Assembly (NCBI GenBank): GCA_964584335.1 | Contig: CAZOZN010000001.1 | Location: 293,351 to 357,350, forward strand | DNA: 64,000 nt | Direction: 5' to 3' | Source of the DNA: an uncultured archaeon | GTDB lineage: Archaea > Aenigmatarchaeota > Aenigmatarchaeia > PWEA01 > JAGHBM01 | Shown: positions 1-64,000 of the stretch, piece after piece | Layout of the letters: each line of letters opens with the position of its first letter | How positions within the stretch are numbered: the stretch's first letter is position 1 | Notes under the pieces: model-generated | Told to the model about the DNA's origin: nothing | Database searches by the model: none | Seen by the model: the letters and a program-made list of their open reading frames with translations, nothing else | Made by a program: the position numbers and the translations under genes

Positions 1-414
1 TTGTTTGAAAATGCGGAAAAATCCGCCATGGAATCAGAGTCGGGTTTATGGTCTTTTGTTTCTGACGACAATTGTTCGGTTTGTTTAGTTTTGGAAGAAT
101 TTAATTGGAATGCAGACGGTAATGACTGCAAAAATCCTAACGGGGAATGGGTTTCATTTAGAAACAGGTGTGATTTTGATTGCAATATTACAGGGTGGAC
201 TGTTTCTGATAGTGGAAGAAACGAATACAAATTTGAAGTTTTTTTGTTATCACCTGGTTCTAGTTTTGTTTTGTTTTCCGGAGAAGGAAATAATACTGAT
301 AAAGAAATTTATTGGAATAGAAAAGGCGCCTGTCCGGCTGTTTGGAATAACGATGGTGATACCTTGTTTTTGAGAGATTCTCTTGGTTATATTGCAGAGG
401 TTATTGGTTATTAA
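1..414 (+). CDS. C-terminal fragment of a nuclease-like protein with lamin-tail domain (LTD); 5' end lies outside the window
   Basis: ORF is open at the window edge. A ...ESGLW segment resembles an SNase C-terminus. It is followed by an LTD-like pattern: NPNGEWVSFRN..ITGWTVSD..FLLSPGSSFVLFSG..WNNDGDTLFLRD. Confidence 0.5.
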   Translation: MFENAEKSAMESESGLWSFVSDDNCSVCLVLEEFNWNADGNDCKNPNGEWVSFRNRCDFDCNITGWTVSDSGRNEYKFEVFLLSPGSSFVLFSGEGNNTDKEIYWNRKGACPAVWNNDGDTLFLRDSLGYIAEVIGY

Positions 415-950
415 ATTTCTAAAAATTTTTTGACTACTTCTTCTTGCCTTACCTCTGGATGGAACATTATTCCGTATATGTTTTTTGACCTGTGTTTTAT
501 TGCTTGTATGCATTTATCTGACTCTGCCAATATCTCAAAATCAGTATCCTTTATAGAGTAATTATGGAGTTCGTAAACTCTCAGGTTTCCATCGAAAAGC
601 TTGTTATGTTTTTTTGTATTTATTTCCTTGATTCCGATTTCTTTGTTTTTTATTATCTTTGCCCCGAATACCAAACCTATAACTTGCATGCCTGCACATA
701 TGCCCAGTATGTTTTTTTCTGTTTTTCTTAACCATTCAAATTTTTTTAAGTTTTTCATGTAATTACTGTCTTTCAGTGAGGTACCGCATAATATTATTTT
801 TTCAAAAAATTCCAAGTCTTTCTCTTCAATCTCAGAGTAATGTTTTAATGTACATTTTCCGGTTATTTTTGATATGGGCCTCAAGAACTCGTAGCTGCTC
901 AGAGAGTTTTTTTTGTAGCACAAATCAACCAAAAGTGTTTTTTTACTCAT
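411..950 (-). CDS. class I glutamine amidotransferase (GuaA subunit-A-like)
   Basis: Nucleophile elbow ILGICAGMQ and C-terminal MFHPE (His-Glu). About 179 aa. ATGA overlap with the upstream PP-loop gene. Confidence 0.7.
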   Translation of the reverse strand: MSKKTLLVDLCYKKNSLSSYEFLRPISKITGKCTLKHYSEIEEKDLEFFEKIILCGTSLKDSNYMKNLKKFEWLRKTEKNILGICAGMQVIGLVFGAKIIKNKEIGIKEINTKKHNKLFDGNLRVYELHNYSIKDTDFEILAESDKCIQAIKHRSKNIYGIMFHPEVRQEEVVKKFLEI

Positions 951-1627
951 TTTTCCACCAGAGAAGCTTTCTTGATTTTAATTAATCCAGAATACCTTTT
1001 ATATTCGCTTGAAAATTCATCTACTTTAATTTTTTTATTAAATAAAGGTGAATCGAGTACTGTTGTTTCTATTTCTCCGCCCTCACCGGAAGGGTTTATA
1101 AAATATTCTGAACTCATTTTTTCTAGCTCTAAAACGGTTCTTTTGTCTATAGTCCTGCCCAGCCATTCCGAGCCAAAGGGCTCTGCAAATACTCCTGTTA
1201 TAAGAACTTCAAATCCCGAATCCACCAATTCATTAAGTATATCAACCTGATTTTTTTGCCATAATGGATTAAAACACCAGATGTCAAGTTCGTTACATAT
1301 TTTTTGTATCCTTGTTGCCTGATACACAGATTCTATCGCTCCGGTAACTACCCCCTCTATTTCATACTCCTCTATTGCATTTTTTATTACTTTTTTTAAA
1401 TCCTCTAACTCCTTTTCCTTTTCACCCTTGGTTTTTATTTTAATTATTGGAATTTTCATTGCCTCAGACTGAAATTCGGTAATAGAAATATTTGGAGTAT
1501 GAAACATGAAGCTCTCCTTGTTTTCAGAAATAACCGTAATTAAACACGATACCTCTTCTTTTTGCATCGCTTTGTAAAGTGCCAAACAGGAATCTTTTCC
1601 TCCTGAAAATAAAACGCCCAGTTTCAT
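947..1627 (-). CDS. MJ0570/Dph6-family PP-loop ATPase (diphthine-ammonia ligase-like)
   Basis: N-terminal MKLGVLFSGGKDS PP-loop and C-terminal GEGGEIETTVLDSPLF signature of the Dph6/MJ0570 family. Confidence 0.8.
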   Translation of the reverse strand: MKLGVLFSGGKDSCLALYKAMQKEEVSCLITVISENKESFMFHTPNISITEFQSEAMKIPIIKIKTKGEKEKELEDLKKVIKNAIEEYEIEGVVTGAIESVYQATRIQKICNELDIWCFNPLWQKNQVDILNELVDSGFEVLITGVFAEPFGSEWLGRTIDKRTVLELEKMSSEYFINPSGEGGEIETTVLDSPLFNKKIKVDEFSSEYKRYSGLIKIKKASLVEK

Positions 1628-1668
1628 AAAAATTCATAACATTAGATATTATAAAAATATAATAAAGG

Positions 1669-2157
1669 TCAGTTTTCTATTATTTTGTAATCTATTAAGA
1701 GCTTTAGGCCTTTTTTTCTTTCTTTTGTTTCTTTTTCTTCAATACCTTCCGGTACATGCTCGGGTACTTTTTCAAATTTGCTGAATTTTTCTATTATACT
1801 GTTCAAGTCTCTTGAGGGGCGGCAGTTCCTTAGCTTAACTTTCTTGAATCTCCCCGCGTAATTTAATGTAACCCTCTCTTCAAGGCCGTTTGATATATGT
1901 TCATGATAAAAATCTCTGAGTTCTATGAATTCGGAATTTAATATCTTTTCTACAAAGGTATATATTTTTTCCGGCAGTATCTTGTACCTTTTGATTATTT
2001 TTCCGTTCTGATGCTTTCTCGTTTTTGTGTCAAGACCTATTCCAACCACTTCCACATTACCATCCTTAAAAATCCTTATCTTTCTCCCCGTCCATGGGGT
2101 TGTTGTTTTGAACATATACTCTATTAAGGGGTTGTGTTCTCTGTATCCTTTGTCCAT
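1669..2157 (-). CDS. hypothetical protein (162 aa)
   Basis: Clean ORF in a same-strand string between the radical SAM and Dph6-like genes. No motif recognised. Confidence 0.5.
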   Translation of the reverse strand: MDKGYREHNPLIEYMFKTTTPWTGRKIRIFKDGNVEVVGIGLDTKTRKHQNGKIIKRYKILPEKIYTFVEKILNSEFIELRDFYHEHISNGLEERVTLNYAGRFKKVKLRNCRPSRDLNSIIEKFSKFEKVPEHVPEGIEEKETKERKKGLKLLIDYKIIEN

Positions 2158-2223
2158 TCAATGCACCAATTATAATGAAGGACGAAAACTATTTAAGTAT
2201 TAACTACCTAAAAGAGACAACAT

Positions 2224-3258
2224 TTATGGCACTATTTCTATAGAATTGTTGTATTTGGGATAGATAAAATCATCCTTTTTTACTATATTTTTCTCTATAA
2301 GCTTGTTTATTTCATTTTTCCTGTCAAGCAAAGTATCTATAGTATGTTTGGTTATTTCACAAACCTTTTCAAAACCCTCTTCTCCCCAGTAACGTTCCTT
2401 GTAAGAATAAAGACACCTTCCGCCGCACCATTTTAAATAGGGACAGGATGTACATGGCTCATTTATACCGCACTTAGTTTCAAAATGATTGATATTACCC
2501 AGAACAGACCATTTTTCACGAACGGCGATAGGGCAAGATATAACTTTTCCGTTTGGCAGTATAGAGACCGAGTTTACTCCCGCCTCGCATGGAGGTTTCA
2601 TGTTACTCATTCCATGCTCTACTCGTAGTATGCCCTGAAATGGTGCAATACCAAGAACAAAACTTTCTTTCATTTCTTCTATCCACAAATCGGTGAGCTT
2701 TTCTATACCCTTCTTGTATCTTATTGACCATTCATCGAAATTATCCCATCTGTCGCTCCACATAACATCAAGCTGCCAATGAACATGGTCAAATTTATTT
2801 ACAAGGTGCTTGACGTCTCTGTATATATCACCTCTTTCTGAATGAGCCATTCTTGCTACTATGTCATTTACCTTTCCTTCAAGAAACTTTCTTGATTCCA
2901 TAACCTTTTTGTAGGTGCCGCCACCCCTGTAGTAATCAGTCACTTCTTCTGTACCGTCCACAGAAAGAAGTACAGTATCCATTTTTTTCCAGTATTTTTC
3001 ATCTAGATTCCGGGTAAGTGTTCCGTTAGTTTGTATAACGTAGGTAGCAGGTACAAAGTCTATTACATTTTTTATGAAATCTACGTTTAGAAGAGGCTCT
3101 CCACCATAAAAACATATAACATCCTCTGGTTTTATTATGTCTCTTAGCCTTTTTACATCGTAGGAAACTTCCCAAGGTACATATTCTCTTTCGAAGCTCC
3201 CGCCGCAATACCTGCAATTAAGGTTGCATCTTCCTGTTGTGTGCAGTATGAATAGCAT
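2224..3258 (-). CDS. radical SAM enzyme with C-terminal SPASM-type Cys cluster (putative peptide/protein-modifying)
   Basis: CNLNCRYC (CxxxCxxC) at the N-terminus. Cys-rich C-terminal region: CEAG..C..CTSCPYLKWCGGRC. Confidence 0.85.
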   Translation of the reverse strand: MLFILHTTGRCNLNCRYCGGSFEREYVPWEVSYDVKRLRDIIKPEDVICFYGGEPLLNVDFIKNVIDFVPATYVIQTNGTLTRNLDEKYWKKMDTVLLSVDGTEEVTDYYRGGGTYKKVMESRKFLEGKVNDIVARMAHSERGDIYRDVKHLVNKFDHVHWQLDVMWSDRWDNFDEWSIRYKKGIEKLTDLWIEEMKESFVLGIAPFQGILRVEHGMSNMKPPCEAGVNSVSILPNGKVISCPIAVREKWSVLGNINHFETKCGINEPCTSCPYLKWCGGRCLYSYKERYWGEEGFEKVCEITKHTIDTLLDRKNEINKLIEKNIVKKDDFIYPKYNNSIEIVP

Positions 3259-3369
3259 GCTAATTTTTCGAATTTTATGTTTATTAGCTTTTGTTCGTTC
3301 ATGTTCGCTACTGTTCAGTACAGGTTTTATATGTTGTTCATGTGCTGGGATAAAGCGAGGTGATAAAAA

Positions 3370-4023
3370 ATGAATACAAAATATATCCTCCCTGCAATGC
3401 TTTTGGGAGTATTGCTTTTTGGAGGAATAGCAACAGTTAATGCAACAGCCAACTTGGCTGAAATACCAACATTTAGTGAAACAAGAAGAATAATAGAAAC
3501 AGGCTCTTTGATTGAGAAAGAAGAGTTTAAAATAGAAGAAAATGAGATACCTTCGTCTTACGAGGAAACAAAGAAGCTCATGAGATACTCCATTGAGAAT
3601 GATGAATTGATTATAACTCCGGATTCATCTTCATCAGAAGAAGTGACAAAAATAGACGGATATAGAGGTACAAGGAGGTTCTTGATGTATACCCAGGACG
3701 GAAGAAATATACTATGGGGGACTTTAAGAAACGGTTACTTCCTTGCTCAGGACAATGAAGGTAACGATGCTTGGGGAGTATATCAAGGAGGAAAATTTGT
3801 CGGTTTTTACGAAGAGGAAGAAGATTCGGTCTTTTATTTCCATGGATATTACAGGAAAGGTTACTGGAAAGCTCAAAATCTTTTCGGTGAAGAATCTTCG
3901 TACGGGAAATATGTTATTTTCCCAAATTCAAATATCAGACATTGGAAAATAAGACCAAATCCTGTAAGACCGTTATATTACCCTGGTCCAATGGAGGAAA
4001 CAATAGAAAAAGAGGTAATATGA
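3370..4023 (+). CDS. secreted hypothetical protein
   Basis: AGGTGAT SD 5 nt upstream of the ATG. N-terminal hydrophobic signal-like segment ILPAMLLGVLLFGGIATVNA. Aromatic/Gly-rich C-terminal half. Confidence 0.6.
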   Translation: MNTKYILPAMLLGVLLFGGIATVNATANLAEIPTFSETRRIIETGSLIEKEEFKIEENEIPSSYEETKKLMRYSIENDELIITPDSSSSEEVTKIDGYRGTRRFLMYTQDGRNILWGTLRNGYFLAQDNEGNDAWGVYQGGKFVGFYEEEEDSVFYFHGYYRKGYWKAQNLFGEESSYGKYVIFPNSNIRHWKIRPNPVRPLYYPGPMEETIEKEVI

Positions 4024-4035
4024 AATCAATAAATG

Positions 4036-4052
4036 CCCCTGCATGGCAGGGG
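4036..4052 (+). terminator. GC-rich hairpin immediately after the 3370-4023 gene
   Basis: cccctgc-atg-gcagggg, a perfect 7-bp stem in an otherwise AT-rich context. The ATG of the 4043 ORF-track start sits in the loop. Confidence 0.3.
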
Positions 4053-4087
4053 TAACCATATATAAACAAAGGAGAAATATTAAAATT

Positions 4088-4930
4088 ATGAAATTGTGGT
4101 TTTTATTCCCCCTTGTATTATTTTTTTGTATTTTTTCATCTCAGGCCGAAGCTGATATTGAAAGCGTAGATTATCTTGCAATAATAGAAGATAATGGAAA
4201 TGTTATAGTTACTGTAAATATAGAAGGAGAAGGTGTTGTTAATTTGCCTATACAAAAAGATGCAGAAGAGATAAACGTGGAGGGAGGACTCTACATAATA
4301 GAAGAAGATGAAATTGAAGTTTCCATAGGGGAGACTGGAGAAGCTTTTGTACTGTACTCTACATCTATGCTTACAAAAAAGAACGGAAGAAACTGGGAAT
4401 TTGACATGAAATTGCCTCAGAAATATTCGGTCGGATGTGCAGTTGCAATGCCAAAAGATACCAATCTCGAGGAAACAATACCAAATGCCGTAATAGAGTC
4501 AGGAGAAATAATGAAGCTTCACTGGAACAATGAAACGGATGAGATATACGTAAAATATTATTTTGATAAAGAAATAATTGAAGAGGAAATAAAAGGGGCA
4601 AACATAGTAATTTATTTGGCAGTCATTTTTTGCGCTATTTTAGCTCTTTCAGGAGGCGTAATAATATTTTCAAAAAGAAGAGAAATAAAGAAACTTGACA
4701 AGAAAAAAAACATAATAAAAACTTTACCCCCAAATGAGACAAAGATAGTTGAACTTTTAATGGAAAATGATGGTGAAATGAAGAGAAGTATAGCAGAGAG
4801 AAAATTAGAGATAGCTAAGTCAAGTCTTGCTGTTTCACTGAAAAATCTTGAAAGAAAAAATATAATAAAGGTTGACAGAACTTCAGCAAGCCATTACCTT
4901 AGGTTTACGAGTTGGTTTAATGAGCTTTAA
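4088..4930 (+). CDS. membrane-anchored protein: extracytoplasmic domain, one TM, C-terminal winged-helix DNA-binding-like domain
   Basis: Start chosen at MKLWFLFPLVLFF (signal-like). TM segment IVIYLAVIFCAILALSGGVIIF. C-terminal LPPNETKIVELLMENDGEMKRSIAERKLEIAKSSLAVSLKNLERKNIIKV looks MarR/TrmB-like wHTH. Confidence 0.6.
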   Translation: MKLWFLFPLVLFFCIFSSQAEADIESVDYLAIIEDNGNVIVTVNIEGEGVVNLPIQKDAEEINVEGGLYIIEEDEIEVSIGETGEAFVLYSTSMLTKKNGRNWEFDMKLPQKYSVGCAVAMPKDTNLEETIPNAVIESGEIMKLHWNNETDEIYVKYYFDKEIIEEEIKGANIVIYLAVIFCAILALSGGVIIFSKRREIKKLDKKKNIIKTLPPNETKIVELLMENDGEMKRSIAERKLEIAKSSLAVSLKNLERKNIIKVDRTSASHYLRFTSWFNEL

Positions 4931-5558
4931 TAAAAAAATAACTTTTGCATTTGTTTTGTTAGCCATCTTTATATTTGCCTCTTCTAATGTATTGGCAGGT
5001 TGCGGGTGTTCAAATATTAGTCAGAGCATTAGACTACCTTCAAATACTTTAAGAGATTTTCAGGATATAGAAAAAAAGCCGGTATCTACAGATTCCGAGA
5101 AAAGGGAATTTTACAACAAAGTTTTTAACATAAAAAGTGACACGAAAGCAAAAATATCAACAGTTGATAGTATTATCAGAAGAGGAAAAGAGGACCCGGA
5201 AAACTTCTTTGCAATAATGACTATAACAAGAGACATGGTTGAAGAAGATTATAGAAGTGATGTTGCAGAAATTTTAATCGATATGAATAATACTTTTGTA
5301 AAGAAGTTTTATCTTAAGGCAATGGAAAGTGAAAAACAAAAATACGAGATTAAAGAACAGATAATCAATTATGTTAAGCTAGTTTCGTCTGAACAGGAAA
5401 CAGAAATAAGTTTAGGGCCGGAGACAGAAAAAAACCAGACAACCCCGGGAGAAAATAAAATAGAGATAAAAAGAGATATATCTGAAGAAAGTATAAAGTC
5501 CCTTTTTAATAATGAGATAAGCAGAAAAGAATTTATCAACATCATATTCAATAAATAA
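4920..5558 (+). CDS. hypothetical lipoprotein-like secreted protein
   Basis: Internal start MSFNKKITFAFVLLAIFIFASSNVLAGC (hydrophobic segment plus LAGC lipobox-like). 11-nt overlap with the upstream gene. Confidence 0.5.
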   Translation: MSFNKKITFAFVLLAIFIFASSNVLAGCGCSNISQSIRLPSNTLRDFQDIEKKPVSTDSEKREFYNKVFNIKSDTKAKISTVDSIIRRGKEDPENFFAIMTITRDMVEEDYRSDVAEILIDMNNTFVKKFYLKAMESEKQKYEIKEQIINYVKLVSSEQETEISLGPETEKNQTTPGENKIEIKRDISEESIKSLFNNEISRKEFINIIFNK

Positions 5559-5609
5559 GCTTTTTAATTGATTCAATTCATTAATTAACTTGATAAAGGA
5601 GGTGTTTTT

Positions 5610-5843
5610 TTGGTTAAGGTAAAGGTTTATAGTGTACCTACTTGTCCTTACTGTAAGAAGATAAAGGAGTTTCTTAATAATGAAGGTATTGAATTTGAAG
5701 ATATAGATGTTTCTGAGGAAGAAAATAAAAAAGAGATGCTAGATAAAACAGGACAATTGAGAGTGCCACAGACAGAAATTAACGGAAATATGATAATTGG
5801 TTATAAAATGGAAAAAATAAAAGAGGAGTTAAAAAATGTATGA
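5610..5843 (+). CDS. glutaredoxin-like small redox protein
   Basis: CPYC active site and thioredoxin-fold pattern ..RVPQTEINGNMIIGY. AAGGAGGTG SD upstream of a TTG start. Confidence 0.8.
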   Translation: MVKVKVYSVPTCPYCKKIKEFLNNEGIEFEDIDVSEEENKKEMLDKTGQLRVPQTEINGNMIIGYKMEKIKEELKNV

Positions 5844-6744
5844 TATAATAATTATTGGAGCAGGAATTTCGGGACAAACTGCAGCAATATATGCATCAAG
5901 AAAAAAAATGAACTATCTATTCATAACCAAAGAAATCGGCGGACAGTTCCTTGAGTCCGGGGAAGTTGTAAATTATCCCGGAATAATAAAAACTACCGGC
6001 GAGGAATTTGCATCTGTTATGGAAGAGCAGCTTGAATTTAATGATGTGAGTGTTAATGAAAACGAGGAGGTAAAGTCAATAGAGAAAAAGGAAAAGGGGT
6101 TTAAAGTTACTACAGACAAAAATTCCTACGAATCTTATACGGTTCTGATAGCAACAGGAGCCAGGCACAGGATGCTTAAGGTACCGGGAGAAGAAAGGCT
6201 AAAGAACAAAGGAGTTACCTACTGTGCTGTGTGTGACGGTCCCTTGTTTTCCGGAAAGAATATTGCAATCATAGGCGGTGGAGATTCTGCACTTGAAGCT
6301 GCTGATTTCACAAAAAGTATTGCAAATAAAATATACCTTATAAATAGAAACAAAGACTTTAGTGCGCACGAATATTTGGTTGAAAGAGTAAAATCAATGG
6401 ACAACTTGGAGATAATAGAAGAGTCAAATACAGTTGAAATTTTAGGAGAAGAAATGGTTAAAGGTCTTGTTTACGAGAAGAATGGTGAAAAAAAGGAACT
6501 GGATGTGAATGGTATTATAATAGAGATTGGAAGAGTTCCTAATACCAATTTTGTAAAAGGACTTGTAGAGCTCGACAAACATGGCCATATAATAATTGAC
6601 TGTCAGACAGGAACCTCAGTCGAGGGTATATTCGCGGCAGGTGATTGTGCTTCCGGTCACGAATACCAGTATTGTATAGCCGCGGGGCAGGGTTGTATGG
6701 CTCTTCTTAAGGCAGCAAGATATATAGCAAAAAGAAATCTTTAG
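5836..6744 (+). CDS. trxB: thioredoxin-reductase-family flavoprotein (low-Mr TrxR type)
   Basis: GAGISGQTAA FAD motif, CAVC redox dithiol, GGGDSALEAA second dinucleotide motif, GIFAAGDC. Overlaps the upstream gene by 8 nt. Confidence 0.85.
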   Translation: MYDIIIIGAGISGQTAAIYASRKKMNYLFITKEIGGQFLESGEVVNYPGIIKTTGEEFASVMEEQLEFNDVSVNENEEVKSIEKKEKGFKVTTDKNSYESYTVLIATGARHRMLKVPGEERLKNKGVTYCAVCDGPLFSGKNIAIIGGGDSALEAADFTKSIANKIYLINRNKDFSAHEYLVERVKSMDNLEIIEESNTVEILGEEMVKGLVYEKNGEKKELDVNGIIIEIGRVPNTNFVKGLVELDKHGHIIIDCQTGTSVEGIFAAGDCASGHEYQYCIAAGQGCMALLKAARYIAKRNL

Positions 6745-6756
6745 TTGGTGGATAAA

Positions 6757-6903
6757 ATGGTTCAAAAAAAGTTTTGGAGATGTAATGTTTGTGGTGATAT
6801 ACACTACGGTGTTTCAGGCCCGGAGATTTGTCCCACATGCAATTTCAAGAACTCTTACGTAGAGATAGATAAAAACGAGGCAAAGAGTGTGATGAATTTA
6901 TGA
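6757..6903 (+). CDS. rubredoxin-like zinc/iron-ribbon protein (48 aa, below the ORF-track cutoff)
   Basis: Own translation: MVQKKFWRCNVCGDIHYGVSGPEICPTCNFKNSYVEIDKNEAKSVMNL. CxxC..(15)..CxxC as in the rubredoxin-like domain of rubrerythrin. Stop overlaps the next start (ATGA). Confidence 0.55.
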   Translation: MVQKKFWRCNVCGDIHYGVSGPEICPTCNFKNSYVEIDKNEAKSVMNL

Positions 6904-7166
6904 AAAAAGAATATTTGATAAAAGTCTGGGAAAACTTTACAAAAAACAATGATTTTAAGCTAAATACTGACACAAATCATGTAGAAGATTTGGCCTCGGG
7001 TGTTTTAGAGAACGAAAAAAAATTCGGTCTAAAGCTCTGTCCATGCAGACTAAGAGACGGAACCAGGGAAAGAGACTTGGAGCTTCTCTGTCCATGCAAT
7101 TTCAAATCACAGGAAACATGGAAAGAGGAAGGAAGGTGCTGGTGCGGGCTTTTTGTAAAAGAATGA
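6900..7166 (+). CDS. ferredoxin:thioredoxin reductase catalytic-subunit-like protein (FTRc family)
   Basis: Three CxC motifs (LCPCR ... LCPCN ... CWCGLF) in an ~88-aa protein, the hallmark of the FTR catalytic chain. Confidence 0.75.
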   Translation: MKKEYLIKVWENFTKNNDFKLNTDTNHVEDLASGVLENEKKFGLKLCPCRLRDGTRERDLELLCPCNFKSQETWKEEGRCWCGLFVKE

Positions 7167-7167
7167 T

Positions 7168-8277
7168 TCACTTCTTATTTTTCTTAACTCTTCTTCTCTC
7201 TTCAATCACCATTATGGGAGGTACCACGCCCAGTGCGGCTACCAGGGAATAGAAAACTCCGAAAGTCAGTGCCACAGAGAAATCCTGTAAGAAAGTAAGA
7301 GTTGCTGTAAGAAGAGCAAGAAAACCTATTATTGTTGTGAATGATGTTAAGGTAAGCCCTTTTCCTACATGCACTACAGCATTAGTAATTGCTTCTTCCG
7401 CGGGGTATTTTTTCCTGTCCTCCTTGAACCTATGTATTATATGTATTGCAAAATCTATTCCAAGACCTATAATTATAGAAAAAACTCCGGTTAATGGTGG
7501 TGATAAAGGTATCCCAACATAACCAAGAGTGCCAAAGGTCCATATCGTGGAAAGTATTATAGGGACCACCGCTATTCCCACGAAAGTTATTCTCCTAAAG
7601 AATAGATATAATATTACAAAAACCGCTAAAAATCCTATGAATGTAACATAGCTAGTTCTTCCGCCCAGACTTCTTCCTATTTCCTCTCCAAGAAATGCAG
7701 AACCGGCAAAATCAACTTTCATCCCCAGCGGTCTTTCGGAAAAGTATACTGTGTTTCTTATATAATTATTTAGCTGGTCTCTTTCAAAATCTGGCATATC
7801 TGCCATCAAAGAGAAAGTCATTATTGCAACTCTCTTGTCTTTGGTGATGAAATCCCCGGATTGTGGATTTTCTTCAAGAAAATAATTTATTTCTTTCTGT
7901 GAAAGAGATATGTCAACTAAATCTGTAACGCTTCTCTTGTTTAGTACAAATTCGTTTTCTTCTATTTGATTTCCTATATTTTCCATTGATTCTAAAATCC
8001 TTTTATCCCTTATATCGCTAACACTCATGGGATCTTTTTCTTCAAGCCTGAATATGAGAATTACGCTTTCTCCGCCTCTCCCTATTTTGTCTCTTATTTT
8101 ATTAAGGGAAATAATAGTATCTATGTCCTCTGGAAGCTGGCTTTCTTCGCTTGTTTCGTTTTCTATGAGAGAAAACCCGGTCGATATTATAATTGTGAAT
8201 ATCAGGAAAGCTGCTATAAAAGTCTTAGGTCTTTTGTTTTCTAGTTTTGCAAGTTTATCAAGATATTTTTCAATCAT
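7168..8277 (-). CDS. RND/MMPL-superfamily exporter, C-terminal half
   Basis: One N-terminal TM, a soluble loop domain, then five TMs with GLGIDFAIHIIHRF. ATGA overlap with the upstream half. Confidence 0.7.
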   Translation of the reverse strand: MIEKYLDKLAKLENKRPKTFIAAFLIFTIIISTGFSLIENETSEESQLPEDIDTIISLNKIRDKIGRGGESVILIFRLEEKDPMSVSDIRDKRILESMENIGNQIEENEFVLNKRSVTDLVDISLSQKEINYFLEENPQSGDFITKDKRVAIMTFSLMADMPDFERDQLNNYIRNTVYFSERPLGMKVDFAGSAFLGEEIGRSLGGRTSYVTFIGFLAVFVILYLFFRRITFVGIAVVPIILSTIWTFGTLGYVGIPLSPPLTGVFSIIIGLGIDFAIHIIHRFKEDRKKYPAEEAITNAVVHVGKGLTLTSFTTIIGFLALLTATLTFLQDFSVALTFGVFYSLVAALGVVPPIMVIEERRRVKKNKK

Positions 8278-9467
8278 TTTAACTGCCTCTTTATTTCATC
8301 CTTTAGAAATACATGCAACCAATCCCTTATGGAAAGCAACGAGGGCAGGAAGAATATTGATAAAATCATTGCATAGAAAATTCCAAGGCTTAGCGCTATC
8401 CCCATGTCTGAAAGAAACGGAATTCCTGAAAGAGTGAGCGCCAGAAAAGAAGCTATTGTAGTTATCGCCGTCCCGACTATGGCTCTTCCTACCCTGTCTA
8501 CAGCAACACCGTAACATATGAAGCATGTCTTCATACATCCGTCATAATCCCCTTCTATGCAAATCTTTCTTGAATCGTCTCTCCTCCTGCTTCTCTCTTC
8601 GTTATAACGGTTTATTATATGTATGGCATAATCTATCCCAATGCCCACGATAAGAGAGCCTACAACAACCGTGACTATAGAAAGCGGAACTCCTATAATA
8701 ACCATTGTACCCGCAGTCCAGATAAATGCAAGGAAGAGTATTGATATAGAGAAAATTCCTCTTAGAATTGAACGGTAAGATATCATAAGAGTTAGAAATA
8801 TCAAAACTCCCGCTATTGCAAGAGTTTTATACAAATCATCAAATATCAAATCAGAAACTATTTTGCCTATTAAAGGGCCTCCTGTAACCGAGAGAGAAAC
8901 GCTCCCAGGAAAACCTATGCTTTCTACCTCATTTTCTATCTCTTCTACCACTTCTTCTATTTCCTCAAGCTCTATTTTTCCGTTTAGTCTCACTGTAACT
9001 ATAGTGGTGCTATAGTCACTGCTAAAAAGCCCGGAATCGCCGTTAAAAATATTTTTTATATCCTCCTGGTTTTCAGGTATCCCTCCGGTTCTTAATAGAA
9101 GTATGTCGGGAGGGCCAAAAACTTCATTCACGTTGGGGTCCTTTCTCAGAAGCTCTTCCATCAGATTTAAGTCTTTCATGACTTCAGAATTTCTTATATC
9201 TGTTATTTTACTTTCAAAAGATTTTTCCGTGTTAAGCTCTACCAGTATGAATATGTTATCTGTCTCTGAAAAAACCTCTGCCAAGAAATTCTGGTTTTCA
9301 AGTGCTGGAAGATCCTGGGGAAGTGACTTATAGAAGTCTGTCTCTACATCTATTTTTACAGCGTTAAGACCCATAAAAAGGGTTATTATTATTGCAACAG
9401 AAAGAATAGTCTCGGGGTGTTTTGCGGCAAATTCCCCATATTTCTGAAGGAGAGTTTTCTCGGGCAT
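8274..9467 (-). CDS. RND/MMPL-superfamily exporter, N-terminal half
   Basis: Same topology as the neighbouring gene, with GIGIDYAIHIINRY motif. It is a paralogous half. Confidence 0.7.
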   Translation of the reverse strand: MPEKTLLQKYGEFAAKHPETILSVAIIITLFMGLNAVKIDVETDFYKSLPQDLPALENQNFLAEVFSETDNIFILVELNTEKSFESKITDIRNSEVMKDLNLMEELLRKDPNVNEVFGPPDILLLRTGGIPENQEDIKNIFNGDSGLFSSDYSTTIVTVRLNGKIELEEIEEVVEEIENEVESIGFPGSVSLSVTGGPLIGKIVSDLIFDDLYKTLAIAGVLIFLTLMISYRSILRGIFSISILFLAFIWTAGTMVIIGVPLSIVTVVVGSLIVGIGIDYAIHIINRYNEERSRRRDDSRKICIEGDYDGCMKTCFICYGVAVDRVGRAIVGTAITTIASFLALTLSGIPFLSDMGIALSLGIFYAMILSIFFLPSLLSIRDWLHVFLKDEIKRQLK

Positions 9468-9479
9468 AAAACCACGAAT

Positions 9480-10796
9480 TTATTCTTCGATAACTCTCTC
9501 CTTTTTTTGGTTGATTCTCTTAAATAAAATACCCTTCTTCCATATGTAGAGACCTACTATTATCAATATAGATATTATTATTACCGTTATCACAGAATTA
9601 TTTACTCTTTCTCTTACAACATCCAATTGTATTGTTTCAGTCTCGGTATAAACCTCGCCATCATCCAAATACCTTATTTCCAAGTCTAGGAAATACTTCT
9701 TAAGTACTGCATCCTCATCTACTGTAAAATCAAAAACAACCTCTCCTGTTTGGTTTTCCTTGAGATTTCCTATAAAATCGTATACTTCCTCGAATTCAAA
9801 AGGCTGGGTGGATTCTCTAAAAACTTTTACGCTAACACTGTTAGCTTCTTCCTCTCCATCATTTTTTACCATTATTCTTATTTCTCCGGAATCTCCCTGT
9901 GAAAGACTCGAAGGATTTACGACTGTTTCTCCTCTTACGATGTAACCAGTGAAAGAATCAGATGAAGTTCCGGTTCCTGCCCTGACTTCTTCTACATTGA
10001 GAATTGGTGATTTTTTTACATTTATTTCCAAGTCAATTTCCTGGCTAACATATTCTTCCCATTGGTTATTGTCATACTTGTATCTTACCACCAGCTTCGC
10101 TTTGTGTATACCGGGCTCGGTTTCTTTATCCACATCCATATAGAAAACCGCGCTTTTTGAGGAGTCTTTGCCAAAATTTCCCAGAGAATATGAATCAGAA
10201 TAGCTGTCACTAGGCTCAAATCCTTCAGGCAAAATCAACTTAGTGCTTACCAAATCTGCATCTCCTTCTCCAACATTCTGTATTTCAACATCCATTTTTA
10301 CCTCTTCCATCCCGGATTTTATATCTTCAGGAAAAGATTTTATTCTGCTTACGGCGAATTCTGGGTTTTTTGATTCTACGTCTACAGTTATTTTTTTCGT
10401 TACGTATGTATTATCTTCCAATCCATCTGTATCGCAGATTAATTTAAGTTCATTTTCTCCCCTGACAGCATTAGAATCGATTCTTACCTTATATTCAAGA
10501 AGAAAATCTTCTCTGTAGCCTAACTTGCCTATTTCCCTTACCGGGTCTTCGTTCGGATCAAGTGAGAAAGGGTATTCAGGATTTAACTTACAAACCACGT
10601 TTTCTGCATCTATTACTCCCTGATTTTCAACTTTTAAGAAAAGCTTCATATATTTACCGGCTTCCGCAGGAAAGGGTTCGTATTTCATTTCTATTATTCT
10701 CAAGCTTGGTAAATTGGTATCCGCAACAGCAAAAGAATAAGAAAAAAAGCTGGTTATAAATAAAGAAATCATAAATACAAAAATATATTTTTTCAT
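9480..10796 (-). CDS. secreted CARDB/S-layer-domain-like protein with C-terminal TM anchor
   Basis: N-terminal signal-like segment. Repeated beta-rich modules of the type V.V.N.G...A..V. C-terminal TM VITVIIISILIIVGLYIW plus a basic tail. Confidence 0.6.
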   Translation of the reverse strand: MKKYIFVFMISLFITSFFSYSFAVADTNLPSLRIIEMKYEPFPAEAGKYMKLFLKVENQGVIDAENVVCKLNPEYPFSLDPNEDPVREIGKLGYREDFLLEYKVRIDSNAVRGENELKLICDTDGLEDNTYVTKKITVDVESKNPEFAVSRIKSFPEDIKSGMEEVKMDVEIQNVGEGDADLVSTKLILPEGFEPSDSYSDSYSLGNFGKDSSKSAVFYMDVDKETEPGIHKAKLVVRYKYDNNQWEEYVSQEIDLEINVKKSPILNVEEVRAGTGTSSDSFTGYIVRGETVVNPSSLSQGDSGEIRIMVKNDGEEEANSVSVKVFRESTQPFEFEEVYDFIGNLKENQTGEVVFDFTVDEDAVLKKYFLDLEIRYLDDGEVYTETETIQLDVVRERVNNSVITVIIISILIIVGLYIWKKGILFKRINQKKERVIEE

Positions 10797-10854
10797 TCTA
10801 ACACCCTTGGTTATAATAATAAGATACCAAAAGGATTTAAGTTAGTTAGAGAAA

Positions 10855-11745
10855 TTATAAGAATCCTTCTTCTTTTAATATTTTCTTTGCCTTTAGAGCA
10901 CTTTTCTCTTTGTCCTTTATCTCCATCATGAGGTCAAAATCTATTCCTTTTACTTTCCTGACAAATTCAACAAAATGTTTCCCGTCTATACTTTTTGAAT
11001 GGCTTCCTCTTCTTCCGTTAGTCTGCTGACTGGAATAATCAACCATCATTTTCCCGTCTTTTTTATTCCAAGTTCCAGATGCTAATTTCATAGCCGAAGC
11101 CAATTTTTCATTATTGTTAAGACATTCATGATGGAATGTATCGAAAACCACCGGTATTTTTATCTTTTTACTTACTTCAAGACAGTCTCTGAGGCTGTAT
11201 ATGTGATCGTCATTTTCTATCACAAGTCTTTTCTTGATTTTTTTGCTCAGTCTCTCGTAACGGTCGACAAATCTTTCCTTTGACCTTTTTTTATCACCGT
11301 ACATGCCTCCCAAATGAATCTGTACCTTGGCTTTGCTGTCAAGAGACATAGCGTCCAAAAGACTGCAGTGATAATCTAATTCCTTTACACTCGATTTGTA
11401 TACGCTTCTTCTTGGAGAATTCAATACAACAAACTGGTCTGGGTGCATGCTTATCCTGAACTTGTATTTTTTAATAAACTTGCCTATACTTCTTAGCTCC
11501 TGAGAAAAATGAGATTCCCAATTAAATTTACATATTTTATGAGATGCAAAAGGAACTATACCGGAACCTATCCTAAAGAAAAAAAATCCGTGCTGTTGGT
11601 TGTATACAAGAGTTTTTTCAAGACAACCGAGATTTTCTCTTATTTTGTATTTTAACCTGTTCTCATTATAGGACCTTAACCTTAGAGTTCTGTTTGATGT
11701 ACATCCTACAGTATTGTTTATACATGGATATCCTAATTTCATCAA
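10855..11745 (-). CDS. uvdE: UV damage endonuclease (UvdE/UVDE family)
   Basis: MKLGYPCIN...NRTLRL N-terminus and TIM-barrel His/Asp/Glu pattern (MHPDQF, IHLGG, VIENDD, FDTFHH). Confidence 0.85.
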   Translation of the reverse strand: MMKLGYPCINNTVGCTSNRTLRLRSYNENRLKYKIRENLGCLEKTLVYNQQHGFFFFRIGSGIVPFASHKICKFNWESHFSQELRSIGKFIKKYKFRISMHPDQFVVLNSPRRSVYKSSVKELDYHCSLLDAMSLDSKAKVQIHLGGMYGDKKRSKERFVDRYERLSKKIKKRLVIENDDHIYSLRDCLEVSKKIKIPVVFDTFHHECLNNNEKLASAMKLASGTWNKKDGKMMVDYSSQQTNGRRGSHSKSIDGKHFVEFVRKVKGIDFDLMMEIKDKEKSALKAKKILKEEGFL

Positions 11746-11751
11746 ATCTCC

Positions 11752-12111
11752 TCAAAATTCACATTCCTCACAATCCAAGCCGGGACAGTCAGAATGTCCT
11801 ATTTTCCACTCTAATCCCCATCTCTTAACTTCTTTTATCACATTAAAAAAGTCTTCACCCTTCTCAGTTAATGTGTACTCTGATTTTACGGGAAACTTTT
11901 TAGCCTCTATCTTATTTTTTATTATGCCTTCTTTCTCAAGGCTTTTTAATCTAGCAGAAAGCATTTTAGGAGTTATATCAGGTATCTTCTTTTTTAACTC
12001 GGAATATCTTTTCCATTTGCTTTTCCCCTTGTATATCTCTGCTATTATTAAAACGGTCCATCTTTTCCCCATGTATTTCATTACCTCGTAAATAGGACAA
12101 TCTCTTTTCAT
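11752..12111 (-). CDS. HxlR-family winged-helix transcriptional regulator with Cys-rich C-terminal tail
   Basis: CPIYEVMKYMGKRWTVLII...RYSELKK...ITPKMLSARLKSLEKEGII...EYTLTEKG. Extra tail HSDCPGLDCEECEF. Divergent from the peroxiredoxin operon. Confidence 0.8.
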   Translation of the reverse strand: MKRDCPIYEVMKYMGKRWTVLIIAEIYKGKSKWKRYSELKKKIPDITPKMLSARLKSLEKEGIIKNKIEAKKFPVKSEYTLTEKGEDFFNVIKEVKRWGLEWKIGHSDCPGLDCEECEF

Positions 12112-12187
12112 ACTATACTTTTTGAAACTCTATTATATAAATATAATTATGATACTAAGTATAATAAAGATACTAAAGGTGATAAAA

Positions 12188-12256
12188 ATGTTTTTTTCAG
12201 GTAAAAACTTTTATAAGCAAGATAAACTTATAATAGGATTACGGGGGGTGTTTTAA
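12188..12256 (+). CDS. 22-codon upstream ORF (possible leader peptide) ending in TAATG overlap with the peroxiredoxin start
   Basis: Own translation: [33 protein letters not shown] 5 nt upstream, the same consensus as bona fide genes here. Its stop shares one base with the prx ATG. Confidence 0.3.
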
Positions 12257-12921
12257 TGGAAGAAGAAAAAAATTCTATGCCTTTAATAGGTGACGATTTT
12301 CCCAAGATTACTGTTCATACCACTCACGGGAGAATAAATTTACCCGATGATTACAAAGGCAAGTGGTTCGTTTTGTTCAGTCATCCTGGTGATTTTACGC
12401 CTGTATGCACTACTGAATTCGTGGCTTTTCAGAAAAGATTTGACAAGTTCAAAAAGCTAAACACAGAACTGATAGGTCTTAGCATAGACCAGGTTCACAG
12501 CCACATGAAATGGACCGAATGGATAGAAGAAAAGATGGATGTAAAAATAAAGTTTCCCATAATAGCAGATGCTATGGGTAACTTAGCAAAAAAACTTGGC
12601 ATGATAAGCCCATTTAAGGGTTCTAATACTGTCAGGGCAGTTTTTGTAGTAGACTCTAACGGCAAGTTTCGTGCCATATTGTATTATCCCCAGGAACTGG
12701 GAAGAAACATGGATGAAGTGCTAAGGATAGTACAGGCAATGCAAATTTCAGACGAAAATAAAGTTGCAATGCCGGCAAACTGGCCCAAAAATGAAATATT
12801 GGGCGACGAGGTAATAGTACCGCCTGCTTCTGATGAGGAAACCGCTAAAAAGAGGATGGAAGAAGACAAGAAAGGAAGTATAAAATGTTTTGATTGGTGG
12901 TTGTGCCACAAAAAACTTTAA
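12256..12921 (+). CDS. peroxiredoxin (archaeal Prx6-like thiol peroxidase)
   Basis: [11 protein letters not shown] peroxidatic Cys motif. C-terminal CFDWWLCHK Cys pair typical of archaeal Prx. Confidence 0.9.
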
Positions 12922-12939
12922 AATTAAGGGGTGAAAAAA

Positions 12940-13227
12940 ATGCTTTCAAAGATACCTATAGACTTGAAAAACATAAAAAAAGAGGACTTAGACAAGGAAA
13001 TACTAAGAGCCGGTATAATAGCAGAATATGATGCTATAAACCTCTACGAGCAGATGGCAGCTCTTGCACAGGACGAAAACATAAAAAAAGTTATGTTGGA
13101 TGTCGCCAAGGAAGAAAAGGAGCATGTAGGTGAATTTCAGACACTTCTCCTAAAAAGAGATAAAGAGCTTGGAGAAGAAATGGAAGAAGGAAAAGAAGAG
13201 GTAGAAGAATTAACAGGAGGTGAATAA
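12940..13227 (+). CDS. small ferritin-like (EncFtn/rubrerythrin-related) protein
   Basis: ~95 aa two-helix protein with [13 protein letters not shown] ... EEKEHVGEF (ExxH metal-ligand pattern). Start moved to the ATG behind AAGGGGTGA. Confidence 0.6.
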
Positions 13228-13813
13228 TCTGGAGGAAACAATAAAAAATCTGACAAAAGCCTTTATAGGCGAAAGCCAGGCCAGAAACAGATACACAATA
13301 TATTCAAAAATAGCGAAAAAAGAAGGATTTGAACAGATATCTGCAGTTTTTAACGAGACCGCGGAACAGGAAAGAGAGCATGCCAAATGGCTTTTTAGGA
13401 TGATAAATGACTTAAAGAAAAAGAGCGATAAGGAATGGAATCCTGTGGAAGTTACTGCAGACTCTCCCAACACGTTTGGCTGCACATCAGAAAATCTTAA
13501 AGCAGCCATAGACGGCGAGAACTATGAGCACACTGAAATGTATCCCGAGTTTGCAGACACAGCTGAAAAAGAAGGTTTTCCAGAAATAGCTAAAAGACTT
13601 CGCTCAATAGCCAAAGCTGAAAGCCATCACGAGCAGAGATATGCAAAGCTTTTAAAGGAAGTAGAAAACGATACTGTTTTCAAGAAAGAGAAAAAAATCT
13701 ATTGGGTATGTAGAAAATGTGGATATATACACGAAGGAGAGGAACCGCCTGAAACTTGTCCTTCTTGCAGTCACCCAAAAGCATATTTCCAAAGACAGTG
13801 TGAAGAATACTAA
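13220..13813 (+). CDS. rbr: rubrerythrin
   Basis: [39 protein letters not shown] diiron helices plus C-terminal WVCRKCG..(11)..CPSC rubredoxin-like domain. No ATG at the 5' end, so a GTG or CTG start and the exact start is uncertain. Confidence 0.9.
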
Positions 13814-13825
13814 CTGGGGGATAAA

Positions 13826-14383
13826 TTGAAAGACAGCAAACAAAAAATGCAGGTCGTTCTTGCGACCTCTTTTCTTTTTTTTATTATATTTATAATAATG
13901 ATATTAGGAGGTTTTTTAGACATGAAGGGAATAGTTACAATGGAAACCAATATGGGAACAATGAAGTTCCAATTGGAAATGGAGAAGGCACCGGTCACTA
14001 GCCAGAACTTCATAAAACTTGCAGAAGACGGTTTTTACGACGGACTAAAGTTCCACAGAGTTATAGAGGGTTTTATGATACAGGGAGGTTGTCCAAATGG
14101 TGATGGTACAGGAGGGCCTGGTTATTATATTGAGGACGAATTTCATGAAGAACTAAAACATGACAGTATAGGTATTTTGTCTATGGCCAACAGCGGACCC
14201 GACACCGGAGGCAGCCAGTTTTTCATAACTCTGGATAAGACACCGTGGCTTAACGGAAAACACGCAATATTTGGTCATATTATTGAAGGCAAAGATGTTT
14301 TAAAGAAAATAGGCTCAGTTGAAACTGACTCAACGGACAGACCCATGGAAGATGTTATAATAAAAAAAGTTACTGTTGTGTAA
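13826..14383 (+). CDS. cyclophilin-type peptidyl-prolyl isomerase with N-terminal membrane anchor
   Basis: [43 protein letters not shown]-terminal [19 protein letters not shown] hydrophobic segment. Start (TTG 13826 or ATG 13847) is uncertain. Confidence 0.9.
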
Positions 14384-14414
14384 CTGGTCAATATATTTTA
14401 TGGAGGTGGAAAAA

Positions 14415-14792
14415 ATGACTGAATTAAGGCAAGTTTACAGATGCAACATATGCGGCAACATAGTGGAAGTGCTTCATGAGGGCATCGGAGAGCTAGTTTG
14501 CTGTGGCAAACCTATGGAATTGTTAAAACCAAAGAAAGAGGACCAAGGAAGTGAAAAGCATGTTCCTGTAATAGATAAATCAGAAGATGCAGTAAGGGTA
14601 AAGGTAGGTGAAGTTCCTCACCCAATGGAAGAAAATCATTTCATAGAATGGATAGAAATTATAGCCGATGGAAAGGTTTATAGAGAGAGATTAGAACCTG
14701 GAGAAGAGCCTGATGCTGTGTTTTACCTAAAGGCCGAAAACGTCAGAGCCAGAATTTATTGTAACGTGCATGGTTTTTGGGAATCCAAGTAA
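14415..14792 (+). CDS. dfx: desulfoferrodoxin (2Fe superoxide reductase)
   Basis: N-terminal desulforedoxin-like [20 protein letters not shown] and C-terminal SOR domain (EKHVPV...[12 protein letters not shown]...CNVHGFW). GGAGGTGG SD before the ATG at 14415. Confidence 0.85.
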
Positions 14793-14838
14793 GACAGAAA
14801 AGATTTATAGAATTAATTACATATTTATTCAGGTATGC

Positions 14839-15144
14839 ATGGTTCTGTTAGAAGTTATGCTAAATTTTTTTAGAAAGCGTTTTACAACGAAGTACCCAAA
14901 ATCAGAACCCAAACTTCCAAAGAATTTCAGAGGACCTGTAAAGTGGAATAAAAAAACTTGTATATTTTGTGGTGCATGCGCGAGAAATTGTCCAGCCTAT
15001 GCTATAAAAATAGATAAAGAAAAAAAGGAATTGGTTGTGGACCCTTACAAATGCATATCCTGCGGTATCTGTCAGGAAAAATGTCCGACCAAACCAAAGT
15101 CTATCTACCTGACGGAAAAACTTCACGTAAGCAAATCTGAGTGA
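14839..15144 (+). CDS. 2x[4Fe-4S] ferredoxin-domain protein
   Basis: Two CxxCxxCxxxCP motifs (CIFCGACARNCP, CISCGICQEKCP). The N-terminal TKYP..FRG segment resembles NuoI/HycF-type subunits. Confidence 0.75.
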   Translation: MVLLEVMLNFFRKRFTTKYPKSEPKLPKNFRGPVKWNKKTCIFCGACARNCPAYAIKIDKEKKELVVDPYKCISCGICQEKCPTKPKSIYLTEKLHVSKSE

Positions 15145-15599
15145 TTCAAATGTTACATGAGAAATCGGCAGGAGCTGTTATTTTCAAGAAGGAAAACAAT
15201 AAAATTAATTATCTTTTCTTGGAATACGAACACAAATCAGAGTACCTGGGTTTTCCCAGAGGAGGTATAGAGGATGGGGAAAGTGAAAAACAGGCTGCAG
15301 AAAGAGAAGTAAAAGAAGAGACGGGATTGGATGTGGAATTTATAGACGGATTCAAGGAAACTGTGCACTGGTTTTACAGAAGAGACGGGGAAACAGTTAG
15401 CAAGAGGTTGGTTCTTTTTCTTGCCGAAGCAAAATCCGATAGGGTTCTAATATCAAGTGAGCATGTGGGTTACAAATGGATGACTTTCGAGAAGGCTATA
15501 GATGCATTAAGTTTTGAAAACTCAAGAAAAGTACTTAGAAAGGCACAGGATTTTCTTTTCAATATAGAAAGAAATAGCTTGAGAAGGTTTTCAAAATGA
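15141..15599 (+). CDS. NUDIX hydrolase
   Basis: Nudix box GFPRGGIEDGESEKQAAEREVKEETGL. Confidence 0.8.
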   Translation: MIQMLHEKSAGAVIFKKENNKINYLFLEYEHKSEYLGFPRGGIEDGESEKQAAEREVKEETGLDVEFIDGFKETVHWFYRRDGETVSKRLVLFLAEAKSDRVLISSEHVGYKWMTFEKAIDALSFENSRKVLRKAQDFLFNIERNSLRRFSK

Positions 15600-16042
15600 A
15601 TTTAATAAAAGATTTCGTAAGAGACTTGACTTCTCTGGGAAGCCTTCCTATAATATTAATCATTATAACAGGCTTTTACTTAATCGGTAGGAACCACTTG
15701 GCAAAAGGATTGATTATCTCTATCCTGGTATCGCAATTTTTGATTTATATTATAAGAATAGTTTATTTTAGGCCAAGGCCGGGGAATAAAAAAAGGAAAT
15801 ATAAAAATATTTACGAGAGGCTTGATGAGTCCTCTTTTCCCAGTATACATGCGTCAAGAGCAGGCATAATACCTATGATAATTTCACAGAACCTTGGAAC
15901 TTATCCAACATATTTCTTATGGGTATTGGGACTTGGCATATGTTTTTCCAGGCTGTACCTTAAAAGGCACCACCCCACAGATGTATTTGTTGGTTTTATT
16001 CTAGGTGTTTGTATTTCTTACATAATTTTAACGGTGATATAG
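15596..16042 (+). CDS. PAP2-family membrane phosphatase
   Basis: The three PAP2 motifs: YFRPRP, SFPSIH, SRLYLKRHHPTD. Polytopic membrane protein. Confidence 0.8.
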   Translation: MNLIKDFVRDLTSLGSLPIILIIITGFYLIGRNHLAKGLIISILVSQFLIYIIRIVYFRPRPGNKKRKYKNIYERLDESSFPSIHASRAGIIPMIISQNLGTYPTYFLWVLGLGICFSRLYLKRHHPTDVFVGFILGVCISYIILTVI

Positions 16043-16417
16043 ATGCCCATATTTGTTGTTCAAAAACATTATTCAAGAAGATTACACTACGATTTTAGGC
16101 TAGAGATGAACGGTGTTCTGAAAAGCTGGGCAGTTCCCAAAGGAGTTCCGACAAAAGAAGGAGTAAAAAGACTTGCAGTAATGGTCGATGACCATGACAT
16201 AGAATATGCCGATTTTGAGGGTGAAATAAAGGAGGGTTACGGTAAAGGAAAAGTCGAGATTTGGGATAAAGGAACTTATGAAACAGAGAGCAACAAACAA
16301 AACAAAATAGTATTCACATTAAAAGGTAAAAAATTGAAAGGAAGATACACTATATTAAAATTTGAAAAGGCAGGAGAAAACAACTGGCTCCTTTTCAAAT
16401 CCAGAGAAAAGAATTAG
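16043..16417 (+). CDS. stand-alone LigD-type 3'-phosphoesterase (PE) domain protein
   Basis: FVVQKHYSRRLHYDFRLEMNGVLKSWAVPKGVP...DHDIEYADFEG signature of the LigD PE domain. Confidence 0.75.
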   Translation: MPIFVVQKHYSRRLHYDFRLEMNGVLKSWAVPKGVPTKEGVKRLAVMVDDHDIEYADFEGEIKEGYGKGKVEIWDKGTYETESNKQNKIVFTLKGKKLKGRYTILKFEKAGENNWLLFKSREKN

Positions 16418-16770
16418 TATTTTAAATCAACTCCACCTGCTCTGGTGTTTGCATGCTTGCCTTTGGTTTTCTCAACGGGGAATCTTTTTTCATACTCCTT
16501 CATTACCTTTTTTATAGCATCTTCGGAATCTATATCGCAAAGATAAGCTATTTTCATTATTATGTATATTACATCACCAACGAAATCTTCAGCTTCTTCC
16601 TTATTTTCTTTTATCAGTTCCATTTGTTTATCCTCAGGAATCCACTTTATTATATTCCAAAATTCTCCTATCTCTTCGTTAATATTGAGAAGCAAATCCT
16701 TTATAGAGCGCGGCTTGCTCCAGTCCCTCTCATCATTGAATTTCTTTATATTTTCTTGAATTTTCTTCAA
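16414..16770 (-). CDS. MazG-like nucleotide pyrophosphohydrolase domain protein
   Basis: All-alpha ~118 aa with EEIGEF...EDFVGDVIYIIM EExxE/D-type motifs. Confidence 0.7.
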   Translation of the reverse strand: MKKIQENIKKFNDERDWSKPRSIKDLLLNINEEIGEFWNIIKWIPEDKQMELIKENKEEAEDFVGDVIYIIMKIAYLCDIDSEDAIKKVMKEYEKRFPVEKTKGKHANTRAGGVDLKY

Positions 16771-16774
16771 AAAA

Positions 16775-17200
16775 TCACACCTCCATTATATCTAAAATTT
16801 TTCTAACCGCCTTTTCCGAAGCATCCAAGATATGCCTGGTAGGCTTATCACCAAAAGATATGTTCTTCGGCTGAACAGCCAGAAAATAAACTTCACTTGC
16901 ACCCAAACTATCTATTATTACAGAAAGAGGCATCTTGTGCGTGCTTGTAGCATTTCTTGATATGTCACTCGTTTCAATCATTTCTATCACACCTGCTTCT
17001 TTGCCCAAAAAAGCAGTATCGATAACAAAAAGCTTGCTAATTTTATTCTTGATTTTACCTACGAAGTTTTCCGGATTGCTTCCTGACCAGAAAACTATAT
17101 TTTTTTTATCCGGTATTTTATCCTTTAATTTCTTGACAACAATAGGACCGAAAGCATCATCACCCATCATCTCATTTCCAATTCCCATTACAAGCATCAT
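16775..17200 (-). CDS. hydrogenase maturation endopeptidase (HycI/FrhD/HybD family)
   Basis: GIGNEMMGDDAFGP, SNPENF, VIDTAFLGKEAGVI, STHKMPL, the family pattern with Asp/His metal ligands. Confidence 0.7.
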   Translation of the reverse strand: MMLVMGIGNEMMGDDAFGPIVVKKLKDKIPDKKNIVFWSGSNPENFVGKIKNKISKLFVIDTAFLGKEAGVIEMIETSDISRNATSTHKMPLSVIIDSLGASEVYFLAVQPKNISFGDKPTRHILDASEKAVRKILDIMEV

Positions 17201-17230
17201 GTATTTAAATTATCTTGGTAAAATAAAAAC

Positions 17231-17392
17231 ATGAACGTGGAAGAAGGTACTCTTTGTGAAGTTTGCGGTAATAAAGGAAAAGTAAAGATAGGCAGAAAGA
17301 GGGTTAAGGAAGTTAAGCTGGATCCAAACTGTGATTATGAAGAAGGTGATACAGTCAAAATACTAATGGGTCTTGTTCTTCATAAAGTCTGA
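17231..17392 (+). CDS. 53-aa small protein, weakly HypC/HupF-like (below the ORF-track cutoff)
   Basis: Own translation: MNVEEGTLCEVCGNKGKVKIGRKRVKEVKLDPNCDYEEGDTVKILMGLVLHKV. Divergent from the maturation protease. The G..V...G....V..G..R.V.L....GD.V pattern recalls HypC but lacks the N-terminal Cys2. Confidence 0.35.
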   Translation: MNVEEGTLCEVCGNKGKVKIGRKRVKEVKLDPNCDYEEGDTVKILMGLVLHKV

Positions 17393-17436
17393 CATTTGTC
17401 GGCTTTGATGCTTTTTGATTTTTAAGGTGACTGCAA

Positions 17437-17838
17437 ATGAGTATAAACAAGAAATTATTAAGATATTCTTACCCCTGCGCAGAAATATTGTACAAGACAG
17501 GTAAACTAGAAAAGGATGAACTGGAACTGTACAGGGATGCTATAAAGGGAGGTAAGGAATTTCCCGTTGAAAAATATAAAGATAAATTCAGCAAGGTCTC
17601 GGAGTTTATTGACCCGGAAAATACAAGCGATGATAAAGTTGTCGAATATTTCTTTGGAAAACACAACAGAGAAAAGCACGAATTTTGTCACGTTGTAAAA
17701 AGTAAAGTAGCCAAGGAAGAAGGTGAAAATGTTTTTCTGAGCTCAATTGAAGAGCCCGTAGAATACATTACTGAAAAACCAAAGAAAGGTGATGTTGTTG
17801 TTCTCCATTTGGGTAAAATAGTAGATATAATTAAATAA
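17437..17838 (+). CDS. hypothetical protein (133 aa)
   Basis: AAGGTGA SD upstream and a clean ORF. No motif recognised. Confidence 0.5.
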   Translation: MSINKKLLRYSYPCAEILYKTGKLEKDELELYRDAIKGGKEFPVEKYKDKFSKVSEFIDPENTSDDKVVEYFFGKHNREKHEFCHVVKSKVAKEEGENVFLSSIEEPVEYITEKPKKGDVVVLHLGKIVDIIK

Positions 17839-17893
17839 TCGACAAAAACCGATATAATCTTTAAATAGTGATAATTGGCATCTTTCTATTTAG

Positions 17894-18178
17894 GTGAAAA
17901 AAATGGTAGTAGAATCTATGCTATACTTAGGGATAGCATGTATGTTAGTTCCAGTGTTTGCGGAATATGCAAAAATAAGAAAAAACGCAGAAAAAGCATT
18001 CAACTGGATAGCTGTTGCAGGAGTTTCTTTTATACTCTCAGCGGCTTTTGGGATAGCTTTATGGACAACATATATACCGCAACTAGCAACCTACGGAGCA
18101 ATGGTATTTCAATTTGTTGGTTGGATTTTTGTTCTAGTCGGTGCACTATTGGCCATAACAACCATGATTAAGAAATAA
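17894..18178 (+). CDS. small membrane protein (3 predicted TM)
   Basis: AGGTGA SD upstream and three hydrophobic segments. Confidence 0.5.
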   Translation: MKKMVVESMLYLGIACMLVPVFAEYAKIRKNAEKAFNWIAVAGVSFILSAAFGIALWTTYIPQLATYGAMVFQFVGWIFVLVGALLAITTMIKK

Positions 18179-18218
18179 AATCCCAATTCTTTTTTATTTT
18201 ATAAGATAAATAATAATT

Positions 18219-19334
18219 ATGAACCATTTATTCAGTTTTTTCAAGAACCTGGAAAAAGTAGATATGGATATGAAAAAAATTTTTGCTTTTATGGTTGCAT
18301 TCTCTTTGATGAACTTACTTTTACAGACCACTTTTTATGGTCTTAAATTTACCAGTTTTTTCCTGGTTAAATTAGCCAACTCACTTACTTTCTATCTTTA
18401 TATGTTCTTTGTTACATTTCTCATGATATCTTTCTTTGCAAGAGAAGAGATGAAAATGTCTTTAAAGGTTACTTGTGTTATGTTTTCTTTCTTGATATCT
18501 TTTTCCTTTATAGATTTTTTTCTGTTTGGTGGTGTCTCATACAACTTTTTCAGATTAGAAATGTTTTTTGACAATTTGTTTACATTCTACGGCTACGGTA
18601 GCAGGATAGGAATAGGAGGACTGTTGCAATTATTTGTGCTGCCTGTCATTATAGGGTCTTTTACTTACTACAAAAGAAAGGATTTTCTGTTTTCGGTTTT
18701 TTCGGCGATGATTTTTTTCATTATCTTTAATTTTTCATTGACAGATGTAGCAGCAAGAACAATAGACCTGCTGGGCGGAATAAATTATTATTCGATGACA
18801 GGGAACCAGGCAATAATATGGTACATACAATCAAATATTTTATATTCATCTGTTTCACTTTTCCTTGCAGTTTTGATAGGATGGAGAATGAGAATATTTA
18901 AGAAAACCAAAATAAAGGACAACATAAATTCTGTAATAATAACATTTTCTCTTATACTTCTTGGCGGTCTCCTCTCAGAATCCTTCAACTTCACATTACT
19001 GTTTCCCGCCCTTCTTTCTGTTTTCTTTTCAATAGAATTTTCAATGCTATCGGATAGGTTATACAAAAGCAATACGAGAAAAAATATATTCTATCCCAAC
19101 AAAAAGAAATGGAAAGAAAATAAAATATTTGTTTTCACTACTTTATTTTATGCACTGCTTTTTGGTTTTATACTTAACCTAAGGGTTTTCTTTCTTGTAT
19201 TCTGTTTTCTATTGGCAAGTTATATTTACTCGATAAACGAGTACAGAGTAAAGAATCCTTATATTAAAGTATGGCTCATATTGGTATTGTTTTCAATGGC
19301 TTTTTCAATAGGTTATTTTTCACAGACTTTTTAA
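18219..19334 (+). CDS. polytopic integral membrane protein, unknown function
   Basis: About 10 hydrophobic segments, Phe/Leu-rich. Start uncertain (alternative is MDMKK at 18264). Confidence 0.55.
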   Translation: MNHLFSFFKNLEKVDMDMKKIFAFMVAFSLMNLLLQTTFYGLKFTSFFLVKLANSLTFYLYMFFVTFLMISFFAREEMKMSLKVTCVMFSFLISFSFIDFFLFGGVSYNFFRLEMFFDNLFTFYGYGSRIGIGGLLQLFVLPVIIGSFTYYKRKDFLFSVFSAMIFFIIFNFSLTDVAARTIDLLGGINYYSMTGNQAIIWYIQSNILYSSVSLFLAVLIGWRMRIFKKTKIKDNINSVIITFSLILLGGLLSESFNFTLLFPALLSVFFSIEFSMLSDRLYKSNTRKNIFYPNKKKWKENKIFVFTTLFYALLFGFILNLRVFFLVFCFLLASYIYSINEYRVKNPYIKVWLILVLFSMAFSIGYFSQTF

Positions 19335-19353
19335 TCCACCAAAATAAAGAAAA

Positions 19354-19542
19354 TTATTTTATTTTCATTTTAACTGTGGTTCTATTTATTTTACCACATT
19401 TCTTACAGAATATCTCAACAATCTGATTTCTTTCCTTTCCCCTCAGGTCACGTGCATTCAAAGTAGGTATTAGCATTTCTGTTCTGGTCTCGGTAGAACC
19501 ACACCTTTTGCAGCATCCCAAATCATCGAAAATTAGCATCAT
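19354..19542 (-). CDS. zinc-ribbon small protein
   Basis: CCKRCGS ... CKKCGK, two CxxC knuckles in 62 aa. Confidence 0.5.
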   Translation of the reverse strand: MMLIFDDLGCCKRCGSTETRTEMLIPTLNARDLRGKERNQIVEIFCKKCGKINRTTVKMKIK

Positions 19543-19652
19543 TTTTATTCCCCCACTGGTTAAACAGTGTTACAATTTTTGTTTTTTGATGTATTTAAAC
19601 ATTAAAAGCCCTTATAACGCTTGTATCATCTATTTTAAGCGATTTAATCTCT

Positions 19653-20798
19653 TCAAATAAAACCAACAAGGAAATTAGTTATTATAAGAGATAAAAATAT
19701 AGCGGCCAGTGCTCTGACTGCGAACCTTCTTTTTTTAGGGGCGAACCTCTCAAAAAGAGAGTCGACCATAAGACCGCCATCAAGGGGTTTTATGGGAAAT
19801 ATATTGACAAGACCCACGCCAAGGTTTATTATGAATATCCACTCAAACATCTCTATTATAAATTGCAATACGCCTTCAAATGATGTGTTTTTATATCTCT
19901 TACTTATAACGCGCCTGTCACCGACTCCTGAAATACCTATAAATCCTTTTTCCGAGTCGGTGGGGTTTTCTGCCAAAGTAATATTGTAAGAATCAGAAAT
20001 AGTTTCTATTAATACATTGTCTCCGGGTTTCCTATTCTCCATAAATTCGTTGAGTTCAGCGGCATTTCTTATTCTTTGCCCGTCTATCGAAACTATAACA
20101 CCGGTCATGTTTGATTCCTGCGCCGGGTAAGGCTCTTCGCCGAAGTAAGTGGAATTAGTATAACCTACGTAACCTACAGATTCGGTAAGAAAGGCTGGAG
20201 ATAAAACAAAAAACATAAACAGAGATACAAGACCAGCAACAATAAAATTCGAAAATGAACCTCCGGCATATATCCTTAGCTTGGTCTTCCAGTTAGCTTT
20301 CTTTAACTGTTTTTCATCAGGTTCGACAAAAGCACCGGGTATTATTGCTAGAAGCATTAGTCCCAGATTCTTTATTCTTATGTTTTCCGCTCTTGAAAGT
20401 ATTCCGTGCATTCCCTCATGTGGAAGAACAAGAGAAAAAACGCCTATTATGAAAAACCAGAAAGGTACTCCAACATAACCGTATCCTATTGTAGTATCTT
20501 GGGTTGGAAAAGGAATTACCAAAGATATTCCTGGTCCTCCCGTAGGAGCTCTTATGCTGCTAACAAGAAAATGCAAACCAAATACCATAGCAAAAAAACA
20601 GACAACAACTCCTATCGAACCGAATATTTTCCAGAATTTAGGAGAAGCTTTGGCTATATTATCGATGAATTTTCTTCCCTTCTTAGTCTTTCTCATTATC
20701 AATATTCCTTTTATCTCTATGTTTTTCCTGTCCCTGTAGAGCACTAAAGCAAAGAAAACCATGAAAACTAGAATAGAAAGGACATACAAATCCATCAA
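19653..20798 (-). CDS. site-2 protease (M50 family) with PDZ domain
   Basis: HEGMHG (HExxH) inside a TM segment. PDZ-like insert (GVIVSIDGQRIRNAAELNEFM..PGDNVLI). C-terminal LVNIFPIKPLDGG motif. Confidence 0.8.
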   Translation of the reverse strand: MMDLYVLSILVFMVFFALVLYRDRKNIEIKGILIMRKTKKGRKFIDNIAKASPKFWKIFGSIGVVVCFFAMVFGLHFLVSSIRAPTGGPGISLVIPFPTQDTTIGYGYVGVPFWFFIIGVFSLVLPHEGMHGILSRAENIRIKNLGLMLLAIIPGAFVEPDEKQLKKANWKTKLRIYAGGSFSNFIVAGLVSLFMFFVLSPAFLTESVGYVGYTNSTYFGEEPYPAQESNMTGVIVSIDGQRIRNAAELNEFMENRKPGDNVLIETISDSYNITLAENPTDSEKGFIGISGVGDRRVISKRYKNTSFEGVLQFIIEMFEWIFIINLGVGLVNIFPIKPLDGGLMVDSLFERFAPKKRRFAVRALAAIFLSLIITNFLVGFI

Positions 20799-20844
20799 AA
20801 CACCATGCCAAAGATTTATTAAAGTTTATATAAATAGTTAAATT

Positions 20845-22416
20845 ATGCATTGGTCTGACGGTGTAGCAAAAAGGATAATTGCAAATTGTGGTGAAAAAGA
20901 AGAATATGTAATAGAGGGTGGAATAGCTCCATCAGCAAGAAAACATATAGGAAGCTTTAGAGAAATAGTAACAGGCTTCTTCATTAAAAAGTCACTTGAA
21001 AAAATGGGGAAAAGGGTAAGATTTATTTATTCTTGGGATTCCTTTGACAGGCTAAAGAAAGTTTCAGCATCAATACCAAAAGACAAGAGAAAAGAACTGG
21101 AAAAATATATTGGAGTTCCGCAGGAACTTATACCTGACCCCTTTGGCTGTCATAATAACTATGCAGAACATTTCCAGGAGTTTGTAGAGAAAGAGGCAGA
21201 AGATATAGGTGTCAAGCCTGAATTTATCTACGAAGGAAAGGAATTTATGAATTGCACTTACTGGAAACTAATAAAAAAAGTCATGCAGGAAAAGGAAAAA
21301 ATAAGAAATATTCTAAACAAGTATCGTGATCATCCTATAGAAGAAGACTGGTGGCCTGTTAGCGTATACTGTGAAAAATGTAAAAACGGAGACAACACAA
21401 AAATACTAAATTACGACGGTGAAAGCACTATAAATTATGAGTGCGAATGTGGATATAAAGGAGAGATGGATTTCAGTAAAATTGGAATGGTAAAGCCTAC
21501 ATGGAGAGTTGATTGGGCAATGAGATGGGTTCATTATAAGGTGGACTTTGAACCTAGCGGAAAAGACCATATGGTGGCAGGCAGTTCTTACGAGACAAGC
21601 TCAGAAATAGTAAGGGAAGTTTTTGGCATAGAGCCTCCACTCGCAATAATGTATGAATTTGTAGGAAAGAAAGGAGACGAAGGAAAAATGTCAGCTTCTG
21701 TTGGTAATATAGTAACAGCAACAGACGTAATGGAAATATACCCCAATGAAATAATAAAATACTTCTTTGCTGGAACAAAACCGAAGAAACTGTTCAAGAT
21801 ACCATTTGACGAAGAAGTTCTGAAGGTTTATGAGGATTTTTACAAATGTGAAAGAATATATTTTGGAAAAGAAGACGTCAGTGAAAGAGACAAAGAACAC
21901 TGGAAGAGAGTATACGAACTTTCTGTTGAAGAAAAAACAAAAGAAATTCCGGTTCAAATACCTTTTTCATTAATTTCATTAATAGCACAGCTTTATGATA
22001 ATATCAATGAGATAGAGAATGTTTTAAAAGATATGGGCCATATAGAAAAAGAGCTTTCTGAATATGATAAAAAAAGAATAGAAGTGCTTATGAAAAAATC
22101 CAAAAAATGGGTAAAGGATTACGCACCAAACAATTACCTGATAAAAGTCAACAAAGATTTACCGGAAAGCCTAGAAATAAAAGAAGAACAAAAGGAAGGA
22201 CTAATCAAATTAAAAAAAGAGCTTGATAAAGATTTGAATGCAGAGGATTTACAAAAAAGAATTTATGAAATAGGAAAAGAGATGGGAGACGTTGGAGGAT
22301 TCTTCAAGGCAATCTATAAAGTTCTTATAGGAAAGAAAGCAGGTCCGAAAGCAGGGCCTTTTATAATAACCATAGGAAAAGACAAGGTAAGGAAAATTCT
22401 TGAGCAGTTAGAATAA
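20845..22416 (+). CDS. lysK: lysyl-tRNA synthetase, class I
   Basis: MHWSDGVA N-terminus, PSARKHIGSFRE (HIGH-like), zinc-knuckle CEKC..CECG, KMSASVGN (KMSKS-like). Confidence 0.9.
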   Translation: MHWSDGVAKRIIANCGEKEEYVIEGGIAPSARKHIGSFREIVTGFFIKKSLEKMGKRVRFIYSWDSFDRLKKVSASIPKDKRKELEKYIGVPQELIPDPFGCHNNYAEHFQEFVEKEAEDIGVKPEFIYEGKEFMNCTYWKLIKKVMQEKEKIRNILNKYRDHPIEEDWWPVSVYCEKCKNGDNTKILNYDGESTINYECECGYKGEMDFSKIGMVKPTWRVDWAMRWVHYKVDFEPSGKDHMVAGSSYETSSEIVREVFGIEPPLAIMYEFVGKKGDEGKMSASVGNIVTATDVMEIYPNEIIKYFFAGTKPKKLFKIPFDEEVLKVYEDFYKCERIYFGKEDVSERDKEHWKRVYELSVEEKTKEIPVQIPFSLISLIAQLYDNINEIENVLKDMGHIEKELSEYDKKRIEVLMKKSKKWVKDYAPNNYLIKVNKDLPESLEIKEEQKEGLIKLKKELDKDLNAEDLQKRIYEIGKEMGDVGGFFKAIYKVLIGKKAGPKAGPFIITIGKDKVRKILEQLE

Positions 22417-23859
22417 GGAGTTTGTCATTATCTTCGGTTTCTTTATTTTCATCAATTTCAGCACAGTTGGTGCTATGTTTGACAGGCCGCATTTTTCTTT
22501 CAGTTTCTTTCCTTTCAGTTCCCCGTCAACTATTACAAAGGGCACTTTGTTTAGAGTGTGCGCAGTATTGAAATCAGTGCCCTTCCTCATGTCTTCAAAA
22601 TTGCCATGGTCTGCCGTTATAATGACAGTATATTCTTTCGCGACCTCAACTATTCTACCAAGACAAAAGTCAACTACCTCAGCAGCTTTTTTTGCTGCTT
22701 TTATTACGCCTGTGTGGCCGACCATGTCGCCGTTTGCAAAATTCAGGAGTATAAACCCGTAATCCTTTTTTATTTCTTTAAGCAGGGCTTCCGTAACACC
22801 GTATGCACTCATTTCTGGCTTGAAATCGTATGTGGGTACCTTGGGGGAAGGTATTATAATCCTTCTCTCTTTTCTAAAGGGTTTTTCTCTTTGACCGCTA
22901 AAGAAATAAGTCACATGAGGACCCTTTTCACTCTCCGATATCCTTAACTGTCTCAATCCTTTTTTGCTAACCGTTTCTCCAAGAGAATTTTTTACAAAAT
23001 CTGGCTCGAAAAGCACCTTTGTTCTTAATGATTTTGAATACTGTGTCATTGTAACAATGTTTTTTGTTTTTTTCAATAACATCTTTATAATCTGCCTCAT
23101 CCTGTCAGGCCTGAAATTAAACGAAAAAACAAAGTCATCTTTTTTAAGTCCCTCATAACCTTTCATGACAACAGGCTTTACAAATTCATCATTTTTGCCC
23201 TCCTTATAGGAACCCTTAAGTGCCTTTATCGGGTCTTCGTATTTCTTTCCCTTGGCCTTTACTATTGCATCGTAAGCCCTTCCAGTTCTGTGCCAGCGCA
23301 GGTCACGGTCCATGGAATAATATCTACCGGAAACGGTAGCTATGCTGCCGACAGTTCCATTAATCCTCTTCTTCAGCAAATTCAAATATTTGGAAGCGCT
23401 TTTCGGGGGCGTGTCTCTTCCATCCAGAAAACAGTGTATTTTAACATCCTTGATTCCCATTTTTTCTGCCTTCTTCAGAAAGAAAAAAAGATGTTTTATA
23501 TCCGAGTGAACACCGGCATCTGATAGAAGTCCCATGACATGAAGAGTTTTTCCTTTGGCGCACTTAGAAAAATATTTTTTCATTTTGCCCTCAAAAACAC
23601 CATTTTCAATACTTTCGTTTATCTGAGTTAGTTTTTGTTTTACTATTCTGCCCGCTCCGATATGCAGATGACCGACCTCACTTCCTCCGAGAGTATTCTT
23701 TGGAAGGCCCACTGCTTCCCCCGATGCCTTGAGGGTGGTGTGGGGGAAGTTTTTCCAAAAATAATCAAAATTCGGCGTCTTTGCAAGTTTAACGGCATTT
23801 CCTTTTCTTTCTCTTCTTATTCCCCAGCCATCTAGAATTATGAGCAAGACTTTCTTCAT
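22408..23859 (-). CDS. gpmI: 2,3-bisphosphoglycerate-independent phosphoglycerate mutase (bacterial-type iPGM)
   Basis: MKKVLLIILDGWG, GGSEVGHLHIGAGR, DGRDTPP, ANGDMVGHTG, TADHGN. An alternative GTG start lies at 23877. Confidence 0.9.
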   Translation of the reverse strand: MKKVLLIILDGWGIRRERKGNAVKLAKTPNFDYFWKNFPHTTLKASGEAVGLPKNTLGGSEVGHLHIGAGRIVKQKLTQINESIENGVFEGKMKKYFSKCAKGKTLHVMGLLSDAGVHSDIKHLFFFLKKAEKMGIKDVKIHCFLDGRDTPPKSASKYLNLLKKRINGTVGSIATVSGRYYSMDRDLRWHRTGRAYDAIVKAKGKKYEDPIKALKGSYKEGKNDEFVKPVVMKGYEGLKKDDFVFSFNFRPDRMRQIIKMLLKKTKNIVTMTQYSKSLRTKVLFEPDFVKNSLGETVSKKGLRQLRISESEKGPHVTYFFSGQREKPFRKERRIIIPSPKVPTYDFKPEMSAYGVTEALLKEIKKDYGFILLNFANGDMVGHTGVIKAAKKAAEVVDFCLGRIVEVAKEYTVIITADHGNFEDMRKGTDFNTAHTLNKVPFVIVDGELKGKKLKEKCGLSNIAPTVLKLMKIKKPKIMTNSLF

Positions 23860-23924
23860 GATAATTTTTTGTCGCACTTAAATAAAAAATTCATACTTAA
23901 ATAATTAAAATTTAAAGAATAGCC

Positions 23925-24290
23925 ATGATTGGGAAATACGAAGAAAAGATTTTGTCAATAATAGATAAAGACAGAAACGGAGAAAAATTAAGTTTTTATT
24001 CCTCTTTGGTGGACCTTTTTGAAGAAGCAGAGAAAGACGGTATACTTATATTCGGATTCAAATATGATGGTAAAAAAGAAACAGACTTAGAAGATATGAG
24101 AAAGGACGCTTACAAAGAAATGTCCGATTTTTACCTTAGAGATGCTTTCAGGGGGATGTATAGTGACATTCCAAAGAAAGAAGTGGGTGACTGTTTTAAA
24201 AAAGGTGTAAAGTACGCTGAAAAAGCAGGAGAAAAAGACAAAAGAAAGGTAAAAGCTGCAAAAAAGATAATGAGTTATTATACAGATTAA
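23925..24290 (+). CDS. hypothetical protein (121 aa)
   Basis: Clean ORF with no motif recognised. Convergent 4-nt overlap with glnA. Confidence 0.5.
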   Translation: MIGKYEEKILSIIDKDRNGEKLSFYSSLVDLFEEAEKDGILIFGFKYDGKKETDLEDMRKDAYKEMSDFYLRDAFRGMYSDIPKKEVGDCFKKGVKYAEKAGEKDKRKVKAAKKIMSYYTD

Positions 24291-25651
24291 AGTCTGGGAA
24301 GATTGTGTTTTAATTCGTAGGGGCTCACTTTTCTCAGATAATCTTTGTAATTGTTGAGCTCTTTCTTTCTGTTTTGTATAAAACTTTTGTAAGCGTGATT
24401 GCCCAGAGTTTCTTTCACAAGACTTCCCTCTTCCGTAAACTTTAGTGACTCATCCAGGCTACTTGGCAGGCTTTCTATACCCAGTCTCTTTTTCTTTTTA
24501 TCAGACATCTTGTAAACATCCTCGTTTACTGGAGCAGGGAGTTCATAATCATTTTTTATCCCATCAACACCAGCAGCAAGAGAGACGGCAAGAGCAAGGT
24601 ATATGTTGCATGCGGGGTCGGGATTTCTCTGCTCGATTCTGGTCGAGTTTCCCTTTCCGTTGGGTACTCTAAAAAGAGTAGACCTGTTCCTGAATGCCCA
24701 AACATTTTCTGTCGGAGCCTCAAAACCCGGCTGAAGCCTTTTGTAAGAATTGACATATTGGTTTGTAACGGACGTTATCTGGTGTACGTTATGTATTAAT
24801 CCGGACAAATATTTTTTTGCGGTTTCAGAAAGAATAAAATCACTGCCTTCATCGTAAAAAAGATTTTCTTTGCCTTTCCACAAAGACTGGTTAAGATGCA
24901 TACCGTTTCCATTTTCTGTATCCAATGGCTTAGGCATAAAAGAAGCATGTATTCCCATGTAGTTTGCTGTTTTCTTTACTGTGTCCTTTAAAATCATTAT
25001 ATTGTCAGCGGTTTCTATGGCATTACCATACTTCAAATCTATCTCATGCTGGCTTTTAGCAACTTCGTGATGGTCATATTCACACTCAATTCCCATTTCA
25101 TCAAGAGAAAGCATAACGTTCTTTCTTAACACCTCATTGGGGTCGTCCATTGCACCAAAGTACCCGTCTCTGTCCAGAGGTTTGTTTGTCTTGTTATCAG
25201 GAAATAAGAAGAATTCAGGCTCCGGTCCCACTTTAAAGCTGTCTGCACAAACATCCTTAAGATTTCTTAAAGTTTTCTGTAGTATATACCTGGAATCTCC
25301 CTCGTTTGGCGTTCCGTCAACATTGTAAATATTGCATATGGCCATCCCGACGCTGTAATCCTTGCCCTTGTATGAGTACTTTCTCGGGGATACTCTGAAT
25401 GTTTTGGGGTCTGGTTTGGCTATAAGGTCGCTCTCCTCAATTTTTTCCCTGTTCAAGCCTTCTATAGAAGAGCCGTCTATACCACTTCCGTTAGAAAAAA
25501 CATCATCCAATACAGAAGCAGGCCTGCTAAAAAATTTGAAATCGCCAATAATATCGGTAAAATACATATTAACGAATTTTACATCATTTTCGTTTACGCA
25601 GTCCAGTATTTGGCTGGAATTTTCAAATCCCCATTTCTTCAAAAAACACAC
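24287..25651 (-). CDS. glnA: glutamine synthetase, type I
   Basis: FTDIIG beta-grasp, GPEPEFFLF, HHEVAKSQHEIDL, FMPKP...NGNGMH, NSYKRL, RVP....R.E.R.PDP motifs. Confidence 0.9.
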   Translation of the reverse strand: MCFLKKWGFENSSQILDCVNENDVKFVNMYFTDIIGDFKFFSRPASVLDDVFSNGSGIDGSSIEGLNREKIEESDLIAKPDPKTFRVSPRKYSYKGKDYSVGMAICNIYNVDGTPNEGDSRYILQKTLRNLKDVCADSFKVGPEPEFFLFPDNKTNKPLDRDGYFGAMDDPNEVLRKNVMLSLDEMGIECEYDHHEVAKSQHEIDLKYGNAIETADNIMILKDTVKKTANYMGIHASFMPKPLDTENGNGMHLNQSLWKGKENLFYDEGSDFILSETAKKYLSGLIHNVHQITSVTNQYVNSYKRLQPGFEAPTENVWAFRNRSTLFRVPNGKGNSTRIEQRNPDPACNIYLALAVSLAAGVDGIKNDYELPAPVNEDVYKMSDKKKKRLGIESLPSSLDESLKFTEEGSLVKETLGNHAYKSFIQNRKKELNNYKDYLRKVSPYELKHNLPRL

Positions 25652-25754
25652 CCAATGAAAGATAATTAAAAAACTAAACTATAAATAAGTCAAAAAATCA
25701 CCAAATTCAAGGCTTTATTTAAAAAGAAAGGCAAAATTTTAAATAGGTGACATA

Positions 25755-25762
25755 TTTAAATA
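25755..25762 (+). promoter_or_regulatory. TATA-box-like element upstream of rpl7ae
   Basis: tttaaata 46 nt upstream of the ATG. AGGGGTGA SD lies in the predicted ~20-nt leader. Confidence 0.3.
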
Positions 25763-25807
25763 CACTTAGTCTAATTAAAAAGACTTAAAAAATAGGGGTG
25801 AAGAAGA

Positions 25808-26323
25808 ATGGAAATATCCGATGAGCTCAATAATAAGATTTTGGAAGCTGTAGAAGCAGCAAGAGCGACAGGTTATATTAGAAAAGGTACTAATGAAGCT
25901 ACCAAAGCGGTAGAGAGAGGAGCAGCAGAGCTGGTTGTAATAGCAAAAGATGTTGATCCGCCGGAAATTGTAATGCATTTGCCTCCGCTTTGTGAAGAGA
26001 AAAATATACCTTGTGTTTATACTAAAAGCAAAGATGACCTTGGTAGGGCTGCTGGTATTGATGTAAGATGTGCTGCTATAGCCATAGCAAAATCTGGAGA
26101 AGCAAAAAAGATAATAGAAGAAATAACAGGCAAAGGAAAGAAAGAAGAAACAAAAGAGAAAAAAGAAGCCAAGAAAGAGAAGCCAAAAAAAGAAGAAAAG
26201 AAAGAGCCTAAAAAAGAGGAAAAAGAAAAAAAGACTGAAAAGAAGAAAGAAGAAAAGAAACCAGCGAAGAAAGAAGAAACCAAGGAAGAAAAAAAGAAAG
26301 AAAATACTTCTGAAGCTAAATGA
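25808..26323 (+). CDS. rpl7ae: ribosomal protein L7Ae (C/D and H/ACA kink-turn binder) with ~60-aa Lys/Glu-rich C-terminal tail
   Basis: [43 protein letters not shown] core. The tail starts after ..IEEITGK. Confidence 0.9.
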
Positions 26324-26335
26324 TAGGTGAATTAG

Positions 26336-26575
26336 ATGGCAAGAAAGAAAGCCAAAGTTAGTCATAAGAGTGAATTTGAAGATGCAGTTTCCGCTGAAAT
26401 AGTAAAAGTTATAAGAAGAGGCGGTGTTAAGGGAGTTACTGCAGTCAGATGTAAGGTTCTTGACGGAAGAGACAAGGGGAAAATACTACAAAGAAACGTT
26501 ATGGGGCCGGTTAGAAAAGGAGACGTGTTAATGTTAAGAGAGACAGAAATGGAAAGCTCCGGAAGCTTCGGGTGA
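26336..26575 (+). CDS. rps28e: ribosomal protein S28e
   Basis: [52 protein letters not shown], the typical S28e OB-fold sequence. Confidence 0.9.
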
Positions 26576-26579
26576 TTAA

Positions 26580-26759
26580 ATGAAATGTACATACTGCGGA
26601 AACAATATACCTGAAGAGAAGACGAGGCTTTTCGTTAAGAAAGACGGCAAAGTTTTATCTTTCTGTTCTACAAAATGCGAAAAAAGTTTTATGATGAAAA
26701 GAGACCCAAGGAAAAAGCAGTGGACAAGGACAAGCAGGAAATTGAGGGGCAAAGAATGA
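26580..26759 (+). CDS. rpl24e: ribosomal protein L24e (59 aa, below the ORF-track cutoff)
   Basis: Own translation: MKCTYCGNNIPEEKTRLFVKKDGKVLSFCSTKCEKSFMMKRDPRKKQWT..., the L24e zinc-finger pattern. Stop overlaps the adk start (ATGA). Confidence 0.85.
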   Translation: MKCTYCGNNIPEEKTRLFVKKDGKVLSFCSTKCEKSFMMKRDPRKKQWTRTSRKLRGKE

Positions 26760-27409
26760 AATCAAAAATTGTATTGTTGGGGCCTCCCGGTTCAGGAAAA
26801 GGAACTTACGCTTCAAGGCTTGAAAAGAAATTTGGATGGCCTCAGATATCAACCGGTGACCTTCTAAGACAATCCGTGAAAAAAGATACGGAACTGGGTA
26901 AAGAAGCAAAAAAATACATGGACGAGGGAAAACTGGTTCCGAATGAAATAGTAATAAAGCTTCTAAAAGAAAGAATTTCGAAAGACGACTGCGAAGAAGG
27001 TTTTATTCTTGATGGTTTTCCAAGGTCTTTGGAACAGGCAAAAGAACTGGAAAAAATAACAGAAATAGAGCTAGTTATAAACTTGGTTGTCCCAAAGGAA
27101 ATAATTATACACAGGCTTTCTACAAGAAGAGTTTGTAAAAAGTGTGGAGCAATATACAGTGTAGCTTCAGCGGCTGTTATGCCTGAAGTTGAAGGAATTT
27201 GTGACAAATGCGGCGGTGAGCTTTACCAAAGAGATGATGACAAGCCTGAAGTTATAAACAAAAGGCTTGTTGTATACAAAGAACAAACAGCACCGCTTAT
27301 AGAGTTTTACACAGAAAAAGGGATATTAGAAAATATAGAATGTAATGATGCAGATTCTCCTCCGGAAATAACTGTAGAAAAGATAGCAAAAGTTATTGAA
27401 GAAAATTAA
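26756..27409 (+). CDS. adk: adenylate kinase, long bacterial-type with zinc lid
   Basis: MKSKIVLLGPPGSGKGT P-loop at an internal ATG of the track ORF. ISTGDLLR, ILDGFPR, lid CKKCG...CDKCGG. Confidence 0.9.
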   Translation: MKSKIVLLGPPGSGKGTYASRLEKKFGWPQISTGDLLRQSVKKDTELGKEAKKYMDEGKLVPNEIVIKLLKERISKDDCEEGFILDGFPRSLEQAKELEKITEIELVINLVVPKEIIIHRLSTRRVCKKCGAIYSVASAAVMPEVEGICDKCGGELYQRDDDKPEVINKRLVVYKEQTAPLIEFYTEKGILENIECNDADSPPEITVEKIAKVIEEN

Positions 27410-27739
27410 TTATTCTGCAATTGATTTTTTTAGTCTTTCAAGATGTTCTTCTGAAACTTCAACATTTCTTTGGTCTCTACCTACTTTATCAGAAAGTTCT
27501 CTGACCGCGGATTCCAGCTCTTTCATTCTTTTTTCAACTTTGCCTTCAATTGATTGCATATAAAGGTTCCTAGACCCCTGTAGAGCAAGTTTCACAAGTC
27601 TCTCATCCACGTTTTCGCCTTTAGCCTCCTCTTTAACCTCTCTTTCATCCCTTAGCTTGTTTATTTCCTCTGTATGAAGACTAAGTATTTCCTTTATTTC
27701 CCTTATTGCTACTATAAGCTCTATTAAAAATTTATCCAC
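27410..27739 (-). CDS. coiled-coil hypothetical protein (109 aa)
   Basis: Heptad-like charged sequence. The N-terminal DKFL.E segment is shared with the upstream 62-aa ORF. Confidence 0.45.
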   Translation of the reverse strand: MDKFLIELIVAIREIKEILSLHTEEINKLRDEREVKEEAKGENVDERLVKLALQGSRNLYMQSIEGKVEKRMKELESAVRELSDKVGRDQRNVEVSEEHLERLKKSIAE

Positions 27740-27751
27740 GATATCACCGTT

Positions 27752-27940
27752 TTATTTCTTTAATTCTTCAAGTATACTGCTCTTTACCTTACCTCCTCTT
27801 GTCTCTCTCATAACCTTTTCCATTATGTTAACTCTTTTCTGTAAAGTAAAAATATTCTTTTCCTGCTCTTCGAGCCTTTTGTTTATTATAGAAGTCATTT
27901 CCCTCAAGAACTTATCTAAAGACATCATTTCTTCTACCAT
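27752..27940 (-). CDS. coiled-coil hypothetical protein (62 aa)
   Basis: Small charged helical ORF on the same strand as the 109-aa ORF and immediately upstream of it. Confidence 0.4.
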   Translation of the reverse strand: MVEEMMSLDKFLREMTSIINKRLEEQEKNIFTLQKRVNIMEKVMRETRGGKVKSSILEELKK

Positions 27941-28013
27941 GTTAACTAATTGTTCAAAAAGAGATAAATATTAGTTTTAAAAGTTTTTTAAAAAGACACT
28001 ACATAATATTTTT

Positions 28014-28199
28014 ATGAACTTACTGGACATATCAGCCTTTGTTATAGAAAATAATATTGTCTTTCTCTGGGGGTTCATATTTCTAATAATCGGAATTTTC
28101 TTCGGTTACGTATTGGGATTATATAATTATGTTATAAGACACTGGGGAGAAGTCAAGCAGGTTTCTGAAGAAGTGCAGGAGAGAGGTAATAAAAAATGA
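28014..28199 (+). CDS. small single-TM protein (61 aa)
   Basis: One TM (VFLWGFIFLIIGIFFGYVLGLY). It is a paralog of the next ORF, with an ATGA overlap. Confidence 0.4.
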   Translation: MNLLDISAFVIENNIVFLWGFIFLIIGIFFGYVLGLYNYVIRHWGEVKQVSEEVQERGNKK

Positions 28200-28378
28200 A
28201 TCCCTTTTATGAGGTAAGAATATACATAGAGAACAACATATCAGCCTTAATAAATTTTGTAGGGGATAACAATCTCCTGATAGAAACCTGTGCGATAACT
28301 TTCTTTGTAGGTTTGGTTATAGGTTACCTTTTATCTTGGTACAAATATTTTTGGAAACACTTCATGTACAGAGCTTAA
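28196..28378 (+). CDS. small single-TM protein (60 aa), tandem paralog
   Basis: One TM (CAITFFVGLVIGYLLSWY) and the same architecture as the 28014 ORF. Confidence 0.4.
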   Translation: MNPFYEVRIYIENNISALINFVGDNNLLIETCAITFFVGLVIGYLLSWYKYFWKHFMYRA

Positions 28379-28418
28379 GGATTTAAAACTTTCTGTTCAA
28401 TAAGTAATAGGGATAATT

Positions 28419-30296
28419 TTGAAGCTTTCAAAGAGCGATTACAACTGTCTCAACTACTTTTCTTCAAAAATCAGACACTATATTATAGACGAGATAATAG
28501 AAGCTCAATCCGGTCATCCCGGGGGCAGTCTCTCGGCTGCGGACATAACATCTGTTCTCTACGGTAAGGAAATGAAATACGACCCAAGCAATCCAAAAAG
28601 ACCGGACAGAGACAGGTTAATATTCTCAAAAGGTCATGGTGTTCCGGCTCAATATGCGGCTCTTGCAACCACGGGTTACTTTGAAAAAGAAAAGTTAAAG
28701 ACATTGAGAAACTACGGAAGCCCCCTGCAGGGACATCCGGAAAAGTCAACTCCCGGAATAGATGCCAACACGGGGTCGCTTGGAATGGGATTATCCGCTG
28801 GATTGGGCATGAACTTGGGGAAATGCCTTGAAAAAAGAGACTACCATACATTTGTTTTAATAGGAGATGGAGAGACCAACGAAGGGCAGGTCTGGGAAGC
28901 ACTTGACCACGGTGCGGTACTCGAACTGAAAGACACAACTCCTATAATAGACAGAAACCAGTACCAGATAGACGGGCATATAAACGAAGTTTCTGCTGGA
29001 GATTTGGTAGAAAAAATAAGCTCTTTTGGCTGGGAGACCATAAAAATAGACGGGCATGACATCAATCAAATTTATAATGCACTCGAATACTCAAGGAACA
29101 CTCCGCATCCGACAGCAATAGTCGCAGACACAATAAAGGGAAAAGGAGTAAGTTTCATGGAAAATAATCCTTACTGGCATGGCAGACCGCCAAAGGGTGA
29201 AAAAGCAGAGATTGCAAAAAAAGAGATTGGAGAAGAAATAGAAAAATGGGGCAATTTGGTTGATGAGAATGAATGGAATGAATTTATAGAAAAAGCAAAA
29301 AACAAGCTTCCAAAAAAGATACCATACAAAAAATTCAGTAAGTATAATATTCCGAAAAAGGAAAGTTACGAAAAAGGAAAGCTATATTCAATGAGAACTG
29401 TTTCCGGTGACTACATCTACGAGATGGCAAAGAAAAATAAAGACATATGCACTATGGTATGTGACTTAAAGGATTCTGTAAAATTAACAAAATGCTGCAA
29501 TACAGGAAGGCATTCGGAAATCGGCATAAGGGAATCTCATATGTTCAGTTTTGCCTCGGGACTATCAGAAGAATATACCGTAATTCCTTCGACTTTTGAT
29601 GTATTCATACCAAAAGGTTATGACCAGATAAGAATGATGTCGAAATCAAAAGACAATGTAAAGATATACACTACACACGGGGGAGTTAATGTGGGTAAGG
29701 ACGGTTTCTCACACCAATCAAGAGTAACCCCTTTGCTGATGTATGACCTTCCGAATGTTAACACATGGGAACCGATTAAGCCAAGCGATATATCCCAGAT
29801 TTGGGATATAGAAATGGATAGAAATGGTATGGCTTACATAAGGACACCAAGACACAGGTCAAAAGAAACGGGAGAAAAATATTCAGTAAATAATTATGAG
29901 GGAGTTTATAAACTCAAAGAAGAAGAAAAACCTGATCTGGTTTTTGCCGGAATAGGTTACCTTGCGACCCATTGTTTTGATGCCTCAAAAGAACTGGAAA
30001 AAATTGGGATAAAATCAAAAGTTCTTGGAATAAACAACTACAAGCTTGCAAAGAAAAACAAAAAGTGGACTGAAGAAATACCTCCCGATGTTCCAGTAAT
30101 GAGTTATCATGATGCAACTTCTGTTCTGGCCGAAAATATAATAAGGGGTTCAATTCCATCAAAAAATAAAAATGAAATGTATTTCTGGGGAGTGGATGAG
30201 TTTGGGGAGTCCGGAGACATAAAAGACCTTTGGAAAAAATATGGCTTTGACAAAGAAAGTATGGTAAAAAGTGCAAGAAAAATAACAGGAAAGTAA
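28419..30296 (+). CDS. tkt: transketolase, N- and C-terminal modules fused
   Basis: GHPGGSLSAADI, FSKGH, GSLGMGLS, GDGETNEGQVWEA (TPP-binding module), then GIRESHMFSFASGLS (pyrimidine-binding module). TTG start. Confidence 0.85.
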   Translation: MKLSKSDYNCLNYFSSKIRHYIIDEIIEAQSGHPGGSLSAADITSVLYGKEMKYDPSNPKRPDRDRLIFSKGHGVPAQYAALATTGYFEKEKLKTLRNYGSPLQGHPEKSTPGIDANTGSLGMGLSAGLGMNLGKCLEKRDYHTFVLIGDGETNEGQVWEALDHGAVLELKDTTPIIDRNQYQIDGHINEVSAGDLVEKISSFGWETIKIDGHDINQIYNALEYSRNTPHPTAIVADTIKGKGVSFMENNPYWHGRPPKGEKAEIAKKEIGEEIEKWGNLVDENEWNEFIEKAKNKLPKKIPYKKFSKYNIPKKESYEKGKLYSMRTVSGDYIYEMAKKNKDICTMVCDLKDSVKLTKCCNTGRHSEIGIRESHMFSFASGLSEEYTVIPSTFDVFIPKGYDQIRMMSKSKDNVKIYTTHGGVNVGKDGFSHQSRVTPLLMYDLPNVNTWEPIKPSDISQIWDIEMDRNGMAYIRTPRHRSKETGEKYSVNNYEGVYKLKEEEKPDLVFAGIGYLATHCFDASKELEKIGIKSKVLGINNYKLAKKNKKWTEEIPPDVPVMSYHDATSVLAENIIRGSIPSKNKNEMYFWGVDEFGESGDIKDLWKKYGFDKESMVKSARKITGK

Positions 30297-30335
30297 AGCA
30301 ACAATCAATTTAAATATTTAAAATATTATTTCTGT

Positions 30336-30977
30336 TTGATGACAGTAAAAGATGTTTTGCAAAACTTTAGCGAGGCAGACCTAATATGCTATCCGGAAAT
30401 AGTGGACCTTGAAGTTTATAGGGAATTTTTAAAACCAAATATTGAACCCAGAGAAGAACCAAACGGCATGGTTGTTGGTGCCTTGTTTGACTGGGAGGCA
30501 TCAGTAATTAAGAATTTCTTTGAAAGGGAATACGGCATAAAAAAAGAAAAAACAAAAGTGGCAGGTTGCAGCCTTGAAAACAGAACTATTTTCAATAAGG
30601 AAAAGGCTTTTGACTACCTAAAAACAGGAAGAATAGAGGGTGATGCATCATACTGCAATCTTTGGCTGGATTCTTTGAACAAAATGAAAATTAAAAATTT
30701 CAGTTATGATTTAGTTTCAATAAGAAACCCTGACCTTGTAAATATTGATAACTGGACAAAGGTTTATCTAAAGTCATTGGAATACCTTGAGCCAAAAGAA
30801 GGAGCACTAATTACCTTGATAAGAGAAGAAGACGTTGAAAGATATGAAAAAGTAGAAAAAAATATAAAAAAAATATCAGGAATAGAACCTGTTTTATATG
30901 GTGAAACAGGAGTAGAGTATAAAGACGCTTGGATTAACCCACAGCACACAATAGGCATATTTAAGAACTCCTATTGA
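30336..30977 (+). CDS. hypothetical protein (213 aa)
   Basis: Clean ORF with no confident motif. Confidence 0.5.
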   Translation: MMTVKDVLQNFSEADLICYPEIVDLEVYREFLKPNIEPREEPNGMVVGALFDWEASVIKNFFEREYGIKKEKTKVAGCSLENRTIFNKEKAFDYLKTGRIEGDASYCNLWLDSLNKMKIKNFSYDLVSIRNPDLVNIDNWTKVYLKSLEYLEPKEGALITLIREEDVERYEKVEKNIKKISGIEPVLYGETGVEYKDAWINPQHTIGIFKNSY

Positions 30978-31022
30978 CTAAACCTTAAATAATACCGACA
31001 CTAATTTTCTCTGGGTGTTTAA

Positions 31023-32744
31023 ATGAGCGATAACATAAGACAGCCTATAATATCTGTACTGGGACATGTAGACCATGGAAAAACAACAATATTAGACAAT
31101 ATAAGAAAGAGTACAGTAGCATCCGGCGAGGCGGGAGGCATAACCCAGCACATAGGAGCAACTGAAATACCGCTTGATATAATAAAAAAAATATGCGGCT
31201 GTCTCGTTGACAAGAGCAAAATAAAAATACCGGGCCTTCTCTTTATAGACACTCCGGGACACGAAGCATTTACAACACTCAGAAAAAGAGGCGGTAGCAT
31301 AGCAGACCTGGCAGTTCTCGTAGTTGACGTTAATGACGGTTTCAAGCCTCAGACAGAAGAAAGCTTAATGTTTCTAAAAGAATTTAAAACACCATTCGTA
31401 ATAGCAGCCAATAAAATCGATACTATTATGGGGTGGAAAAACAACAATACAAAGTCTTTTACAGAATCTTACAACAAACAAAGTGATTCCGTAAAGAGAG
31501 AACTCGACAATAAAGTTTATAATATATTGGGTTCTTTAAGTGAAAAAAGCATAAACTCCGAGAGATTTGACAGGGTATCGGACTTTAAAAACACCGTAGC
31601 AATAGTTCCCGTATCAGGTATAACAGGAGAAGGCATAGGAGAACTTTTGATGACTCTGATAGGATTATCCCAGCACTTTTTAAAAAATAAGATAGAGGTA
31701 AAAGAAAATAACGGTTATGGTAACGTTCTAGAAATAAAAGAAGTAAAGGGACTGGGAAAAACCTTGGATATTATACTATACGACGGTAAAATAGAGAAAG
31801 GAGATTTCCTTGTAATAGGAGCGGAAGAGCCCATAGTAACAACCGTAAAGGCGCTACTAAAACCGAGAGAGATGGGAGAACTGAGAGTAGAAAAGAAGTT
31901 CAACTACATAGACAGTGTCACTGCAGCTTCTGGGATAAAAATAGCAGCTCCAAACATAGACTGTGTAATACCCGGCTCTCCCATAAGGACTTGCAAAAAA
32001 GAACATCTGGAAATAATGAAAGAAGAACTCAGAAAGGAGGTAGAATCAGTAGAAATAGAAACAGAAAAAGAAGGCGTAATGATAAAGGCTGACACGCTGG
32101 GTTCTTTAGAAGGCTTGATAAAGGTGTTGAAGGATAAGGAAATACCCATAAGAAAAGCAAAGATAGGTTGCGTAAATAAGTGCGATACTATGGAGATGAA
32201 TTCTCTTAGGGACACGATAAACAGAGTAATTTTTGCTTTCAATGTAAGTGTACTGCCCGAAGCAAAGGATTGTGAAAATGTTAAGATTTTTGAAAGCCCT
32301 ATAATATACAAACTAATAGAAAATTATGAAGACTGGAAAGAGGAAAAGAAAAACGAGAAAGAGAGAAAGAAACTTTCAAGCGTAACCAGACCCGGCAAGA
32401 TAAAAATACTTCCGGGATATATATTCAGAGCTTCGAATCCTGCAATTGTAGGAGTTGATGTGGTTGGTGGTGTTATAAAACCGGGTTATTCTCTTGTCAA
32501 AGAGGGGAAAATAGTTGGAAGTATAAAACAAATACAGAAAGAAGGATGTAATGTCTCAGAGGCAAAATACGGGGATAAGCTGGCTGTTTCTATAGAAGGT
32601 CCCACGGTAGGCAGGCAGATAAAAGAAGGCGACGAACTCTACAATGCAATGAGCAGGGAAAATATGAAAAAACTTGAAGAAATGAAAAATTTGCTATCTA
32701 AAACTGAATTGGATGTACTTGAAGAAGTAAAAGACATGATTTAA
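31023..32744 (+). CDS. infB: translation initiation factor aIF5B (IF2-type GTPase)
   Basis: RQPIISVLGHVDHGKTTILD, DTPGHEAF, ANKID. Four-domain length of 573 aa. Confidence 0.9.
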   Translation: MSDNIRQPIISVLGHVDHGKTTILDNIRKSTVASGEAGGITQHIGATEIPLDIIKKICGCLVDKSKIKIPGLLFIDTPGHEAFTTLRKRGGSIADLAVLVVDVNDGFKPQTEESLMFLKEFKTPFVIAANKIDTIMGWKNNNTKSFTESYNKQSDSVKRELDNKVYNILGSLSEKSINSERFDRVSDFKNTVAIVPVSGITGEGIGELLMTLIGLSQHFLKNKIEVKENNGYGNVLEIKEVKGLGKTLDIILYDGKIEKGDFLVIGAEEPIVTTVKALLKPREMGELRVEKKFNYIDSVTAASGIKIAAPNIDCVIPGSPIRTCKKEHLEIMKEELRKEVESVEIETEKEGVMIKADTLGSLEGLIKVLKDKEIPIRKAKIGCVNKCDTMEMNSLRDTINRVIFAFNVSVLPEAKDCENVKIFESPIIYKLIENYEDWKEEKKNEKERKKLSSVTRPGKIKILPGYIFRASNPAIVGVDVVGGVIKPGYSLVKEGKIVGSIKQIQKEGCNVSEAKYGDKLAVSIEGPTVGRQIKEGDELYNAMSRENMKKLEEMKNLLSKTELDVLEEVKDMI

Positions 32745-32745
32745 T

Positions 32746-33036
32746 CTAGTTATGTAATTCATTAAAATGATACTTGTCCAACTTAATAAACTCGTTCTTA
32801 CTAAGCTTAATTTTGTCAGAGCTTACGTATCCGTTGTTCTTGTTTGAGGTTTCGTAAAATTCTTTTTCAGTCTTTTCAAGGCCGTCCTCAAGAGACCAAC
32901 AGAACTTAAGAAGAGGCTTCCTGTCCTTTTCTACAAATCCCCTAATCTTTTCAATTTCACCTTTCCTTCTCTTCATTAGAGTTTCGTAGTCAACAATTTC
33001 ATACTTAACGAAATAATCCGTATCCATTATCATCAC
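32746..33036 (-). CDS. hypothetical protein (96 aa)
   Basis: ORF only, no motif recognised. Confidence 0.4.
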   Translation of the reverse strand: MMIMDTDYFVKYEIVDYETLMKRRKGEIEKIRGFVEKDRKPLLKFCWSLEDGLEKTEKEFYETSNKNNGYVSSDKIKLSKNEFIKLDKYHFNELHN

Positions 33037-33120
33037 CTAAATTTACAGAATCAAAAGTATGTAAAGAAAGGTATTTAAAACTATTGATAAAAACAAACCT
33101 GGTCCAAAAAATTAAAGGAC

Positions 33121-33339
33121 CTAAAGTTTATGGTAATTATATTCTGTTTGATTTTCTTTATCGTATACAACAGCACTCTTGAATTGGCCATTATCGTATA
33201 AATTTTGTCCGAATTTGTTTTCGAGGTTGTATATCTTATTCCATTCTCCAACTACCTCACCGAATGTACCAATATGTTTATTAATTTCGTTGAGCCTGTC
33301 GCCAAACTTGTCCGAAACAACAGAGTATTCTTTTTCCAT
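33121..33339 (-). CDS. hypothetical protein (72 aa)
   Basis: ORF only, no motif recognised. Confidence 0.4.
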   Translation of the reverse strand: MEKEYSVVSDKFGDRLNEINKHIGTFGEVVGEWNKIYNLENKFGQNLYDNGQFKSAVVYDKENQTEYNYHKL

Positions 33340-33427
33340 TATTTACCACCCCACAGTAACAGTATTAGTAAAACTGGTATATAAAGTTAACTGTTACCTA
33401 AAAGTAGTGAAATATATATACTATAAT

Positions 33428-33967
33428 ATGCAAACAATAAATGATAATATGGTAAAAGGAGAGCCAAAAATTGTTGCAAGAAAAATATTGGAAGTGCCGG
33501 AAACCAAAAGATGGTTAATCGAGGTACCTTTAAAGGTTTATCGTTTTGACTCAGGCAGAGACCCGGAAGGATACAGACACCTCGAAGAATCTGCAAAAAA
33601 GTCTATTGAAATGATGGCCGAATCAGGAAATTTGTGTGAAGTTGGAATAGGTTCCGTATACGGTTATGAAACAAAAGAAGGTTATGTAGATGGTGCGGCA
33701 CTGGGTTTTATAAGAAAAAATCCTAGAAACAAAACCAACCCCATGTACCATCCTTGGACATGGGAAAACGGAAGAGAGCTTCACGTTGGCAAAGAAGGCT
33801 CTAACTGCAGAAAAGAAGTAGCCGATATAATAAGCTCGGAAATTAATTTTCACAGGGAATGTGACGGATATTTGTACAGATATTTGTCTGAATTTGCATG
33901 TCAAACTGATTTAGAGTTCGAAGATATTGAAAGGGGAGACAATCCTTTCTCTTTAGAAAAAGCTTAA
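33428..33967 (+). CDS. hypothetical protein (179 aa)
   Basis: Start moved to the internal ATG (MQTINDNMVKG...). The upstream part of the track ORF is antisense to the 33121-33339 gene and hydrophobic low-complexity. Confidence 0.5.
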   Translation: MQTINDNMVKGEPKIVARKILEVPETKRWLIEVPLKVYRFDSGRDPEGYRHLEESAKKSIEMMAESGNLCEVGIGSVYGYETKEGYVDGAALGFIRKNPRNKTNPMYHPWTWENGRELHVGKEGSNCRKEVADIISSEINFHRECDGYLYRYLSEFACQTDLEFEDIERGDNPFSLEKA

Positions 33968-33991
33968 ATATCTTTTGACTTAATTGTCTAC

Positions 33992-34519
33992 ATGCAAAAA
34001 AATTCCATAATTGTCGGTTTTGGACCTGAAGATATGGAAAAAAATGAATATAGGAACTTGTACAAAGACAAATTTAATTCTCTTTTTGCTACAAAGAAGA
34101 AAGCTAAAGAAATAGACAGTGTGAGCGCATTTTATGATGAATTGTTTTTAAAAAAATACGTTCAAAAGGACGCGAAAATGGCTGTCTGGGACGGACCGGA
34201 TAAAAGACATCTTTATGCAAGAGACTCTATGCTAGACAGCGCGGTATATGTTGATTATCTGGACGAGACGCCCTTTGCTGAATTTCGCTTTTTAAGGGAT
34301 AAGAGTGGTAAAGATTTGATTAGAAAAGATATAGAAAAATTCTATGAAGATTTGGGATTCGGATTCAAAACTTACGAGCTGCCCGAGGAACAATTTTCAA
34401 AAATAAGAAACGAAATGATAGAAAAAAAGGACTTTTGCATAGTCTGTTATACAGTTAAAAACGGCGGGTATGAAGCTAGAATGCTTGATGAATCATGCAA
34501 TTTTAGAAATTCTAATTAA
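33992..34519 (+). CDS. hypothetical protein (175 aa)
   Basis: ORF only, no motif recognised. Confidence 0.5.
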   Translation: MQKNSIIVGFGPEDMEKNEYRNLYKDKFNSLFATKKKAKEIDSVSAFYDELFLKKYVQKDAKMAVWDGPDKRHLYARDSMLDSAVYVDYLDETPFAEFRFLRDKSGKDLIRKDIEKFYEDLGFGFKTYELPEEQFSKIRNEMIEKKDFCIVCYTVKNGGYEARMLDESCNFRNSN

Positions 34520-34538
34520 AACAAATATCCCAAAAATC

Positions 34539-34547
34539 TTTAAATAT
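34539..34547 (+). promoter_or_regulatory. TATA-box-like element upstream of rps6e
   Basis: tttaaatat 47 nt upstream of the ATG, the same geometry as upstream of rpl7ae. GAAGGTG SD lies in the leader. Confidence 0.3.
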
Positions 34548-34585
34548 ATAACTAAATTAATGTATGAAGTATTGAAGGTGTTAAA

Positions 34586-35212
34586 ATGTTTAAATTTATT
34601 ATACCGTTAAAAGAGGGGAAATCTACTCAGATTGAGAAAGACGCACCATCGCTTACGGGAATGAAGATGGGAGAAAAATTTGACGGTTCAATTATAGGAC
34701 TTACAGACTATACATTGCAGATATCAGGAGGTAGTGATAAGGAAGGTTTTCCTATGAGAAAAGATTTGCCCGGAACAGGTAGAAAAAGAGCACTTCTTGT
34801 TGGCGGAGTAGGCTGTAAAGGAAGGAAAAAGGGAATTAGAATAAGAAAGACCGTAAGAGGCAACAGAATAGGAGAAGATATATCCCAAATAAACATAAAA
34901 ATAGTAGAAAAAGGCAAAAAGAGTGTTGAAGAACTTCTTGGCTTGGAGAAAGAGGAGAAGCCTAAAGAAGAGCCGGACAAAAAAGAATCTAAAGAAGAAG
35001 AAAAGAAACCAGAGAAGGAAGAAAAACCTGAAGAGAAGAAAGAGGAAAAACCTGAAAAAGAGCCTGAGGAAAAGAAAGAAGAACCAAAAAAAGAGGAAAA
35101 GAAAGAGAAAAAGGATAAAGAAAAAGAAGAACCAAAAAAGGAAACTTCCAAAGAGGACAAGAAAACAGAAAAGAAAGAAGAACCCAAGGAAGAAAAGGAT
35201 GAGAAAAAGTAG
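34586..35212 (+). CDS. rps6e: ribosomal protein S6e with ~85-aa Lys/Glu/Pro-rich C-terminal tail
   Basis: LQISGGSDKEGFPMRKDLPGTGRKRALL...GIRIRKTVRGN core (S6e). The tail starts after ..VEELLGL. Confidence 0.85.
   Translation: MFKFIIPLKEGKSTQIEKDAPSLTGMKMGEKFDGSIIGLTDYTLQISGGSDKEGFPMRKDLPGTGRKRALLVGGVGCKGRKKGIRIRKTVRGNRIGEDISQINIKIVEKGKKSVEELLGLEKEEKPKEEPDKKESKEEEKKPEKEEKPEEKKEEKPEKEPEEKKEEPKKEEKKEKKDKEKEEPKKETSKEDKKTEKKEEPKEEKDEKK
34955..35181 (+). repeat. KE/P-tail cassette, copy 1 (inside rps6e)
   Basis: Hand alignment to 44475-44698 gives 4 G/A substitutions plus one 3-nt indel over 227/224 nt. Confidence 0.9.
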
Positions 35213-35284
35213 CTAATTCTAGCTTAACGGCTTCTTTATGCAAACTTATAAAAGCCTTAATACATTAATCTTTAAAGTGTTTTT

Positions 35285-36499
35285 ATGAAAAAAGACGGCG
35301 GAGTAAATATAGGTTTGTTCGGTCACGTAGACCATGGAAAAACAACAATAACCGAAGCACTCACGGGAAAGTGGGCTGATGCACACAGCGAGGAAATGAA
35401 AAGAGGCATAACAATAAGGCTCGGTTATGCAGAAACTACTATTTACAAATGCCCGAAATGCGAAGAACCTAACTGTTATTCTACAACTAAAAAATGCCCC
35501 ACATGTTTTGGGGATACAAAGCCTCTCAGGACAATTTCTTTTGTCGACGCGCCTGGACATAACGCACTAATGGCAACAGTATTATCCGGAGCTTCTCTTA
35601 TAGACGGTGCTTTGCTCATAATATCAGCAGATGAAAAATGCCCTCAACCACAAACAGCCGAACACCTGACTACACTGGACATAGTAGGAATAAAAAATAT
35701 AATAATAGTACAGAATAAGATAGACAGGGTAAGCAAGGATGAGGTAATTCAGAACTACAAACAGATTAAAAAATTCGTAAAAGGGACCGTAGCTGAAAAT
35801 TCTCCAATAATTCCAATATCGGCACTGCAAAAAATAAACATAGACGCTTTGCTCAAGTCGATAGAAGAAAACATACCGACACCGGAAAGAGACCTAAAGG
35901 CCGACCCAAAGATGTTCATAGCAAGAAGTTTTGATGTCAATAAACCCGGTAGCGAGATAGAAAAAATTATTGGAGGTATAATGGGCGGATCTCTTACCAA
36001 GGGAAAACTTTCAATAGGAGATAAAATAGAAATAAAACCAGGAGTAAAGATAAAAGACAGTTACATGCCTCTTAAAACAGAAATAACTACACTACAAAAA
36101 TTTGGAAAAAAGCTAAAAGAAGTCGGCCCCGGAGGGCTTATAGCTGTAGGCACAAAGCTAGACCCTTCACTTACAAAAAGCGACTTTCTGACAGGAAATA
36201 TTGCCGGTAAAGAAGGAAAGCTGCCCCCGAACTGGGAAAAATTGACCCTTGAAGTTAATCTACTAAAAAATGTAGTAGGTACTGAAGAGAAAATGGAAGT
36301 AAAAAACATAAATACAAACGAGCCGTTAATGATAACTTCAGGAACAGGAAGAACCGTAGGCCTGGTTACTTCGGGAAGAAAAAAGGAAATTGACTTAAAC
36401 TTAAAGGCTCCGATTTGCGCTGAAAAGGATGATAAAATAGCACTCTTCAGGCAAGTTGGTGGTAGATGGAGACTTATAGGATACGGAATAATAAAATAA
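35285..36499 (+). CDS. eif2g: translation initiation factor aIF2 gamma subunit
   Basis: NIGLFGHVDHGKTT, zinc ribbon CPKC..(17)..CPTC, DAPGH, QNKID, EF-Tu-like domains II/III. Confidence 0.9.
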   Translation: MKKDGGVNIGLFGHVDHGKTTITEALTGKWADAHSEEMKRGITIRLGYAETTIYKCPKCEEPNCYSTTKKCPTCFGDTKPLRTISFVDAPGHNALMATVLSGASLIDGALLIISADEKCPQPQTAEHLTTLDIVGIKNIIIVQNKIDRVSKDEVIQNYKQIKKFVKGTVAENSPIIPISALQKINIDALLKSIEENIPTPERDLKADPKMFIARSFDVNKPGSEIEKIIGGIMGGSLTKGKLSIGDKIEIKPGVKIKDSYMPLKTEITTLQKFGKKLKEVGPGGLIAVGTKLDPSLTKSDFLTGNIAGKEGKLPPNWEKLTLEVNLLKNVVGTEEKMEVKNINTNEPLMITSGTGRTVGLVTSGRKKEIDLNLKAPICAEKDDKIALFRQVGGRWRLIGYGIIK

Positions 36500-37435
36500 C
36501 TACTCTAAAACTTTAACATCATCTACTTTACCGTCGCCATCACGGTCCAGTCCTCTTATAACCGTGTAAAAATCTTTGTTCTTGTTGAACCCCTTGAGAA
36601 CTTTCTTGTACTGTTGTGTAAGAGCAAGTATGCAAGCCTTGGTGCCCTCAAATTTAAGACCTGACAAAAGTATTATTTTTTTGTTCTTGTCCCATGGATT
36701 TGTTATCCTTGCTATAAGTCCATCTGTGTCCCCGCTGTAAGTGCCTTTTTTAGACTTTATGACCCATGATTTTTCCCAATTAAATCTTATTTTCATATTT
36801 TCATTCAAGTCTGAACAAACCATATTGGCAAGCGGACCACCAATTACAACAAGATTTCTTTTATGAGACTCTTCGGCTTTGAACTCCGTATCTAACTTAA
36901 CTATGAAACGGTTGCCGGTAGAACATAATTTACCCAAGAAAAAAGCAAGTTGAGCAGAGTAGTGTCCGTCTCTTGAAGTAGTAAGAAATGGGCCATGTTC
37001 GGTTGGAGAACCGACTACTATGGAACCGTCGAAAAAACCATCTTCAACGAAACCGTAAAAGAAATCCTTTAACCTTGTATCGGAATCAACTTGGTTAAGA
37101 TTTATTTCAGTCTCACCCCCGCTTAACTCAAAACCGAAGGCGCTTGCAGAAGGTGCAAAAAACTTACAGACCGCTCCGTGTCTGCTTTCCTCTCTTACAA
37201 CCTCTATAAGACCCGCATTTAGCATCTTATTGATATGATAGTAAATCTTCTGTTCATGTATTTTGAGTTTTTTGGCCAGTTCATTCGGATACATCGGTTT
37301 TTCATTTAGTCTTCTTATGATATTCCAGGCCATCTTACTTGAAACGGTAGAAAGCTTTTTGGGGCTTTCGAATATTTCTATACTTTTTGAGTAGTGTTTA
37401 CCTTTCTTTTCATCGACCAGTATTTTCTTTGACAT
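36500..37435 (-). CDS. ArsR-type winged-helix regulator with ~200-aa uncharacterised C-terminal domain
   Basis: N-terminal AWNIIRRLNEKPMYPNELAKKLKIHEQKIYYHINKMLNAGLIEV. The C-terminal domain is not recognised. Confidence 0.6.
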   Translation of the reverse strand: MSKKILVDEKKGKHYSKSIEIFESPKKLSTVSSKMAWNIIRRLNEKPMYPNELAKKLKIHEQKIYYHINKMLNAGLIEVVREESRHGAVCKFFAPSASAFGFELSGGETEINLNQVDSDTRLKDFFYGFVEDGFFDGSIVVGSPTEHGPFLTTSRDGHYSAQLAFFLGKLCSTGNRFIVKLDTEFKAEESHKRNLVVIGGPLANMVCSDLNENMKIRFNWEKSWVIKSKKGTYSGDTDGLIARITNPWDKNKKIILLSGLKFEGTKACILALTQQYKKVLKGFNKNKDFYTVIRGLDRDGDGKVDDVKVLE

Positions 37436-37576
37436 AATTAACTCCTAGATTATATTTTGATAATACATATATAAGTGTTTTTATAATAGTAGAATATCCA
37501 TTATAAATAGTTTTTAAATATTAATCTAAATAAAAAAATAAAAAATGCATATTTTAAAAATCAATTAAAATAAAAA

Positions 37577-37583
37577 TTAAATA
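37577..37583 (+). promoter_or_regulatory. TATA-box-like element with leaderless geometry upstream of the MFS transporter
   Basis: ttaaata 29 nt upstream of the ATG, with no SD in between. Confidence 0.25.
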
Positions 37584-37605
37584 CCGTAATAGGCAAAATC
37601 TATAC

Positions 37606-38748
37606 ATGAAAATAAAAGATTACAAAAAATTCACAGAAATATCAGCCGTTTTTCTTTTTGCGACATTTCTTTTCAATCCAATACTTTCACCATACATGAA
37701 AAGCATAGGATTCAGTGAAATTGAAATGAGTGTTCTTTTTTCTTTCCTGCCCCTATCAATGATAATATTCTCTCCTTTAATGGGAAAATTATCGGACCTG
37801 ACAAGCAGAAGGCATGTGATAATCATAGGGATAGTTTTAGAGATAATTGCAATAACCCTGTACATATTCGGTAAATCTGTATTCTTGTTTGGTATTGCAA
37901 GAGTCTTAGATGCCGTAGGTTATTCGACTGTCGTTTTGATTTCCTTGGCAAAGGTGGAGGACAGTATAGGCTCAAAAAAAAGAGGAGAATATACTGGTTG
38001 GACGGAAACGATAAAATTTTCAGGAAAAATAATAGCACCGGTTATAGGAGCCATATTGGCAGACTATTATTTTATAGAAGCGCCTTTCTTCATATCAATC
38101 TTCATACTAATTTTTATGTTTGTTTTTCTTTTCAAGAGAGAAAGATTGCCAAAACTGGCAAAAAAACCATTAAATCCATTGGAAGAGATAAGAGACTTCC
38201 TGCATTACAAAAAACTAAGAGGAATGGCCATATTAGGAATAGTAGTTCACGGAGCACATCCTGGTATAAGCCTTTTTTTGCCTCTTTTCATAGTATATGA
38301 AATGGGTCTTGGGCTGAGTTTGGTTGGAATTTCATTTTTCATACTAGAGTTTATGCATATTTTTCAATTCTGGTTTGGCAAACAATCTGACAGGAAAGGA
38401 GCATGGAAACTCGTAATTTTGGGTTGCATGATAATGAGTCTGGGTATCGGCCTATTATACATCACAAATTCATTCATTACATTAGCTCTATTTCTATTCA
38501 TACAAGGAATAGGAAGGTCAATCTGGAATGTCTCTGCGTGGAGCCTTATGTCAAAAATAGGGGAGGAAAATAAAAGAGAAGGTGAAATAGCTGCTTCGTA
38601 TGCATCTATAGCCAAAATAGGTTCATTTGTAAGTTTTTTAATAAGTGGTGTTTTCGTATCTTACTTCGGCATTAAAAATCTGTTTATGGTAAACAGTATT
38701 TTGATAATTTTGGGTGTTTTTCTCTCTTACTATTATCTTAAAGACTGA
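37606..38748 (+). CDS. MFS transporter
   Basis: About 12 TM segments. MGKLSDLTSRRHVI (loop 2-3 motif) and a second-half GKQSDRKG motif. Confidence 0.8.
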   Translation: MKIKDYKKFTEISAVFLFATFLFNPILSPYMKSIGFSEIEMSVLFSFLPLSMIIFSPLMGKLSDLTSRRHVIIIGIVLEIIAITLYIFGKSVFLFGIARVLDAVGYSTVVLISLAKVEDSIGSKKRGEYTGWTETIKFSGKIIAPVIGAILADYYFIEAPFFISIFILIFMFVFLFKRERLPKLAKKPLNPLEEIRDFLHYKKLRGMAILGIVVHGAHPGISLFLPLFIVYEMGLGLSLVGISFFILEFMHIFQFWFGKQSDRKGAWKLVILGCMIMSLGIGLLYITNSFITLALFLFIQGIGRSIWNVSAWSLMSKIGEENKREGEIAASYASIAKIGSFVSFLISGVFVSYFGIKNLFMVNSILIILGVFLSYYYLKD

Positions 38749-39021
38749 TTCAGAAATAAAGAAAAGTTTAAATACTTAACGGTAGTAACATTATTTACCC
38801 AAACACCACACCCAAATCGAGGCATGCTTGCCGATGAGATTTTTCCCTCTAACTTATTTTATTATAATATATTTTTTACTGCAACTTTCCGGTAGTTTCA
38901 AATTATAATTAAATTTAAAAACCGTTCAATAACGGGTCTTAATTTATTTTAAACTATATTAAACAAAATTACACCACTAGTAAAATATTTTTAATGGTTT
39001 AAGTGCCTTTTTAATCAACAT

Positions 39022-39029
39022 TTTAAATA
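39022..39029 (+). promoter_or_regulatory. TATA-box-like element upstream of glmS
   Basis: tttaaata 41 nt upstream of the ATG at 39063. GGTGGA SD lies in between. Confidence 0.3.
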
Positions 39030-39062
39030 CCTAAAATCTTATTATCAAAAACGGTGGATATA

Positions 39063-40823
39063 ATGTGCGGAATTATCGGCTATTTAGGAGAAAAAAATGC
39101 AGCATCCATAATATTCTCTGGCTTAAGAAAACTTGAATATAGGGGATACGACTCTGCGGGCATCTGCACTGTTGAAAAAAACAAGCTTCATATAAAAAAA
39201 GATGCGGGAAAAATAGACGAGATACAACACAAACTAAATTTAAAGGACCTGCCGGGTTGCACCGGAATAGGTCACACTAGGTGGGCAACTCACGGTAGTG
39301 TCACAAGAGAAAACGCGCATCCCCATACTAACCCAGAGAGAGACTTGGCGATAGTGCATAATGGAATAATAGAAAACTATCAAGACCTTAAAAAATTACT
39401 CAAGGATGAAACAAAGTCAGAAACAGACTCAGAAATAATAGCGCATCTAATAGGAGAAAAAATGAACAGTGGTTTTGATTTTGATGATGCATCAAGAGAA
39501 GTACTAAAAATGTTGGAAGGACATTTTGCCCTGCTAATATTGAACAGAAAAGAAAAAAAAATTATTGCCGCGAGAAGAGGTTCTCCTCTCGTTATAGGTG
39601 TTGGTAAAGGAGAGTATTTTCCTGCTTCGGATATACCGGCATTTCTTGATTATACAAAAAAAGTAGTTTATCTATACGATAATGATTTTGTGGTAATAGA
39701 CAAAGAAGGTATGAATTTTTTCAATCTGGAAAAGGGTAAGGTAAAAAGGAAATTGTCAACGGTTGATTGGGATTCTAAACAGGCAAAAAAAGGAAAGTTT
39801 GAGCATTTTATGATAAAAGAAATAGTGGAACAGACAAAAACTATACAAAAAGCCATAAACCAAAGGGAAGAGGAGATAAAAGAAGTTGTAGATTATATAA
39901 AAAACTCAAGAGGTATTTTTTTCGTTGGCTGTGGGACAGCATATCATGCCTGTCTTACAGGAAGTTATATTTTTTCAAAGGTTGCAAAAAAGCATGTTAA
40001 TGTGGTATCAGGTTCCGAGTTTCCTCATTTTGAGCATTTCTTAACCGACAAAGCTCTAGTTATAGCAGTTTCACAGTCAGGTGAGACTGCAGATGTTTTG
40101 GATGCAGTAAAAACGGCAAGAAAAAAAGGAAGCCGTGTACTGTCAATAGTAAATGTTATGGGTTCATCTCTTACAAGAAATTCAGACAAATTCTTATTGA
40201 CTCAGTCGGGACCAGAAATATGCGTTTTATCAACTAAGGCATATACCGCACAGCTTGCTCTGCTCCTTTTAATAGCATATGCTTGTGCCGGAAAACTTGA
40301 AGAAGGAAGAAAACAATTAAAGAATCTTTATAATCTTGTTTATGACCTTACAGCTGAAAGCAGAAGAAACAAATTAAAAAAGCTTGCAGAGAAATTAAAG
40401 AAAAAAAACCATATGTTCACGATAGGGAGAGGACTTATGTACCCCACGGCACTGGAAGCTGCGTTGAAACTTAAAGAAGTATCTTACATACACACAGAAG
40501 GCTTTGCTGGAGGGGACCTTAAGCACGGACCAATAGCACTGATAGAAAACGGGACACCCTGCATAACATTTGTATCAAAAGAAGGTGAAAAAGAAACATT
40601 GTCAAACGCTATTGAAATAAAAAGCAGGGGCGGTTACATAATAGGGGTTGGCTCTGAAGAAAACAGTATTTTTGATTATTTTATAAAAGTTCCCTATTCA
40701 AACGGGTGTGATCCCATAACACACATAATACCAATACAGATTCTAGCTTACCAGCTTGCTTTATTAAGAGGTTGTGACCCGGACAAACCAAGAAACCTTG
40801 CAAAAAGTGTGACAGTAAAATGA
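39063..40823 (+). CDS. glmS: glutamine--fructose-6-phosphate aminotransferase
   Basis: MCGIIGY (Cys nucleophile directly after Met), GHTRWATHG, two SIS domains (SQSGETADV), C-terminal NLAKSVTV. Confidence 0.9.
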   Translation: MCGIIGYLGEKNAASIIFSGLRKLEYRGYDSAGICTVEKNKLHIKKDAGKIDEIQHKLNLKDLPGCTGIGHTRWATHGSVTRENAHPHTNPERDLAIVHNGIIENYQDLKKLLKDETKSETDSEIIAHLIGEKMNSGFDFDDASREVLKMLEGHFALLILNRKEKKIIAARRGSPLVIGVGKGEYFPASDIPAFLDYTKKVVYLYDNDFVVIDKEGMNFFNLEKGKVKRKLSTVDWDSKQAKKGKFEHFMIKEIVEQTKTIQKAINQREEEIKEVVDYIKNSRGIFFVGCGTAYHACLTGSYIFSKVAKKHVNVVSGSEFPHFEHFLTDKALVIAVSQSGETADVLDAVKTARKKGSRVLSIVNVMGSSLTRNSDKFLLTQSGPEICVLSTKAYTAQLALLLLIAYACAGKLEEGRKQLKNLYNLVYDLTAESRRNKLKKLAEKLKKKNHMFTIGRGLMYPTALEAALKLKEVSYIHTEGFAGGDLKHGPIALIENGTPCITFVSKEGEKETLSNAIEIKSRGGYIIGVGSEENSIFDYFIKVPYSNGCDPITHIIPIQILAYQLALLRGCDPDKPRNLAKSVTVK

Positions 40824-41362
40824 TAATAGAAAGACCATACTTTGATAATTATATTAAAGACCCTTTGGGTGCTTTCAAGAAAAAGGATAAGTTTCTGGGA
40901 AGAAGAAAATACAGACATGGAGAAGTTAGAATAATACATCCTGTAATAATAGAATCTCCTTCATATATAGGACCCGACTGTACAATTGGACCGTTTTCAT
41001 ATATAAGAGAAGGAACTTATCTCGAAGGTAATAATCATATTGGAAACTCAAGCGAGGTAAAAAATTCTATAGTTCTGGAAGGAACGAATCTGCCCCACTT
41101 CAACTATGTTGGAGATTCTATAATAGGAAAAAACTGTAATCTGGGGGCCGGAACAAAGACTGCGAATCTTAGACTTGACGAAAAGGAAGTCAAAATTGGT
41201 AAAAAATATTCTGGACTTAGAAAATTGGGAGTAATAATGGGAGATAATGTAAAAACTGGAATAAATGTTTCCTTGTACCCCGGCGAAATTTTTGAATCAT
41301 ATACTTTTATTTACAATGATATAAGAAAAAACAGAATAGTAAAAAAAGTGGATGAACCATGA
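40820..41362 (+). CDS. left-handed beta-helix (hexapeptide) acetyltransferase, GlmU C-terminal-domain-like
   Basis: Hexapeptide repeats: IGPDCTIGPFSYI, HIGNSSEVKNSIV, HFNYVGDSIIGKNCNLGAGTKTANLR, KLGVIMGDNVKTGIN. ATGA overlaps on both sides. Confidence 0.7.
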   Translation: MIIERPYFDNYIKDPLGAFKKKDKFLGRRKYRHGEVRIIHPVIIESPSYIGPDCTIGPFSYIREGTYLEGNNHIGNSSEVKNSIVLEGTNLPHFNYVGDSIIGKNCNLGAGTKTANLRLDEKEVKIGKKYSGLRKLGVIMGDNVKTGINVSLYPGEIFESYTFIYNDIRKNRIVKKVDEP

Positions 41363-42039
41363 AAGCAGTTATTCTTGCCGGCGGTAAAGGTAGCAGAATG
41401 AAAGAACTTACGGAAAACTTGCCAAAGGCGATGTTGCCAATTCAAGAAAAACCAATGCTCCAGGTTATTATTGAAAATATCCGGGAAGCAGGAATAAAAG
41501 ATTTCGTTGTGCTGGTTTCTTACAAAAAGGAAAAAATTATTAACTATTTCGGTAATGGAGACAAACTTGATGTAAAAATAGAATACGCTTATCAAGAAGA
41601 ACCAAAAGGAACTGCGGATGCCCTGGGTTGTGTCGAAGAACTAATAGAAGACGACTTATTTTTTATGATACATGGCGACGTTATCATAGAAACTGATGAA
41701 ATAAAAGATATTTTGGAAAGAAAAAAGCCATTAATTTGCCTAAAAAAAGTTAATGACCCGAGAAGGTTTGGGGTAGTCGAAATAAAAAACGAGAAAGTTT
41801 CCAGAATAGTTGAGAAATCTGAAAACCCTCCTTCGAACTTAATAAACACGGGTGTTTTCTTATTGCCTAGAGAAATTTTTGATGCGATAAAAGAAACACC
41901 CATTTCCGAGAGAGGCGAATTTGAACTGACAGACTCATTGGAAATAATGATAAATAAGGGAATTGATTTGGGATATCACATACTTGAAGAAACTACAGAT
42001 ATAGGAACAAAGGAAATTTACATAAAAAATAAAGATTAA
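41359..42039 (+). CDS. sugar-1-phosphate nucleotidyltransferase (GlmU N-terminal-domain/RmlA-like)
   Basis: MKAVILAGGKGSRM, LPKAMLPI, GTADAL, EKSENPPSNLINTGVF. Confidence 0.8.
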   Translation: MKAVILAGGKGSRMKELTENLPKAMLPIQEKPMLQVIIENIREAGIKDFVVLVSYKKEKIINYFGNGDKLDVKIEYAYQEEPKGTADALGCVEELIEDDLFFMIHGDVIIETDEIKDILERKKPLICLKKVNDPRRFGVVEIKNEKVSRIVEKSENPPSNLINTGVFLLPREIFDAIKETPISERGEFELTDSLEIMINKGIDLGYHILEETTDIGTKEIYIKNKD

Positions 42040-42063
42040 ATTCTTAACTGTTTTAATATTATT

Positions 42064-42453
42064 ATGGAAACAGGTTTTTGTGCAAATTGTAGTCCGTCTG
42101 AATTTGAAAGATGTATAAAAGATATTGTGGATGAGAATTCGGTATTATACAAAAAGGGAATATGGTCCAGACTTTTTAATCCGTATGAAAATTCATTCGC
42201 AGTGTGGTATAAACAAAAACCAATGATTATAGAAAGAAAGGATGTTTCTATAGACACCTTTCAGCCAGATTTTATGCCAGAATACTCAGGTTTTAGCTGC
42301 GCAATTCAGGCAACTATGGGGTCCGAACAGGAATATGTTCCAAGAACAGAAGTTATTATAAAATACAAGCCACTAAAGGAAAATGATGACACTGTTTTTG
42401 ATTTCATAAAAGAACTGGATAATAAGATACAATCAAGTAAAAACAATTTATAA
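42064..42453 (+). CDS. hypothetical protein (129 aa)
   Basis: ORF only, no motif recognised. Confidence 0.45.
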   Translation: METGFCANCSPSEFERCIKDIVDENSVLYKKGIWSRLFNPYENSFAVWYKQKPMIIERKDVSIDTFQPDFMPEYSGFSCAIQATMGSEQEYVPRTEVIIKYKPLKENDDTVFDFIKELDNKIQSSKNNL

Positions 42454-42473
42454 ATTCTTTTCTTATTCTTATC

Positions 42474-42854
42474 ATGAAGGTAATACTGGATACAAACTTT
42501 TTCATTTTACCGGGAAAATTAAAGATAGACATATTTTCAGAGATAGATAGAATAATAGACGAAAAATATGAAATCGTAACTATCAAACCTGTTATAAACG
42601 AGCTTCGTGGACTTGCGAGAGAAAAAGGCAAGAAAGGCATGCATGCCAAATTAGGTCTCCAGCTTATAGAAAAAAAGAAAGTAAAAATATTAAAAACCAG
42701 GGAAAGAGACGCGGACAAAGCGATTTTAAAGGCATCAGAAAAAGAAGATGATGTGATAGTTGGAACCTTGGACAAAGAACTTAGAAAAAAATTAGAGAAG
42801 TCCAACAAAAAAACAATATATTTAAGAGCGAAAAAATACTTAGTGTTAGGTTGA
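42474..42854 (+). CDS. PIN-domain protein (Fcf1/Utp24-like)
   Basis: MKVILDTNFFI...V.NEL..L...DADKAILKAS...VIVGTLDKELRKKL, the acidic PIN residues and Fcf1-like layout. Confidence 0.7.
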   Translation: MKVILDTNFFILPGKLKIDIFSEIDRIIDEKYEIVTIKPVINELRGLAREKGKKGMHAKLGLQLIEKKKVKILKTRERDADKAILKASEKEDDVIVGTLDKELRKKLEKSNKKTIYLRAKKYLVLG

Positions 42855-42858
42855 TTTT

Positions 42859-43395
42859 ATGAATTCTGTAAACTTGTGGCATGATATAAAGAAAGATAAA
42901 TCATCACCCAAAATAGTAAAGGTTGTAGTAGAAACGCCAATGGGCTCAAGAAACAAATACGAGTACGACAAAAAATACAACTCGATGAAGCTAGATAGAA
43001 TACTTTATTCGCCGGTGCATTATCCCGGTGATTACGGTTTCATACCGAGAACATACGGAGAAGATGGTGACCCCCTGGATGTAATGGTACTGGTAACGGA
43101 ACCGACATATCCTGGGATAATAATGAGAGCAAGACCTGTTGCACTGCTAAGGATGGTAGATGAAAATGTTTACGATGATAAAATAATATGTGTCCCACTA
43201 AATGACCCAAGAAACAAAAAAATAAGGGACAAGAAAGACCTTCCTCCGCATGTTTTAGAGGAAATAGAACACTTTTTTAACGTATATAAACATTTGGAAG
43301 GTAAAAATGTAAACACGAAAGGATGGAAAGATAACAATAAAGCAAGAAAAGTTATCGAACATGCAACAAGGTTATATAAAAGAAAATTCAGCTAA
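42859..43395 (+). CDS. ppa: inorganic pyrophosphatase, family I
   Basis: VVVETPMGSRNKYEYD, YPGDYGFIP.T..EDGDPLDV.VL, DDKII. Confidence 0.9.
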   Translation: MNSVNLWHDIKKDKSSPKIVKVVVETPMGSRNKYEYDKKYNSMKLDRILYSPVHYPGDYGFIPRTYGEDGDPLDVMVLVTEPTYPGIIMRARPVALLRMVDENVYDDKIICVPLNDPRNKKIRDKKDLPPHVLEEIEHFFNVYKHLEGKNVNTKGWKDNNKARKVIEHATRLYKRKFS

Positions 43396-43410
43396 TTAGA
43401 GGGTGTAAGA

Positions 43411-43983
43411 ATGTTTAAGATAATAGAAGTAGAAGACTCTGTAAGAGTGCCACCAGAGAAATTTGGCAAAGACCTTGAAGAGTCTATAGGAGAAAGTGTA
43501 CAGGAAAAATTTGAAGGTGTTTTCACTCCAGACCTTGGAATAGTCTTGAACCTAGACGGAATAAAAGAAGTAGGAGAAGGTAAACTTATACCGGAAGATG
43601 GTGGAGTTTACTATTCAGCCAAGTTCAAACTTCTTGTATACATACCAGAGGAACATGAAATAACAATAGGAGAGGTAGTTGATATAACAGAATTTGGTGC
43701 TTTTGTTAGGATAGGTCCTGTTGATGCAATGACACACATATCCCAAATAATGAATGATTATGTTAGTTATGATAAGAAAAATTCTACCTTAGTGGGTAGA
43801 GACAACAAAAAAACTCTGAAAGAAGGAGACATAGTGAGAGCCAGAGTCATATCAGTTTCATTCACAAAGAACAACAGAGTAGGATTGACAATGAGACAGA
43901 ATCGTTTGGGTGCTCTAAAATGGATGGAAGACGAAAAGAAAAAAGAAGATCAGAAACAAAACAAAGAAGAAAATAAAAAATAG
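43411..43983 (+). CDS. rpoE: RNA polymerase subunit Rpo7 (E') with S1 domain and short KE-rich tail
   Basis: MFKIIEVEDSVRVPPEKFG N-terminal domain. S1 fold GEVVDITEFGAFVRIGPVDAMTHISQ. Ends in EDEKKKEDQKQNKEENKK. Confidence 0.85.
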   Translation: MFKIIEVEDSVRVPPEKFGKDLEESIGESVQEKFEGVFTPDLGIVLNLDGIKEVGEGKLIPEDGGVYYSAKFKLLVYIPEEHEITIGEVVDITEFGAFVRIGPVDAMTHISQIMNDYVSYDKKNSTLVGRDNKKTLKEGDIVRARVISVSFTKNNRVGLTMRQNRLGALKWMEDEKKKEDQKQNKEENKK

Positions 43984-43991
43984 GTGATATT

Positions 43992-44183
43992 ATGGTCAGA
44001 GAAAAAGTATGTTCGGAATGCAAGAGATTTGTAAGGGGTGATATGTGTCCCGCATGCAAGACTTCAAAATTAACCAGAAACTGGAAGGGGTCTGCCATTA
44101 TAATAGACCCGGAAAGTGAAATAGCAGAAACACTTGGAATAGAAGCTCCCGGAAGATATGCAATTTCTATATCTAAATTTTAG
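43992..44183 (+). CDS. spt4: transcription elongation factor Spt4 (RpoE'')
   Basis: CSECKRF..(6)..CPACK zinc ribbon, then WKGSAIIIDPESEIAETLGI. Confidence 0.8.
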   Translation: MVREKVCSECKRFVRGDMCPACKTSKLTRNWKGSAIIIDPESEIAETLGIEAPGRYAISISKF

Positions 44184-44192
44184 GTGATCAAA

Positions 44193-44711
44193 ATGAAAAT
44201 AAAAATTACAGACACTAAGAAAAATCCTTTGATGAAAAGAGAAGAAATTAAAGGAATTATAGAACACGAAGGAATGCCAACTCCTTCAAGAGCATCATTG
44301 CAAAAATACATATCAAAGGAAAATAAAATAGAGCAAAAACATGTCGACATAAGAAAGGTTTTCTCGGCTTCAGGAAGAGAGGACGCCAAGCTCATAGCAT
44401 ATATTTGGAAAGAAAAAGAGGTTCCTATATTAGCAGAAAAGAAATCCGAAGAGTCAAAGAAGGAAGAAACTAAAGAGAAGCCTAAAGAAGAGCCGGACAA
44501 AAAAGAATCTAAAGAAGAAAAGAAACCAGAAAAGGAAGAAAAACCTGAAGAGAAGAAAGAGGAAAAACCTGAAAAAGAGCCTGAAGAAAAGAAAGAAGAA
44601 CCAAAAAAAGAGGAAAAGAAAGAGAAAAAGAATAAAGAAAAAGAAGAACCAAAAAAAGAAACTTCCAAAGAGGACAAGAAAACAGAAAAGAAAGAAGACA
44701 AAAAGAAATAA
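44193..44711 (+). CDS. rps24e: ribosomal protein S24e with ~90-aa Lys/Glu/Pro-rich C-terminal tail
   Basis: NPLMKREEI...PTPSR..L......K......V.I.K....G......AYIW core. ATG at 44193 behind an AGGTGAT SD. Confidence 0.85.
   Translation: MKIKITDTKKNPLMKREEIKGIIEHEGMPTPSRASLQKYISKENKIEQKHVDIRKVFSASGREDAKLIAYIWKEKEVPILAEKKSEESKKEETKEKPKEEPDKKESKEEKKPEKEEKPEEKKEEKPEKEPEEKKEEPKKEEKKEKKNKEKEEPKKETSKEDKKTEKKEDKKK
44475..44698 (+). repeat. KE/P-tail cassette, copy 2 (inside rps24e)
   Basis: ~98% identical to 34955-35181 by hand alignment. Confidence 0.9.
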
Positions 44712-44737
44712 AAAATCTAAAACAATAGGTCTGTTTC

Positions 44738-45391
44738 ATGTATATCATAATAGTAGGTGCAGGTGGTATAGGGAAGAAGCTTGTGCAACTTGCTCTGAAA
44801 GACAAGAACAATGTTATTGTAGTAGAAAAAGAACAGGAAAAATGCGAAGAGCTGGCAAGGAAGCAGGATGTTATAATAATAAACGCTGATGCTACAAAAG
44901 AAGAAACACTAAAAGAGGCTGAAATTAAAAAAGCTGATGCCCTTATAGCCACGACCGAAGACGATTCAATAAATTTAATGATAGTTTCTCTGGCGAAAAA
45001 CATGAATGTGCCCATGCTTATTTCTGTGGTTAACAAAGAAGAAGCAAAACCTATGTTTGAGGAAAAGAAAGTTAATATAGTAAAAAATCCAGACGACCTA
45101 ATGGCCGAATATCTATACAAATCACTCAAACATCCAACTGTTGACGACTTCATGCACGTTGGTGAAAATGCAGAGATGTTTACACTCCCTCTCTCAATGA
45201 AATCAAAATTCTCCGGAAAAAGTATCAAAAAAATCAAACTTCCTAAAAAATGCCTTATAGTAGCAATAGAAAGGGAAAAGGAATTTATAATACCGACAAA
45301 CGAGGTAGAAATATATCCAGGAGACAAGATAACTATACTGGCACCTTCAAAACAAGTTGACAAAGTAGCAAAGTTACTGGCGGGCAATTAG
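44738..45391 (+). CDS. trkA: K+ uptake protein TrkA (RCK N+C domains)
   Basis: MYIIIVGAGGIGKKL Rossmann motif, ADALIATTEDD, C-terminal RCK-C. Confidence 0.85.
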   Translation: MYIIIVGAGGIGKKLVQLALKDKNNVIVVEKEQEKCEELARKQDVIIINADATKEETLKEAEIKKADALIATTEDDSINLMIVSLAKNMNVPMLISVVNKEEAKPMFEEKKVNIVKNPDDLMAEYLYKSLKHPTVDDFMHVGENAEMFTLPLSMKSKFSGKSIKKIKLPKKCLIVAIEREKEFIIPTNEVEIYPGDKITILAPSKQVDKVAKLLAGN

Positions 45392-45437
45392 ACTTCTATA
45401 TTCTTTTTTTAAAGTATAAAATAACTATTATTCAAAG

Positions 45438-46910
45438 GTGTGTTTATTGAGGGAAAGCATAAAAATAATATCAAGGGACCTTGGCTCTCTTCTTCTTGTT
45501 GGAGGAGTGCTATCAATTTTTACAATTATAATACCATTTATCTTTAACGAGCTTGATGCAATAACACCCCTATTAATGACTACGGGCGTTTTTTTTCTTT
45601 CGGGAGGGCTTCTTTATATATCTGGAAGAACAGAGGCTGAAACCAACTTCAAGAACGCAATGATAATAGCAGCTTTGGGTTGGCTTCTAATATCCGTTAT
45701 AGGTTCTATCCCGTTTCTGTATATGTCTGAATATGGAACAGGAGAAGGCATGGAACCTGTTGATGCTGTTTTTGAATCTTTTGCAGGATGGACTGGCACA
45801 GGCTTCAGTATGGTCTCAAACGAGGGAAAACTTCCTTACACATTACAGTTCTGGCGTTCCTTAATACAGTGGGTGGGTGGTGTTGGTGTTATAGTTCTCA
45901 CACTGGCTATACTCGCAAGACCCGGAACGGGTTCCTTTACCCTTTACAAATCGGAAGCGAGAGAGGAAAAAATGCACCCGTCAATACTTTCTACCGTTAA
46001 ATCGATATGGTGGATATTTATAATTTACACGATGCTTGGAATATCTCTTTTCTATATAACAGGCATGCCGCTTTGGGAATCAATAAATCATTGTATGACT
46101 GGTCTTTCTACGGGAGGATTCTCTATAACTGACGAAAGCATGACCTATTACGGCTTCTGGACACAAGCTGCTATAATGATTATGATGGTAATTGGTGCAA
46201 TAGCTTTCGCCGCACACCACAATCTTTTCAAGGGCAAGATTAGAAAGTTTTTTTCTGACCCCCAAGTGAAGGCACTAATCATATTGATAATATTCGGGGG
46301 CCTTTTACTATCAATCGTAAACTTCTTAACTCTTAACTACAGCAACTTCTTCGAGTCATTGAAAGATTCCATGTTTCAATACATATCCGCAATATCTTGC
46401 ACTGGTTTCTACTCTGCTAACATTTCTTCTTGGAGTGACACGGCAAAACTATTGCTATCAATGGCAATGATAGTAGGAGGTGCCGCAGGTTCTACTGCGG
46501 GTGGTATAAAACTATTCAGAATAATATTACTGACCAATGGTATAGTTTGGAAAACCAAACACGCAACATCTAGCCCGAGAAGAGTTTTCAGTCACAAGCT
46601 GGGCAACAAGTTTTTATCGGGGGATGAATACAAAAACGAGGTAAACGAATCAGCAATAATTTCGTTCCTATGGATAATATTTCTTTTTATCGGAATAGTT
46701 GCTTTTTCAATACTAATGCCAAAGCACGAACTAATAAACATTGTTTTTGAAATTTGCTCGGCACAAGGAAATGTTGGGTTATCCTCGGGAATAACAAAAA
46801 CCGCAATGCCGGATTTAGCAAAAATAATCATGATGTTTAATATGTGGATAGGAAGGCTGGAAATAATACCTGTTGTGGTTTTGATTAGGTCCTTACTCGG
46901 GAAAAAATAA
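45438..46910 (+). CDS. trkH: K+ transporter TrkH/KtrB family membrane subunit
   Basis: Polytopic, with repeated selectivity-filter-like motifs (GWTGTGFS, GLSTGGFS, CTGFYS, NVGLSSG). Confidence 0.85.
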   Translation: MCLLRESIKIISRDLGSLLLVGGVLSIFTIIIPFIFNELDAITPLLMTTGVFFLSGGLLYISGRTEAETNFKNAMIIAALGWLLISVIGSIPFLYMSEYGTGEGMEPVDAVFESFAGWTGTGFSMVSNEGKLPYTLQFWRSLIQWVGGVGVIVLTLAILARPGTGSFTLYKSEAREEKMHPSILSTVKSIWWIFIIYTMLGISLFYITGMPLWESINHCMTGLSTGGFSITDESMTYYGFWTQAAIMIMMVIGAIAFAAHHNLFKGKIRKFFSDPQVKALIILIIFGGLLLSIVNFLTLNYSNFFESLKDSMFQYISAISCTGFYSANISSWSDTAKLLLSMAMIVGGAAGSTAGGIKLFRIILLTNGIVWKTKHATSSPRRVFSHKLGNKFLSGDEYKNEVNESAIISFLWIIFLFIGIVAFSILMPKHELINIVFEICSAQGNVGLSSGITKTAMPDLAKIIMMFNMWIGRLEIIPVVVLIRSLLGKK

Positions 46911-46911
46911 T

Positions 46912-47259
46912 TCAAATAAAAAATATAACAGAAAATCCAACCAGAAAACCAACCAAATAGAAAAAAATTCCGGCAATAACATTTTTTGATTTCCTTATTA
47001 TTCCAAGTATAGAAAAAAAGGTTATCAGTACAACAATAAAGTAGAGAAAACTGTAAAACTTCCAGCAATTGTAACCGAGATTAGAGACAACATCACCTCC
47101 CGTTTCGCAAAAATTCCTTGCAACAAAAAGAAAAAAATCTCCTTTGTCAGGAGAAACGCCCAAAATCAAACCAATGCCTGCAAAAAGACCGGCTATAACA
47201 CCCTTAAAGAGAATATAAATACCGGCAAAAAGCATTTTTTTCCTTACTATATTGGGCAT
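46912..47259 (-). CDS. small membrane protein (115 aa)
   Basis: Four hydrophobic segments. TAATG overlap with the upstream 350-aa gene. Confidence 0.45.
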   Translation of the reverse strand: MPNIVRKKMLFAGIYILFKGVIAGLFAGIGLILGVSPDKGDFFLFVARNFCETGGDVVSNLGYNCWKFYSFLYFIVVLITFFSILGIIRKSKNVIAGIFFYLVGFLVGFSVIFFI

Positions 47260-48311
47260 TAAATCACGTAACCCGTGGCATCCTCGGCTATACCTAAGCC
47301 ATCCTCTTTTTTAATTAATTCATCTCCAGATTCAAGCGAAAAACTCTTAACTTTTACAAGATTTTGTTCATAGGAAAGCTCTCCTATAAAGTTCAGCTTG
47401 AAATTTTTTTGCGCATAGTTCTCTGTAAGTAAAGTAAATTCCTTTCTCTTATCAGAACCATGCACTAAAAATTGCTTGTTCCTATTTCCAAACTTTCTAA
47501 CTTTAACATCATCAAAATAATAATTTTTTCCGCTTTTTGAATCATGATAATAAGCACTTGTTCCGAACTTTTTACTAATTTTAGATATTTTTATATGGGG
47601 CTGTAAATAACTCAAAACAGATTTATCACTGAAATACAGTCGCCCCCAATACCAGGGAACATTGGGTAAAAGGGCATTTATTACAACCTTTTGTAAATAA
47701 CACTGTCCATTGAATTTTGAACCATCCAGTTTACCCTCAAAATCAAGCAAAAGATTCAAATGGCCGAAACCCATTTTTCCCTTAAAGAATTCCATCAAGT
47801 CATATTCTCTATGGTCAGAGCCTCTGCTTGTTCTTATATCACAAACAGATTTTTTGCCGTCTTTCAAAACAAGATTGTAATTTGGATAAGAACCGGAAAA
47901 TTCGAGATTAGCAGAGACTGAATCCAGAGAAATGTTGCCACTCTCCATAGATATTACTGAAGGTCTTGTCTTTGACCTGAAAAAACTATTGTTAAAGAAC
48001 CAGTAAGAAAATGGTCCAAACCTTTTGTTTTTATCTGAATAGTTATCAGAAATCTTACAGTCATCCACAACGTAATTCTTAATGTTCTGGTCTCCGAATG
48101 TGACCATAAACTGTTTTTTATTTTCTGTATCATTTGATGTAAAAAGCATAAACCAGTATTCCTTTCCTCTTATAGGAAGACTTTCAAAAGAAAAAAACAT
48201 CCTGTCTAAATCAGTCCACTTATCCCTTGACAATACTTTTTTAAGATTCTTGAACTTTTTCTCTATGCTGTTTAGCTTATTTTGTATATTCTCAACAGAA
48301 AACTTATTCAT
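47259..48311 (-). CDS. hypothetical protein (350 aa), weak CrtC/AttH/tocopherol-cyclase-like resemblance
   Basis: Beta-rich sequence. GQCYLQKVV....LPNVPWYWGRLYFSD is reminiscent of the ..EK.WG..FP..W.W.. segment of that superfamily. Recognition by eye only. Confidence 0.5.
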   Translation of the reverse strand: MNKFSVENIQNKLNSIEKKFKNLKKVLSRDKWTDLDRMFFSFESLPIRGKEYWFMLFTSNDTENKKQFMVTFGDQNIKNYVVDDCKISDNYSDKNKRFGPFSYWFFNNSFFRSKTRPSVISMESGNISLDSVSANLEFSGSYPNYNLVLKDGKKSVCDIRTSRGSDHREYDLMEFFKGKMGFGHLNLLLDFEGKLDGSKFNGQCYLQKVVINALLPNVPWYWGRLYFSDKSVLSYLQPHIKISKISKKFGTSAYYHDSKSGKNYYFDDVKVRKFGNRNKQFLVHGSDKRKEFTLLTENYAQKNFKLNFIGELSYEQNLVKVKSFSLESGDELIKKEDGLGIAEDATGYVI

Positions 48312-48410
48312 AAAAATACCTATCCTTATTTCTGTAATTTAATATAAAAATAAAAATTATCTTTAAAAATATATTTAAGTCTAATATTTTAATAATTAAG
48401 GGGTGATTGT

Positions 48411-48665
48411 GTGGAAGGTAAAAAAGTAGGTAAAATTACACATTACTTTAACAAAATAGGAGTTGCTGTAATAGAGCTTGAGGATAATCTGAAAGAAGGA
48501 GACAAAATAAAAATAAAGGGTTCAAATACCGATTTTGACCAACCTGTAAAATCCATGCAAATAGAACACGAAAAAATAGAAGAAGCGAAGGCAGGACAAG
48601 CTATAGGCATGAAAGTTGCAGAACCCGTGAGAGAAGGAGACGAAGTCTTTATTATAGAAGAATAA
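48411..48665 (+). CDS. small EF-Tu-domain-2-like beta-barrel protein (translation elongation factor-like protein)
   Basis: KVGKITHYFNKIGVAVIEL...GDKIKIKGSNTDFDQPVKSMQIEHEKIEEAKAGQAIGMKV. GTG start behind GGGGTGA. Confidence 0.55.
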   Translation: MEGKKVGKITHYFNKIGVAVIELEDNLKEGDKIKIKGSNTDFDQPVKSMQIEHEKIEEAKAGQAIGMKVAEPVREGDEVFIIEE

Positions 48666-48726
48666 ATTATTCTGGAAATATTATATCAATTAAACTTATA
48701 AATCTTAATCTCAATATGGTTTAGTT

Positions 48727-49395
48727 ATGAGAAGACATATTGAAAAATTAAACTTTAACAGAGATCCCAATCTGGGCCTATTTACAATACCGACGGAAGA
48801 CTTTTGTATAGTCGGGAATACAATAATGAAAAAAGATATAGAAAAAATTAAAAAAATACTTGACGTAAAAATAATAAAAGGCAGGGTGGCAAACTCGGAA
48901 CTGGTCGGTTTATTCTCTACAGCAAACAAAAACGGTATAGTTCTGCCCAAAAACTCAAACGAAAAGGAAATAGAAAAATTTAAAAAAACTGGGCTGAACG
49001 TTTTGGTTGCGGATATAAAACAAACAGCAATTGGCAATCTTATACTAGTTAATGACTATGGTTGTATAATACCAAAAGAATTAAACAAAATAAAAGGCGA
49101 TTTAGAGGATTGTTTTGGAGTAAAAGTAAAAACAAGCACAGTGGCAGGGCTTTCAATAGTAGGTTCCTGTGCATTTGCTACAAATAACGGGATACTTGCT
49201 CATTTAAAATGCAGTGAGGAAGAAATGAAGCTATTAGAAAGCGTATTAAGCGTCAAAGGAGAAATAGGAACGCTTGGTTTTGGTTCTCCTTTCATTGGGG
49301 CATCATTGGTGGCAAATTCAAAAGGATTTGTAATTCCAGAAGAAACTACAGGACCAGAGATACAAAGAGTTGACGAAGCGCTAGGATTTATATAG
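48727..49395 (+). CDS. eif6: translation initiation factor aIF6
   Basis: Pentein-repeat sequence with ..NPNLGLF....D.F.IV.. and repeated G(S/T)..A.N..G segments. 222 aa. Confidence 0.9.
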   Translation: MRRHIEKLNFNRDPNLGLFTIPTEDFCIVGNTIMKKDIEKIKKILDVKIIKGRVANSELVGLFSTANKNGIVLPKNSNEKEIEKFKKTGLNVLVADIKQTAIGNLILVNDYGCIIPKELNKIKGDLEDCFGVKVKTSTVAGLSIVGSCAFATNNGILAHLKCSEEEMKLLESVLSVKGEIGTLGFGSPFIGASLVANSKGFVIPEETTGPEIQRVDEALGFI

Positions 49396-49403
49396 GAGAT
49401 ATA

Positions 49404-49826
49404 ATGAACGAAAAAGAACAAAAAGGTTTTCAAGAGAAGCTTTATGTTTATCAAATGTTAAAAGAGCAAAAAAAATTATTCAGCGAACAATTATCTCTGC
49501 TAAAGGAAGCCATAGAAGAAGATGTAAGAACAGAAAGAACTATAGAAAAACAGGAAAAGAAAAAAGGCAAAAAAGTAATGTGTCCTTTAGGAAGTGAGTG
49601 TTATTATATCAGTGAAATAAAAAACGCGGAAAAGATTATAGTAAATGTTGGTGCGGGTATACTAATCGAAAAAAACCTAAAAGAAGCAAAAAAATTTTTA
49701 AGTTCAAGAAAGACAGAGCTACAGATAAACAAAAACAACATAGAAAAAAAGCTCGAAAAAATAGAAAGAGAGTTAATAAAAATCGAGCCCGAAATACAGA
49801 GAATTCTTCAGAAAAATGAAGACTGA
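49404..49826 (+). CDS. pfdA: prefoldin alpha subunit
   Basis: Coiled coil, then beta hairpins (VMCPLGSECYYISEI..AEKIIVNVGAGILIEKNLKEA), then coiled coil. Confidence 0.75.
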   Translation: MNEKEQKGFQEKLYVYQMLKEQKKLFSEQLSLLKEAIEEDVRTERTIEKQEKKKGKKVMCPLGSECYYISEIKNAEKIIVNVGAGILIEKNLKEAKKFLSSRKTELQINKNNIEKKLEKIERELIKIEPEIQRILQKNED

Positions 49827-49867
49827 AATACAGAAAAATTTAAGTCTTTATCTAACATATTCTAGTT

Positions 49868-50299
49868 ATGAAAATAATAATATCGGGAAGTCTGGATTTT
49901 ACAAACCAAATAAAAGAAATTTCGGAAAATCTAAAAAACATGGGTCACGAAGTAAAGATACCAAAAACAGCAGAAGATATCATAAATAAAAATTTGAGCC
50001 TTGAAAAAATAATAAAAGAAAAAAATAACGGAGAAATAGTAAAAAGGGGTATCCAGATAGATGCCATAAGAAAACACTACAAAAAAATAAAAGAAGCGGA
50101 CGCCCTTCTAGTACTTAATTTCGACAAAAAATCAATAAGGAATTATATAGGCGGTGCGACACTCATAGAAATGGGTTTCGCGCATGTACTCGATAAAAAA
50201 ATATTTCTATTAAACGGAATACCTAGAATGAGTTACACTGACGAAATAGAAATAATGAATCCGGAAGTACTAAACGGAAATCTAGGAAAAATACAGTAA
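49868..50299 (+). CDS. nucleoside 2-deoxyribosyltransferase-like fold protein
   Basis: MKIIISGS..., ADALLVLN, GGATLIEMGFA, FLLNGIP. Flavodoxin-like pattern, weak assignment. Confidence 0.45.
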   Translation: MKIIISGSLDFTNQIKEISENLKNMGHEVKIPKTAEDIINKNLSLEKIIKEKNNGEIVKRGIQIDAIRKHYKKIKEADALLVLNFDKKSIRNYIGGATLIEMGFAHVLDKKIFLLNGIPRMSYTDEIEIMNPEVLNGNLGKIQ

Positions 50300-50346
50300 A
50301 GAATAAATCCGAAGTTAATTTAAATAAGGTTTAACTAAAAATATTC

Positions 50347-51129
50347 ATGTTGGAAGGAATCTGGCTTAGGGAGGAATATAAAGATAATTTGCTCGCTATA
50401 TTTTTCTTTGCACTTGTTTTCACACTTCTGGGAGTATTTCTGACTAAATATGTACTTCCAATAAGCCAGGGTCTGGTGTCCGTTTTCTTGATATCCTTGA
50501 TAGGAGCATACCCCCTGATAACTTACCTGAGAAGCGAAGAAAAAAAAGAAATGGTAAAAAGGATATCTGAAGGAAAGCTAATTTTAAGACACTCAAACGA
50601 ACTTGCAATATATCTTACATTTTTTCTGGGAGTAACTTTTGGATTTGTCATATCAGCATTTGTTTTTCCTGAGAGTTTTTTCTCAATTCAAATACAAATA
50701 ATAGAAGGTATAAGAGGAGGGCCAATATCAGGAAATATAATAATAAGTAACATATTCGAAAAAATAATATCAAACAACCTTTGGGTTTTTTTCCTTACTT
50801 TTATAATATCTTTTCTATTCTCATCAGGAATGGTTTTCATACTGGTATGGAACGCCTCGGTTCTTGGAGTTTTTATCGCAAAAGCTTCAGGTGGTGTGCA
50901 TAACATACATATGCTGGCCCTTTCATATCTTCCGCATGGTTTGTTGGAGATAGCTTCTTACATACTGGCAGGTATAAGCGGGGCTCTTCTTTCTTACCAG
51001 TTCGGATACTACTACAAAACAAAAAAATATAACAAAGAGACTTTCCTTATGGTAATTAAAGATGCGGGTGTTTTGATATTATCAGGTTTGTTGTGTCTGT
51101 TATTTGCAGGTTTAATAGAAGTGTTGTGA
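50347..51129 (+). CDS. SpoIIM/DUF95-family membrane protein
   Basis: Six TM segments with YLPHGLLEIASYILAGISG motif. Confidence 0.65.
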   Translation: MLEGIWLREEYKDNLLAIFFFALVFTLLGVFLTKYVLPISQGLVSVFLISLIGAYPLITYLRSEEKKEMVKRISEGKLILRHSNELAIYLTFFLGVTFGFVISAFVFPESFFSIQIQIIEGIRGGPISGNIIISNIFEKIISNNLWVFFLTFIISFLFSSGMVFILVWNASVLGVFIAKASGGVHNIHMLALSYLPHGLLEIASYILAGISGALLSYQFGYYYKTKKYNKETFLMVIKDAGVLILSGLLCLLFAGLIEVL

Positions 51130-51133
51130 TTAG

Positions 51134-51433
51134 ATGATAAAAGAAGATTTGGATAAAAGACTGGAAGAAATTGAAACAAAAATACAGGAACTAGAAGATA
51201 TGATACTTGACAACAAACTAAAAATAATGGAACTGCAAAATAAAAAACCCGAGGAAAAAGAAAATATAAGTCTTGGAAAACCTGCTGAAGAAAAAAAATC
51301 GGATAAGAAAGATGACAAGCCTATAAAGAAATTATTTAACATAAAAAAAATAGAAGAAGAGAAAAAAGGAGAAGAAGATGAACTTGGTCATAGGGCTAAA
51401 AAGATAAAAGACATGTTAAGGGATTTAAAATGA
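51134..51433 (+). CDS. charged coiled-coil protein (99 aa)
   Basis: Lys/Glu-rich helical ORF. ATGA overlap with the next gene. Confidence 0.45.
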   Translation: MIKEDLDKRLEEIETKIQELEDMILDNKLKIMELQNKKPEEKENISLGKPAEEKKSDKKDDKPIKKLFNIKKIEEEKKGEEDELGHRAKKIKDMLRDLK

Positions 51434-52704
51434 CTGACTTTAATGAAGACATAGCTGAAACAGTTAAGAGTACCGTAAAGGCGAATTTAGAAAGATGCGA
51501 AGAAAATTTTGTAAGAGATATGGAAAGTAGAATTGAAAATGATTTTAAGCAGAGGATTGAAAATCTGGAGACAAAGGTAGAAAAAGATGTAGAGGATTTT
51601 CTAATTAAAAAATTTGATACAATGTTTGACAGTTTTGCTGAAGATATCAAAAAACAAATCAGTTCCAAAAAAGTGGGAAAGAGCGAAGACGTAAAAAACA
51701 TAAAAGAAAGAATAAGAGAATTGATGGATATACAAGAAGAAATTATAGCAAAAATGCACCAAAAAAATAAAGAACCTTTAGAAGGAGATTTTAAAGAAAG
51801 ATTAAGCAATCTGACTTACTCCGTAAAGGCCAATACATTAGAAATAAGAAAAAACATATCAAAAATAGAAGAACTTAAAAAAATGAAAATAGAAGATAAG
51901 TTTTCAGATACAGAAGATTTTATAAACAGGTTCAATAATTTAAGCTATTCCGTCAAGGCAAATACGAGAGAAATGGAAGATATTGTATCTCAAATAGAAG
52001 AAATAAAGAGAATGAGAAACAATATGAATTTTTTTGATACGGAAGGATTTACAAACAAAATAAAAGACATTAGTTATTCTGTTGAAGCAAACACAAGAGA
52101 AATAAGAAGAGTTATATCAAATCTCGAAAACATAAAAGAAAATACATTAAACAGAATAAACGGAATAAACAATAACGTAGAAGATAATGTAGAAAATACA
52201 AAAAATATGTTCTCTAGAGTTGAAAAAGACTTAGATGAAATTAGAGAGAATATGAAAAAATTGGAGAAAAACAAAGAAGAAAGAGTAATACAAAAAGTAT
52301 TGCCGCCACCGCCTCAGGGATACAAGGAAGACATAGAGAAGGTCAAGAAAGAATTAGAAGAAAACAAGAAATCGCTCATGGACGAAATAAACAGAGTAAA
52401 CAAAAACATAAGCCCGTTGTTAAAAGGAAACAAAGAAGAAATTGAAAAGGAAATTAATGAAAAAATATCAAAAATCGAGCAAAAAATAGAGCCCATGATA
52501 AATGAAAAGATGAAGAAGTCTTATGAAGATATTGAAGAAAAGATAAGAGAAAATGAAAAAAATATAATCGAAAAAGAAAGGGATATCTTAGAAAAAATAT
52601 CATTAATTGAAAGTACCACTCAACCAAGCGAAAAAAGCATTATAGATAAATCAATAGAAGAAATAAGAGAAGAGTTTGAGAGGCTTAAAAAGAAAAAGAA
52701 TTAA
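51430..52704 (+). CDS. long coiled-coil protein with internal tandem repeats (424 aa)
   Basis: Almost entirely charged heptad-like sequence with three ~40-aa repeats containing (L/I)(T/S)YSV(K/E)ANT(L/R)E. Confidence 0.55.
   Translation: MTDFNEDIAETVKSTVKANLERCEENFVRDMESRIENDFKQRIENLETKVEKDVEDFLIKKFDTMFDSFAEDIKKQISSKKVGKSEDVKNIKERIRELMDIQEEIIAKMHQKNKEPLEGDFKERLSNLTYSVKANTLEIRKNISKIEELKKMKIEDKFSDTEDFINRFNNLSYSVKANTREMEDIVSQIEEIKRMRNNMNFFDTEGFTNKIKDISYSVEANTREIRRVISNLENIKENTLNRINGINNNVEDNVENTKNMFSRVEKDLDEIRENMKKLEKNKEERVIQKVLPPPPQGYKEDIEKVKKELEENKKSLMDEINRVNKNISPLLKGNKEEIEKEINEKISKIEQKIEPMINEKMKKSYEDIEEKIRENEKNIIEKERDILEKISLIESTTQPSEKSIIDKSIEEIREEFERLKKKKN
51784..52149 (+). repeat. three tandem ~40-aa protein repeats inside the coiled-coil gene
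   Basis: The units are GDFKERLSNLTYSVKANTLEIRKNISKIEELKKM / EDFINRFNNLSYSVKANTREMEDIVSQIEEIKRM / EGFTNKIKDISYSVEANTREIRRVISNLENIKEN. Confidence 0.7.
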
Positions 52705-52712
52705 AATTAGTA

Positions 52713-53474
52713 TTATTTTCTTCTTCTCATGCTTATTAAGTGCCGAAGCCTCTTTCCTTTTTTATGCCTCTGAATAACAGTACTTGTTATTATTATATCG
52801 GCACCGACTTTTGCAAGCCTGTTTATATCCTTCATGCTTTTAACACCACCGTAAAAAGCTATCGGTAGTTTGGTACTTTCCTTCACAGTCTTTATTATCT
52901 TTTCGGTTACCTTTGACTTCACCATGCCGGTGTCTAAACATATAAGTTCTTTTCCAGAAAGTTCAGAATAAATAGAGTAAGCTTTTATTATCTCAAGCTT
53001 ATCCCCAGGAAGAGGATTTGCATCTCCTATCCAGCTAGACGTACCACCTGGCTCGACAACCATGTAGCTGGTTGGTATAACCTCTATATCAGAATGATAA
53101 ACAGAAGGAGCGCTCATTGCCTGAGAACCTGTCATCCAATAGGGGTTTCTGGAATTTATAAGACTAATGAAAAAAATTGCATCCGCATGGTTGCTTATCA
53201 TGCCGGTGTTCCCGGGTAATATTATTACAGGCAAATCCGTGTTTTCCTTTATTTTCTTCACTACCTTATCAAAATACGCGTTATCCACATTCAGTATTCC
53301 ACTAACAACTATCATATTAGCCATGGAATTGTTTATACTCTTAGTTATCTTAACTATCTCATCAATGCTGTATATTGTAGAATCTATAAAAGGAAAATAA
53401 AGCGGTCCGTTCCCGTTTTTTTCTTTTATTAAATCAAGTATACTTTTCTTATTATTCTTTTTTATATCGCTCAT
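52713..53474 (-). CDS. GGGP synthase/PcrB-family paralog (divergent copy B)
   Basis: LPVIILPGNTGMISNHADAIFFISLINSRNPYWMTGSQA...IPTSYMVVEPGGTSSWIGDANP aligns closely with the upstream copy. ATGA-type overlap with it. Confidence 0.7.
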   Translation of the reverse strand: MSDIKKNNKKSILDLIKEKNGNGPLYFPFIDSTIYSIDEIVKITKSINNSMANMIVVSGILNVDNAYFDKVVKKIKENTDLPVIILPGNTGMISNHADAIFFISLINSRNPYWMTGSQAMSAPSVYHSDIEVIPTSYMVVEPGGTSSWIGDANPLPGDKLEIIKAYSIYSELSGKELICLDTGMVKSKVTEKIIKTVKESTKLPIAFYGGVKSMKDINRLAKVGADIIITSTVIQRHKKGKRLRHLISMRRRK

Positions 53475-54259
53475 TTCTTGGCACCTTTTCTTATTTTTTC
53501 CTTTCCAATTTTCTTTACGTAATCTATAACTTCTTCGGCTTTCTTTCTTGGATTTTTGGCTTTATCTATCATTGAGTTTATATGTACACCATCAGCTCCG
53601 CCCATAATAGTATTTCTTAAATCCTCGAAATTCTTGTTTGAACCTGCGCATATTACAGGATGACCAACAGATTTTTTAACGGCATAAAACATCTCTGGGG
53701 ATGCGGGTCCGGGAGCTCCGCTACCTCTTTCCAATATAGTCATTCTATGACCCAAGTACCTACCGGCTAAAGCATAAGCTGCAGCAAGTTCGGGTTTGTG
53801 ATAAAGTATGGGTCTGGCCGAACCTATCCAACCAACAGTCTCGCCGGGGTCGACTATTATCAGAGAAGTTGGTATTGCTTCCGTTTTTTGCTTCCTTATC
53901 ACAGGAGCCGCAAGCGCCTGTGCACCGGTTATCCAGTATGGGTTCTTTGAATTAAGTAAACTCATGTAATAAATAGCATCGGCTTCGCTTGTCAGACCGC
54001 TCAAGTTGCCCGGAAACATCATAAAAGGTATCTTTATGTCTTTTTTCATTTCCTTTATTCTCTCACTGAGTTTGACAGTTTCCATATAACCTATAGAACC
54101 GCCTATAAGTATAAGGTCTGCACCAGCCTCATAAAAATATTTTGCCTGCTTCCAGCTCTTTTCACTGTCTTCTATGTCAGGGTCGATTAGGCCAAAGAAA
54201 ACGACACCATCGTCCTCTATTACTTTGTGGATATATTTTTCTACCTTACCAAACTTCAA
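53471..54259 (-). CDS. geranylgeranylglyceryl phosphate synthase (PcrB family, copy A)
   Basis: GLIDPD, ILIGGS, IPFMMFPGN, ADAIYYMSLLNSKNPYWITGAQA, IPTSLIIVDPGETVGWIG, ERGSGAPGP. Confidence 0.8.
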   Translation of the reverse strand: MKFGKVEKYIHKVIEDDGVVFFGLIDPDIEDSEKSWKQAKYFYEAGADLILIGGSIGYMETVKLSERIKEMKKDIKIPFMMFPGNLSGLTSEADAIYYMSLLNSKNPYWITGAQALAAPVIRKQKTEAIPTSLIIVDPGETVGWIGSARPILYHKPELAAAYALAGRYLGHRMTILERGSGAPGPASPEMFYAVKKSVGHPVICAGSNKNFEDLRNTIMGGADGVHINSMIDKAKNPRKKAEEVIDYVKKIGKEKIRKGAKK

Positions 54260-54263
54260 AATA

Positions 54264-55214
54264 TCACCGTCTTAGAGTTCCTTCATCCCTAAAGTATTTA
54301 ATTGTTTCTTCTATGCCTTCTTTAAAATTATACTTTGGTTTGTAACTCAATTCTCTCTTGGCCTTTGTTATCTTGTACCATTTATTCTTTATAAGCCTAT
54401 CTATATGGCTCCTGCTGACTATAGACTTGTTTCCGGTTGTTTTATATAAAAAAGCTATAAACTTGGCAAACCAGACAGGGATGTGTATCGGTTCTTTGTT
54501 TATTTCCAACTCTTCGCGTATTATCTTGTACATATCCTCATATGTCAAAGCTTCGTCATCAGCAACCAAATATATGCGACCATTTTTACCTTTTGTCCTG
54601 GCTTTTATAAGCAAAGGTATTAAGTTTCTTATATAAAGCATGTGCCACTTGTTTTCCCCAGTGCCTATTACAGGAAAATTCTTAAGGGCCTCGTTTAATA
54701 TTATGTTCCAGTATGTGTTGGGGCCATAGAGAAGAGCAGGTCTTAAAATAATAACAGGAATTTTGTGCCTCTTATAATACTCTATAACTGTTTTTTCTGC
54801 AAGAGTCTTGCTTTTCTCATAGTTTGTTATAGGGCCATAAAGACTTTTTTCATCCTGAATATTATTACTGTCTCTAATTACTCCGGCGGTACTAAGGTAT
54901 ACAAGCCTCTTAACTTTTTCCTTTCTGCAGGCTTCCAGTATGCTTACTGTGCCCCCAACGTTAACGTCAAATATTTGTTCTTTGGGCTTTTTTTCATCTA
55001 TTATTGCAGCAAGATGGTAGACATAATCTTGACCTTTAACAGCATTGGCAACAGCTTTTGTGTTTGTTATATTTCCATTTATATATTTTACATTTGGGTT
55101 ATTTCCAATACTCCTATCAAAAACAGTTACTTTAATTCTCTTTCTTTTTGATAACTCTTTGACAAGGTTTCTTCCTACAAAACCATTACCACCAGTAACA
55201 AGAACATTCACCAT
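54264..55214 (-). CDS. NAD-dependent epimerase/dehydratase (SDR family)
   Basis: VLVTGGNGFVGRNL Rossmann motif, YEKSK (YxxxK), extended-SDR length. Confidence 0.8.
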   Translation of the reverse strand: MVNVLVTGGNGFVGRNLVKELSKRKRIKVTVFDRSIGNNPNVKYINGNITNTKAVANAVKGQDYVYHLAAIIDEKKPKEQIFDVNVGGTVSILEACRKEKVKRLVYLSTAGVIRDSNNIQDEKSLYGPITNYEKSKTLAEKTVIEYYKRHKIPVIILRPALLYGPNTYWNIILNEALKNFPVIGTGENKWHMLYIRNLIPLLIKARTKGKNGRIYLVADDEALTYEDMYKIIREELEINKEPIHIPVWFAKFIAFLYKTTGNKSIVSRSHIDRLIKNKWYKITKAKRELSYKPKYNFKEGIEETIKYFRDEGTLRR

Positions 55215-55223
55215 TAAAACACC

Positions 55224-56093
55224 TCAAAGCACTAACATAAGCAAATTTCCAAATAATATTGTGACTACTATAGTTATAAAGAATACAGGTGCAAATCTAA
55301 CGCCTTCTCTTACCCATATTTTGTCTTTTATTTTCCTTATTTTATCTACTTCTTCCTTGGTAAGGCCCCTTATTATTCTTTTATTCAAATCAAGTTCCTT
55401 GACATCCTCGCCTATCATATCGCCCTCCCTGAGCTTCTCTGTTTTTATTTTTTTATAAAAGCCGACTTTTTCAACAGTCTTGAGAAATTTCCAAAGAAAG
55501 TAAAGTCCCATGCAACCAAAGAATGCACCTATACTAGGCCACAAAAAAACAATACCAAAATTACTCCAAAATATAAAAACATTAAGGCCGAGTATAATCA
55601 ATATAGCAGAAACAAAAACCAAAAACTCAATTTTACCTGCTTTTAAAGACTTTAAAAAATATTTTTTTATCTTTTTATTCCTGACAGAAATCAAAAGGGC
55701 ATATACTATTATATAGGCAGCGCCGACGAGAAAAACATTAAAGAAAATATTAAGAAAAAAGGGGAATATTGAATAAGAAACAATGCCCTCGGGTAAGGTA
55801 CCTATAAGAATTCCTACCGCACCAAGAACCTTGGCATCGCCGCCACCCCACTGACCTGTAAAATACATAATTATACCGAAGAGGAAAAATCCCGCACCTA
55901 TTAATGCCGGAAAAAATAAAAATCTCCAGTCACCGGTAAAAAGAGAAAAACCAAATCTTATCAGAAGCCCTATAATTACCATTGCCAGAGGTATTTCATC
56001 CGGTATTTCAGTGGTTTTAAGGTCTATATAACCTGAAATTGCTGTGCCTACAAGGCTTATAAAAACCAATAAATAAGAAATAAAAAACTGCAT
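55224..56093 (-). CDS. A24-family prepilin/preflagellin peptidase-like membrane protein with C-terminal extension
   Basis: GYIDLKTTEIPDE (first catalytic Asp) and WGGGDAKVLGAVG (second Asp, GxGD-type). Extra TMs plus a charged cytoplasmic segment. Confidence 0.7.
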   Translation of the reverse strand: MQFFISYLLVFISLVGTAISGYIDLKTTEIPDEIPLAMVIIGLLIRFGFSLFTGDWRFLFFPALIGAGFFLFGIIMYFTGQWGGGDAKVLGAVGILIGTLPEGIVSYSIFPFFLNIFFNVFLVGAAYIIVYALLISVRNKKIKKYFLKSLKAGKIEFLVFVSAILIILGLNVFIFWSNFGIVFLWPSIGAFFGCMGLYFLWKFLKTVEKVGFYKKIKTEKLREGDMIGEDVKELDLNKRIIRGLTKEEVDKIRKIKDKIWVREGVRFAPVFFITIVVTILFGNLLMLVL

Positions 56094-56172
56094 AAAAGTA
56101 ATATTTGAATAAAGTATTTAAATAAATACTGAATTATTTTATTTAAGGATATACTCAACTATTAGTGTTTAT

Positions 56173-56907
56173 ATGAAGGAAACAGACTTATTTGAGGATG
56201 AGAACGTGCCCCAGAGCATTGGAATAATAATGGATGGTAACAGGAGATTTGCCAAGGAAATAATGAAAAGGCCCTGGGAAGGACATAAATTTGGAGTAAA
56301 AAAAGCGAGAGAAGTGCTGCTCTGGTCCGATGAATTTAACATAAAATATCTTACTTGTTACGCGCTTTCAATAGAAAACATAAATTCAAGACCTAAGAAA
56401 GAACTTGAAAAGATTTTTGATTACTTTGAAAAGGAAATGGATGTAATATTGTCAGGCAATCACATAGTTCATGATACAGAGACAAAAGTAAATTTTATAG
56501 GAAGGCTTAATCTTATACCGGAAAAATTACTTAAAAAAATAGAAAGAGTCGAAGAAAAGACAGAAAATTACAATAAACATTTCATGAACATCGCAATCGC
56601 ATACGGCGGGCAACAGGAAATTGTAGACGCTGTAAAAAAGATATCAAGCAAAATTTCAAATGGAGAAATAAACAAAAGTGAAATAGATGAATCTTTAATA
56701 AAGAAAAATTTATACACTAATGATTTTAGATACCCGGATTTGATAATAAGAACCGGTGGGGAAAGAAGACTTTCAAATTTCTTACTTTGGCAGTCTGCTT
56801 ATGCTGAATTATCCTTCACTGACAGAAAATGGCCCGAACTATCAAGAGAAGATTTTGTTGAAATAATAAAAGACTATCAGATAAGGGAAAGAAGATTTGG
56901 AAAATAA
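56173..56907 (+). CDS. uppS: cis-prenyltransferase (undecaprenyl/di-trans,poly-cis-polyprenyl diphosphate synthase)
   Basis: IGIIMDGNRRFAK, HKFG, YALSIENI, DLIIRTGGERRLSNFLLWQSAYAEL. Confidence 0.9.
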   Translation: MKETDLFEDENVPQSIGIIMDGNRRFAKEIMKRPWEGHKFGVKKAREVLLWSDEFNIKYLTCYALSIENINSRPKKELEKIFDYFEKEMDVILSGNHIVHDTETKVNFIGRLNLIPEKLLKKIERVEEKTENYNKHFMNIAIAYGGQQEIVDAVKKISSKISNGEINKSEIDESLIKKNLYTNDFRYPDLIIRTGGERRLSNFLLWQSAYAELSFTDRKWPELSREDFVEIIKDYQIRERRFGK

Positions 56908-56920
56908 AAATAATTTTTAA

Positions 56921-57481
56921 TTAGTCTCTTCTTTTATGGAGAACAAAAAGCCTGTGTCTGGGATCATCGCCTCTCAACTCAAGCATTATTCTTTTTATTA
57001 TCATTTTCTGGGGATCAGGAAGAAGTGAAACTCTTTTATCCAAGTCATTGTAACTTTCGAAAGGCTTTACTTTCCTTTCATCCAAAAGCTCCCACATGTG
57101 TTTTTTTCCTACGCCTGGCAATAACTCAAGAGAGTGCATTCTGGTACTTATAGAGCCGGCTTTATTAAAGAACTCTACAAACCTATCTTCTTCTTCTCTA
57201 ACTAAATCCTCTATAATGCCCTCTAACTCAGAACGAGAAAAAGCAGTTAATTCTTTTATTGAAATGGACTTTTTTATGTATTTTATTTTTTCTCTTGTAC
57301 CTTCTCCAACATAAACCCTGTCTCCGAGACTAAGCTTTACATCTTCCCTGGGGACGACTTCTAAAAGAGAAAAATACTTCTCTCCTATTACCTGTGCAAT
57401 TGGTTCCGAACCTCCACGGCCCGGTATGCCATTTGGCAAAAAATCCAAAACTATTACCCAATCGTCCTTCATTAATTTCAC
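56921..57481 (-). CDS. DUF655-family protein with helix-hairpin-helix (conserved archaeal partner of rpl21e-rpoF)
   Basis: DWVIVLDFLPNG...PIAQVIGEKYFSLLEVVP...RFVEFFNKAGSISTRMHSLELLPGVGKKHMWELLDER. Confidence 0.7.
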   Translation of the reverse strand: MKLMKDDWVIVLDFLPNGIPGRGGSEPIAQVIGEKYFSLLEVVPREDVKLSLGDRVYVGEGTREKIKYIKKSISIKELTAFSRSELEGIIEDLVREEEDRFVEFFNKAGSISTRMHSLELLPGVGKKHMWELLDERKVKPFESYNDLDKRVSLLPDPQKMIIKRIMLELRGDDPRHRLFVLHKRRD

Positions 57482-57489
57482 CGTCCCAT

Positions 57490-57816
57490 TTATTTATCAT
57501 ACTTTTTCACTGTTTCTAATATTTTTTTCATTTTCTCGTCGCTAAGGTTTGTCATTTCTTTTGAAAATATAAGTTCAACGTCTTCCTTGGTCTTAGGTAT
57601 ATTGTTTACTATGAGAGTAGCCTGTCTTTCATCTATTCTTCCAATATCTCGGAGCTCTTTCATGAGCTTCCTTGAGTCCTCTAAAGAAGTTTTGCAGTAT
57701 TTTTTTAAGAAATCTAAGCAAATTTTCTGCTCGTAACTAAGTTTATCTACGTTTTTCTTCTCAAGACTGGATCTTGCTTCTGCTGAAGTAACAAAACATT
57801 CTGAAAGCTTCTTCAT
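57490..57816 (-). CDS. rpoF: RNA polymerase subunit Rpo4 (RpoF)
   Basis: ~108-aa helical protein with LSYEQKICLDFLKKY...RQATLIVNNIPKTKEDVELIF. It sits in the conserved position between rpl21e and DUF655. Confidence 0.7.
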   Translation of the reverse strand: MKKLSECFVTSAEARSSLEKKNVDKLSYEQKICLDFLKKYCKTSLEDSRKLMKELRDIGRIDERQATLIVNNIPKTKEDVELIFSKEMTNLSDEKMKKILETVKKYDK

Positions 57817-57844
57817 ATTAACTACCCTAAGAAATATAATGGAA

Positions 57845-58132
57845 CTACTTATTTATATGTCTTAAGTGCTCCGATTTAGTTATTATAGTCTTTCTTATAC
57901 TGCCATCCTTAAGTTCTACCAAATAGGATTTTCCTCTTATTCCTTTTACAACACCGCATCTTCCTTTAAACCTTGGATGAGGTAGAGCCCTATGAGAAGA
58001 GGGATTTATCTTTATCAAAACCTTGTCACCTTCTGAGAACTTCTCAAGAAACTCGTTTACAGTATTCTTTTCCTTAAAAGGCCTCTTCATCTTATTTCTC
58101 GTGCTTCTCCTAAATCCTTTTCCTCTTTTCAT
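57845..58132 (-). CDS. rpl21e: ribosomal protein L21e
   Basis: MKRGKGFRRSTRNKM...F.EGDKVLIKINPS......PHPRFKGRCGVV.G.RG.SYLVEL. ATG behind a GAGTGAT SD, with an alternative GTG at 58141. Confidence 0.85.
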   Translation of the reverse strand: MKRGKGFRRSTRNKMKRPFKEKNTVNEFLEKFSEGDKVLIKINPSSHRALPHPRFKGRCGVVKGIRGKSYLVELKDGSIRKTIITKSEHLRHINK

Positions 58133-58222
58133 AACAATCACTCTGATTATTGGTCTTATAATATTTAAATACTTTCCGATTGTATTAAGATTAAAATAAA
58201 AAGAGATTTATTTGATTTGAAT

Positions 58223-59050
58223 TTAATCTTCTTTTATAATATGGACATCTGTCTGGGGATAAGGAATATTTATTCCCGCCTCATCAAAAGCCTCCTTAAT
58301 TTTCTTTAAAAGTTCGCGTTTAACGGGCCAGTAATCAGTAGTTTTTACCCAAGGCCTGACAATAATATTTACACTGGAATCCCCTAATTCGTTGGTAGCT
58401 ACAAGCGGTTCAGGCTCCTTTAGAACCTTGTCATTTTTACTTATAACCTCCGAGGCAATTTTTATTGCCTTACCTATGTCATCTTCATAACCAATACCGA
58501 CCGAGAAATCTATCATACGGGTATCCATGGCAGTATAATTGACTATAGCATCTCCCCAAACTTTAGAATTGGGAATTATTACCTTCTTGTTATCTACTGT
58601 TAACATTACAGTGTTGCTTATACCAACATTTTGTATTTTTCCTGAATTGCCTGCTGTATCTACATAATCTCCCGCCTCGAAGGGCTTTGTCAAAGCTATC
58701 ATGAATCCTGCTGCTAAGTTACCCAGCATATCCTGGAATGCAAAACCAAAAACAAAACCAAACACAACAGAAATACTAACCAAGCCTGCGCCTACATCAA
58801 CTCCAAGAATGCTTACGGAAATAAGCAAAACAACAATCAACAACAATATTTTTGAAACTCTACTAACGAATTCTACAAGCAGTTGTGTCATTTTAGCTTT
58901 ATTCATCGCGCGCCTTATGTAGCGAACGACTATGACTACAAAAATGTAACCTACAACCAAAACAAGTACCGCAAAAAACAAGTTCCCGAAAGTTATATTT
59001 AAAACAGGTATTTCTTCTGATAAAAATGAAACAATATCATCCAAATTCAT
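58223..59050 (-). CDS. mscS: small-conductance mechanosensitive channel (MscS family)
   Basis: Three TMs, then PFEAGDYVDTAGNSGKIQNVGISNTVMLTVDNKKVIIPNSKV beta domain. Start at MNLDD behind a GGGGGA SD. Confidence 0.8.
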   Translation of the reverse strand: MNLDDIVSFLSEEIPVLNITFGNLFFAVLVLVVGYIFVVIVVRYIRRAMNKAKMTQLLVEFVSRVSKILLLIVVLLISVSILGVDVGAGLVSISVVFGFVFGFAFQDMLGNLAAGFMIALTKPFEAGDYVDTAGNSGKIQNVGISNTVMLTVDNKKVIIPNSKVWGDAIVNYTAMDTRMIDFSVGIGYEDDIGKAIKIASEVISKNDKVLKEPEPLVATNELGDSSVNIIVRPWVKTTDYWPVKRELLKKIKEAFDEAGINIPYPQTDVHIIKED

Positions 59051-59181
59051 TATCCCCCACCAAGACTCTTTATAGTTAATCTTTAATCTATAAAAACCTT
59101 TTAAAAAGGAATTTTCCTTAAAAATACTATAAATCAGTTTATTATTTAAATTAGGCAAAACAAATCTAAAAAGTGTAGAAT

Positions 59182-60093
59182 ATGATAATAAAGACAGTTC
59201 TTGTGGTTGATGATAGTCAGGAGGTAAGAGAAACTATAAAACACGCCCTGAACAGGAACGGATTCAACACAATAACAGCCAAAAGCGGGGAAGAATGCCT
59301 CAGCAAGCTAAAAGAAATAAAACCTGACCTAATTTTAATCGATATTAAAATAAAAGACATCCCAATAAATGAAATAATTTCAAATTTAGACAACATAAAA
59401 ACAACCATACTTATCCCTAAAGAAACGGGAGAAGAAGAAAAAAAAGAGCTTGAGAAAAACGAAGATGTAATAGGATTTATAGAAAAACCATTCGACATAA
59501 ACAAGCTAATAGAAGAAGTAGAGAAAACAATGGAAAAAAAGGTGGCTCATGACATAATAGACGAGACGAAAATAAACCAAAAAGTACTTCTCTTTATACC
59601 AAATACGAACAAGATATCAAACATAAGCCTTGATATACTAAAACTGCTTACAATGTGGAAAAAACAAAAAATAATTTACATAACACTTCAAAAAAGCAGA
59701 GAAAGATTGATGGAAGTTTTTAATAGAGAAAATATAACAACGGAGAATATTTACTTTGTAGACTGTATAACAGGTTTTTTTAGGACACCGGAAGAAACTC
59801 AAAATACGAAATTTGTTTCTGCTCCGTATGAACTAGACAAAATAAGCGAATCAATAAAATATTTTATGGACAAAAACACTTTCATAATATTTGATTCATT
59901 GTCAACATTACTTGACTACGGATACTACGTTCCTGCTGGAATGGATAAAATATCAAAATTTATAAACAAGTTTTCTGAAAAGTTAAAAAAGACAGAAAGC
60001 AAGATACTTTTCCTTTCGAAGGAAGAAGACAAAAAAATGCTTTTGATAGAAGAATCAATACCAATATATGATAAAATACTTTATTGGAGGTAA
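59182..60093 (+). CDS. response-regulator receiver fused to a P-loop-less KaiC/RecA-like domain
   Basis: REC: VLVVDDSQEVRE...KPDLILIDIKIKD...GFIEKPF. C-terminal: IIYITLQKS...IYFVDCI...FIIFDSLSTLL (KaiC-like strand order), but no GxxxxGK(T/S). Confidence 0.65.
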   Translation: MIIKTVLVVDDSQEVRETIKHALNRNGFNTITAKSGEECLSKLKEIKPDLILIDIKIKDIPINEIISNLDNIKTTILIPKETGEEEKKELEKNEDVIGFIEKPFDINKLIEEVEKTMEKKVAHDIIDETKINQKVLLFIPNTNKISNISLDILKLLTMWKKQKIIYITLQKSRERLMEVFNRENITTENIYFVDCITGFFRTPEETQNTKFVSAPYELDKISESIKYFMDKNTFIIFDSLSTLLDYGYYVPAGMDKISKFINKFSEKLKKTESKILFLSKEEDKKMLLIEESIPIYDKILYWR

Positions 60094-60097
60094 AAAA

Positions 60098-60454
60098 ATG
60101 GACAAGACTATAATGATTGTGGATGACGAGCCTGATATAAGAAAGACTACAAGCACTGTTCTAGAAAAAAATGGATATAAAGTCGTTACAGCCAAAAACG
60201 GAGACGAGTGCCTTAAAAAACTAGAGAAAATAAGGCCTGACCTAATTTTAATGGATATAATGATGCCGGGAACTCCGGTAAAGGAAGTAGTTTCAAAAAT
60301 AGAAGACATAAAAATAGCTTTTCTGAGTGTTGTAAGAACATCCGAAGCCGAAAAAGAGAATCTCAAAAAAACAAAAAACATAGTTGATTTTATTCAGAAA
60401 CCTTTTGATATAAACGAGCTTGTAAAGAAAGTAGAAGAATTAACCAATGAATAA
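60098..60454 (+). CDS. single-domain response regulator (CheY-like)
   Basis: IMIVDDEPDIR, RPDLILMDIMMPG, FIQKPF. GGAGGT SD before the ATG at 60098. Confidence 0.8.
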   Translation: MDKTIMIVDDEPDIRKTTSTVLEKNGYKVVTAKNGDECLKKLEKIRPDLILMDIMMPGTPVKEVVSKIEDIKIAFLSVVRTSEAEKENLKKTKNIVDFIQKPFDINELVKKVEELTNE

Positions 60455-61625
60455 AGTAAAGAAGAGGAAAATCATGGTTAACGAAAAAAGAATATTAAAA
60501 GAGAAAAGATTTTTCTTATCCCAGTTCTCTTCAAGAATAGTAACCGCTTTCTTGGTCATAATAGTTTTGCTGACATTCTTTATGGGCTATATGTCTTACT
60601 TATACCTGAAGAACTTTCTTACAGAAACCATGTTAAACGGTTTCATAGCTCTTCAATTCGTGCTCCTTTTGTTTGTACTATTCAGCGTTACAATTTACGG
60701 CTTTTTCACTGTAAGAATAATGTCCAAGCCAATAAAACAGCTTTACTGGGCAAGCAAGAGGCTAAGAAAAGGGGACTTTAAAGCAAGAACTAAAATAAAA
60801 ACAAATGACGAACTCGAAGAAGTCGGAGAGACATTGAACAAAGCAATAAAGGCTTTGGGTAAAATGAATGAAGAACACAAGAAACTCGAAAAGGCAAAAA
60901 CAGAACTTCTTTCTATAAGCTCTCATGAGTTAAGAAGTCCCATGACTCCCATAAAAGCGCAGCTACAGATGATACTTGGCGGTTACTTTGGAAAATTGAA
61001 CAAGAAACAAAAAGAATCTCTGAACATCGTATTGAGGAATACAAAAAGGCTTGACTGTATAATAAAAGACTTCCTAGAAGTTTCCAGGATAGACGCTGCA
61101 AGATTAAAATTTAATTTCGTCAAAACAGACCTAAAAAAACATATAAAAAACGCAGTGAAGGAGGCAAAATGTTTCCAGCCAAAAAAGAAAATAAAAATAG
61201 TTACAAAAATAAGCAAGCTTCCAGAGGTAAAGATTGACCCAAACAGGATATCTCAAATATTGAGAAATCTGATAATAAACTCGGTAAAATTTTCACCCGA
61301 AAAAACCAAAATAACAATAGGCGCTAAAAAAGAAAAAAACATGATTAAGATATGGGTAAAGGACCAGGGTATAGGAATATCAAAAAAAGACCAAAAAAGA
61401 ATATTCGAGCCATTCTTCCAGGCAGAAAATACAATATACAGAAAATACAGCGGTGTCGGACTTGGGCTGTCGATATGCAAGGGTATAGTAGAATCACAGG
61501 GTGGAAAAATATGGGTGGAAAGTGAGCTGGGAAAGGGAAGTACTTTCTATTTTACAGTACCAATAAATCCCCCAAAGAAAACAAAACCGGTAAATTTTTC
61601 TGTGTCAAAAAAATCGGCTTTTTAA
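60447..61625 (+). CDS. sensor histidine kinase (2 TM, HAMP, HisKA, HATPase_c)
   Basis: HAMP-like IMSKPIKQLYWASKRLRKGDF. H-box SISSHELRSPMTPI, N-box LRNLIINSVKF, G-boxes DQGIGI / GVGLGLSICK. Confidence 0.85.
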   Translation: MNKVKKRKIMVNEKRILKEKRFFLSQFSSRIVTAFLVIIVLLTFFMGYMSYLYLKNFLTETMLNGFIALQFVLLLFVLFSVTIYGFFTVRIMSKPIKQLYWASKRLRKGDFKARTKIKTNDELEEVGETLNKAIKALGKMNEEHKKLEKAKTELLSISSHELRSPMTPIKAQLQMILGGYFGKLNKKQKESLNIVLRNTKRLDCIIKDFLEVSRIDAARLKFNFVKTDLKKHIKNAVKEAKCFQPKKKIKIVTKISKLPEVKIDPNRISQILRNLIINSVKFSPEKTKITIGAKKEKNMIKIWVKDQGIGISKKDQKRIFEPFFQAENTIYRKYSGVGLGLSICKGIVESQGGKIWVESELGKGSTFYFTVPINPPKKTKPVNFSVSKKSAF

Positions 61626-61626
61626 A

Positions 61627-61950
61627 CTACCTTAATTTCTTCTCTTCTTCGCTAAATCCTGAGATTTTAACCAAGTAATCAGAAAGAGGGTTTCCCATCT
61701 CGACCAAATAAGAGTCTCCGTTTATAAACTTGAGAGAATATAATCCCCCCTCTAAACTTTCAACTTCAACGTTTATTTTATCGTAGCATTCTGAAAAAAC
61801 ATACTCTTCCGGGTCTATAGAAATATTCTCGTTTATTTTCCCACCGTTTGATATCTGGAAGGGTTTTGAATCAAATATACATTCATGCATAAAATACTTT
61901 CTATTCCTCTCCATTTTCTTTATTTTGGTTTTCCACATACTACCCCACAA
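61627..61950 (-). CDS. hypothetical protein (107 aa)
   Basis: ORF only, no motif recognised. Confidence 0.4.
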   Translation of the reverse strand: MWGSMWKTKIKKMERNRKYFMHECIFDSKPFQISNGGKINENISIDPEEYVFSECYDKINVEVESLEGGLYSLKFINGDSYLVEMGNPLSDYLVKISGFSEEEKKLR

Positions 61951-61985
61951 AATAAATAAAAATAGTAAAAGTATTTAAGATTTAT

Positions 61986-63230
61986 TTAAAGCTCATGATG
62001 CACTTTAATAACATCAAGCTTCTTAACTTCCGCCCCTGTACCGATTACCTCAGAAACCGAAGGGTATGTCCTGCCTTTATCACCAGAAACAAACTCCTTT
62101 ATGTATGTGCCTGCCTCTGCTTTTATAGAAATAGAAAATTTCCTTTTTGAAATCATCTTCCATTTCAAGTCTTTTATAACTCTCTTTCTCAGTTTGTCCG
62201 CCCTCCTATGCAAAACTCTTTCCGGGGTTTCCTGGTATATCTTCTTTCCCCTTAAAATAGAGAGCCTGTCCAGAGATTCCTTTTTTATATTATTTTTTGT
62301 AACAACAACAGCTTTGTATGTCTTATCGGGTCTTATACTCTTAACCTTCTCCACCATTTCCGAGCCTACAATCCTTAAATTTTTTACACTTACCCTCTTG
62401 GATTCGTTTATCAGGGAAAGTAATTTTCTTGTTTTTATCTTTCTTCTTGCAGGCTCAGTTATCTCCAAGACAAAAGGCCTCCAACCAAAACACTTCGCAT
62501 CTATATCCTCCCTTCCCGCGCCGTGGAATTTCGAGCCAGTGCCTTTTGTTATTTTTAGTACAGGTTTTGCTATTATCTGCTCCACGGAATTTTTATATTT
62601 GCCTGAAGGCCACCTGGTTTGAGGAAGGTTGCGTACAAGCTTGTTGTATTCACCATAAATATAAATAGAATTGAGCTGTAATTCAACATCTTTTTTATCA
62701 ATATCAATTAAAACAGTGACTTCGGGTTTTTTGAATTCTACATGTTTTCTTAGCTCTTTTTCTAGCTTTTTTCCTACTAACCTGTTTATCTCGGATTTTA
62801 TCGGCTCGCACCATTCTATACCAACATCTTCCCAAAGACTTTCCTCCCTTCTCAGCATATCACCGCTTATTTTGGTGCCTACAAGAAAGTTGCTAAATTC
62901 TATTTTGCTGAGCTTTTCTTTTGCTTTATTGGCAAAAAAATCCAGCTCATTAAAAATACCGCAACAAACAGAACATTCCTTCTCTTTTTTCTCTATATCT
63001 GAAAATCTAAAATTATAGTCATAAAAATTAGACATATCAACTTCAATATTCTTTCCTGATTCCAATAGCATTGCAAATAAGTCCCTTATAGACTTGCCTC
63101 TTTCTTTATTTTCAAGTCCATTCAAAAGCTGTGCAAATTGCCTTCCAAGACAATTATCACATACGAAGCCTTTATTCATAATACTGATGGCTTTCTCAAA
63201 AAATTCCGATTTTTCAATTAACATAATCAA
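61986..63230 (-). CDS. pus10: tRNA pseudouridine synthase Pus10
   Basis: N-terminal zinc module (CDNCLGRQFA ... CSVCCG), THUMP-like middle, C-terminal catalytic domain (GREDIDAKCFGWRPFVLEI). Confidence 0.85.
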   Translation of the reverse strand: MIMLIEKSEFFEKAISIMNKGFVCDNCLGRQFAQLLNGLENKERGKSIRDLFAMLLESGKNIEVDMSNFYDYNFRFSDIEKKEKECSVCCGIFNELDFFANKAKEKLSKIEFSNFLVGTKISGDMLRREESLWEDVGIEWCEPIKSEINRLVGKKLEKELRKHVEFKKPEVTVLIDIDKKDVELQLNSIYIYGEYNKLVRNLPQTRWPSGKYKNSVEQIIAKPVLKITKGTGSKFHGAGREDIDAKCFGWRPFVLEITEPARRKIKTRKLLSLINESKRVSVKNLRIVGSEMVEKVKSIRPDKTYKAVVVTKNNIKKESLDRLSILRGKKIYQETPERVLHRRADKLRKRVIKDLKWKMISKRKFSISIKAEAGTYIKEFVSGDKGRTYPSVSEVIGTGAEVKKLDVIKVHHEL

Positions 63231-63243
63231 AATAACCGTTATA

Positions 63244-63447
63244 TCATTTATAAAATTTTATTATATATTCTCTCCATCCATTTTTTGCAAACCAGTTCTT
63301 CTGTAACTTGTCACATTCTGCGCTATTGTCGCAGCAATCACTTCCATAATCATCGCAAAGATAACTAAACAGTTGTTTTCCTTTTCTATAAAATGGGCAA
63401 CATCCAATATTGTGTTTGACCTTAAAATCATCGATCAATCTAATCAC
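63244..63447 (-). CDS. Cys-rich small protein (67 aa)
   Basis: Seven Cys (GCCPF, LCDD, SDCCD, AECD). No family recognised. Confidence 0.4.
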   Translation of the reverse strand: MIRLIDDFKVKHNIGCCPFYRKGKQLFSYLCDDYGSDCCDNSAECDKLQKNWFAKNGWREYIIKFYK

Positions 63448-63507
63448 TTCAAGATACCAATTATCTTACATAGTAAAACTAATAAATTAACAAAACTATA
63501 TAATACT

Positions 63508-63663
63508 ATGCAAAAAATAGACAAGTCAAAATTGGAGCTCAGAGACAAACTTATACAAAAAGTAAGAAGCGGTGAAATAAAATGCCCTATTTCTAATGAG
63601 CCTAATTGTCTCGAGTGTAAGTATTTAAGGACTTGTGCTTCAAAACTTAAAGAAAAGAGTTGA
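63508..63663 (+). CDS. small Cys-containing protein (51 aa)
   Basis: Internal ATG of the track ORF: MQKIDKSKLELRDKLIQKVRSGEIKCPISNEPNCLECKYLRTCAS... The upstream part of the track ORF is antisense to the 63244-63447 gene. Confidence 0.3.
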   Translation: MQKIDKSKLELRDKLIQKVRSGEIKCPISNEPNCLECKYLRTCASKLKEKS

Positions 63664-63667
63664 TTTT

Positions 63668-64000
63668 ATGAAAGAAGAAGAAATGATTAAAAAGGCAGAG
63701 GAATTTATGTTAGATTCCTTCCAGGGACAGAACGTACCCTCAGTAATAGCTGACGGTATGATAAGGCATCTTATACAGACAAGAAGATTTGTATTACTTC
63801 TGACAGAAGGGACTCAAAGAAACACAGTACCGCTAGAAATAGCAGCACTTCTTCATGGAGTAGAAAGAGGATATAGAGGCAGCGGAAAATACAAAAGACT
63901 TTTAAAAGGCAAAAAACATGAAGAAAAAAGCGCCATAATAACAGAAAAGTTTATGAAAAAAAAGAAATATCCCAAAACAATAATAAAAAAAACAGTAAGT
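63668..64000 (+). CDS. hypothetical protein, N-terminal fragment (3' end outside the window); possibly HD-domain-like
   Basis: ATG at 63668 and open to the window end. The MIRHLIQTRRF...EIAALLHGVER helical pattern is only weakly HD-like. Confidence 0.35.
   Translation, partial: MKEEEMIKKAEEFMLDSFQGQNVPSVIADGMIRHLIQTRRFVLLLTEGTQRNTVPLEIAALLHGVERGYRGSGKYKRLLKGKKHEEKSAIITEKFMKKKKYPKTIIKKTVS

Follow-up and report, generated by a model that had tools for sequence, protein, structure and literature searches.

The window, a 64,000-nucleotide stretch of DNA from an uncultured archaeon, carries a forward-oriented operon in which the gene for a thioredoxin reductase (TrxR)-fold flavoprotein of low molecular mass (low-Mr) follows the gene for a glutaredoxin (Grx)-like redoxin and precedes those for a rubredoxin (Rd)-like protein and a homolog of the FTR catalytic chain (FTRc) (Table 1). 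The Pfam assignments agree with the initial annotation, which had recognised a CPYC glutaredoxin-like neighbor upstream and the rubredoxin-like and FTRc pair downstream. The stop codon of the Grx-like gene overlaps the reductase start by 8 nt, and an ATGA overlap joins the FTRc gene to the Rd-like gene. The Grx-like gene is the sole PF00462 gene in the genome, and its best NCBIfam match, TIGR02196 (GlrX_YruB), scores 78.4 bits, under the cut-off of 88.55. The peroxiredoxin gene is located 5.5 kb from the reductase gene, in another transcription unit and after four minus-strand genes. A second TrxR of the genome keeps the arginine cluster, adjoins thioredoxin and groups with E. coli TrxB. An Rfam search of the window gave no match.

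Table 1. Genes and sequence features of the reductase locus (positions in the window).
Feature	Position	Strand	Evidence
Glutaredoxin-like redoxin, 77 aa, CPYC, Cp9/YruB type	5610..5843	+	PF00462, 63.6 bits
Low-Mr TrxR-fold FAD disulfide reductase, 302 aa	5836..6744	+	PF07992, 142.8 bits; AhpF-related branch without HRRxxxR
FAD-binding GxGxxG, G8-G13	5857..5874	+	MAFFT alignment A1; G8, G10 and G13 invariant
Redox-active CAVC, C130 and C133	6223..6234	+	Alignment A1 and 120 homologs
Second dinucleotide (pyrophosphate) loop GGGDSALE, residues 147-154, intact	6274..6297	+	Translation, 120 homologs
N170-R171-N172-K173-D174-F175-S176 at the site of the NADPH 2'-phosphate motif H-R-R-x-x-x-R	6343..6363	+	Alignments, translation, AlphaFold
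A-H-E-Y-L signature of the narrow clade	6364..6378	+	H178 116/120, E179 105/120, Y180 114/120, L181 119/120
Rubredoxin-like protein, 48 aa, CxxC...CxxC	6757..6903	+	PF21349, 37.2 bits; alternative TTG start at 6745
FTR catalytic-chain homolog, 88 aa, CPC...CPC...CWC	6900..7166	+	PF02943, 63.8 bits; best PDB match 4tpu, 8e-15
Only peroxiredoxin of the genome (AhpC-TSA and 1-Cys Prx C-terminal domain)	12256..12921	+	Pfam; sole PF00578 match in the genome

Pyr_redox is the only Pfam domain in the 302-aa reductase; the N-terminal tandem thioredoxin-fold domain of AhpF, with its own CxxC, is absent. The NCBIfam model TIGR01292 gives 297.6 bits, below the cut-off of 343.45; this score alone is weak evidence, since the Arg-cluster paralog of the same genome (317 bits) is likewise under the cut-off. 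The AhpF model TIGR03140 gives 278.3 bits against a cut-off of 502.9, and the long relatives returned by a search for longer homologs are AhpFs with 36–40% identity. PDB matches were obtained at 1e-61, with bit scores of 210 for 3f8p, 209 for AhpF, 127–148 for the FFTRs and 76 for 5nii. The AlphaFold model (pLDDT 95.7) has E. coli AhpF as its top Foldseek match. We propose that the protein is a low-Mr TrxR-fold flavoenzyme of the homodimer type.

Dinucleotide-binding motifs and their variation

NADPH is the coenzyme routinely assigned to low-Mr thioredoxin reductases in annotation. The 2'-phosphate motif of E. coli K-12 trxB reads H175-R176-R177-D-G-F-R181 (mature numbering), and in alignments made with MAFFT or with HMMER against solved TrxRs and AhpF, no gap interrupts the stretch from the GGG loop through this segment. 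The residues N170 to A177 of the reductase correspond to nt 6343–6366 (translation of window positions 6262–6384); H175 is replaced by N170, R177 by N172 and R181 by S176, while R176 is kept as R171. The absence of HRRxxxR, with two of the three arginines replaced by N and S, had been read from the sequence earlier and is borne out. In the AlphaFold model, the strand 165–169 is beta-2 of the second Rossmann unit, and N170 thus occupies the classical NAD/NADP-discriminating position.

The other motifs are well preserved. Among the 120 closest homologs (60–71% identity to the reductase), C130, C133, D134, G135 and P136 are unchanged in all, and the pyrophosphate loop keeps G147 and G149 in 120/120 and G148 in 116/120. 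The surroundings of the CAVC center, K-G-V-T-Y-C-x-x-C-D-G-P-L-F, resemble AhpF and not E. coli TrxB.

The arginine positions vary in the same 120 homologs. Position 170 is N in 82, V in 27 and Asp in one, with Thr and Ser also occurring. Position 171 is mostly I (64/120), with R or K in 31, so the retained R171 is not a feature of the clade. Position 172, the R177 equivalent, is G, E or N in 93; it is Glu in 30, where a 2'-phosphate would be repelled. Position 173 is K in 63 and Asp or Glu in 41, and position 176, the R181 equivalent, is T, N or S in 90. The three Arg positions are therefore usually non-basic, and no basic residue is conserved. A recent degenerative loss of the motif is rejected, as it is absent across the whole branch.

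These data bear on the reading of the protein as an NADPH or dual NAD(P)H reductase, in which R171 and K173, possibly helped by H178, would suffice to bind the 2'-phosphate. The alignment check for compensating basic residues, called for in the initial annotation, did find R171, aligned with E. coli R176, and K173, but no basic pocket conserved in the homologs. Some NADPH affinity or dual specificity is conceivable because R171 is kept, K173 is present and the end of beta-2 bears Asn and no acidic residue; K173 and H178 recur in the homologs at the frequencies given above and in Table 1, and the best sequence matches include NADPH enzymes of solved structure (3f8p). We nevertheless regard this reading as possible but unlikely. 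Position 171 is frequently Ile and positions 172 and 173 often acidic in the homologs, a single basic residue at this site was judged insufficient for the 2'-phosphate by the authors of the D. vulgaris TRi study (PMC5627308), the Arg cluster occurs in no member of the branch in either tree described below, and the genome keeps a separate Arg-cluster TrxR.

Phylogenetic position and comparison with known reductases

The phylogenetic trees give good support to the placement of the reductase in a large TrxR-family branch shared with the reductase module of AhpF. In the FastTree phylogeny, a 108-row clade with no HRRxxxR member holds both proteins (SH-like support 98). The IQ-TREE analysis (LG+C20) separates 48 non-HRR rows from 21 rows at a split with SH-aLRT 99; the former side includes the reductase, the C-module of E. 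coli AhpF and Grx-fused forms, and HRRxxxR is present in 18 rows of the latter, among them E. coli TrxB and the paralog encoded by the same genome. The narrow A-H-E-Y-L clade comprises 17 rows with 100% SH-like support in the FastTree phylogeny, and the corresponding IQ-TREE groupings contain 12 and 14 rows with 98% each. A profile of the Grx-linked branch run against the PDB matched AhpF best (346 bits), with NTRs at 321 and 309. The trees leave out Cp34, T. maritima TR, T. acidophilum TrxR, DvTR3, FFTR and DFTR sequences.

In addition to the shared branch, the E. coli and Salmonella AhpFs (1fl2, 4o5q, 1hyu) resemble the reductase in lacking the Arg cluster, in keeping the GGG loop and in an almost identical redox-cysteine context, and they are its best structural and best PDB profile match. 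However, the N-terminal double thioredoxin-fold domain of AhpF is replaced here by a separate Grx-like protein, identity is only 36%, and the end of beta-2 bears Asn where E. coli AhpF has Glu385. In close sisters within the branch (L024/L025, L008/L016, L044/L065), Asn swaps with Glu or Asp at this position, which fits a contact with the ribose hydroxyls of NAD(H).

Clostridium pasteurianum Cp34, Cp9 and Cp20 are summarised as an NADH-dependent TrxR-like protein, a glutaredoxin homolog and a peroxiredoxin (Reynolds, Meyer and Poole 2002, via PMC3720550), and Cp9 is a YruB-type C-P-[YW]-C redoxin whose gene lies between those of the NADH-dependent TrxR and the peroxiredoxin (PMC3720550). The archaeal locus shares the pairing of a TrxR-like flavoprotein gene of about 300 aa with a 75–80-aa redoxin of this type, and the setting of anaerobic oxygen defence with peroxiredoxin and rubredoxin-type genes nearby; it differs in that Grx precedes TrxR, the peroxiredoxin is outside the operon and the Rd-like and FTRc pair follows. 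The comparison with Cp34 covers published description and gene layout. When 80 Clostridium genomes were searched for an ortholog of Cp34, AhpFs were returned as well as TrxR-Grx pairs; in the latter the motif site reads I-R-R-[Y/H]-[D/N]-Y-F, and the tree places them on the NTR side. These pairs are not called Cp34 here; at the one locus inspected (L087), the downstream gene encodes an aldehyde dehydrogenase and not a peroxiredoxin.

The Thermotoga maritima TR (Yang and Ma 2010, as cited in PMC5627308), D. vulgaris TR3 and Thermoplasma TrxR are likewise described as NADH-linked low-Mr reductases that prefer NADH and are without H-R-R, a resemblance by description only. The partner of the T. 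maritima enzyme is given in the same citing source as a Grx-like protein, not thioredoxin, and a PF00085 search of the T. maritima control genome produced no match.

The pyrophosphate loop separates the known types: GGGxxAxE is kept in NADPH and NADH enzymes and lost or degenerate in ferredoxin-dependent, F420-dependent and donor-unknown ones (PMC5627308, PMC10880999). The branch-wide loss of the Arg cluster, together with the kept loop, therefore makes NADH the most likely donor. The case is weaker here than for the wider branch because position 170 alternates with Val, Thr or Ser and is hardly ever acidic (one Asp in 120).

Proposed redox partners and electron donor

The Cp9/YruB-type CPYC glutaredoxin-like gene that precedes the reductase is its conserved partner. 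Loci were scanned in genomes and metagenomes, the contexts of homologs with 66–71% identity not being included; of 112 non-HRR loci, 80 have a same-strand Grx-like gene upstream, and in 57 it is the immediate neighbor. Three relatives (P0167, P0233 and P0259) are glutaredoxin-TrxR fusions, and neighbors in relatives include rubrerythrin, flavodiiron, desulfoferrodoxin and hemerythrin genes. The CPYC protein is the proposed substrate.

The presence of rubrerythrin and flavodiiron genes beside the Grx-TrxR pair in relatives could also indicate an NADH oxidase or a rubrerythrin or flavodiiron reductase that bypasses the Grx-like protein, and TrxR-fold enzymes with other donors are known, such as the F420H2-dependent type, DFTR, represented by the M. 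jannaschii enzyme. We consider such alternatives highly improbable: the CxxC center is invariant in the homologs, linkage and fusion to Grx suggest dithiol exchange, and F420 use would be unexpected in a 0.96-Mb genome.

Our preferred reading, held with modest confidence, is an NADH-linked system resembling Cp34/Cp9 or AhpF that acts on the Grx-like carrier in oxidative-stress defence. NADH would be the donor, as in AhpF, Cp34 and the Thermotoga enzyme; electrons would pass from FAD to the CAVC disulfide and then to the CPYC protein, a dedicated substrate whose gene directly precedes the reductase gene and is coupled to it in translation. In its reduced form, the Grx-like protein would probably serve the single peroxiredoxin, a candidate final acceptor, and other oxidised thiols. 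Neither the four-gene cassette (Grx-like, reductase, Rd-like and FTRc) nor the peroxiredoxin gene turned up in four genomes of the same genus, whereas G000 has the peroxiredoxin, Grx-like, FTRc and reductase genes.

The residues that specify NADPH are missing from a very large TrxR branch found in uncultured anaerobes, both bacterial and archaeal; being tied to glutaredoxin-like carriers and oxygen-defence genes, this branch probably runs on NADH. This small-genome archaeon would then run two thiol systems that differ in their partners and probably also in their source of electrons, and would have gained one of the two together with its only peroxiredoxin.

The Rd-like and FTRc pair is part of a distinct cassette, Grx-Rd-FTRc, found without any TrxR in two genomes of the same class, G118 and G119. 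The Rd-like and FTRc proteins are 73% and 71% identical, respectively, to their counterparts in the G118 cassette. Adjacency to Rd-like or FTRc genes is rejected as a conserved trait of the reductase: among about 150 loci examined, only one other (L145) has these genes beside a TrxR of the AhpF-related branch.

The initial annotation had proposed that an iron-sulfur protein could reduce the enzyme; in the manner of FFTR, the donor would be the adjacent Rd-like protein or a ferredoxin. The Rd-like gene directly downstream in the same operon, the repeated clustering at L145 and the lack of the acidic NAD marker in the A-H-E-Y-L clade agree with this, and iron-sulfur partners do occur in the branch, as in P0136 (42% identity), where a 2Fe-2S ferredoxin domain is fused to the protein (PF00111, 67 bits). 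The reductase also has the TrxR fold, the CxxC, the absence of H-R-R-x-x-x-R and an origin in anaerobes in common with D. vulgaris TRi (5nii) and FFTR (6gna/6gnc). However, FFTR is without both the GxGxxA and HRRxxxR motifs (PMC10880999), and in TRi H-R-R-D is replaced by T-Q/N-G-K and the loop reads GEGxxAxN, a degenerate form (PMC5627308), whereas the loop is intact here. The solved FFTRs and TRi are far weaker matches than AhpF, and the nucleotide domain of 6gna is shortened (113 residues align to 127 of the reductase).

With the loop kept, the reductase in the branch that holds AhpF and the Rd-FTRc cassette independent of TrxR, we judge an iron-sulfur donor distinctly unlikely. The earlier suggestion that the enzyme may not use NADPH thus stands insofar as the enzyme falls outside the canonical NADPH-type TrxRs: its clade as a whole is without the Arg cluster, which a separate TrxR of the genome retains. 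Its extension to the neighboring iron-sulfur proteins as reductant is not supported, although a non-pyridine donor keeps a low probability. A related idea, that the A-H-E-Y-L subclade retains the loop yet does not use NAD(P)H and is reduced by the Rd-like protein or ferredoxin, seems quite improbable. If true, the subclade would be a new class of rubredoxin- or ferredoxin-dependent flavin disulfide reductases, distinct from FFTR and linked through a common operon to an iron-sulfur reductase of the FTRc type, with one Grx-like carrier serving both.

On the NADH-linked reading, the Rd-like and FTRc pair would probably not be the donor of the flavoenzyme but an iron-sulfur-type second reductase of the same Grx-like carrier, giving one carrier two reductases. 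The unusual point is that the operon combines one Grx-like gene with two reductases, a flavin enzyme and an iron-sulfur enzyme of the FTRc type, which makes it a simple test bed for the question of whether one disulfide carrier is charged from two electron pools. The FTRc-rubredoxin protein of Methanosarcina acetivorans (4tpu) likewise combines the FTR catalytic-chain fold and CPC-type cysteines with a rubredoxin-type module; in the archaeal operon the modules are separate genes, with the Rd-like one first, and are clustered with the Grx-like gene.

Arginine cluster of the reductase

The initial annotation held that the TrxR-fold protein lacks the H-R-R-x-x-x-R cluster that binds the NADPH 2'-phosphate in E. 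coli-type TrxR, and translation together with MAFFT and HMMER alignments confirmed this loss and its location in every detail. The comparison sequence, E. coli K-12 trxB, reads H175-R176-R177-D-G-F-R181 (mature numbering), pairing as H175→N170, R176→R171, R177→N172 and R181→S176. No gaps separate the GGG loop from the motif segment, either in the MAFFT alignment or in the HMMER alignments to solved structures. At the motif position, the Sulfolobus and Methanosarcina NADPH enzymes align with H-R-R...K and E. coli AhpF with E385-F-A...K. In the AlphaFold model (pLDDT 95.7), beta-2 of the second Rossmann unit spans residues 165–169, which puts N170 at the site where NAD and NADP are usually told apart. 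The features are listed in the table.

Features of the reductase and of related loci (G000, genome of the window; G118 and G119, same-class genomes)
Feature	Location	Remarks
Reductase ORF	5836-6744	302-aa product
FAD motif	residues G8-G13 of reductase	
Redox centre	C130-A-V-C133 of reductase	
Second dinucleotide loop	residues 147-154	GGGDSALE
Segment in place of Arg cluster	N170-R171-N172-K173-D174-F175-S176-A177-H178-E179	N170 to A177 = nt 6343-6366
Second TrxR, Y-R-R-D-S-M-R motif	G000:C1:170286-171179 (L001:1465-2412)	directly 3' of thioredoxin, C-M-P-C site
G118 three-gene cassette	L134:1486-3215	two rubrerythrin-type genes next
G119 three-gene cassette	L131:1113-1761	

Homologs of the reductase number in the thousands. 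Conservation was counted in the 120 closest (60–71% identity), whose named members come from MAGs of Altiarchaeota, Omnitrophota, Nitrospirota, Woesearchaeota and Nanoarchaeota. In the pyrophosphate loop, G147 and G149 are invariant and G148 is Gly in 116/120. At position 170, Asn occurs in 82/120 and Val in 27/120; position 172 is Gly (51/120), Glu (30/120) or Asn (12/120), the R177 position of E. coli thus often being Glu; and position 176 is Thr, Asn or Ser in 90/120. R171, the sole motif Arg left, is not conserved, since position 171 is mostly Ile (64/120), with Arg or Lys in 31/120. H178, E179, Y180 and L181 are almost invariant. Judged from these sequences, the loss of the cluster is a feature of the clade and not a quirk of one protein. 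Near this clade, two proteins (P0123 and P0125, 49–50% identity) have lost both redox cysteines, with R-G-I-S and S-V-V-S, respectively, replacing C-x-x-C; the GGG loop of P0123 is altered too. As TrxR-like proteins, both may be inactive or serve another function.

Position in the TrxR family and electron donor

The reductase was scored against 1.84 billion representatives, and the best 150 were classified by motif. Among these, 36 carry x-R-R-x-x-x-[R/K], while the end of beta-2 is acidic in 24, Asn in 26 and something else in another 64. In a FastTree tree of 178 rows, a 108-row clade (SH-like 98) holds the reductase and the AhpF reductase module and includes no Arg-cluster member. IQ-TREE (LG+C20, 69 rows) recovered the same split, 48 versus 21 rows, with SH-aLRT 99; both trees are unrooted, and their support is of SH type only, not bootstrap. 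On the 48-row side, the reductase clade is joined by the C-module of E. coli AhpF, another two AhpFs and every Grx-linked or Grx-fused form; 18 of the 21 rows opposite have the Arg cluster, among them E. coli TrxB and the paralog from this genome. Loss of the cluster is ordinary in a large, mostly unstudied branch. Searched against the PDB, a profile built from the Grx-linked members of this branch scored best with the AhpF catalytic core (346 bits), NADPH enzymes reaching 321 and 309 bits. The top Foldseek match of the predicted model is likewise E. coli AhpF, and the surroundings of the redox cysteines resemble AhpF, not E. coli TrxB, in the MAFFT alignment. One relative inside the non-Arg-cluster branch, P0136 (394 aa, 42% identity, Asn type, CxxC centre intact), is naturally fused to an iron-sulfur partner, with a C-terminal 2Fe-2S ferredoxin domain of plant type (PF00111, 67 bits).

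On sequence grounds, NADH is somewhat favoured as the donor. The dinucleotide loop is intact, whereas non-NAD(P)H TrxR types have been described with this loop lost or degenerate (PMC10880999, PMC5627308), and a supply of electrons from an iron-sulfur donor is accordingly judged quite improbable, although the ferredoxin-fused relative counts against certainty on NADH. The whole branch, including NADH-dependent AhpF, is devoid of the Arg cluster; close sisters of the wider branch exchange Asn and Glu/Asp at the end of beta-2 in both trees; and the R177 position often holds Glu. All three observations favour NADH. However, the reductase itself has Asn, R171 and K173, and its narrow clade exchanges Asn with Val, Thr or Ser, not with acidic residues, which tempers the case for NADH. 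Use of NADPH, or of both NADPH and NADH, is considered unlikely. Some other donor is highly improbable.

In its working, the system appears most like Cp34/Cp9, a 'split AhpF', and the pair of TR and Grx-like protein in Thermotoga, Cp34 and Thermotoga being likened on their published descriptions. The reductase shares with AhpF its branch and the missing Arg cluster; it differs in having Asn where AhpF has Glu385 and in lacking the AhpF-type N-terminal domain, the latter ruling out AhpF proper. Canonical NTR is ruled out by motif, tree position and partner, and FFTR or TRi by the intact loop and distant similarity.

Glutaredoxin-like partner and the Rd-like/FTRc module

The gene upstream, whose last 8 nt overlap the start of the reductase gene, encodes a 77-aa glutaredoxin-fold protein with CPYC. 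Among curated families, the YruB type fits it best; this type is that of C. pasteurianum Cp9, the protein that shuttles electrons from an NADH-dependent TrxR-like protein to a peroxiredoxin (PMC3720550). The genome has no other gene of the glutaredoxin family. Upstream DNA could be read at 112 loci of non-Arg-cluster reductases; a Grx-like gene directly precedes the reductase in 57 of them, and a further 23 have one on the reductase strand at most 1.6 kb away. Three proteins (P0167, P0233, P0259) are glutaredoxin-TrxR fusions. In other lineages, the pair adjoins rubrerythrins, a flavodiiron protein, Fpg or ribonucleotide reductase. An Altiarchaeota MAG (L065:2584-4921) has a flavodiiron protein (ODP and flavodoxin domains) between the two genes, and in a Methanosarcinales MAG (L005:3088-5653) the reductase (58% identity) is followed directly by the ribonucleotide reductase large subunit. 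Clostridium loci (L087:1477-2667 and similar L088–L095) carry TrxR-then-Grx-like pairs with CPSC/CPAC sites. Their TrxRs, which fall with NADPH-type enzymes on the tree, read I-R-R-[Y/H]-[D/N]-Y-F-x-G-E, keeping two Arg with the third replaced by Tyr/His; the pair in L087 is followed by a gene for aldehyde dehydrogenase.

The Rd-like and FTRc genes form a module separate from the reductase. FTRc was found in none of seven same-family genomes searched and is present in four same-class genomes. G118 and G119 have the order Grx-like (CPYC/CPWC), Rd-like (50–53 aa), FTRc (88–91 aa) with no TrxR in the cluster, so that in the window the reductase gene is placed within a Grx-Rd-FTRc cassette. Identities between the window and G118 are 59% (Grx-like), 73% (Rd-like) and 71% (FTRc). 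No reductase of the window's type was found in either genome: the best TrxR match in G119 (L104) carries the Arg cluster, and the two matches in G118 are distant (35–36% identity). The closest relatives of the reductase are in other phyla, and among about 150 loci examined, L145 (50% identity) is the only further one that clusters a reductase of the branch with Rd-FTRc, with ferritin-like, VIT1-like and desulfoferrodoxin genes in between. The best solved relative of FTRc is the Methanosarcina FTRc-rubredoxin protein 4tpu. The conserved three-gene arrangement of G118 and G119 suggests a split ferredoxin/rubredoxin:disulfide reductase with the Grx-like protein as putative substrate. Less ordinary is that one Grx-like gene in the window has both a flavin reductase and an FTRc-type reductase as neighbours.

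Genomic distribution and the second TrxR

Four same-genus and three same-family genomes (79–91% complete) gave no matches to the reductase type, Grx-like protein or FTRc, and the four same-genus genomes none to the peroxiredoxin family. In the congener G085, homologs of window genes 3370-5558 are directly followed by a hemerythrin-like gene and then by an EncFtn-like/rubrerythrin/PPIase/desulfoferrodoxin/ferredoxin string, which starts near 12.9 kb in the window. The MMPL half-gene abuts FTRc in the window and a hemerythrin-like gene in the congener G084. Thus, the cassette is genome-specific among the relatives searched, these genomes being incomplete and absence not proof, and the oxygen-defence region around it is variable. 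Between the secreted/wHTH/lipoprotein trio and the EncFtn-rubrerythrin-Dfx string, window 5610-12921 carries genes missing from L226 (G085) and L225 (G084), namely Grx-TrxR-Rd-FTRc, two MMPL halves, a CARDB protein, UvdE, HxlR and peroxiredoxin; both congeners have a hemerythrin-like gene there.

The genome (0.96 Mb, 5 contigs, 92% complete) contains a diphthamide-synthase gene, which marks it as most likely that of an archaeon with a small genome, and a second TrxR. The thioredoxin/Arg-cluster TrxR pair is the conserved one, present in 7/7 same-family genomes searched. This housekeeping TrxR keeps the Y-R-R-x-x-x-R cluster and has G-G-S, not G-G-G, in the pyrophosphate loop, with no Glu following the loop. 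Since the housekeeping copy has the G-G-S loop and the window's reductase no Arg cluster, neither TrxR of the lineage is fully canonical. The G-G-S-[N/D]-[S/A]-A loop also occurs in same-genus and same-family genomes (relatives L114, L116, L119, L120 and L125).

Follow-up and report, generated by a model that had tools for sequence, protein, structure and literature searches.

The window, by which we mean the whole stretch of 64,000 nucleotides analysed, contains four tightly packed genes on the + strand. On ORF reading, these encode a glutaredoxin (Grx)-like protein, a thioredoxin reductase (TrxR)-like protein, a rubredoxin (Rd)-like protein and a protein resembling the catalytic subunit of ferredoxin:thioredoxin reductase (FTRc):

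5610..5843, + strand: Grx-like redoxin, 77 aa, CPYC, YruB/NrdH-like; first gene of the operon
5836..6744, + strand: TrxR-like flavoprotein of the low-molecular-weight kind, 302 aa, CAVC
6757..6903, + strand: rubrerythrin-type Rd-like protein, 48 aa, CNVC-x12-CPTC
6900..7166, + strand: FTR catalytic-subunit-like protein, 88 aa, CPC-x14-CPC-x13-CWC

Together these genes make up one operon of 1557 bp (~1.56 kb), which ends at position 7166, as the gene after FTRc is convergent. The Grx-like gene has a TTG start with a strong Shine-Dalgarno (SD) sequence, AAGGAGGTG, 8 nt upstream, and overlaps the TrxR-like gene by 8 nt. The Rd ORF begins with the ATG at 6757, which lies 12 nt past the TrxR stop and is preceded at 5 nt by an SD-like GGTGGA. 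An in-frame alternative start (TTG 6745) is less likely because homologues begin at the M-x-KKFWRC position. The FTRc ATG at 6900 overlaps the Rd TGA at 6901-6903 (ATGA, a 4-nt overlap). A first-pass annotation, made from the letters of this DNA, had described a 48-codon CNVC...CPTC ORF ending in an ATGA overlap, an 88-aa protein with CPC...CPC...CWC, and a location next to TrxR in a block of ~1.6 kb; the gene coordinates and the x14 and x13 spacings bear out all three.

Protein families of the operon

The same annotation had proposed an HMM search of both small ORFs, and this was positive, each scoring above its Pfam cut-off. The 88-aa protein matched PF02943 (FeThRed_B) at 63.8 bits (cut-off 22 bits; E 1.7e-17, profile positions 5-87 of 106), and the 48-aa ORF matched PF21349 (RUBY_RBDX) at 37.4 bits (cut-off 26.5 bits; E 1.7e-9, profile positions 1-28 of 30). 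NCBIfam agreed in kind for both ORFs, with no equivalog-level match.

In the 88-aa protein, the six Cys of the three CxC motifs and the Trp were all invariant among 14 homologues (alignment A1). A database search returned 472 clusters at 90% identity, with 66-77% identity among the clusters listed. The closest PDB matches were 4tpu (E 8e-15) and then 7pwe (E 2.8e-14), and plant and cyanobacterial FTRc were far weaker (E 0.03-0.06). The third motif carries Trp here, Tyr in ferredoxin:disulfide reductase (FDR) and His in FTR. Since the residue beside the active Cys is thus neither the His of FTR nor the Tyr of FDR, catalytic details may differ. In public annotation the catalytic gene is called 'ferredoxin:thioredoxin reductase'.

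The 48-aa ORF gave its PDB match to the C-terminal Rd domain of rubrerythrin (E 2.4e-8), and its CxxC-x12-CxxC spacing is that of rubrerythrin in the PDB alignments. Classical rubredoxin (PF00301) was absent among its profile matches, which also included weak matches to zinc-ribbon families. An R-C-x2-C ... C-P-T-C core, with all four Rd Cys, was invariant (alignment A2). A profile built from 25 homologues found 480 database clusters at 90% identity, with lengths of 25-93 aa. The public homologues are called genes, named 'hypothetical', 'rubredoxin-like domain-containing protein' or 'rubrerythrin'. Across 71 copies, mean pairwise differences at the three codon positions were 0.19/0.18/0.60, a pattern that marks the ORF as a protein under purifying selection. 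The 48-aa ORF is a real gene, and its conservation goes well beyond chance.

The Grx-like protein matched PF00462 at 63.6 bits and TIGR02196 (GlrX_YruB) at 78 bits, the latter below the 88.55-bit cut-off, and Grx homologues near other Rd-FTRc pairs were 43-64% identical to it. The TrxR-like protein matched PF07992 at 142.8 bits and TIGR01292 at 297.6 bits, the latter again below cut-off; its best PDB matches were 3f8p and AhpF. It lacks the HRRxxxR NADPH motif, with INRNKDFSA there instead. TrxRs adjoining Rd-FTRc elsewhere also lack HRRxxxR, and all keep CxxC. The TrxR-like flavoprotein is probably NADH-driven.

Conservation, fusion and neighbourhood of the Rd-FTRc pair

FTRc homologues in 61 genomes of the same class were of two types, a CHC type that stands alone and a CWC type that is paired. 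The CWC type occurred in the genome of the window and in three others (G035, G036 and G053). A 50-53-aa Rd-like ORF lay immediately upstream in 4/4, and a Grx-like gene preceded that ORF in all four loci. In the GTDB set, CWC-type relatives were found in 193 species-representative genomes, and 80 loci of these were examined. Pairing was scored in 82 loci with an intact FTRc ORF and neighbours were counted in 84 loci. The loci were retrieved with CWC-type peptide patterns, so the frequency of CWC among them (81/82) is circular.

Loci with Rd and CWC-type FTRc were present in Woese-, Aenigm-, Nano- and Altiarchaeota (DPANN), in uncultured Methanosarcinales MAGs, in Patescibacteria, Dehalococcoidales and Aminicenantes, and in one gammaproteobacterial MAG. 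The Rd-like module lay directly upstream of FTRc, or was fused to it, in ~74/82 loci. The modal distance from Rd stop to FTRc start was -4 (ATGA), seen in 49/70 loci, and nine loci had +1. The small Rd was missing in a few loci (L020, L073 and L089) and is therefore not strictly required everywhere. In three more (L045, L079 and L084), a rubrerythrin or reverse rubrerythrin, each with a rubredoxin-type domain, replaces the small ORF directly upstream. The co-occurrence of small ORF and FTRc in relatives, which the first-pass annotation had left to be checked, was thus found in all four CWC carriers of the class and in most of the 82 loci, over several phyla. The Rd-FTRc gene pair is real, and it is conserved over a wide range of lineages.

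The two modules also occur naturally in one chain. Single-chain Rd-linker-FTRc proteins of 140-146 aa were found in five loci, and a search of 50%-identity representatives with a natural fusion gave ~10 further fusion clusters and one Rd-Rd-FTRc protein. A further candidate, P0070 (129 aa), was rejected as an Rd-FTRc fusion: it comes from a contig of 733 bp, where its reading frame runs through the upstream Rd gene in the wrong frame. Among the representatives, fusions with N-terminal Rd carry CWC and those with C-terminal Rd (the FDR type) carry CYC or CFC; the sister CYC/CFC lineage of FTRc has Rd at the C-terminus in 14 representatives. Both domain orders have therefore arisen, in two lineages. 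In an FTRc-domain tree, which was unrooted, built on a short alignment (89 columns) and left many forks unresolved, the split CWC proteins and the N-terminal fusions formed one supported group (97/89), with the FDR-type rows opposite. Fusions were interspersed among split forms within the tree, which implies fusion or fission several times. The fused forms lie behind transketolase/transaldolase genes. An AF2 model of a natural Rd-FTRc fusion, folded from alignment A5, was compact and confident (pLDDT 94.5, pTM 0.86).

Genes within 3 kb of the pair (84 loci) included superoxide reductase (SOR) in 32, rubrerythrin in 27, Grx-like genes in 24, TrxR in 16, small ferritin-like genes in 8, peroxiredoxin in 5 and SOD in 4. 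A Grx-like gene beside the pair was often without TrxR, and many Rd-FTRc loci had no SOR, rubrerythrin, Grx or TrxR nearby. In the window, an antioxidant gene island lies 5-8 kb downstream of the pair:

11752..12111, - strand: HxlR-type winged-helix regulator (PF01638, 88.6 bits), at the head of the island
12256..12921, + strand: peroxiredoxin (PF00578, 106.6 bits; PF10417)
12931..13227, + strand: small ferritin-like/EncFtn-like protein, 98 aa (PF02915, 33.7 bits; PF22277, 32.5 bits)
13220..13813, + strand: rubrerythrin (PF02915, 133.9 bits; PF21349, 54.7 bits)
14376..14792, + strand: desulfoferrodoxin-type superoxide reductase (PF01880, 78.4 bits; PF06397, 71.5 bits)
14770..15144, + strand: 2x[4Fe-4S] ferredoxin-like protein (PF00037, PF12838), overlapping the SOR gene

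A genome-wide search (92% complete) gave no match to classical rubredoxin (PF00301). The genome has two POR_N-type 2-oxoacid:ferredoxin oxidoreductase homologues.

The window TrxR was 53-61% identical to the TrxRs adjoining Rd-FTRc in 11 other scattered loci, whereas its identity to the best TrxR of congeners was only 35-39%. The FTRc/Rd-FTRc module was absent from the congeners. As the window TrxR is closer to the pair-linked TrxRs than to those of congeners, and the congeners are without FTRc, the Grx-TrxR-Rd-FTRc set behaves as a cassette passed from lineage to lineage. That an NADH-type TrxR and a Grx-like protein recur beside the pair likewise suggests a portable redox cassette, which would couple catabolic ferredoxin and NADH to oxidative-stress defence.

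Comparison with known disulfide reductases

To our knowledge, no disulfide reductases outside the FTR family employ an iron-sulfur cluster to pass electrons from a one-electron carrier to a two-electron dithiol, and the members that we know to have been studied so far are the FTR of plants and cyanobacteria and the FDR of Methanosarcina. The first-pass annotation had suggested that the locus encodes the two modules of the Methanosarcina enzyme as separate, coupled polypeptides. This is supported by matches of both ORFs to Methanosarcina acetivorans FDR (PDB 4tpu): the window FTRc matched residues 17-89, with the E value given above, and the 48-aa ORF matched residues 136-165 (E 0.006). Both systems have an FTRc-like CPC/CPC/CxC domain in which an aromatic residue replaces the FTR His, both have a short rubrerythrin-type Rd module, and neither has a variable subunit.

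The differences from 4tpu lie in architecture and sequence. Its modules are in one chain, whereas here they are two translationally coupled polypeptides with Rd encoded first, whose association we infer from the natural fusions. Rd is C-terminal in 4tpu but N-terminal in the natural fusions of the CWC group, and a natural CWC fusion accordingly matched 4tpu in both parts in swapped order. The aromatic residue of the third motif is Tyr in 4tpu and Trp in the window, and identity in the catalytic domain is ~30-40%. We considered whether the pair is a plain fission product of the Methanosarcina FDR and rejected this, given the separate CWC group in the tree and the opposite domain order.

The plant and cyanobacterial FTR (FTRc + FTRv; PDB 1dj7 and 2pvo) shares the fold of the catalytic chain and the six-Cys signature. 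It has CHC and an FTRv partner, whereas the window protein has CWC, spacings of 14 and 13, and a Cys4 Rd-like partner. The FTR variable chain (PF02941) had no match in the 962-kb genome (92% complete), in a search for which a Synechococcus control was positive. From the tree separation, the swapped domain order and the lack of an FTR variable chain, the locus is neither a canonical FTR nor an orthologue of the Methanosarcina FDR, and represents a sister, two-subunit FDR variant. Rd with CWC-type FTRc is a distinct, compact two-gene subfamily. Among the papers covered by a full-text literature search, none described a split Rd + FTRc system or reported biochemistry of this subfamily, though an earlier description may exist outside them.

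A Foldseek search returned 7pwe, the glutaredoxin/FDR fusion of Desulfotalea psychrophila, as best match (E 2.6e-7), with plant/cyanobacterial FTR at E ~1e-3. The FTRc-like domain of 7pwe is joined to Grx, which parallels the Grx-like gene of the operon, and 7pwe is an independent natural link of an FTRc-type domain to a glutaredoxin-type substrate. In 7pwe, however, Grx is fused and the third motif is CYC, whereas in the window Grx is a separate gene and the motif is CWC. No Rd module was detected in 7pwe, and the 48-aa ORF had no match to it at E <= 1. Likewise, the window Grx had no match to the 7pwe chain at E <= 0.001.

The Cp34/Cp9/Cp20-type system of Clostridium pasteurianum, made up of an NADH-dependent TrxR-like protein, a glutaredoxin homologue and a peroxiredoxin, resembles the other half of the operon. 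There too a Grx-like protein (YruB-type) goes with a TrxR that lacks the NADPH Arg motif, and in the window a peroxiredoxin is likewise nearby. We know of no FTRc-like or rubredoxin-like component in the C. pasteurianum system, which by analogy would account for the Grx-like and TrxR-like genes alone.

Proposed electron flow and alternatives

We consider it reasonably probable that the Rd and FTRc genes encode a two-subunit, FDR-like iron-sulfur disulfide reductase. The family cut-offs passed, the invariant Cys, the conserved pairing, the fusions, the precedents of 4tpu and 7pwe and the presence of candidate donors all argue for this reading, as do the same TrxR subtype with the pair in 11 scattered loci and a Grx beside the pair in 24/84. 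In the inferred scheme, which extends to the metals, the contact between the subunits, the donor and acceptor and the way in which electrons run, four of the six Cys of the 88-aa subunit would hold a [4Fe-4S] cluster and the other two would form an adjacent redox-active disulfide, by homology with FTR and FDR. A low-potential donor would reduce the Fe(Cys)4 centre of Rd. This is likely to be ferredoxin reduced by the 2-oxoacid:ferredoxin oxidoreductases of the genome, and the 2x[4Fe-4S] ferredoxin of the island (14770..15144) is a candidate. The 48-aa Rd would bind the FTRc subunit and pass single electrons to its cluster. The [4Fe-4S]/disulfide site would then reduce the CPYC Grx-like redoxin, its likely disulfide substrate, and the reduced redoxin could supply enzymes that depend on thiols, for example the peroxiredoxin of the island. 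The same redoxin would also be reached by a second route, from pyridine nucleotide through the TrxR-like flavoprotein. The idea of two parallel disulfide-reducing systems in one block, put forward in the first-pass annotation, is compatible with this gene context.

The energetics of the Rd step speak against this direction of flow. The potential of a typical rubredoxin-type centre is much higher than that of a dithiol/disulfide couple. Electrons would thus move uphill from Rd to a disulfide, which would demand tight coupling or an Rd of unusually low potential, and the passage from a dithiol to Rd is downhill. Electrons might instead run in reverse, from NADH through TrxR and the Grx-like dithiol to the FTRc-like protein and then Rd, making the pair a thiol-driven rubredoxin reductase that feeds rubrerythrin and SOR. 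Such an enzyme would convert two-electron dithiol into one-electron currency and replace NAD(P)H:rubredoxin oxidoreductase in minimal genomes. That all four genes share one operon, overlapping or near-abutting, suits this idea, as does a genome without PF00301 that nevertheless has rubrerythrin and SOR ~6-7 kb downstream. The frequencies of SOR and rubrerythrin within 3 kb of the pair (32/84 and 27/84) point the same way. SOR was also present in 14/17 CWC-module genomes of the class compared with 95/354 others, an enrichment that is overstated because related genomes are not independent. However, 86/109 SOR-bearing genomes of the class, four congeners included, had neither a classical Rd nor the module, so SOR is independent of the module and there is no complementarity. 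The many Rd-FTRc loci that have none of these four neighbours (SOR, rubrerythrin, Grx, TrxR) also count against reverse flow, and we know of no FTR-family enzyme that runs from dithiol to Rd physiologically. On balance we regard reverse flow as unlikely.

Two further readings concern the role of the small protein. It might transfer no electrons at all and have a structural or zinc-ribbon role, by which the FTRc cluster would be stabilised or shielded, as it is by the variable chain in plant FTR. The genome has no such chain, so the small partner could take its place; Zn binding is common in four-Cys knuckles of this size, the ORF gave those weak zinc-ribbon matches, and the ATGA overlap and the fusions would suit a structural partner equally well. 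Its best matches are nevertheless to the iron-binding Rd domain of rubrerythrin, with identical CxxC-x12-CxxC spacing, and at L045, L079 and L084 it is proteins with a rubredoxin-type domain that stand in for it. The homologous domain of FDR, moreover, is reportedly an iron centre. We therefore hold a purely structural role to be improbable as well. In the other reading, the TrxR-like protein is an NADH:rubredoxin oxidoreductase, and electrons pass from NADH through it to Rd, FTRc and the disulfide with no ferredoxin involved. Trios of TrxR, Rd and FTRc without Grx in the examined flanks (L074, L076, L081-L083 and L085) favour this, as do the co-inheritance of the TrxR subtype with the pair and its lack of the NADPH motif. 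Yet the redox-active CxxC dithiol that marks true disulfide reductases is retained in every one of these TrxRs, which would make a detour through Rd and FTRc redundant, and 68/84 loci have no TrxR nearby. We give this reading very little weight.

If the FDR-like proposal is true, many ultra-small anaerobes would rely mainly on Rd-FTRc for thiol reduction linked to ferredoxin. Because the Rd centre is here a separable subunit, the pair would also offer a clean natural system for the role of the Rd centre in FDR. In M. barkeri, FDR is said to work with an NrdH-like redoxin. On that precedent, a link to class III ribonucleotide reductase (RNR) was considered, but it is no more than a lead, since nothing ties the NrdD operon to the Rd-FTRc locus. 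The RNRs of the genome are only of the NrdD type (class III), and one of them has its own CPHC redoxin gene.

Origin and surroundings of the redox operon

FTRc, the homologue of the FTR catalytic subunit, was absent from the five congener genomes (G001–G005). The best TrxR of these genomes (loci L101–L105) shared only 35–39% identity with the TrxR of the window (5836–6744), which was 53–61% identical to TrxRs encoded beside Rd-FTRc pairs in distant lineages. The entire redox operon looks to have been acquired horizontally.

Other genes in the window included:

7168–8277, − strand, MMPL/RND-type membrane protein, 369 aa
8274–9467, − strand, MMPL/RND-type membrane protein, 397 aa
2224–3258, − strand, radical SAM protein, 344 aa, with a SPASM-like C-terminal Cys-rich domain

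The two membrane protein genes overlap by 4 nt and, because each spans roughly half of an MMPL transporter, the 7168–9467 region is, judged by its sequence, a transporter split over two genes, convergent with the redox operon. The radical SAM gene adjoins several small ORFs (3370–5558) for secreted or membrane proteins of unassigned function.

A possible client in ribonucleotide reduction

One operon elsewhere in the source genome (L092, contig C2:135731–140470) encodes three proteins:

1492–3834, − strand, class III RNR NrdD, 780 aa
1123–1488, − strand, thioredoxin-fold protein with a CPHC motif, 121 aa (PF13192)
392–1126, − strand, NrdG activase

No class I or II RNR was found in this genome and, together with the composition of the operon, this suggests that the anaerobic RNR encoded by L092 depends on a redoxin. 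That redoxin would in turn have to be reduced, with the window's TrxR or Rd-FTRc pair as candidates for this step. A second NrdD copy (L091, contig C3:92995–97626) was apparently split into ORFs 1138–3168 and 3122–3316. The latter ORF, of 64 aa, overlaps the former in a different frame and carries the final ~32 profile positions, including the glycyl-radical region. A frameshift, a misassembly or a genuine split could each account for this arrangement.

Variation in the rubredoxin-type partner

The small Rd was absent at three of the fetched loci, where a gene for a larger protein overlapped the FTRc start with its end:

L045, 2423–3001, full rubrerythrin with a C-terminal Rd
L079, 2432–2983, 'reverse' rubrerythrin with an N-terminal Rd
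L084, 2456–2977, 'reverse' rubrerythrin with an N-terminal Rd

At these loci, the larger protein appears to provide the rubredoxin-type partner of FTRc. Single-chain Rd-FTRc fusions at five loci (L038, L046, L055, L063 and L077) were directly preceded by transketolase and/or transaldolase genes, not by antioxidant genes. Rd repeats also occurred among the 50%-identity representatives, as a tandem Rd-Rd-FTRc fusion of 191 aa (P0242) and as small proteins of ~95 aa with two Rd-like repeats (P0255, P0259, P0270, P0271, P0306 and P0373).

Follow-up and report, generated by a model that had tools for sequence, protein, structure and literature searches.

A nearly identical DNA tract in the charged C-terminal tails of ribosomal proteins S6e and S24e of an uncultured archaeon

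Introduction

The textbook picture of archaeal eS6 and eS24 is that of compact proteins with a single domain, and all solved archaeal ribosomes agree with it. The C-terminal extension of eukaryotic eS6 is a basic, ordered helix with phosphorylation sites, not a neutral disordered chain, and the P-stalk (aP1/L12) has a short hinge, at the end of which stands a conserved peptide that binds factors. According to a recent review, archaeal eS6 consists of one domain and has no extensions (PMC9932298). The ribosomal proteins of prokaryotes frequently contain low-complexity regions, in which Ala, Glu and Lys dominate (Ntountoumi et al. 2019, PMC6821194). Their recurrent archaeal carriers are S24e, with 13 regions in 102 genera, S3, L10 and L12 (PMC6821194). 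The S24e regions of that survey are mostly Ala/Glu-rich, S6e and L7Ae are unlisted, and DPANN archaea are barely sampled (PMC6821194).

Charged disordered tails are also known from the eukaryotic KKE/D domains (Nop56, Nop58, Cbf5, Rpa34; PMC11528048), which target factors to nascent rRNA in yeast and are said to be absent from archaeal snoRNPs (PMC11528048). The sharing of sequence within a genome has its own precedent in gene conversion, through which prokaryotic genes are known to evolve in concert (PMC6053082).

The locus described here resembles each of these systems in part. The window, i.e. the whole 64-kb stretch of DNA that was analysed, encodes S6e and S24e proteins with tails at the C-terminus, where eukaryotic eS6 and eS24 have their extensions. 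A phmmer alignment of the window S6e runs into the eukaryotic eS6 extension; homology was rejected because this is a composition effect, and the tail alone has no match in the PDB. Like the P-stalk hinge, the tails are charged and flexible parts of ribosomal proteins with low sequence complexity, and L12 stands at the top of the archaeal low-complexity list (PMC6821194); unlike the hinge, they have no conserved terminal motif. Compared with the regions of the survey, which is silent on DNA sharing between genes (PMC6821194), the tails here are K/E/P-rich, charge-balanced and 60-120 aa long.

Like the KKE/D domains, they are C-terminal, disordered, K/E(D)-rich and carried by unrelated proteins of the rRNA machinery. 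KKE/D domains are found on snoRNP proteins and on a subunit of RNA polymerase; here the carriers include the RNA polymerase stalk and L7Ae, the archaeal sRNP core protein. In both cases selection apparently acts on electrostatics and not on sequence. The tails have the C-terminal disordered region of K and E/D (FCR 0.8-0.85; pLDDT <60, without secondary structure), but not the net positive charge with lysine doublets (NCPR -0.06 for S6e and +0.01 for S24e; kappa 0.013-0.014). KKE/D domains are lysine-rich with lysine-doublet blocks (PMC11528048), whereas the present tails contain Pro, are neutral overall and have hyper-mixed charges, and the resemblance would appear to be compositional only.

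As in the concerted evolution of the tuf genes and rRNA operons by gene conversion (PMC6053082), copies within the genome are closer to each other than to their orthologues, the shared tract has sharp ends, conversion would be non-reciprocal, and the essential genes between the copies have not been deleted. The known cases concern true paralogues. Here, in contrast, the non-homologous genes of S6e, S24e, L7Ae and RpoE' share low-complexity tail DNA only.

Results

Tail-bearing proteins of the window

The rps6e gene (34586..35212, + strand) encodes 208 aa, comprising an S6e core and an 88-aa K/E/P tail. Residues 11-118 match Pfam PF01092 (E 7e-34; 116.7 bits, compared with a gathering cut-off of 26). 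The GGSDxxGFPMR motif of eS6 is present, with G48, G49, D51, G54, P56 and M57 invariant in the homologue alignment, and the closest PDB match is the archaeal eS6 9o17_AH (E 9e-27). Among GTDB representatives, no match to S6e was closer than 60% identity, and an exact look-up of the protein gave no record. A Shine-Dalgarno-like GGTG motif lies upstream of the ATG, and the gene is followed by that for eIF2-gamma (35285-36499), an order that recurs in L001, L029 and L034. The succession of rps6e and eIF2-gamma is a classical archaeal arrangement.

The C-terminal tail of S6e (34946..35209, + strand; residues 121-208) is a predicted disordered polyampholyte with FCR of 0.85, NCPR of -0.06 and kappa of 0.013, and its coding strand is 86% purine and 4% T. 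In the AlphaFold2 model, based on an alignment of 40 sequences, the core is predicted with pLDDT of 88-97, and residues 121-208 have pLDDT of 43-59 without secondary structure.

The rps24e gene (44193..44711, + strand) encodes 172 aa from the ATG at 44193, comprising an S24e core and a tail of ~92 aa. This start was preferred to the GTG at 44184 because the homologues begin MKIKI.... Residues 4-95 match Pfam PF01282 (E 1e-8; 35.7 bits, compared with a gathering cut-off of 24.5). The tail (44433..44708, + strand; residues 81-172) has FCR of 0.82, NCPR of +0.01 and kappa of 0.014, and its DNA is 85% purine. RpoE' and Spt4 are encoded directly upstream, and the order is the same in L027, L028, L030 and L032. 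The rpoE'-spt4-rps24e genes form a conserved cluster, again in the classical archaeal arrangement.

A third K/E-rich tail (26132-26320, + strand) belongs to L7Ae, the product of rpl7ae (25808..26323, + strand; 171 aa; Pfam PF01248 at residues 10-102). It lies outside the identical tract described below and aligns with the S6e tail over 132 nt at ~79% identity (codon-shuffle z 4.6-5.1). With NCPR of +0.16 it is the only mildly basic one of the three long tails. RpoE' (Rpo7; gene 43411-43983; Pfam SHS2_Rpb7-N and S1) ends in a short K/E/D/Q tail (43927..43980, + strand).

A six-frame scan of the window found exactly these three long K/E-rich tails (L7Ae, S6e, S24e), RpoE' having the short one. 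S28e, L24e, L21e and RpoF, which are also encoded in the window, and Spt4 have no K/E-rich tail. The window has a GC content of 35%, and neither tRNAs nor Rfam families were found in its 64 kb. The coding strand of the tails is 85-87% purine and 4% T. They are built from GAA/AAG/AAA/CCN units, and TRF detects weak periodicities of 12-24 nt. The partner genes with tails are all co-oriented.

The tract shared by S6e and S24e

Copy A of the shared tract (34955..35181, + strand; 227 nt, 75.7 codons) lies in the S6e tail and copy B (44475..44698, + strand; 224 nt) in the S24e tail. In the assembled sequence, aligned with MAFFT and blastn, the two are 96.9% identical over 227 aligned columns. Script-based comparison of the alignment gave four G/A substitutions and one 3-nt indel as the only differences. 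An earlier note on this DNA had reported the match with its coordinates, encoded peptide, substitutions and indel, all of which proved correct on realignment.

The S6e copy has G and the S24e copy has A in all four substitutions. Three of them are synonymous and at the third codon position, namely GAG/GAA at 35014/44531 and at 35068/44585 (E/E in both cases, S6e/S24e) and AAG/AAA at 35140/44657 (K/K); the remaining one, GAT/AAT at 35114/44631, gives D/N. The indel is a GAA (Glu) codon that is present in the S6e copy only and is missing from the S24e copy. Both copies start in frame 0 of their own gene and are read in frame. The runs of exact identity between them are 37, 19, 53, 45, 25 and 41 nt long, the longest being 53 nt.

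Local alignment of the two tails yielded a score of 206, compared with 23.9 +/- 3.5 (maximum 37-40) for a control of 300 codon shuffles of both tails. The observed score is therefore ~50 SD above the codon-shuffled controls (z 47-52). A 23-mer of the tract occurs exactly twice in the 64-kb window, where 0 occurrences are expected. Identity in the flanks, measured in register over the 10-40 nt beside the tract, is 20-50% compared with 97% inside, and the drop is sharp on both sides. This combination of a high-identity tract, abrupt ends and otherwise dissimilar sequence in the same genome is that of gene conversion and concerted evolution.

The substitution divergence of the tract is 1.8%, in addition to the one codon indel, and the cores are 55-70% identical to those of the nearest relatives. 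The identity between S6e and S24e thus appears very recent relative to the divergence of the cores. Two different k-mers of the tract gave 0 matches in JGI metagenome contigs, and a tract k-mer search of viral contigs likewise gave 0 matches. A protein search with the cassette as its only query had no matches either, probably an effect of composition filtering. Cassette-like DNA above the low-complexity background was absent from all relatives compared; against the tails of the closest relatives, the cassette scored z of 0.7 to 2.6 (S6e) and -0.3 to 2.7 (S24e).

Charge patterning of the tails

Charged residues make up ~80-85% of the tails, and Pro recurs every 4-17 residues. The tails are indeed polyampholytes, as they had been called at first sight, with FCR of 0.82-0.85 and NCPR near 0. 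Their kappa values are 0.013-0.03; among 300 shuffles that preserved composition, all had higher values in the case of S6e and S24e, as did ~99% in that of L7Ae. Polyampholytes with such well-mixed charge are expanded, poorly self-associating chains; the kappa framework for polyampholyte charge patterning is reportedly that of Das and Pappu.

On average, the homologous tails consist of ~35% K/R, ~36% E/D and ~11% P and are almost neutral overall; their charges are more mixed than in their own shuffles in 91-100% of the tails of at least 40 aa. Composition and charge patterning are thus conserved among the tails, and sequence is not. The fine charge alternation could be a by-product of the slippage of short GAA/AAG units rather than a result of selection. 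An ER/K single alpha-helix (SAH) was considered as a structure for the tails and rejected, given Pro every 4-17 residues and an AlphaFold2 model that predicts no helix in S6e residues 121-208.

Distribution of tails

The S6e homologues closest to the window are 150-250 aa long, have K/E/P-rich tails and are annotated as Aenigmarchaeota/Aenigmatarchaeota or 'archaeon'. The S24e homologues are 101-202 aa long, most of the closest 120-175 aa, and have tails likewise. Taken together, K/E/P tails of 40-120 aa are widespread on S6e and S24e in Aenigmatarchaeota-like DPANN archaea, in homologue sets that are biased to tail-bearing proteins because the queries included the tails; a core-only search corrects for this in S6e alone. 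The core-only S6e query was searched against 1.84 billion cluster representatives, and a charged tail of at least 30 aa was present in 59 of the 150 nearest S6e representatives and one of at least 50 aa in 40 of the 150. Some tails of S6e homologues are plain tandem repeats such as (PKEEAKEx)n.

Among GTDB representatives, long S6e tails occur in Aenigmatarchaeota and in unclassified archaeal bins. In Nanoarchaeota, Micrarchaeota, Thermoplasmatota and one Methanotrichaceae genome, S6e ends in K/E stubs of 5-20 residues. The statement in the earlier note that archaeal S6e and S24e normally end near their cores agrees with the solved archaeal ribosomes, in which eS6 has 105-151 aa (one 214-aa chain matches at its C-terminal end only) and eS24 has 96-128 aa, but it does not extend to this lineage with its widespread tails. 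Three further loci that were examined show the S6e tail only, and L7Ae is without a tail in L034. In the full-text literature, no description was found of K/E/P tails on DPANN S6e, S24e or L7Ae, or of tail exchange. By these comparisons, the tails are old and a trait of the lineage, and only the shared sequence is recent.

Turnover of tails and sharing within other genomes

A 44.9-kb ENA scaffold (L027/L029) is collinear with the window, the order of genes being LysRS, L7Ae, S28e, aIF5B, S6e, eIF2-gamma, GlmS, RpoE', Spt4, S24e and TrkA/TrkH. All four tails are present in this relative and have similar lengths, with 95 aa compared with 92 aa in the window for S24e, and 81 aa compared with 88 aa for S6e. 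The orthologous tails are not alignable, the codon-shuffle z between the window and L027/L029 being -0.1 for S24e, 0.0 for L7Ae and 3.6 for S6e. The idea of an unusual, added 'cassette', with which the description of this locus had started, is not supported by this comparison, as the relative has tails of similar length and unrelated sequence on both genes. The RpoE' orthologue in L027 has a tail of 56 aa. In-frame tail indels separate the S24e variants P0127-P0131, which have near-identical cores.

The top tail-similarity scores were all between different genes within one genome. The S6e/S24e pair of the window (227 nt at 96.9%; z 47-52) is followed by S6e/L7Ae in L003 (Aenigmatarchaeota AUK200), with a 49-nt exact run and z of 18, by RpoE'/S24e in the syntenic relative L027 (47 nt at 91%; z 11), by L7Ae/S6e in the window (~79% over 132 nt; z ~5) and by L7Ae/S6e in the syntenic relative L029 (49 nt at 86%; z ~4.6). 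The background similarity of unrelated tails is ~75-85% over 50-130 nt. In an Iainarchaeum contig (L026), an S24e-like tail and the tail of a different gene, which is truncated, match at ~80% identity over ~200 nt. The S6e and S24e tails of L027/L029 share nothing (z -0.8). The within-genome z of 47 for S6e/S24e, compared with -0.1 to 3.6 for the orthologous pairs, follows the pattern of concerted evolution.

Discussion

Recent copying between pre-existing tails is, in our judgement, the likely explanation of the identity between the S6e and S24e tracts. That a tail segment had recently been copied within the genome, by duplication or gene conversion, was the original proposal for this locus, and the identity, the sharp ends and the shuffle statistics support it. 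The organism is a DPANN archaeon, most probably related to Aenigmatarchaeota. Several proteins of its RNA machinery, namely S6e, S24e and L7Ae and less markedly RpoE', carry long Lys/Glu/Pro tails that are predicted to be disordered and are near-neutral and finely charge-alternating. The T-poor, polypurine, low-complexity DNA of the tails would evolve fast through in-frame slippage, and the tails of different genes in one genome may occasionally exchange DNA by non-allelic gene conversion or by replication template switching. In such an exchange, the tract of ~227 nt would have been copied from one pre-existing tail to the other, in frame and with both cores untouched. The event would have replaced or homogenised part of an existing tail and would not have created a new module.

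As to the recombination mechanism, non-allelic gene conversion or template switching is the best reading. Fast turnover, combined with within-genome sharing in which the partners change from genome to genome, points to sporadic events of this kind. Slippage, fork stalling and microhomology-mediated copying may all be favoured by the polypurine, T-poor DNA of the tails. If the two copies recombined by crossover, 9.5 kb with the genes for eIF2-gamma and GlmS would be lost, so that only non-crossover products should survive. Weak hints favour S6e as the donor of the tract; the true donor may also be a third copy elsewhere on the contig, which is ~384 kb long and of which the window covers 64 kb. 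The earlier note had regarded ancient, diverged tails together with an unsupported identity as evidence against its reading. The tails are indeed ancient and diverged in relatives; the identity, for its part, holds in the contig as assembled.

Several other origins of the identity have to be weighed. An assembly artefact, i.e. a chimeric de Bruijn path through the tail of the other gene, possibly by way of a co-occurring strain variant that would account for the SNPs and the indel, is suggested by the extreme low-complexity polypurine DNA of both tails, by the single contig from which the S6e of this organism is known, by the lack of the tract in any independent assembly, and by the absence of the window S24e protein from the matches of the protein database search. 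We nevertheless regard it as very unlikely. The copies differ at five places and their longest exact run is 53 nt, so that at the final k in common use their k-mer paths are distinct. To form at all, a chimera would require the true tails to match exactly over long stretches at both junctions. In addition, the reading frame is kept at both junctions, with each gene retaining its own native flanking residues, 3' end and stop codon. More diverged sharing is seen for other gene pairs in two independent assemblies, and diverged copies are not what chimeras would give. Independent convergence, in which the same short units would have slipped in parallel with a common codon bias, draws on the construction of both tails from GAA/AAG/AAA/CCN units with their weak TRF periodicities and on the similarity that unrelated tails already have. 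It is so improbable as to be effectively refuted by the shuffle statistics, the score being far above that of the codon-shuffled controls; moreover, rare codons (CCG GAC, TCT, ACT TCC, ACA) occur in identical order in both copies, and the L7Ae tail of the same genome stays at the background level.

Alternatively, one protein with little or no tail may have gained the 227-nt module de novo, the module being either inserted without homology or mobile. At both ends of the tract the similarity stops abruptly, with no extended homology in the flanks, and at 172 aa the window S24e is near the upper end of its closest relatives (121-175 aa), both as such a gain would predict. It is an unlikely origin, however, as the orthologues in L027/L029 already have tails of almost the same length, and native K/E residues stand on both sides of the tract in both genes. 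Neither a target-site duplication nor a terminal (inverted) repeat was found at the junctions, and no recombinase was found nearby; inspection of the ORF translations of 33-46.5 kb, which was not a family search, recognised no transposase or integrase. A mobile element was rejected on the absence of junction repeats, the presence of two copies only in 64 kb, and the absence of copies from viral contigs.

A further possibility, compatible with a gene conversion mechanism, is that selection maintains the identity, the tails having to match because they bind one another or the same partner, much as in the homo- and heterotypic interactions of eukaryotic KKE/D domains; homogenisation would then be adaptive. 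Of the four substitutions, three are synonymous, and the carriers L7Ae, S6e, S24e and RpoE' meet nascent rRNA or RNA early; eS6 and eS24 are listed as early binders in an assembly table (PMC9932298), and in yeast, snoRNP and Pol I proteins have KKE/D tails that interact among themselves as well as with nascent rRNA (PMC11528048). Selection of this kind is quite unlikely all the same. For G/A transitions in K/E codons, three synonymous changes out of four do not reach significance (estimated p of about 0.1), and there is no fixed pairing, since S6e and S24e share nothing in L027/L029 and the sharing pairs vary by genome. The very low kappa argues against self-association, and the L7Ae tail of the window is not homogenised.

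With recent copying between existing tails as the preferred reading, the function of the tails can be addressed tentatively. Our best guess, which we hold as a possibility rather than a probability, is that they act as solvated, non-sticky spacers ('entropic bristles') on the solvent-exposed surfaces of the ribosome and RNA polymerase. Selection would then act on tail length, charge balance and mixing and not on sequence, so that a tail segment could be swapped between proteins without harm. The predicted properties of the tails would favour such spacers over sequence-specific binding modules or blocky condensate-forming domains. It is a long shot that the tails instead constitute an exchangeable disordered K/E/P 'module' of Aenigmatarchaeota-type DPANN archaea, carried by S6e, S24e, L7Ae and Rpo7 and partly homogenised in each genome because the tails cooperate. 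Such a module might, for example, keep the machinery concentrated around nascent rRNA, and would be an archaeal counterpart of the KKE/D domains, which are now thought to be absent from archaea.

Neither gene conversion nor the occurrence of low-complexity regions in ribosomal proteins is new in itself. What is new here is the exchange of tail tracts between non-homologous ribosomal and RNA polymerase genes, in three genomes, together with tail physics that are conserved across the lineage. In a large uncultured lineage, eS6, eS24, L7Ae and Rpo7 carry predicted disordered polyampholyte tails of 60-120 residues, unlike the proteins of solved archaeal ribosomes. The exchange of tail DNA between non-homologous essential genes, in the window and in two further genomes, would be an unusual form of concerted evolution, and it implies that the tails are functionally interchangeable. 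These archaea would offer a natural system for asking what disordered tails do on the ribosome surface. The same process may be a route to the origin and spread of extensions on ribosomal proteins, which are characteristic of eukaryotic ribosomes. At a practical level, the T-poor tracts are open in several frames and on both strands, which makes them a hazard for the assembly, gene calling and alignment of DPANN genomes.

Distribution of the charged tails

The C-terminal tails of the window are not confined to ribosomal proteins, since RpoE' (Rpo7), a subunit of the RNA polymerase stalk, bears an 18-aa tail of K/E/D/Q composition (window 43927-43980). In the syntenic relative, whose scaffold is collinear with the window, RpoE' (L027 9057-9743) has a tail of 56 aa, and 47 nt of this tail match that of the neighbouring S24e at 91%. 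L7Ae has a double role, as a ribosomal protein and as the core protein of the archaeal C/D and H/ACA sRNPs. Its gene (25808-26323) encodes a K/E-rich, mildly basic tail of 63 aa (26132-26320); the L7Ae of the syntenic relative is 200 aa long, with a tail of ~92 aa. According to a 2024 paper, archaeal snoRNPs lack lysine-rich extensions (PMC11528048).

At all four substitutions between the near-identical copies in the S6e and S24e tails (35014/44531, 35068/44585, 35114/44631 and 35140/44657), the S6e copy carries G and the S24e copy A. This pattern, which at four sites is not significant, could stem from biased conversion or from a mutational bias towards AT in one of the copies.

On an Iainarchaeum contig (L026, 1-270 and 5341-5823), tandem (K/E/T/A) repeats end both an S24e-like protein and a truncated upstream gene, and the terminal repeats of the two genes exhibit ~80% DNA identity over ~200 nt. 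This is a possible further case of tail sharing, but one confounded by the tandem-repeat structure. Another flavour of charged tail, which contains His (e.g. ...KEHKEEKKEEK...PKEEHAHK...), is seen on S6e in a group of Aenigmatarchaeota-type genomes (L006-L009).

Spurious reading frames in the tail DNA

The T content of the tail DNA is only ~4%, and the antisense strand and the other frames are therefore also open across it. Long spurious ORFs arise from these open frames at the tail regions of S6e (34923-35216 on the plus strand and 34708-35187 on the minus strand), S24e (44180-44701, minus) and L7Ae (25775-26365, minus). Read in the +1 frame, the S6e tail would give a K/R-rich polycation of 97 aa. 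Gene callers may be misled by such ORFs. The protein database search returned the S6e protein of the window; the S24e protein was absent from the matches.

Genomic context

Directly downstream of S24e, the window carries TrkA/TrkH potassium-uptake genes (44711-46910) in place of rps27ae. The same order is found in the closest relatives (L027, L028 and L030), and the canonical S24e-S27ae pair is present in a more distant one (L032).

Two neighbouring ORFs of 99 and 424 aa (51134-52704) have K/E/I/N-rich, heptad-like sequences and probably encode coiled-coil proteins, for which Pfam yielded nothing beyond a weak, sub-threshold apolipoprotein-like match. These ORFs are unrelated to the Pro-containing tails. 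An oxidative-stress gene cluster typical of anaerobes (12256-15599) comprises a 1-Cys peroxiredoxin, two rubrerythrin or ferritin-like proteins, a cyclophilin, a desulfoferrodoxin and a NUDIX hydrolase. The window also contains a 127-nt direct repeat with 73% identity (71 nt at 80% by blastn), one copy of which (59275-59401) lies within a response-regulator gene (59182-60093) and the other (60188-60314) just downstream of that gene, adjoining a histidine kinase gene (60447-61625).

Follow-up and report, generated by a model that had tools for sequence, protein, structure and literature searches.

In a 64-kb stretch of archaeal DNA with a GC content of about 35% (the window below), the genes of the ribosomal proteins S6e and S24e, non-homologous outside their low-complexity tails, were found to carry the same, almost identical tract in the segments coding for these tails. 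In our opinion, the tract most probably (a probability of about 0.78) resulted from a recent ectopic gene conversion between the disordered-tail coding tracts of the two genes. In the initial annotation of this DNA, the pattern was taken as that expected of gene conversion or of a modular insertion, and conversion is the member of this pair that fits the evidence. The nearest relatives of S6e, S24e and their neighbours in the window belong to metagenome-assembled genomes of Candidatus Aenigmatarchaeota (DPANN). The features considered here, all on the forward strand, are as follows.

25808 to 26323, forward: L7Ae (Pfam PF01248), with a K/E-rich tail of about 65 aa.
34586 to 35212, forward: rps6e, 208 aa, with the S6e domain at residues 1–120 and a predicted disordered K/E/P tail at about 121–208.
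34955 to 35181, forward: the rps6e copy of the tract, 227 nt encoding 75 residues, recognised by alignment, self-BLAST and composition.
43411 to 43983, forward: Rpo7 (RpoE'), matching Pfam SHS2_Rpb7-N plus S1, with an 18-residue K/E/D tail, EDEKKKEDQKQNKEENKK.
43992 to 44183, forward: Spt4/RpoE'' (Pfam PF06093), tail-less, between Rpo7 and rps24e in a conserved gene order.
44193 to 44711, forward: rps24e, 172 aa, with the S24e domain from residue 1 to about 81 and the tail at 82–172.
44433 to 44474, forward: the lead-in of the rps24e gene's own tail, AEKKSEESKKEETK, upstream of the tract.
44475 to 44698, forward: the rps24e copy of the tract, 224 nt.
44699 to 44711, forward: the rps24e gene's own 3' end (..DKKK and stop), unrelated to the end of rps6e.

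Both ribosomal proteins were assigned to their families well above the Pfam cut-offs: S6e to PF01092 at residues 11–118 (E = 7.4e-34, 116.7 bits, cut-off 26) and S24e to PF01282 (E = 9.7e-9, 35.7 bits, cut-off 24.5). The start of rps24e is the ATG at 44193, which stands after a GGTGAT motif, and the relatives of this protein likewise begin with MKIKI. Pfam matches also confirmed S28e, eIF2-gamma and TrkA in the window, and scans of it with Rfam and for tRNA gave no matches. S6e, S24e and L7Ae are built in the same way, a normal folded domain being followed by 65–91 residues that are nearly all K, E and P. A survey of the open reading frames of at least 60 aa in the window found exactly four that end in a K/E/D-rich segment, namely L7Ae, S6e, Rpo7 and S24e, in agreement with the earlier count of at least four K/E-tailed proteins including Rpo7. 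The tails of L7Ae and Rpo7 were tried as further copies of the tract and dropped, as their scores against the tails of S6e and S24e are only 14–34, at the low-complexity background; the L7Ae and S6e tails, with 76% identity over 125 nt, are also near this background. Antisense open reading frames extend over both tails (34708–35187 and 44180–44701, reverse strand; 159 and 173 aa, rich in S, F and L), and they were rejected as genes and regarded as by-products of the purine-rich coding strand. Elsewhere in the window, positions 59275–59401 and 60188–60314 form a 127-nt direct repeat with 73–80% identity, which corresponds to the receiver domain encoded at the N-terminus of two neighbouring response-regulator-like genes (59182–60093 and 60068–60454); these are ordinary tandem paralogues, and a histidine-kinase-like open reading frame comes after them.

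Local alignment joins positions 34955–35181 of the rps6e tail with 44475–44698 of the rps24e tail, 220 of the 224 aligned nucleotides being identical. The alignment consists of two blocks (34955–34991 with 44475–44511 and 34995–35181 with 44512–44698), separated by a single 3-nt indel, an extra GAA in rps6e inside a run of GAA at about 34992–34994. The four mismatches (35014/44531, 35068/44585, 35114/44631 and 35140/44657) include three synonymous changes, two GAG to GAA and one AAG to AAA, and one replacement of D by N; they correspond to a divergence of 1.8%, and with the codon indel the copies differ at five places. The reading frame of the tract is the same in both genes. It starts at codon 124 of rps6e, four residues past the folded domain, and in rps24e past 14 residues of that protein's own tail, a lead-in similar to the ..EEKK.. 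starts of the S24e tails of relatives; it ends at codon 199 of rps6e and at codon 169 of rps24e, four codons short of the rps24e stop. No relation between the two genes was found in the 24 nt flanking the tract on each side. The longest exact word common to both copies is 53 nt, and the window contains exactly two occurrences of a 40-mer of the tract, the expected number being 0. The copies lie on one strand as direct repeats, with 9.5 kb between them. Near-identity bounded by unrelated flanks, as found here, is one of the marks by which non-allelic gene conversion is recognised.

The initial annotation described this near-identity with sharp edges inside two genes, and also the differing ends of the latter (..DKKK before the stop of rps24e and ..EPKEEKDEKK before the stop of rps6e at 35210–35212, which are indeed unrelated). 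All its particulars on the tract held; the GAA codon indel in rps6e was missing from it. It was also pointed out there that all four substitutions have G in rps6e and A in rps24e. This pattern is real, but its direction is not significant (4 of 4 one way, two-sided p = 0.125), and the asymmetry was dropped as a signal. Transitions between A and G are the default change in a tract that is 86% purine and lies in an AT-biased genome of 35% GC.

The peptide encoded by the tract contains 40% E, 40% K and 11% P and has a net charge of −1 to −3; its coding strand, with the purine content given above, shows a weak 12-nt periodicity. An AlphaFold2 model of S6e, obtained with an alignment of 25 S6e sequences, has pLDDT values of 85–96 at residues 1–120 and below 50 at residues 123–208, where there is no secondary structure. 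According to this model, the S6e tail is predicted to be a proline-punctuated disordered polyampholyte and not a single alpha-helix. Two known classes of charged segments were considered for the tails and rejected. A charged single alpha-helix (E-R/K SAH) domain does not agree with 11% proline and the lack of a helix in residues 123–208. A KEKE motif, reportedly defined by Realini et al. in 1994 as having more than 60% K plus E/D without proline or aromatic residues, agrees with the content of K plus E/D (about 84%), but not, at 11% proline, with the rule of no proline. As for the role of the tails, we favour the view that they may clothe the surface of the ribosome and of RNA polymerase with a flexible polyampholyte coat, or act there as a solubilising bristle.

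In this lineage, S6e and S24e as a rule carry tails rich in K, E and P. Low-complexity tails of at least 25 aa were found in 110 of the 120 best homologues of S6e (median 73.5 aa) and in 106 of the 119 best homologues of S24e (median 65 aa). Their length varies from 5–20 aa in some Aenigmatarchaeota to 45–120 aa in others and in Woesearchaeota and Iainarchaeum; at the loci of Thermoplasmata and Methanobacteriota the tails are essentially absent, and in solved ribosome structures the archaeal S6e (105–136 aa) and S24e (96–101 aa) are tail-less. Since relatives of both genes carry K/E/P tails, the tails pre-date the exchange. The tails of the window are not alignable with the orthologous tails of the nearest relatives (DNA scores of 26 or less), the folded domains of which have about 70% identity with those studied, and it follows that the tails are old and fast-evolving, whereas the identity between the S6e and S24e tails is recent. 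In the syntenic relative ZINK19-1 scaffold_120, the tails of S6e and S24e have a score of only 12 against each other. The greater closeness of the two copies within the genome than to their orthologues is the second mark of non-allelic gene conversion observed in this DNA.

The exchange may be imagined as a non-reciprocal homologous recombination, or an equivalent template switch, between the two tail-coding segments. Both proteins would already have been tailed at that time, and about 224 bp of one tail would have been overwritten by the sequence of the other, after which four transitions and one codon indel would have arisen between the copies. The purine-rich and weakly 12-nt-periodic coding DNA may have supplied the microhomology at which the exchange started, and such an exchange would be tolerated if, as we infer, the tails are constrained in their composition and charge balance, not in the order of residues. 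A reciprocal crossover between these direct repeats would delete essential genes, that of eIF2-gamma among them, so that only conversion outcomes would be expected to survive.

As to the direction of conversion, there is a weak lean towards S6e onto S24e. The proline fraction is 0.108 in the tract, 0.126 in the tails of S6e relatives and 0.075 in those of S24e relatives (p = 0.025). At 91 aa versus a median of 58 aa in relatives, the S24e tail is unusually long; the S6e tail is of typical length (88 versus 85 aa), and the tract spans nearly the whole of the latter. When the tract was compared with the tails of relatives, the mean z was 2.6 with those of S6e and 1.65 with those of S24e.

A modular insertion or duplication, in which a previously very short rps24e tail gained 224 nt from the rps6e tail and nothing was displaced, differs from conversion in practice only by whether sequence was displaced. 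The sharp edges of the tract and the excess of the 91-aa tail over the median of its closest relatives would suit such an event. However, without the tract only 18 aa of the S24e tail would be left, whereas 14 of the 14 closest S24e relatives have tails of 41–95 aa, and neither terminal repeats nor extra copies nor mobile-element features were found around the tract. A pure insertion is less likely than conversion and, on the whole, improbable. The possibility of a mobile cassette or insertion element was rejected, there being only two copies in 64 kb and the tract lying wholly inside two reading frames. A search for a third carrier of the tract with the full-length S24e as query gave, among the 120 matches listed, a single protein other than S24e, the S6e of the window, which was retrieved through the tail at E = 1.2e-21. 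With the 74-aa peptide of the tract alone as query, a protein search gave no matches, the S6e of the window included, presumably since the composition correction of HMMER discards matches of this kind.

The main residual doubt on the tract concerns the fidelity of the assembly. The source is evidently a metagenome-assembled contig, and low-complexity repeats are a classic source of mis-threading; the tails could have created a tangle in the assembly graph, with the rps24e tail threaded via the path of rps6e or of its strain variant, in which case the second copy would be unreal. We consider this explanation very unlikely on several grounds. The copies are not identical and differ by four single-nucleotide substitutions and the codon indel. 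Their longest common exact word is 53 nt, so that they would form two separate paths for any assembler whose final k is at least 55. The frame is kept in both genes, and analogous tracts are present in independent assemblies of other projects. Occurrence of the cassette at contig ends only, named at the outset as a sign of repeat-induced misassembly, was not observed, both copies being interior to the window, which comes from a contig of 383,829 nt that carries the S6e gene in question.

The gene order around each copy is also that of relatives. Comparison was made with the loci of ZINK19-1 scaffold_120 (L001/L003) and with L004/L005. The context of rps6e kept in relatives is GlnA-L7Ae-S28e-ADK...aIF5B (IF2)-S6e-eIF2g-HTH, and that of rps24e is NTP-transferase-HAD-x-PIN-PPase-Rpo7-Spt4-S24e-TrkA-TrkH. 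A crossover misassembly through the repeat is excluded because neither the heads of the two genes nor the genes downstream of them are swapped in comparison with the relatives. At another locus (L007, 438–650), rps27ae comes after rps24e; in the window (44738–45391) and in its close relatives this place belongs to trkA-trkH. An exact look-up of the S6e and S24e products of the window in the assembly index gave no record, the 40-mer of the tract had zero matches in GTDB species genomes and JGI metagenome contigs, and no second assembly or close relative of the organism was found in the collections searched. The S6e of the window is present in the protein collection used (P0001), and its S24e was not returned by the S24e query.

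Convergence of K/E/P tails under like compositional and codon constraints, with no exchange, could draw on the common composition of tails of one genome (the 76% identity between L7Ae and S6e arises via low complexity alone), but it is effectively refuted by the 98% identity over 224 nt, which includes synonymous positions and the non-repetitive stretches CCGGACAAAAAAGAATCT and GAAACTTCCAAAGAGGAC, and by the DNA local score of 204, against 21.9 ± 3.1 and a maximum of 37 in 500 codon shuffles and a maximum of 53 in 915 between-genome pairs.

The conversion proposed for the tract of the window appears to be one instance of a process that recurs in this lineage and involves the tails of S6e, S24e, L7Ae and Rpo7. 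Several shorter tracts of the same kind were found in other genomes. On ZINK19-1 scaffold_120 (ENA ERZ23499165; L003, 5635–5681 versus 6330–6376), the tails of Rpo7 and S24e, about 0.7 kb apart, have 43 of 47 nt in common, with a score of 35 against a codon-shuffle null of 12.7 ± 2.0 (maximum 27) and the common peptide ..TKAE[S/P]EEPK[E/Q]AK... In Aenigmatarchaeota AUK200 (JAGGZI010000001.1; L009, 6249–6299 versus 10391–10441), the tails of L7Ae and S6e are identical at 51 of 51 nt, this stretch encoding EEKKTEEKKEPVKKEEQ in both proteins. In a second lineage, an S6e tail (L006, 390–893; ERZ27227322) and an S24e tail (L007, 22–438; ERZ23499183) match over about 105 nt, with an identity of about 92% and a 12-nt indel; their score is 56 versus a null of 14.6 ± 2.3, and the pair comes from different samples and is not strictly one genome. 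Two variants of S24e (P0133 and P0134) are without 15 residues of the part common to the latter pair. Finally, the tails of S6e and of an S24e-like protein of 123 aa in Woesearchaeota SI048_bin33 (L051, 10402–10441 versus 20262–20301) have 35 of 40 nt in common, the corresponding peptides being TEEKPVEEVKEEPK and KEEKPVEEVKKEPK.

Scores of tail pairs from different genes of one genome also exceed those between genomes. The 99th percentile of the 915 between-genome pairs (mean 11.1, standard deviation 3.5) was reached by 7 of the 21 within-genome pairs (Mann-Whitney p = 0.0015), an excess to which the codon usage and GC content common within a genome may contribute. The sequences of the tracts differ between lineages and the events are therefore independent; the tract of the window is by far the longest and freshest among those found. 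Repeats of other kinds were noted in the same survey (L042, 5480–5576 versus 7290–7386; L083, 11609–11665 versus 12088–12144; L027, 12610–12726 versus 13070–13186). One of them, 97 nt long with 97% identity, overlaps the start of a Nop5-like open reading frame, and the remaining ones belong to small proteins encoded as tandem paralogues, in which the N-terminus resembles a class III signal (..ATILMLMIT..) and the C-terminal ..RTCVYRIVPPAGRSVQATV is conserved.

A wider generalization may be offered tentatively, and we give it somewhat less than an even chance: the disordered K/E/P tails of S6e, S24e, L7Ae and Rpo7, all essential and mutually non-homologous proteins, would make up a common pool partly homogenised by recurrent ectopic conversion in Aenigmatarchaeota and perhaps more widely in DPANN. 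If this is true, intrinsically disordered regions undergo concerted evolution across unrelated genes, and the tails are interchangeable, sharing one role, encoded by their composition, at the surface of the machineries of translation and transcription. The present case will be of more interest if such recurrent homogenisation of tails across genes holds genome-wide.

Non-allelic conversion is a known process, and the novelty of the case lies in its partners, unrelated essential genes that share only a lineage-specific disordered tail. It may serve as a natural example of recombination that moves the sequence of disordered regions between such genes. Because tails can be exchanged by recombination, they can spread and be homogenised within a genome without gene duplication. 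Such tails and exchanges can also mislead gene trees, homology searches and metagenome assembly. The case also calls attention to the long polyampholyte tails that DPANN archaea carry on subunits of the ribosome and RNA polymerase and that are absent from solved archaeal ribosomes. The searchable literature was found to describe neither K/E tails of ribosomal proteins in DPANN nor conversion from tail to tail.

Among systems already known, highly charged C-terminal tails rich in K and E occur on other proteins of ribonucleoprotein particles: eukaryotic Nop56, Nop58 and dyskerin have tails of KKE/D repeats, and eukaryotic eS6 has a lysine-rich C-terminal extension. The archaeal S6e tail is situated at the same end of the protein as this extension. 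In a phmmer search of the PDB, the S6e of the window was aligned to eukaryotic eS6 (236–250 aa) up to about residue 204, that is, into the K/E tail, and this part of the match probably reflects composition alone. Nothing was found to indicate that the archaeal tails descend from a common ancestor with the eukaryotic KKE/D or eS6 tails, the resemblance being one of composition. Unlike the eukaryotic tails, those described here are punctuated with proline, range in the relatives between 5 and more than 100 aa, and cannot be aligned from one genome to another.

In staphylococci, the Ser-Asp repeat regions of the clf/sdr genes are low-complexity repeats homogenised among genes of surface proteins. 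As in the case considered here, different genes of a single genome exchange a repetitive, compositionally constrained and structurally disordered spacer. The clf/sdr genes, however, are of one family and encode cell-wall proteins, whereas the carriers of the archaeal tails are essential and unrelated subunits of the ribosome and RNA polymerase.

With PEVK-like or 'entropic bristle' segments, the tails of S6e and S24e have in common that they are rich in P, E and K, near-neutral, predicted to be unstructured and located on proteins of the ribosome surface. A coat of flexible ribosomal tails was described in a preprint (bioRxiv 10.64898/2026.06.18.733196) that leaves out Archaea. Unlike the entropic-bristle, PEVK-like and ribosome-coat systems of eukaryotes, bacteria and mitochondria, the archaeal tails have a putative role.

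The closest process is ectopic (non-allelic) gene conversion between duplicated prokaryotic genes, for example, tufA/tufB or rRNA operons. Concerted evolution in prokaryotes (PMC6053082) belongs here as well. The features in common are an intrachromosomal and probably non-reciprocal tract of a few hundred bp, sharp edges, and copies more similar to each other within the genome than to their orthologues. The differences from tufA/tufB or rRNA are that S6e and S24e are no paralogues and have unrelated folds, with homology only in lineage-specific low-complexity tails, and that in this pair it is the tail only, and not a functional domain, that is homogenised.
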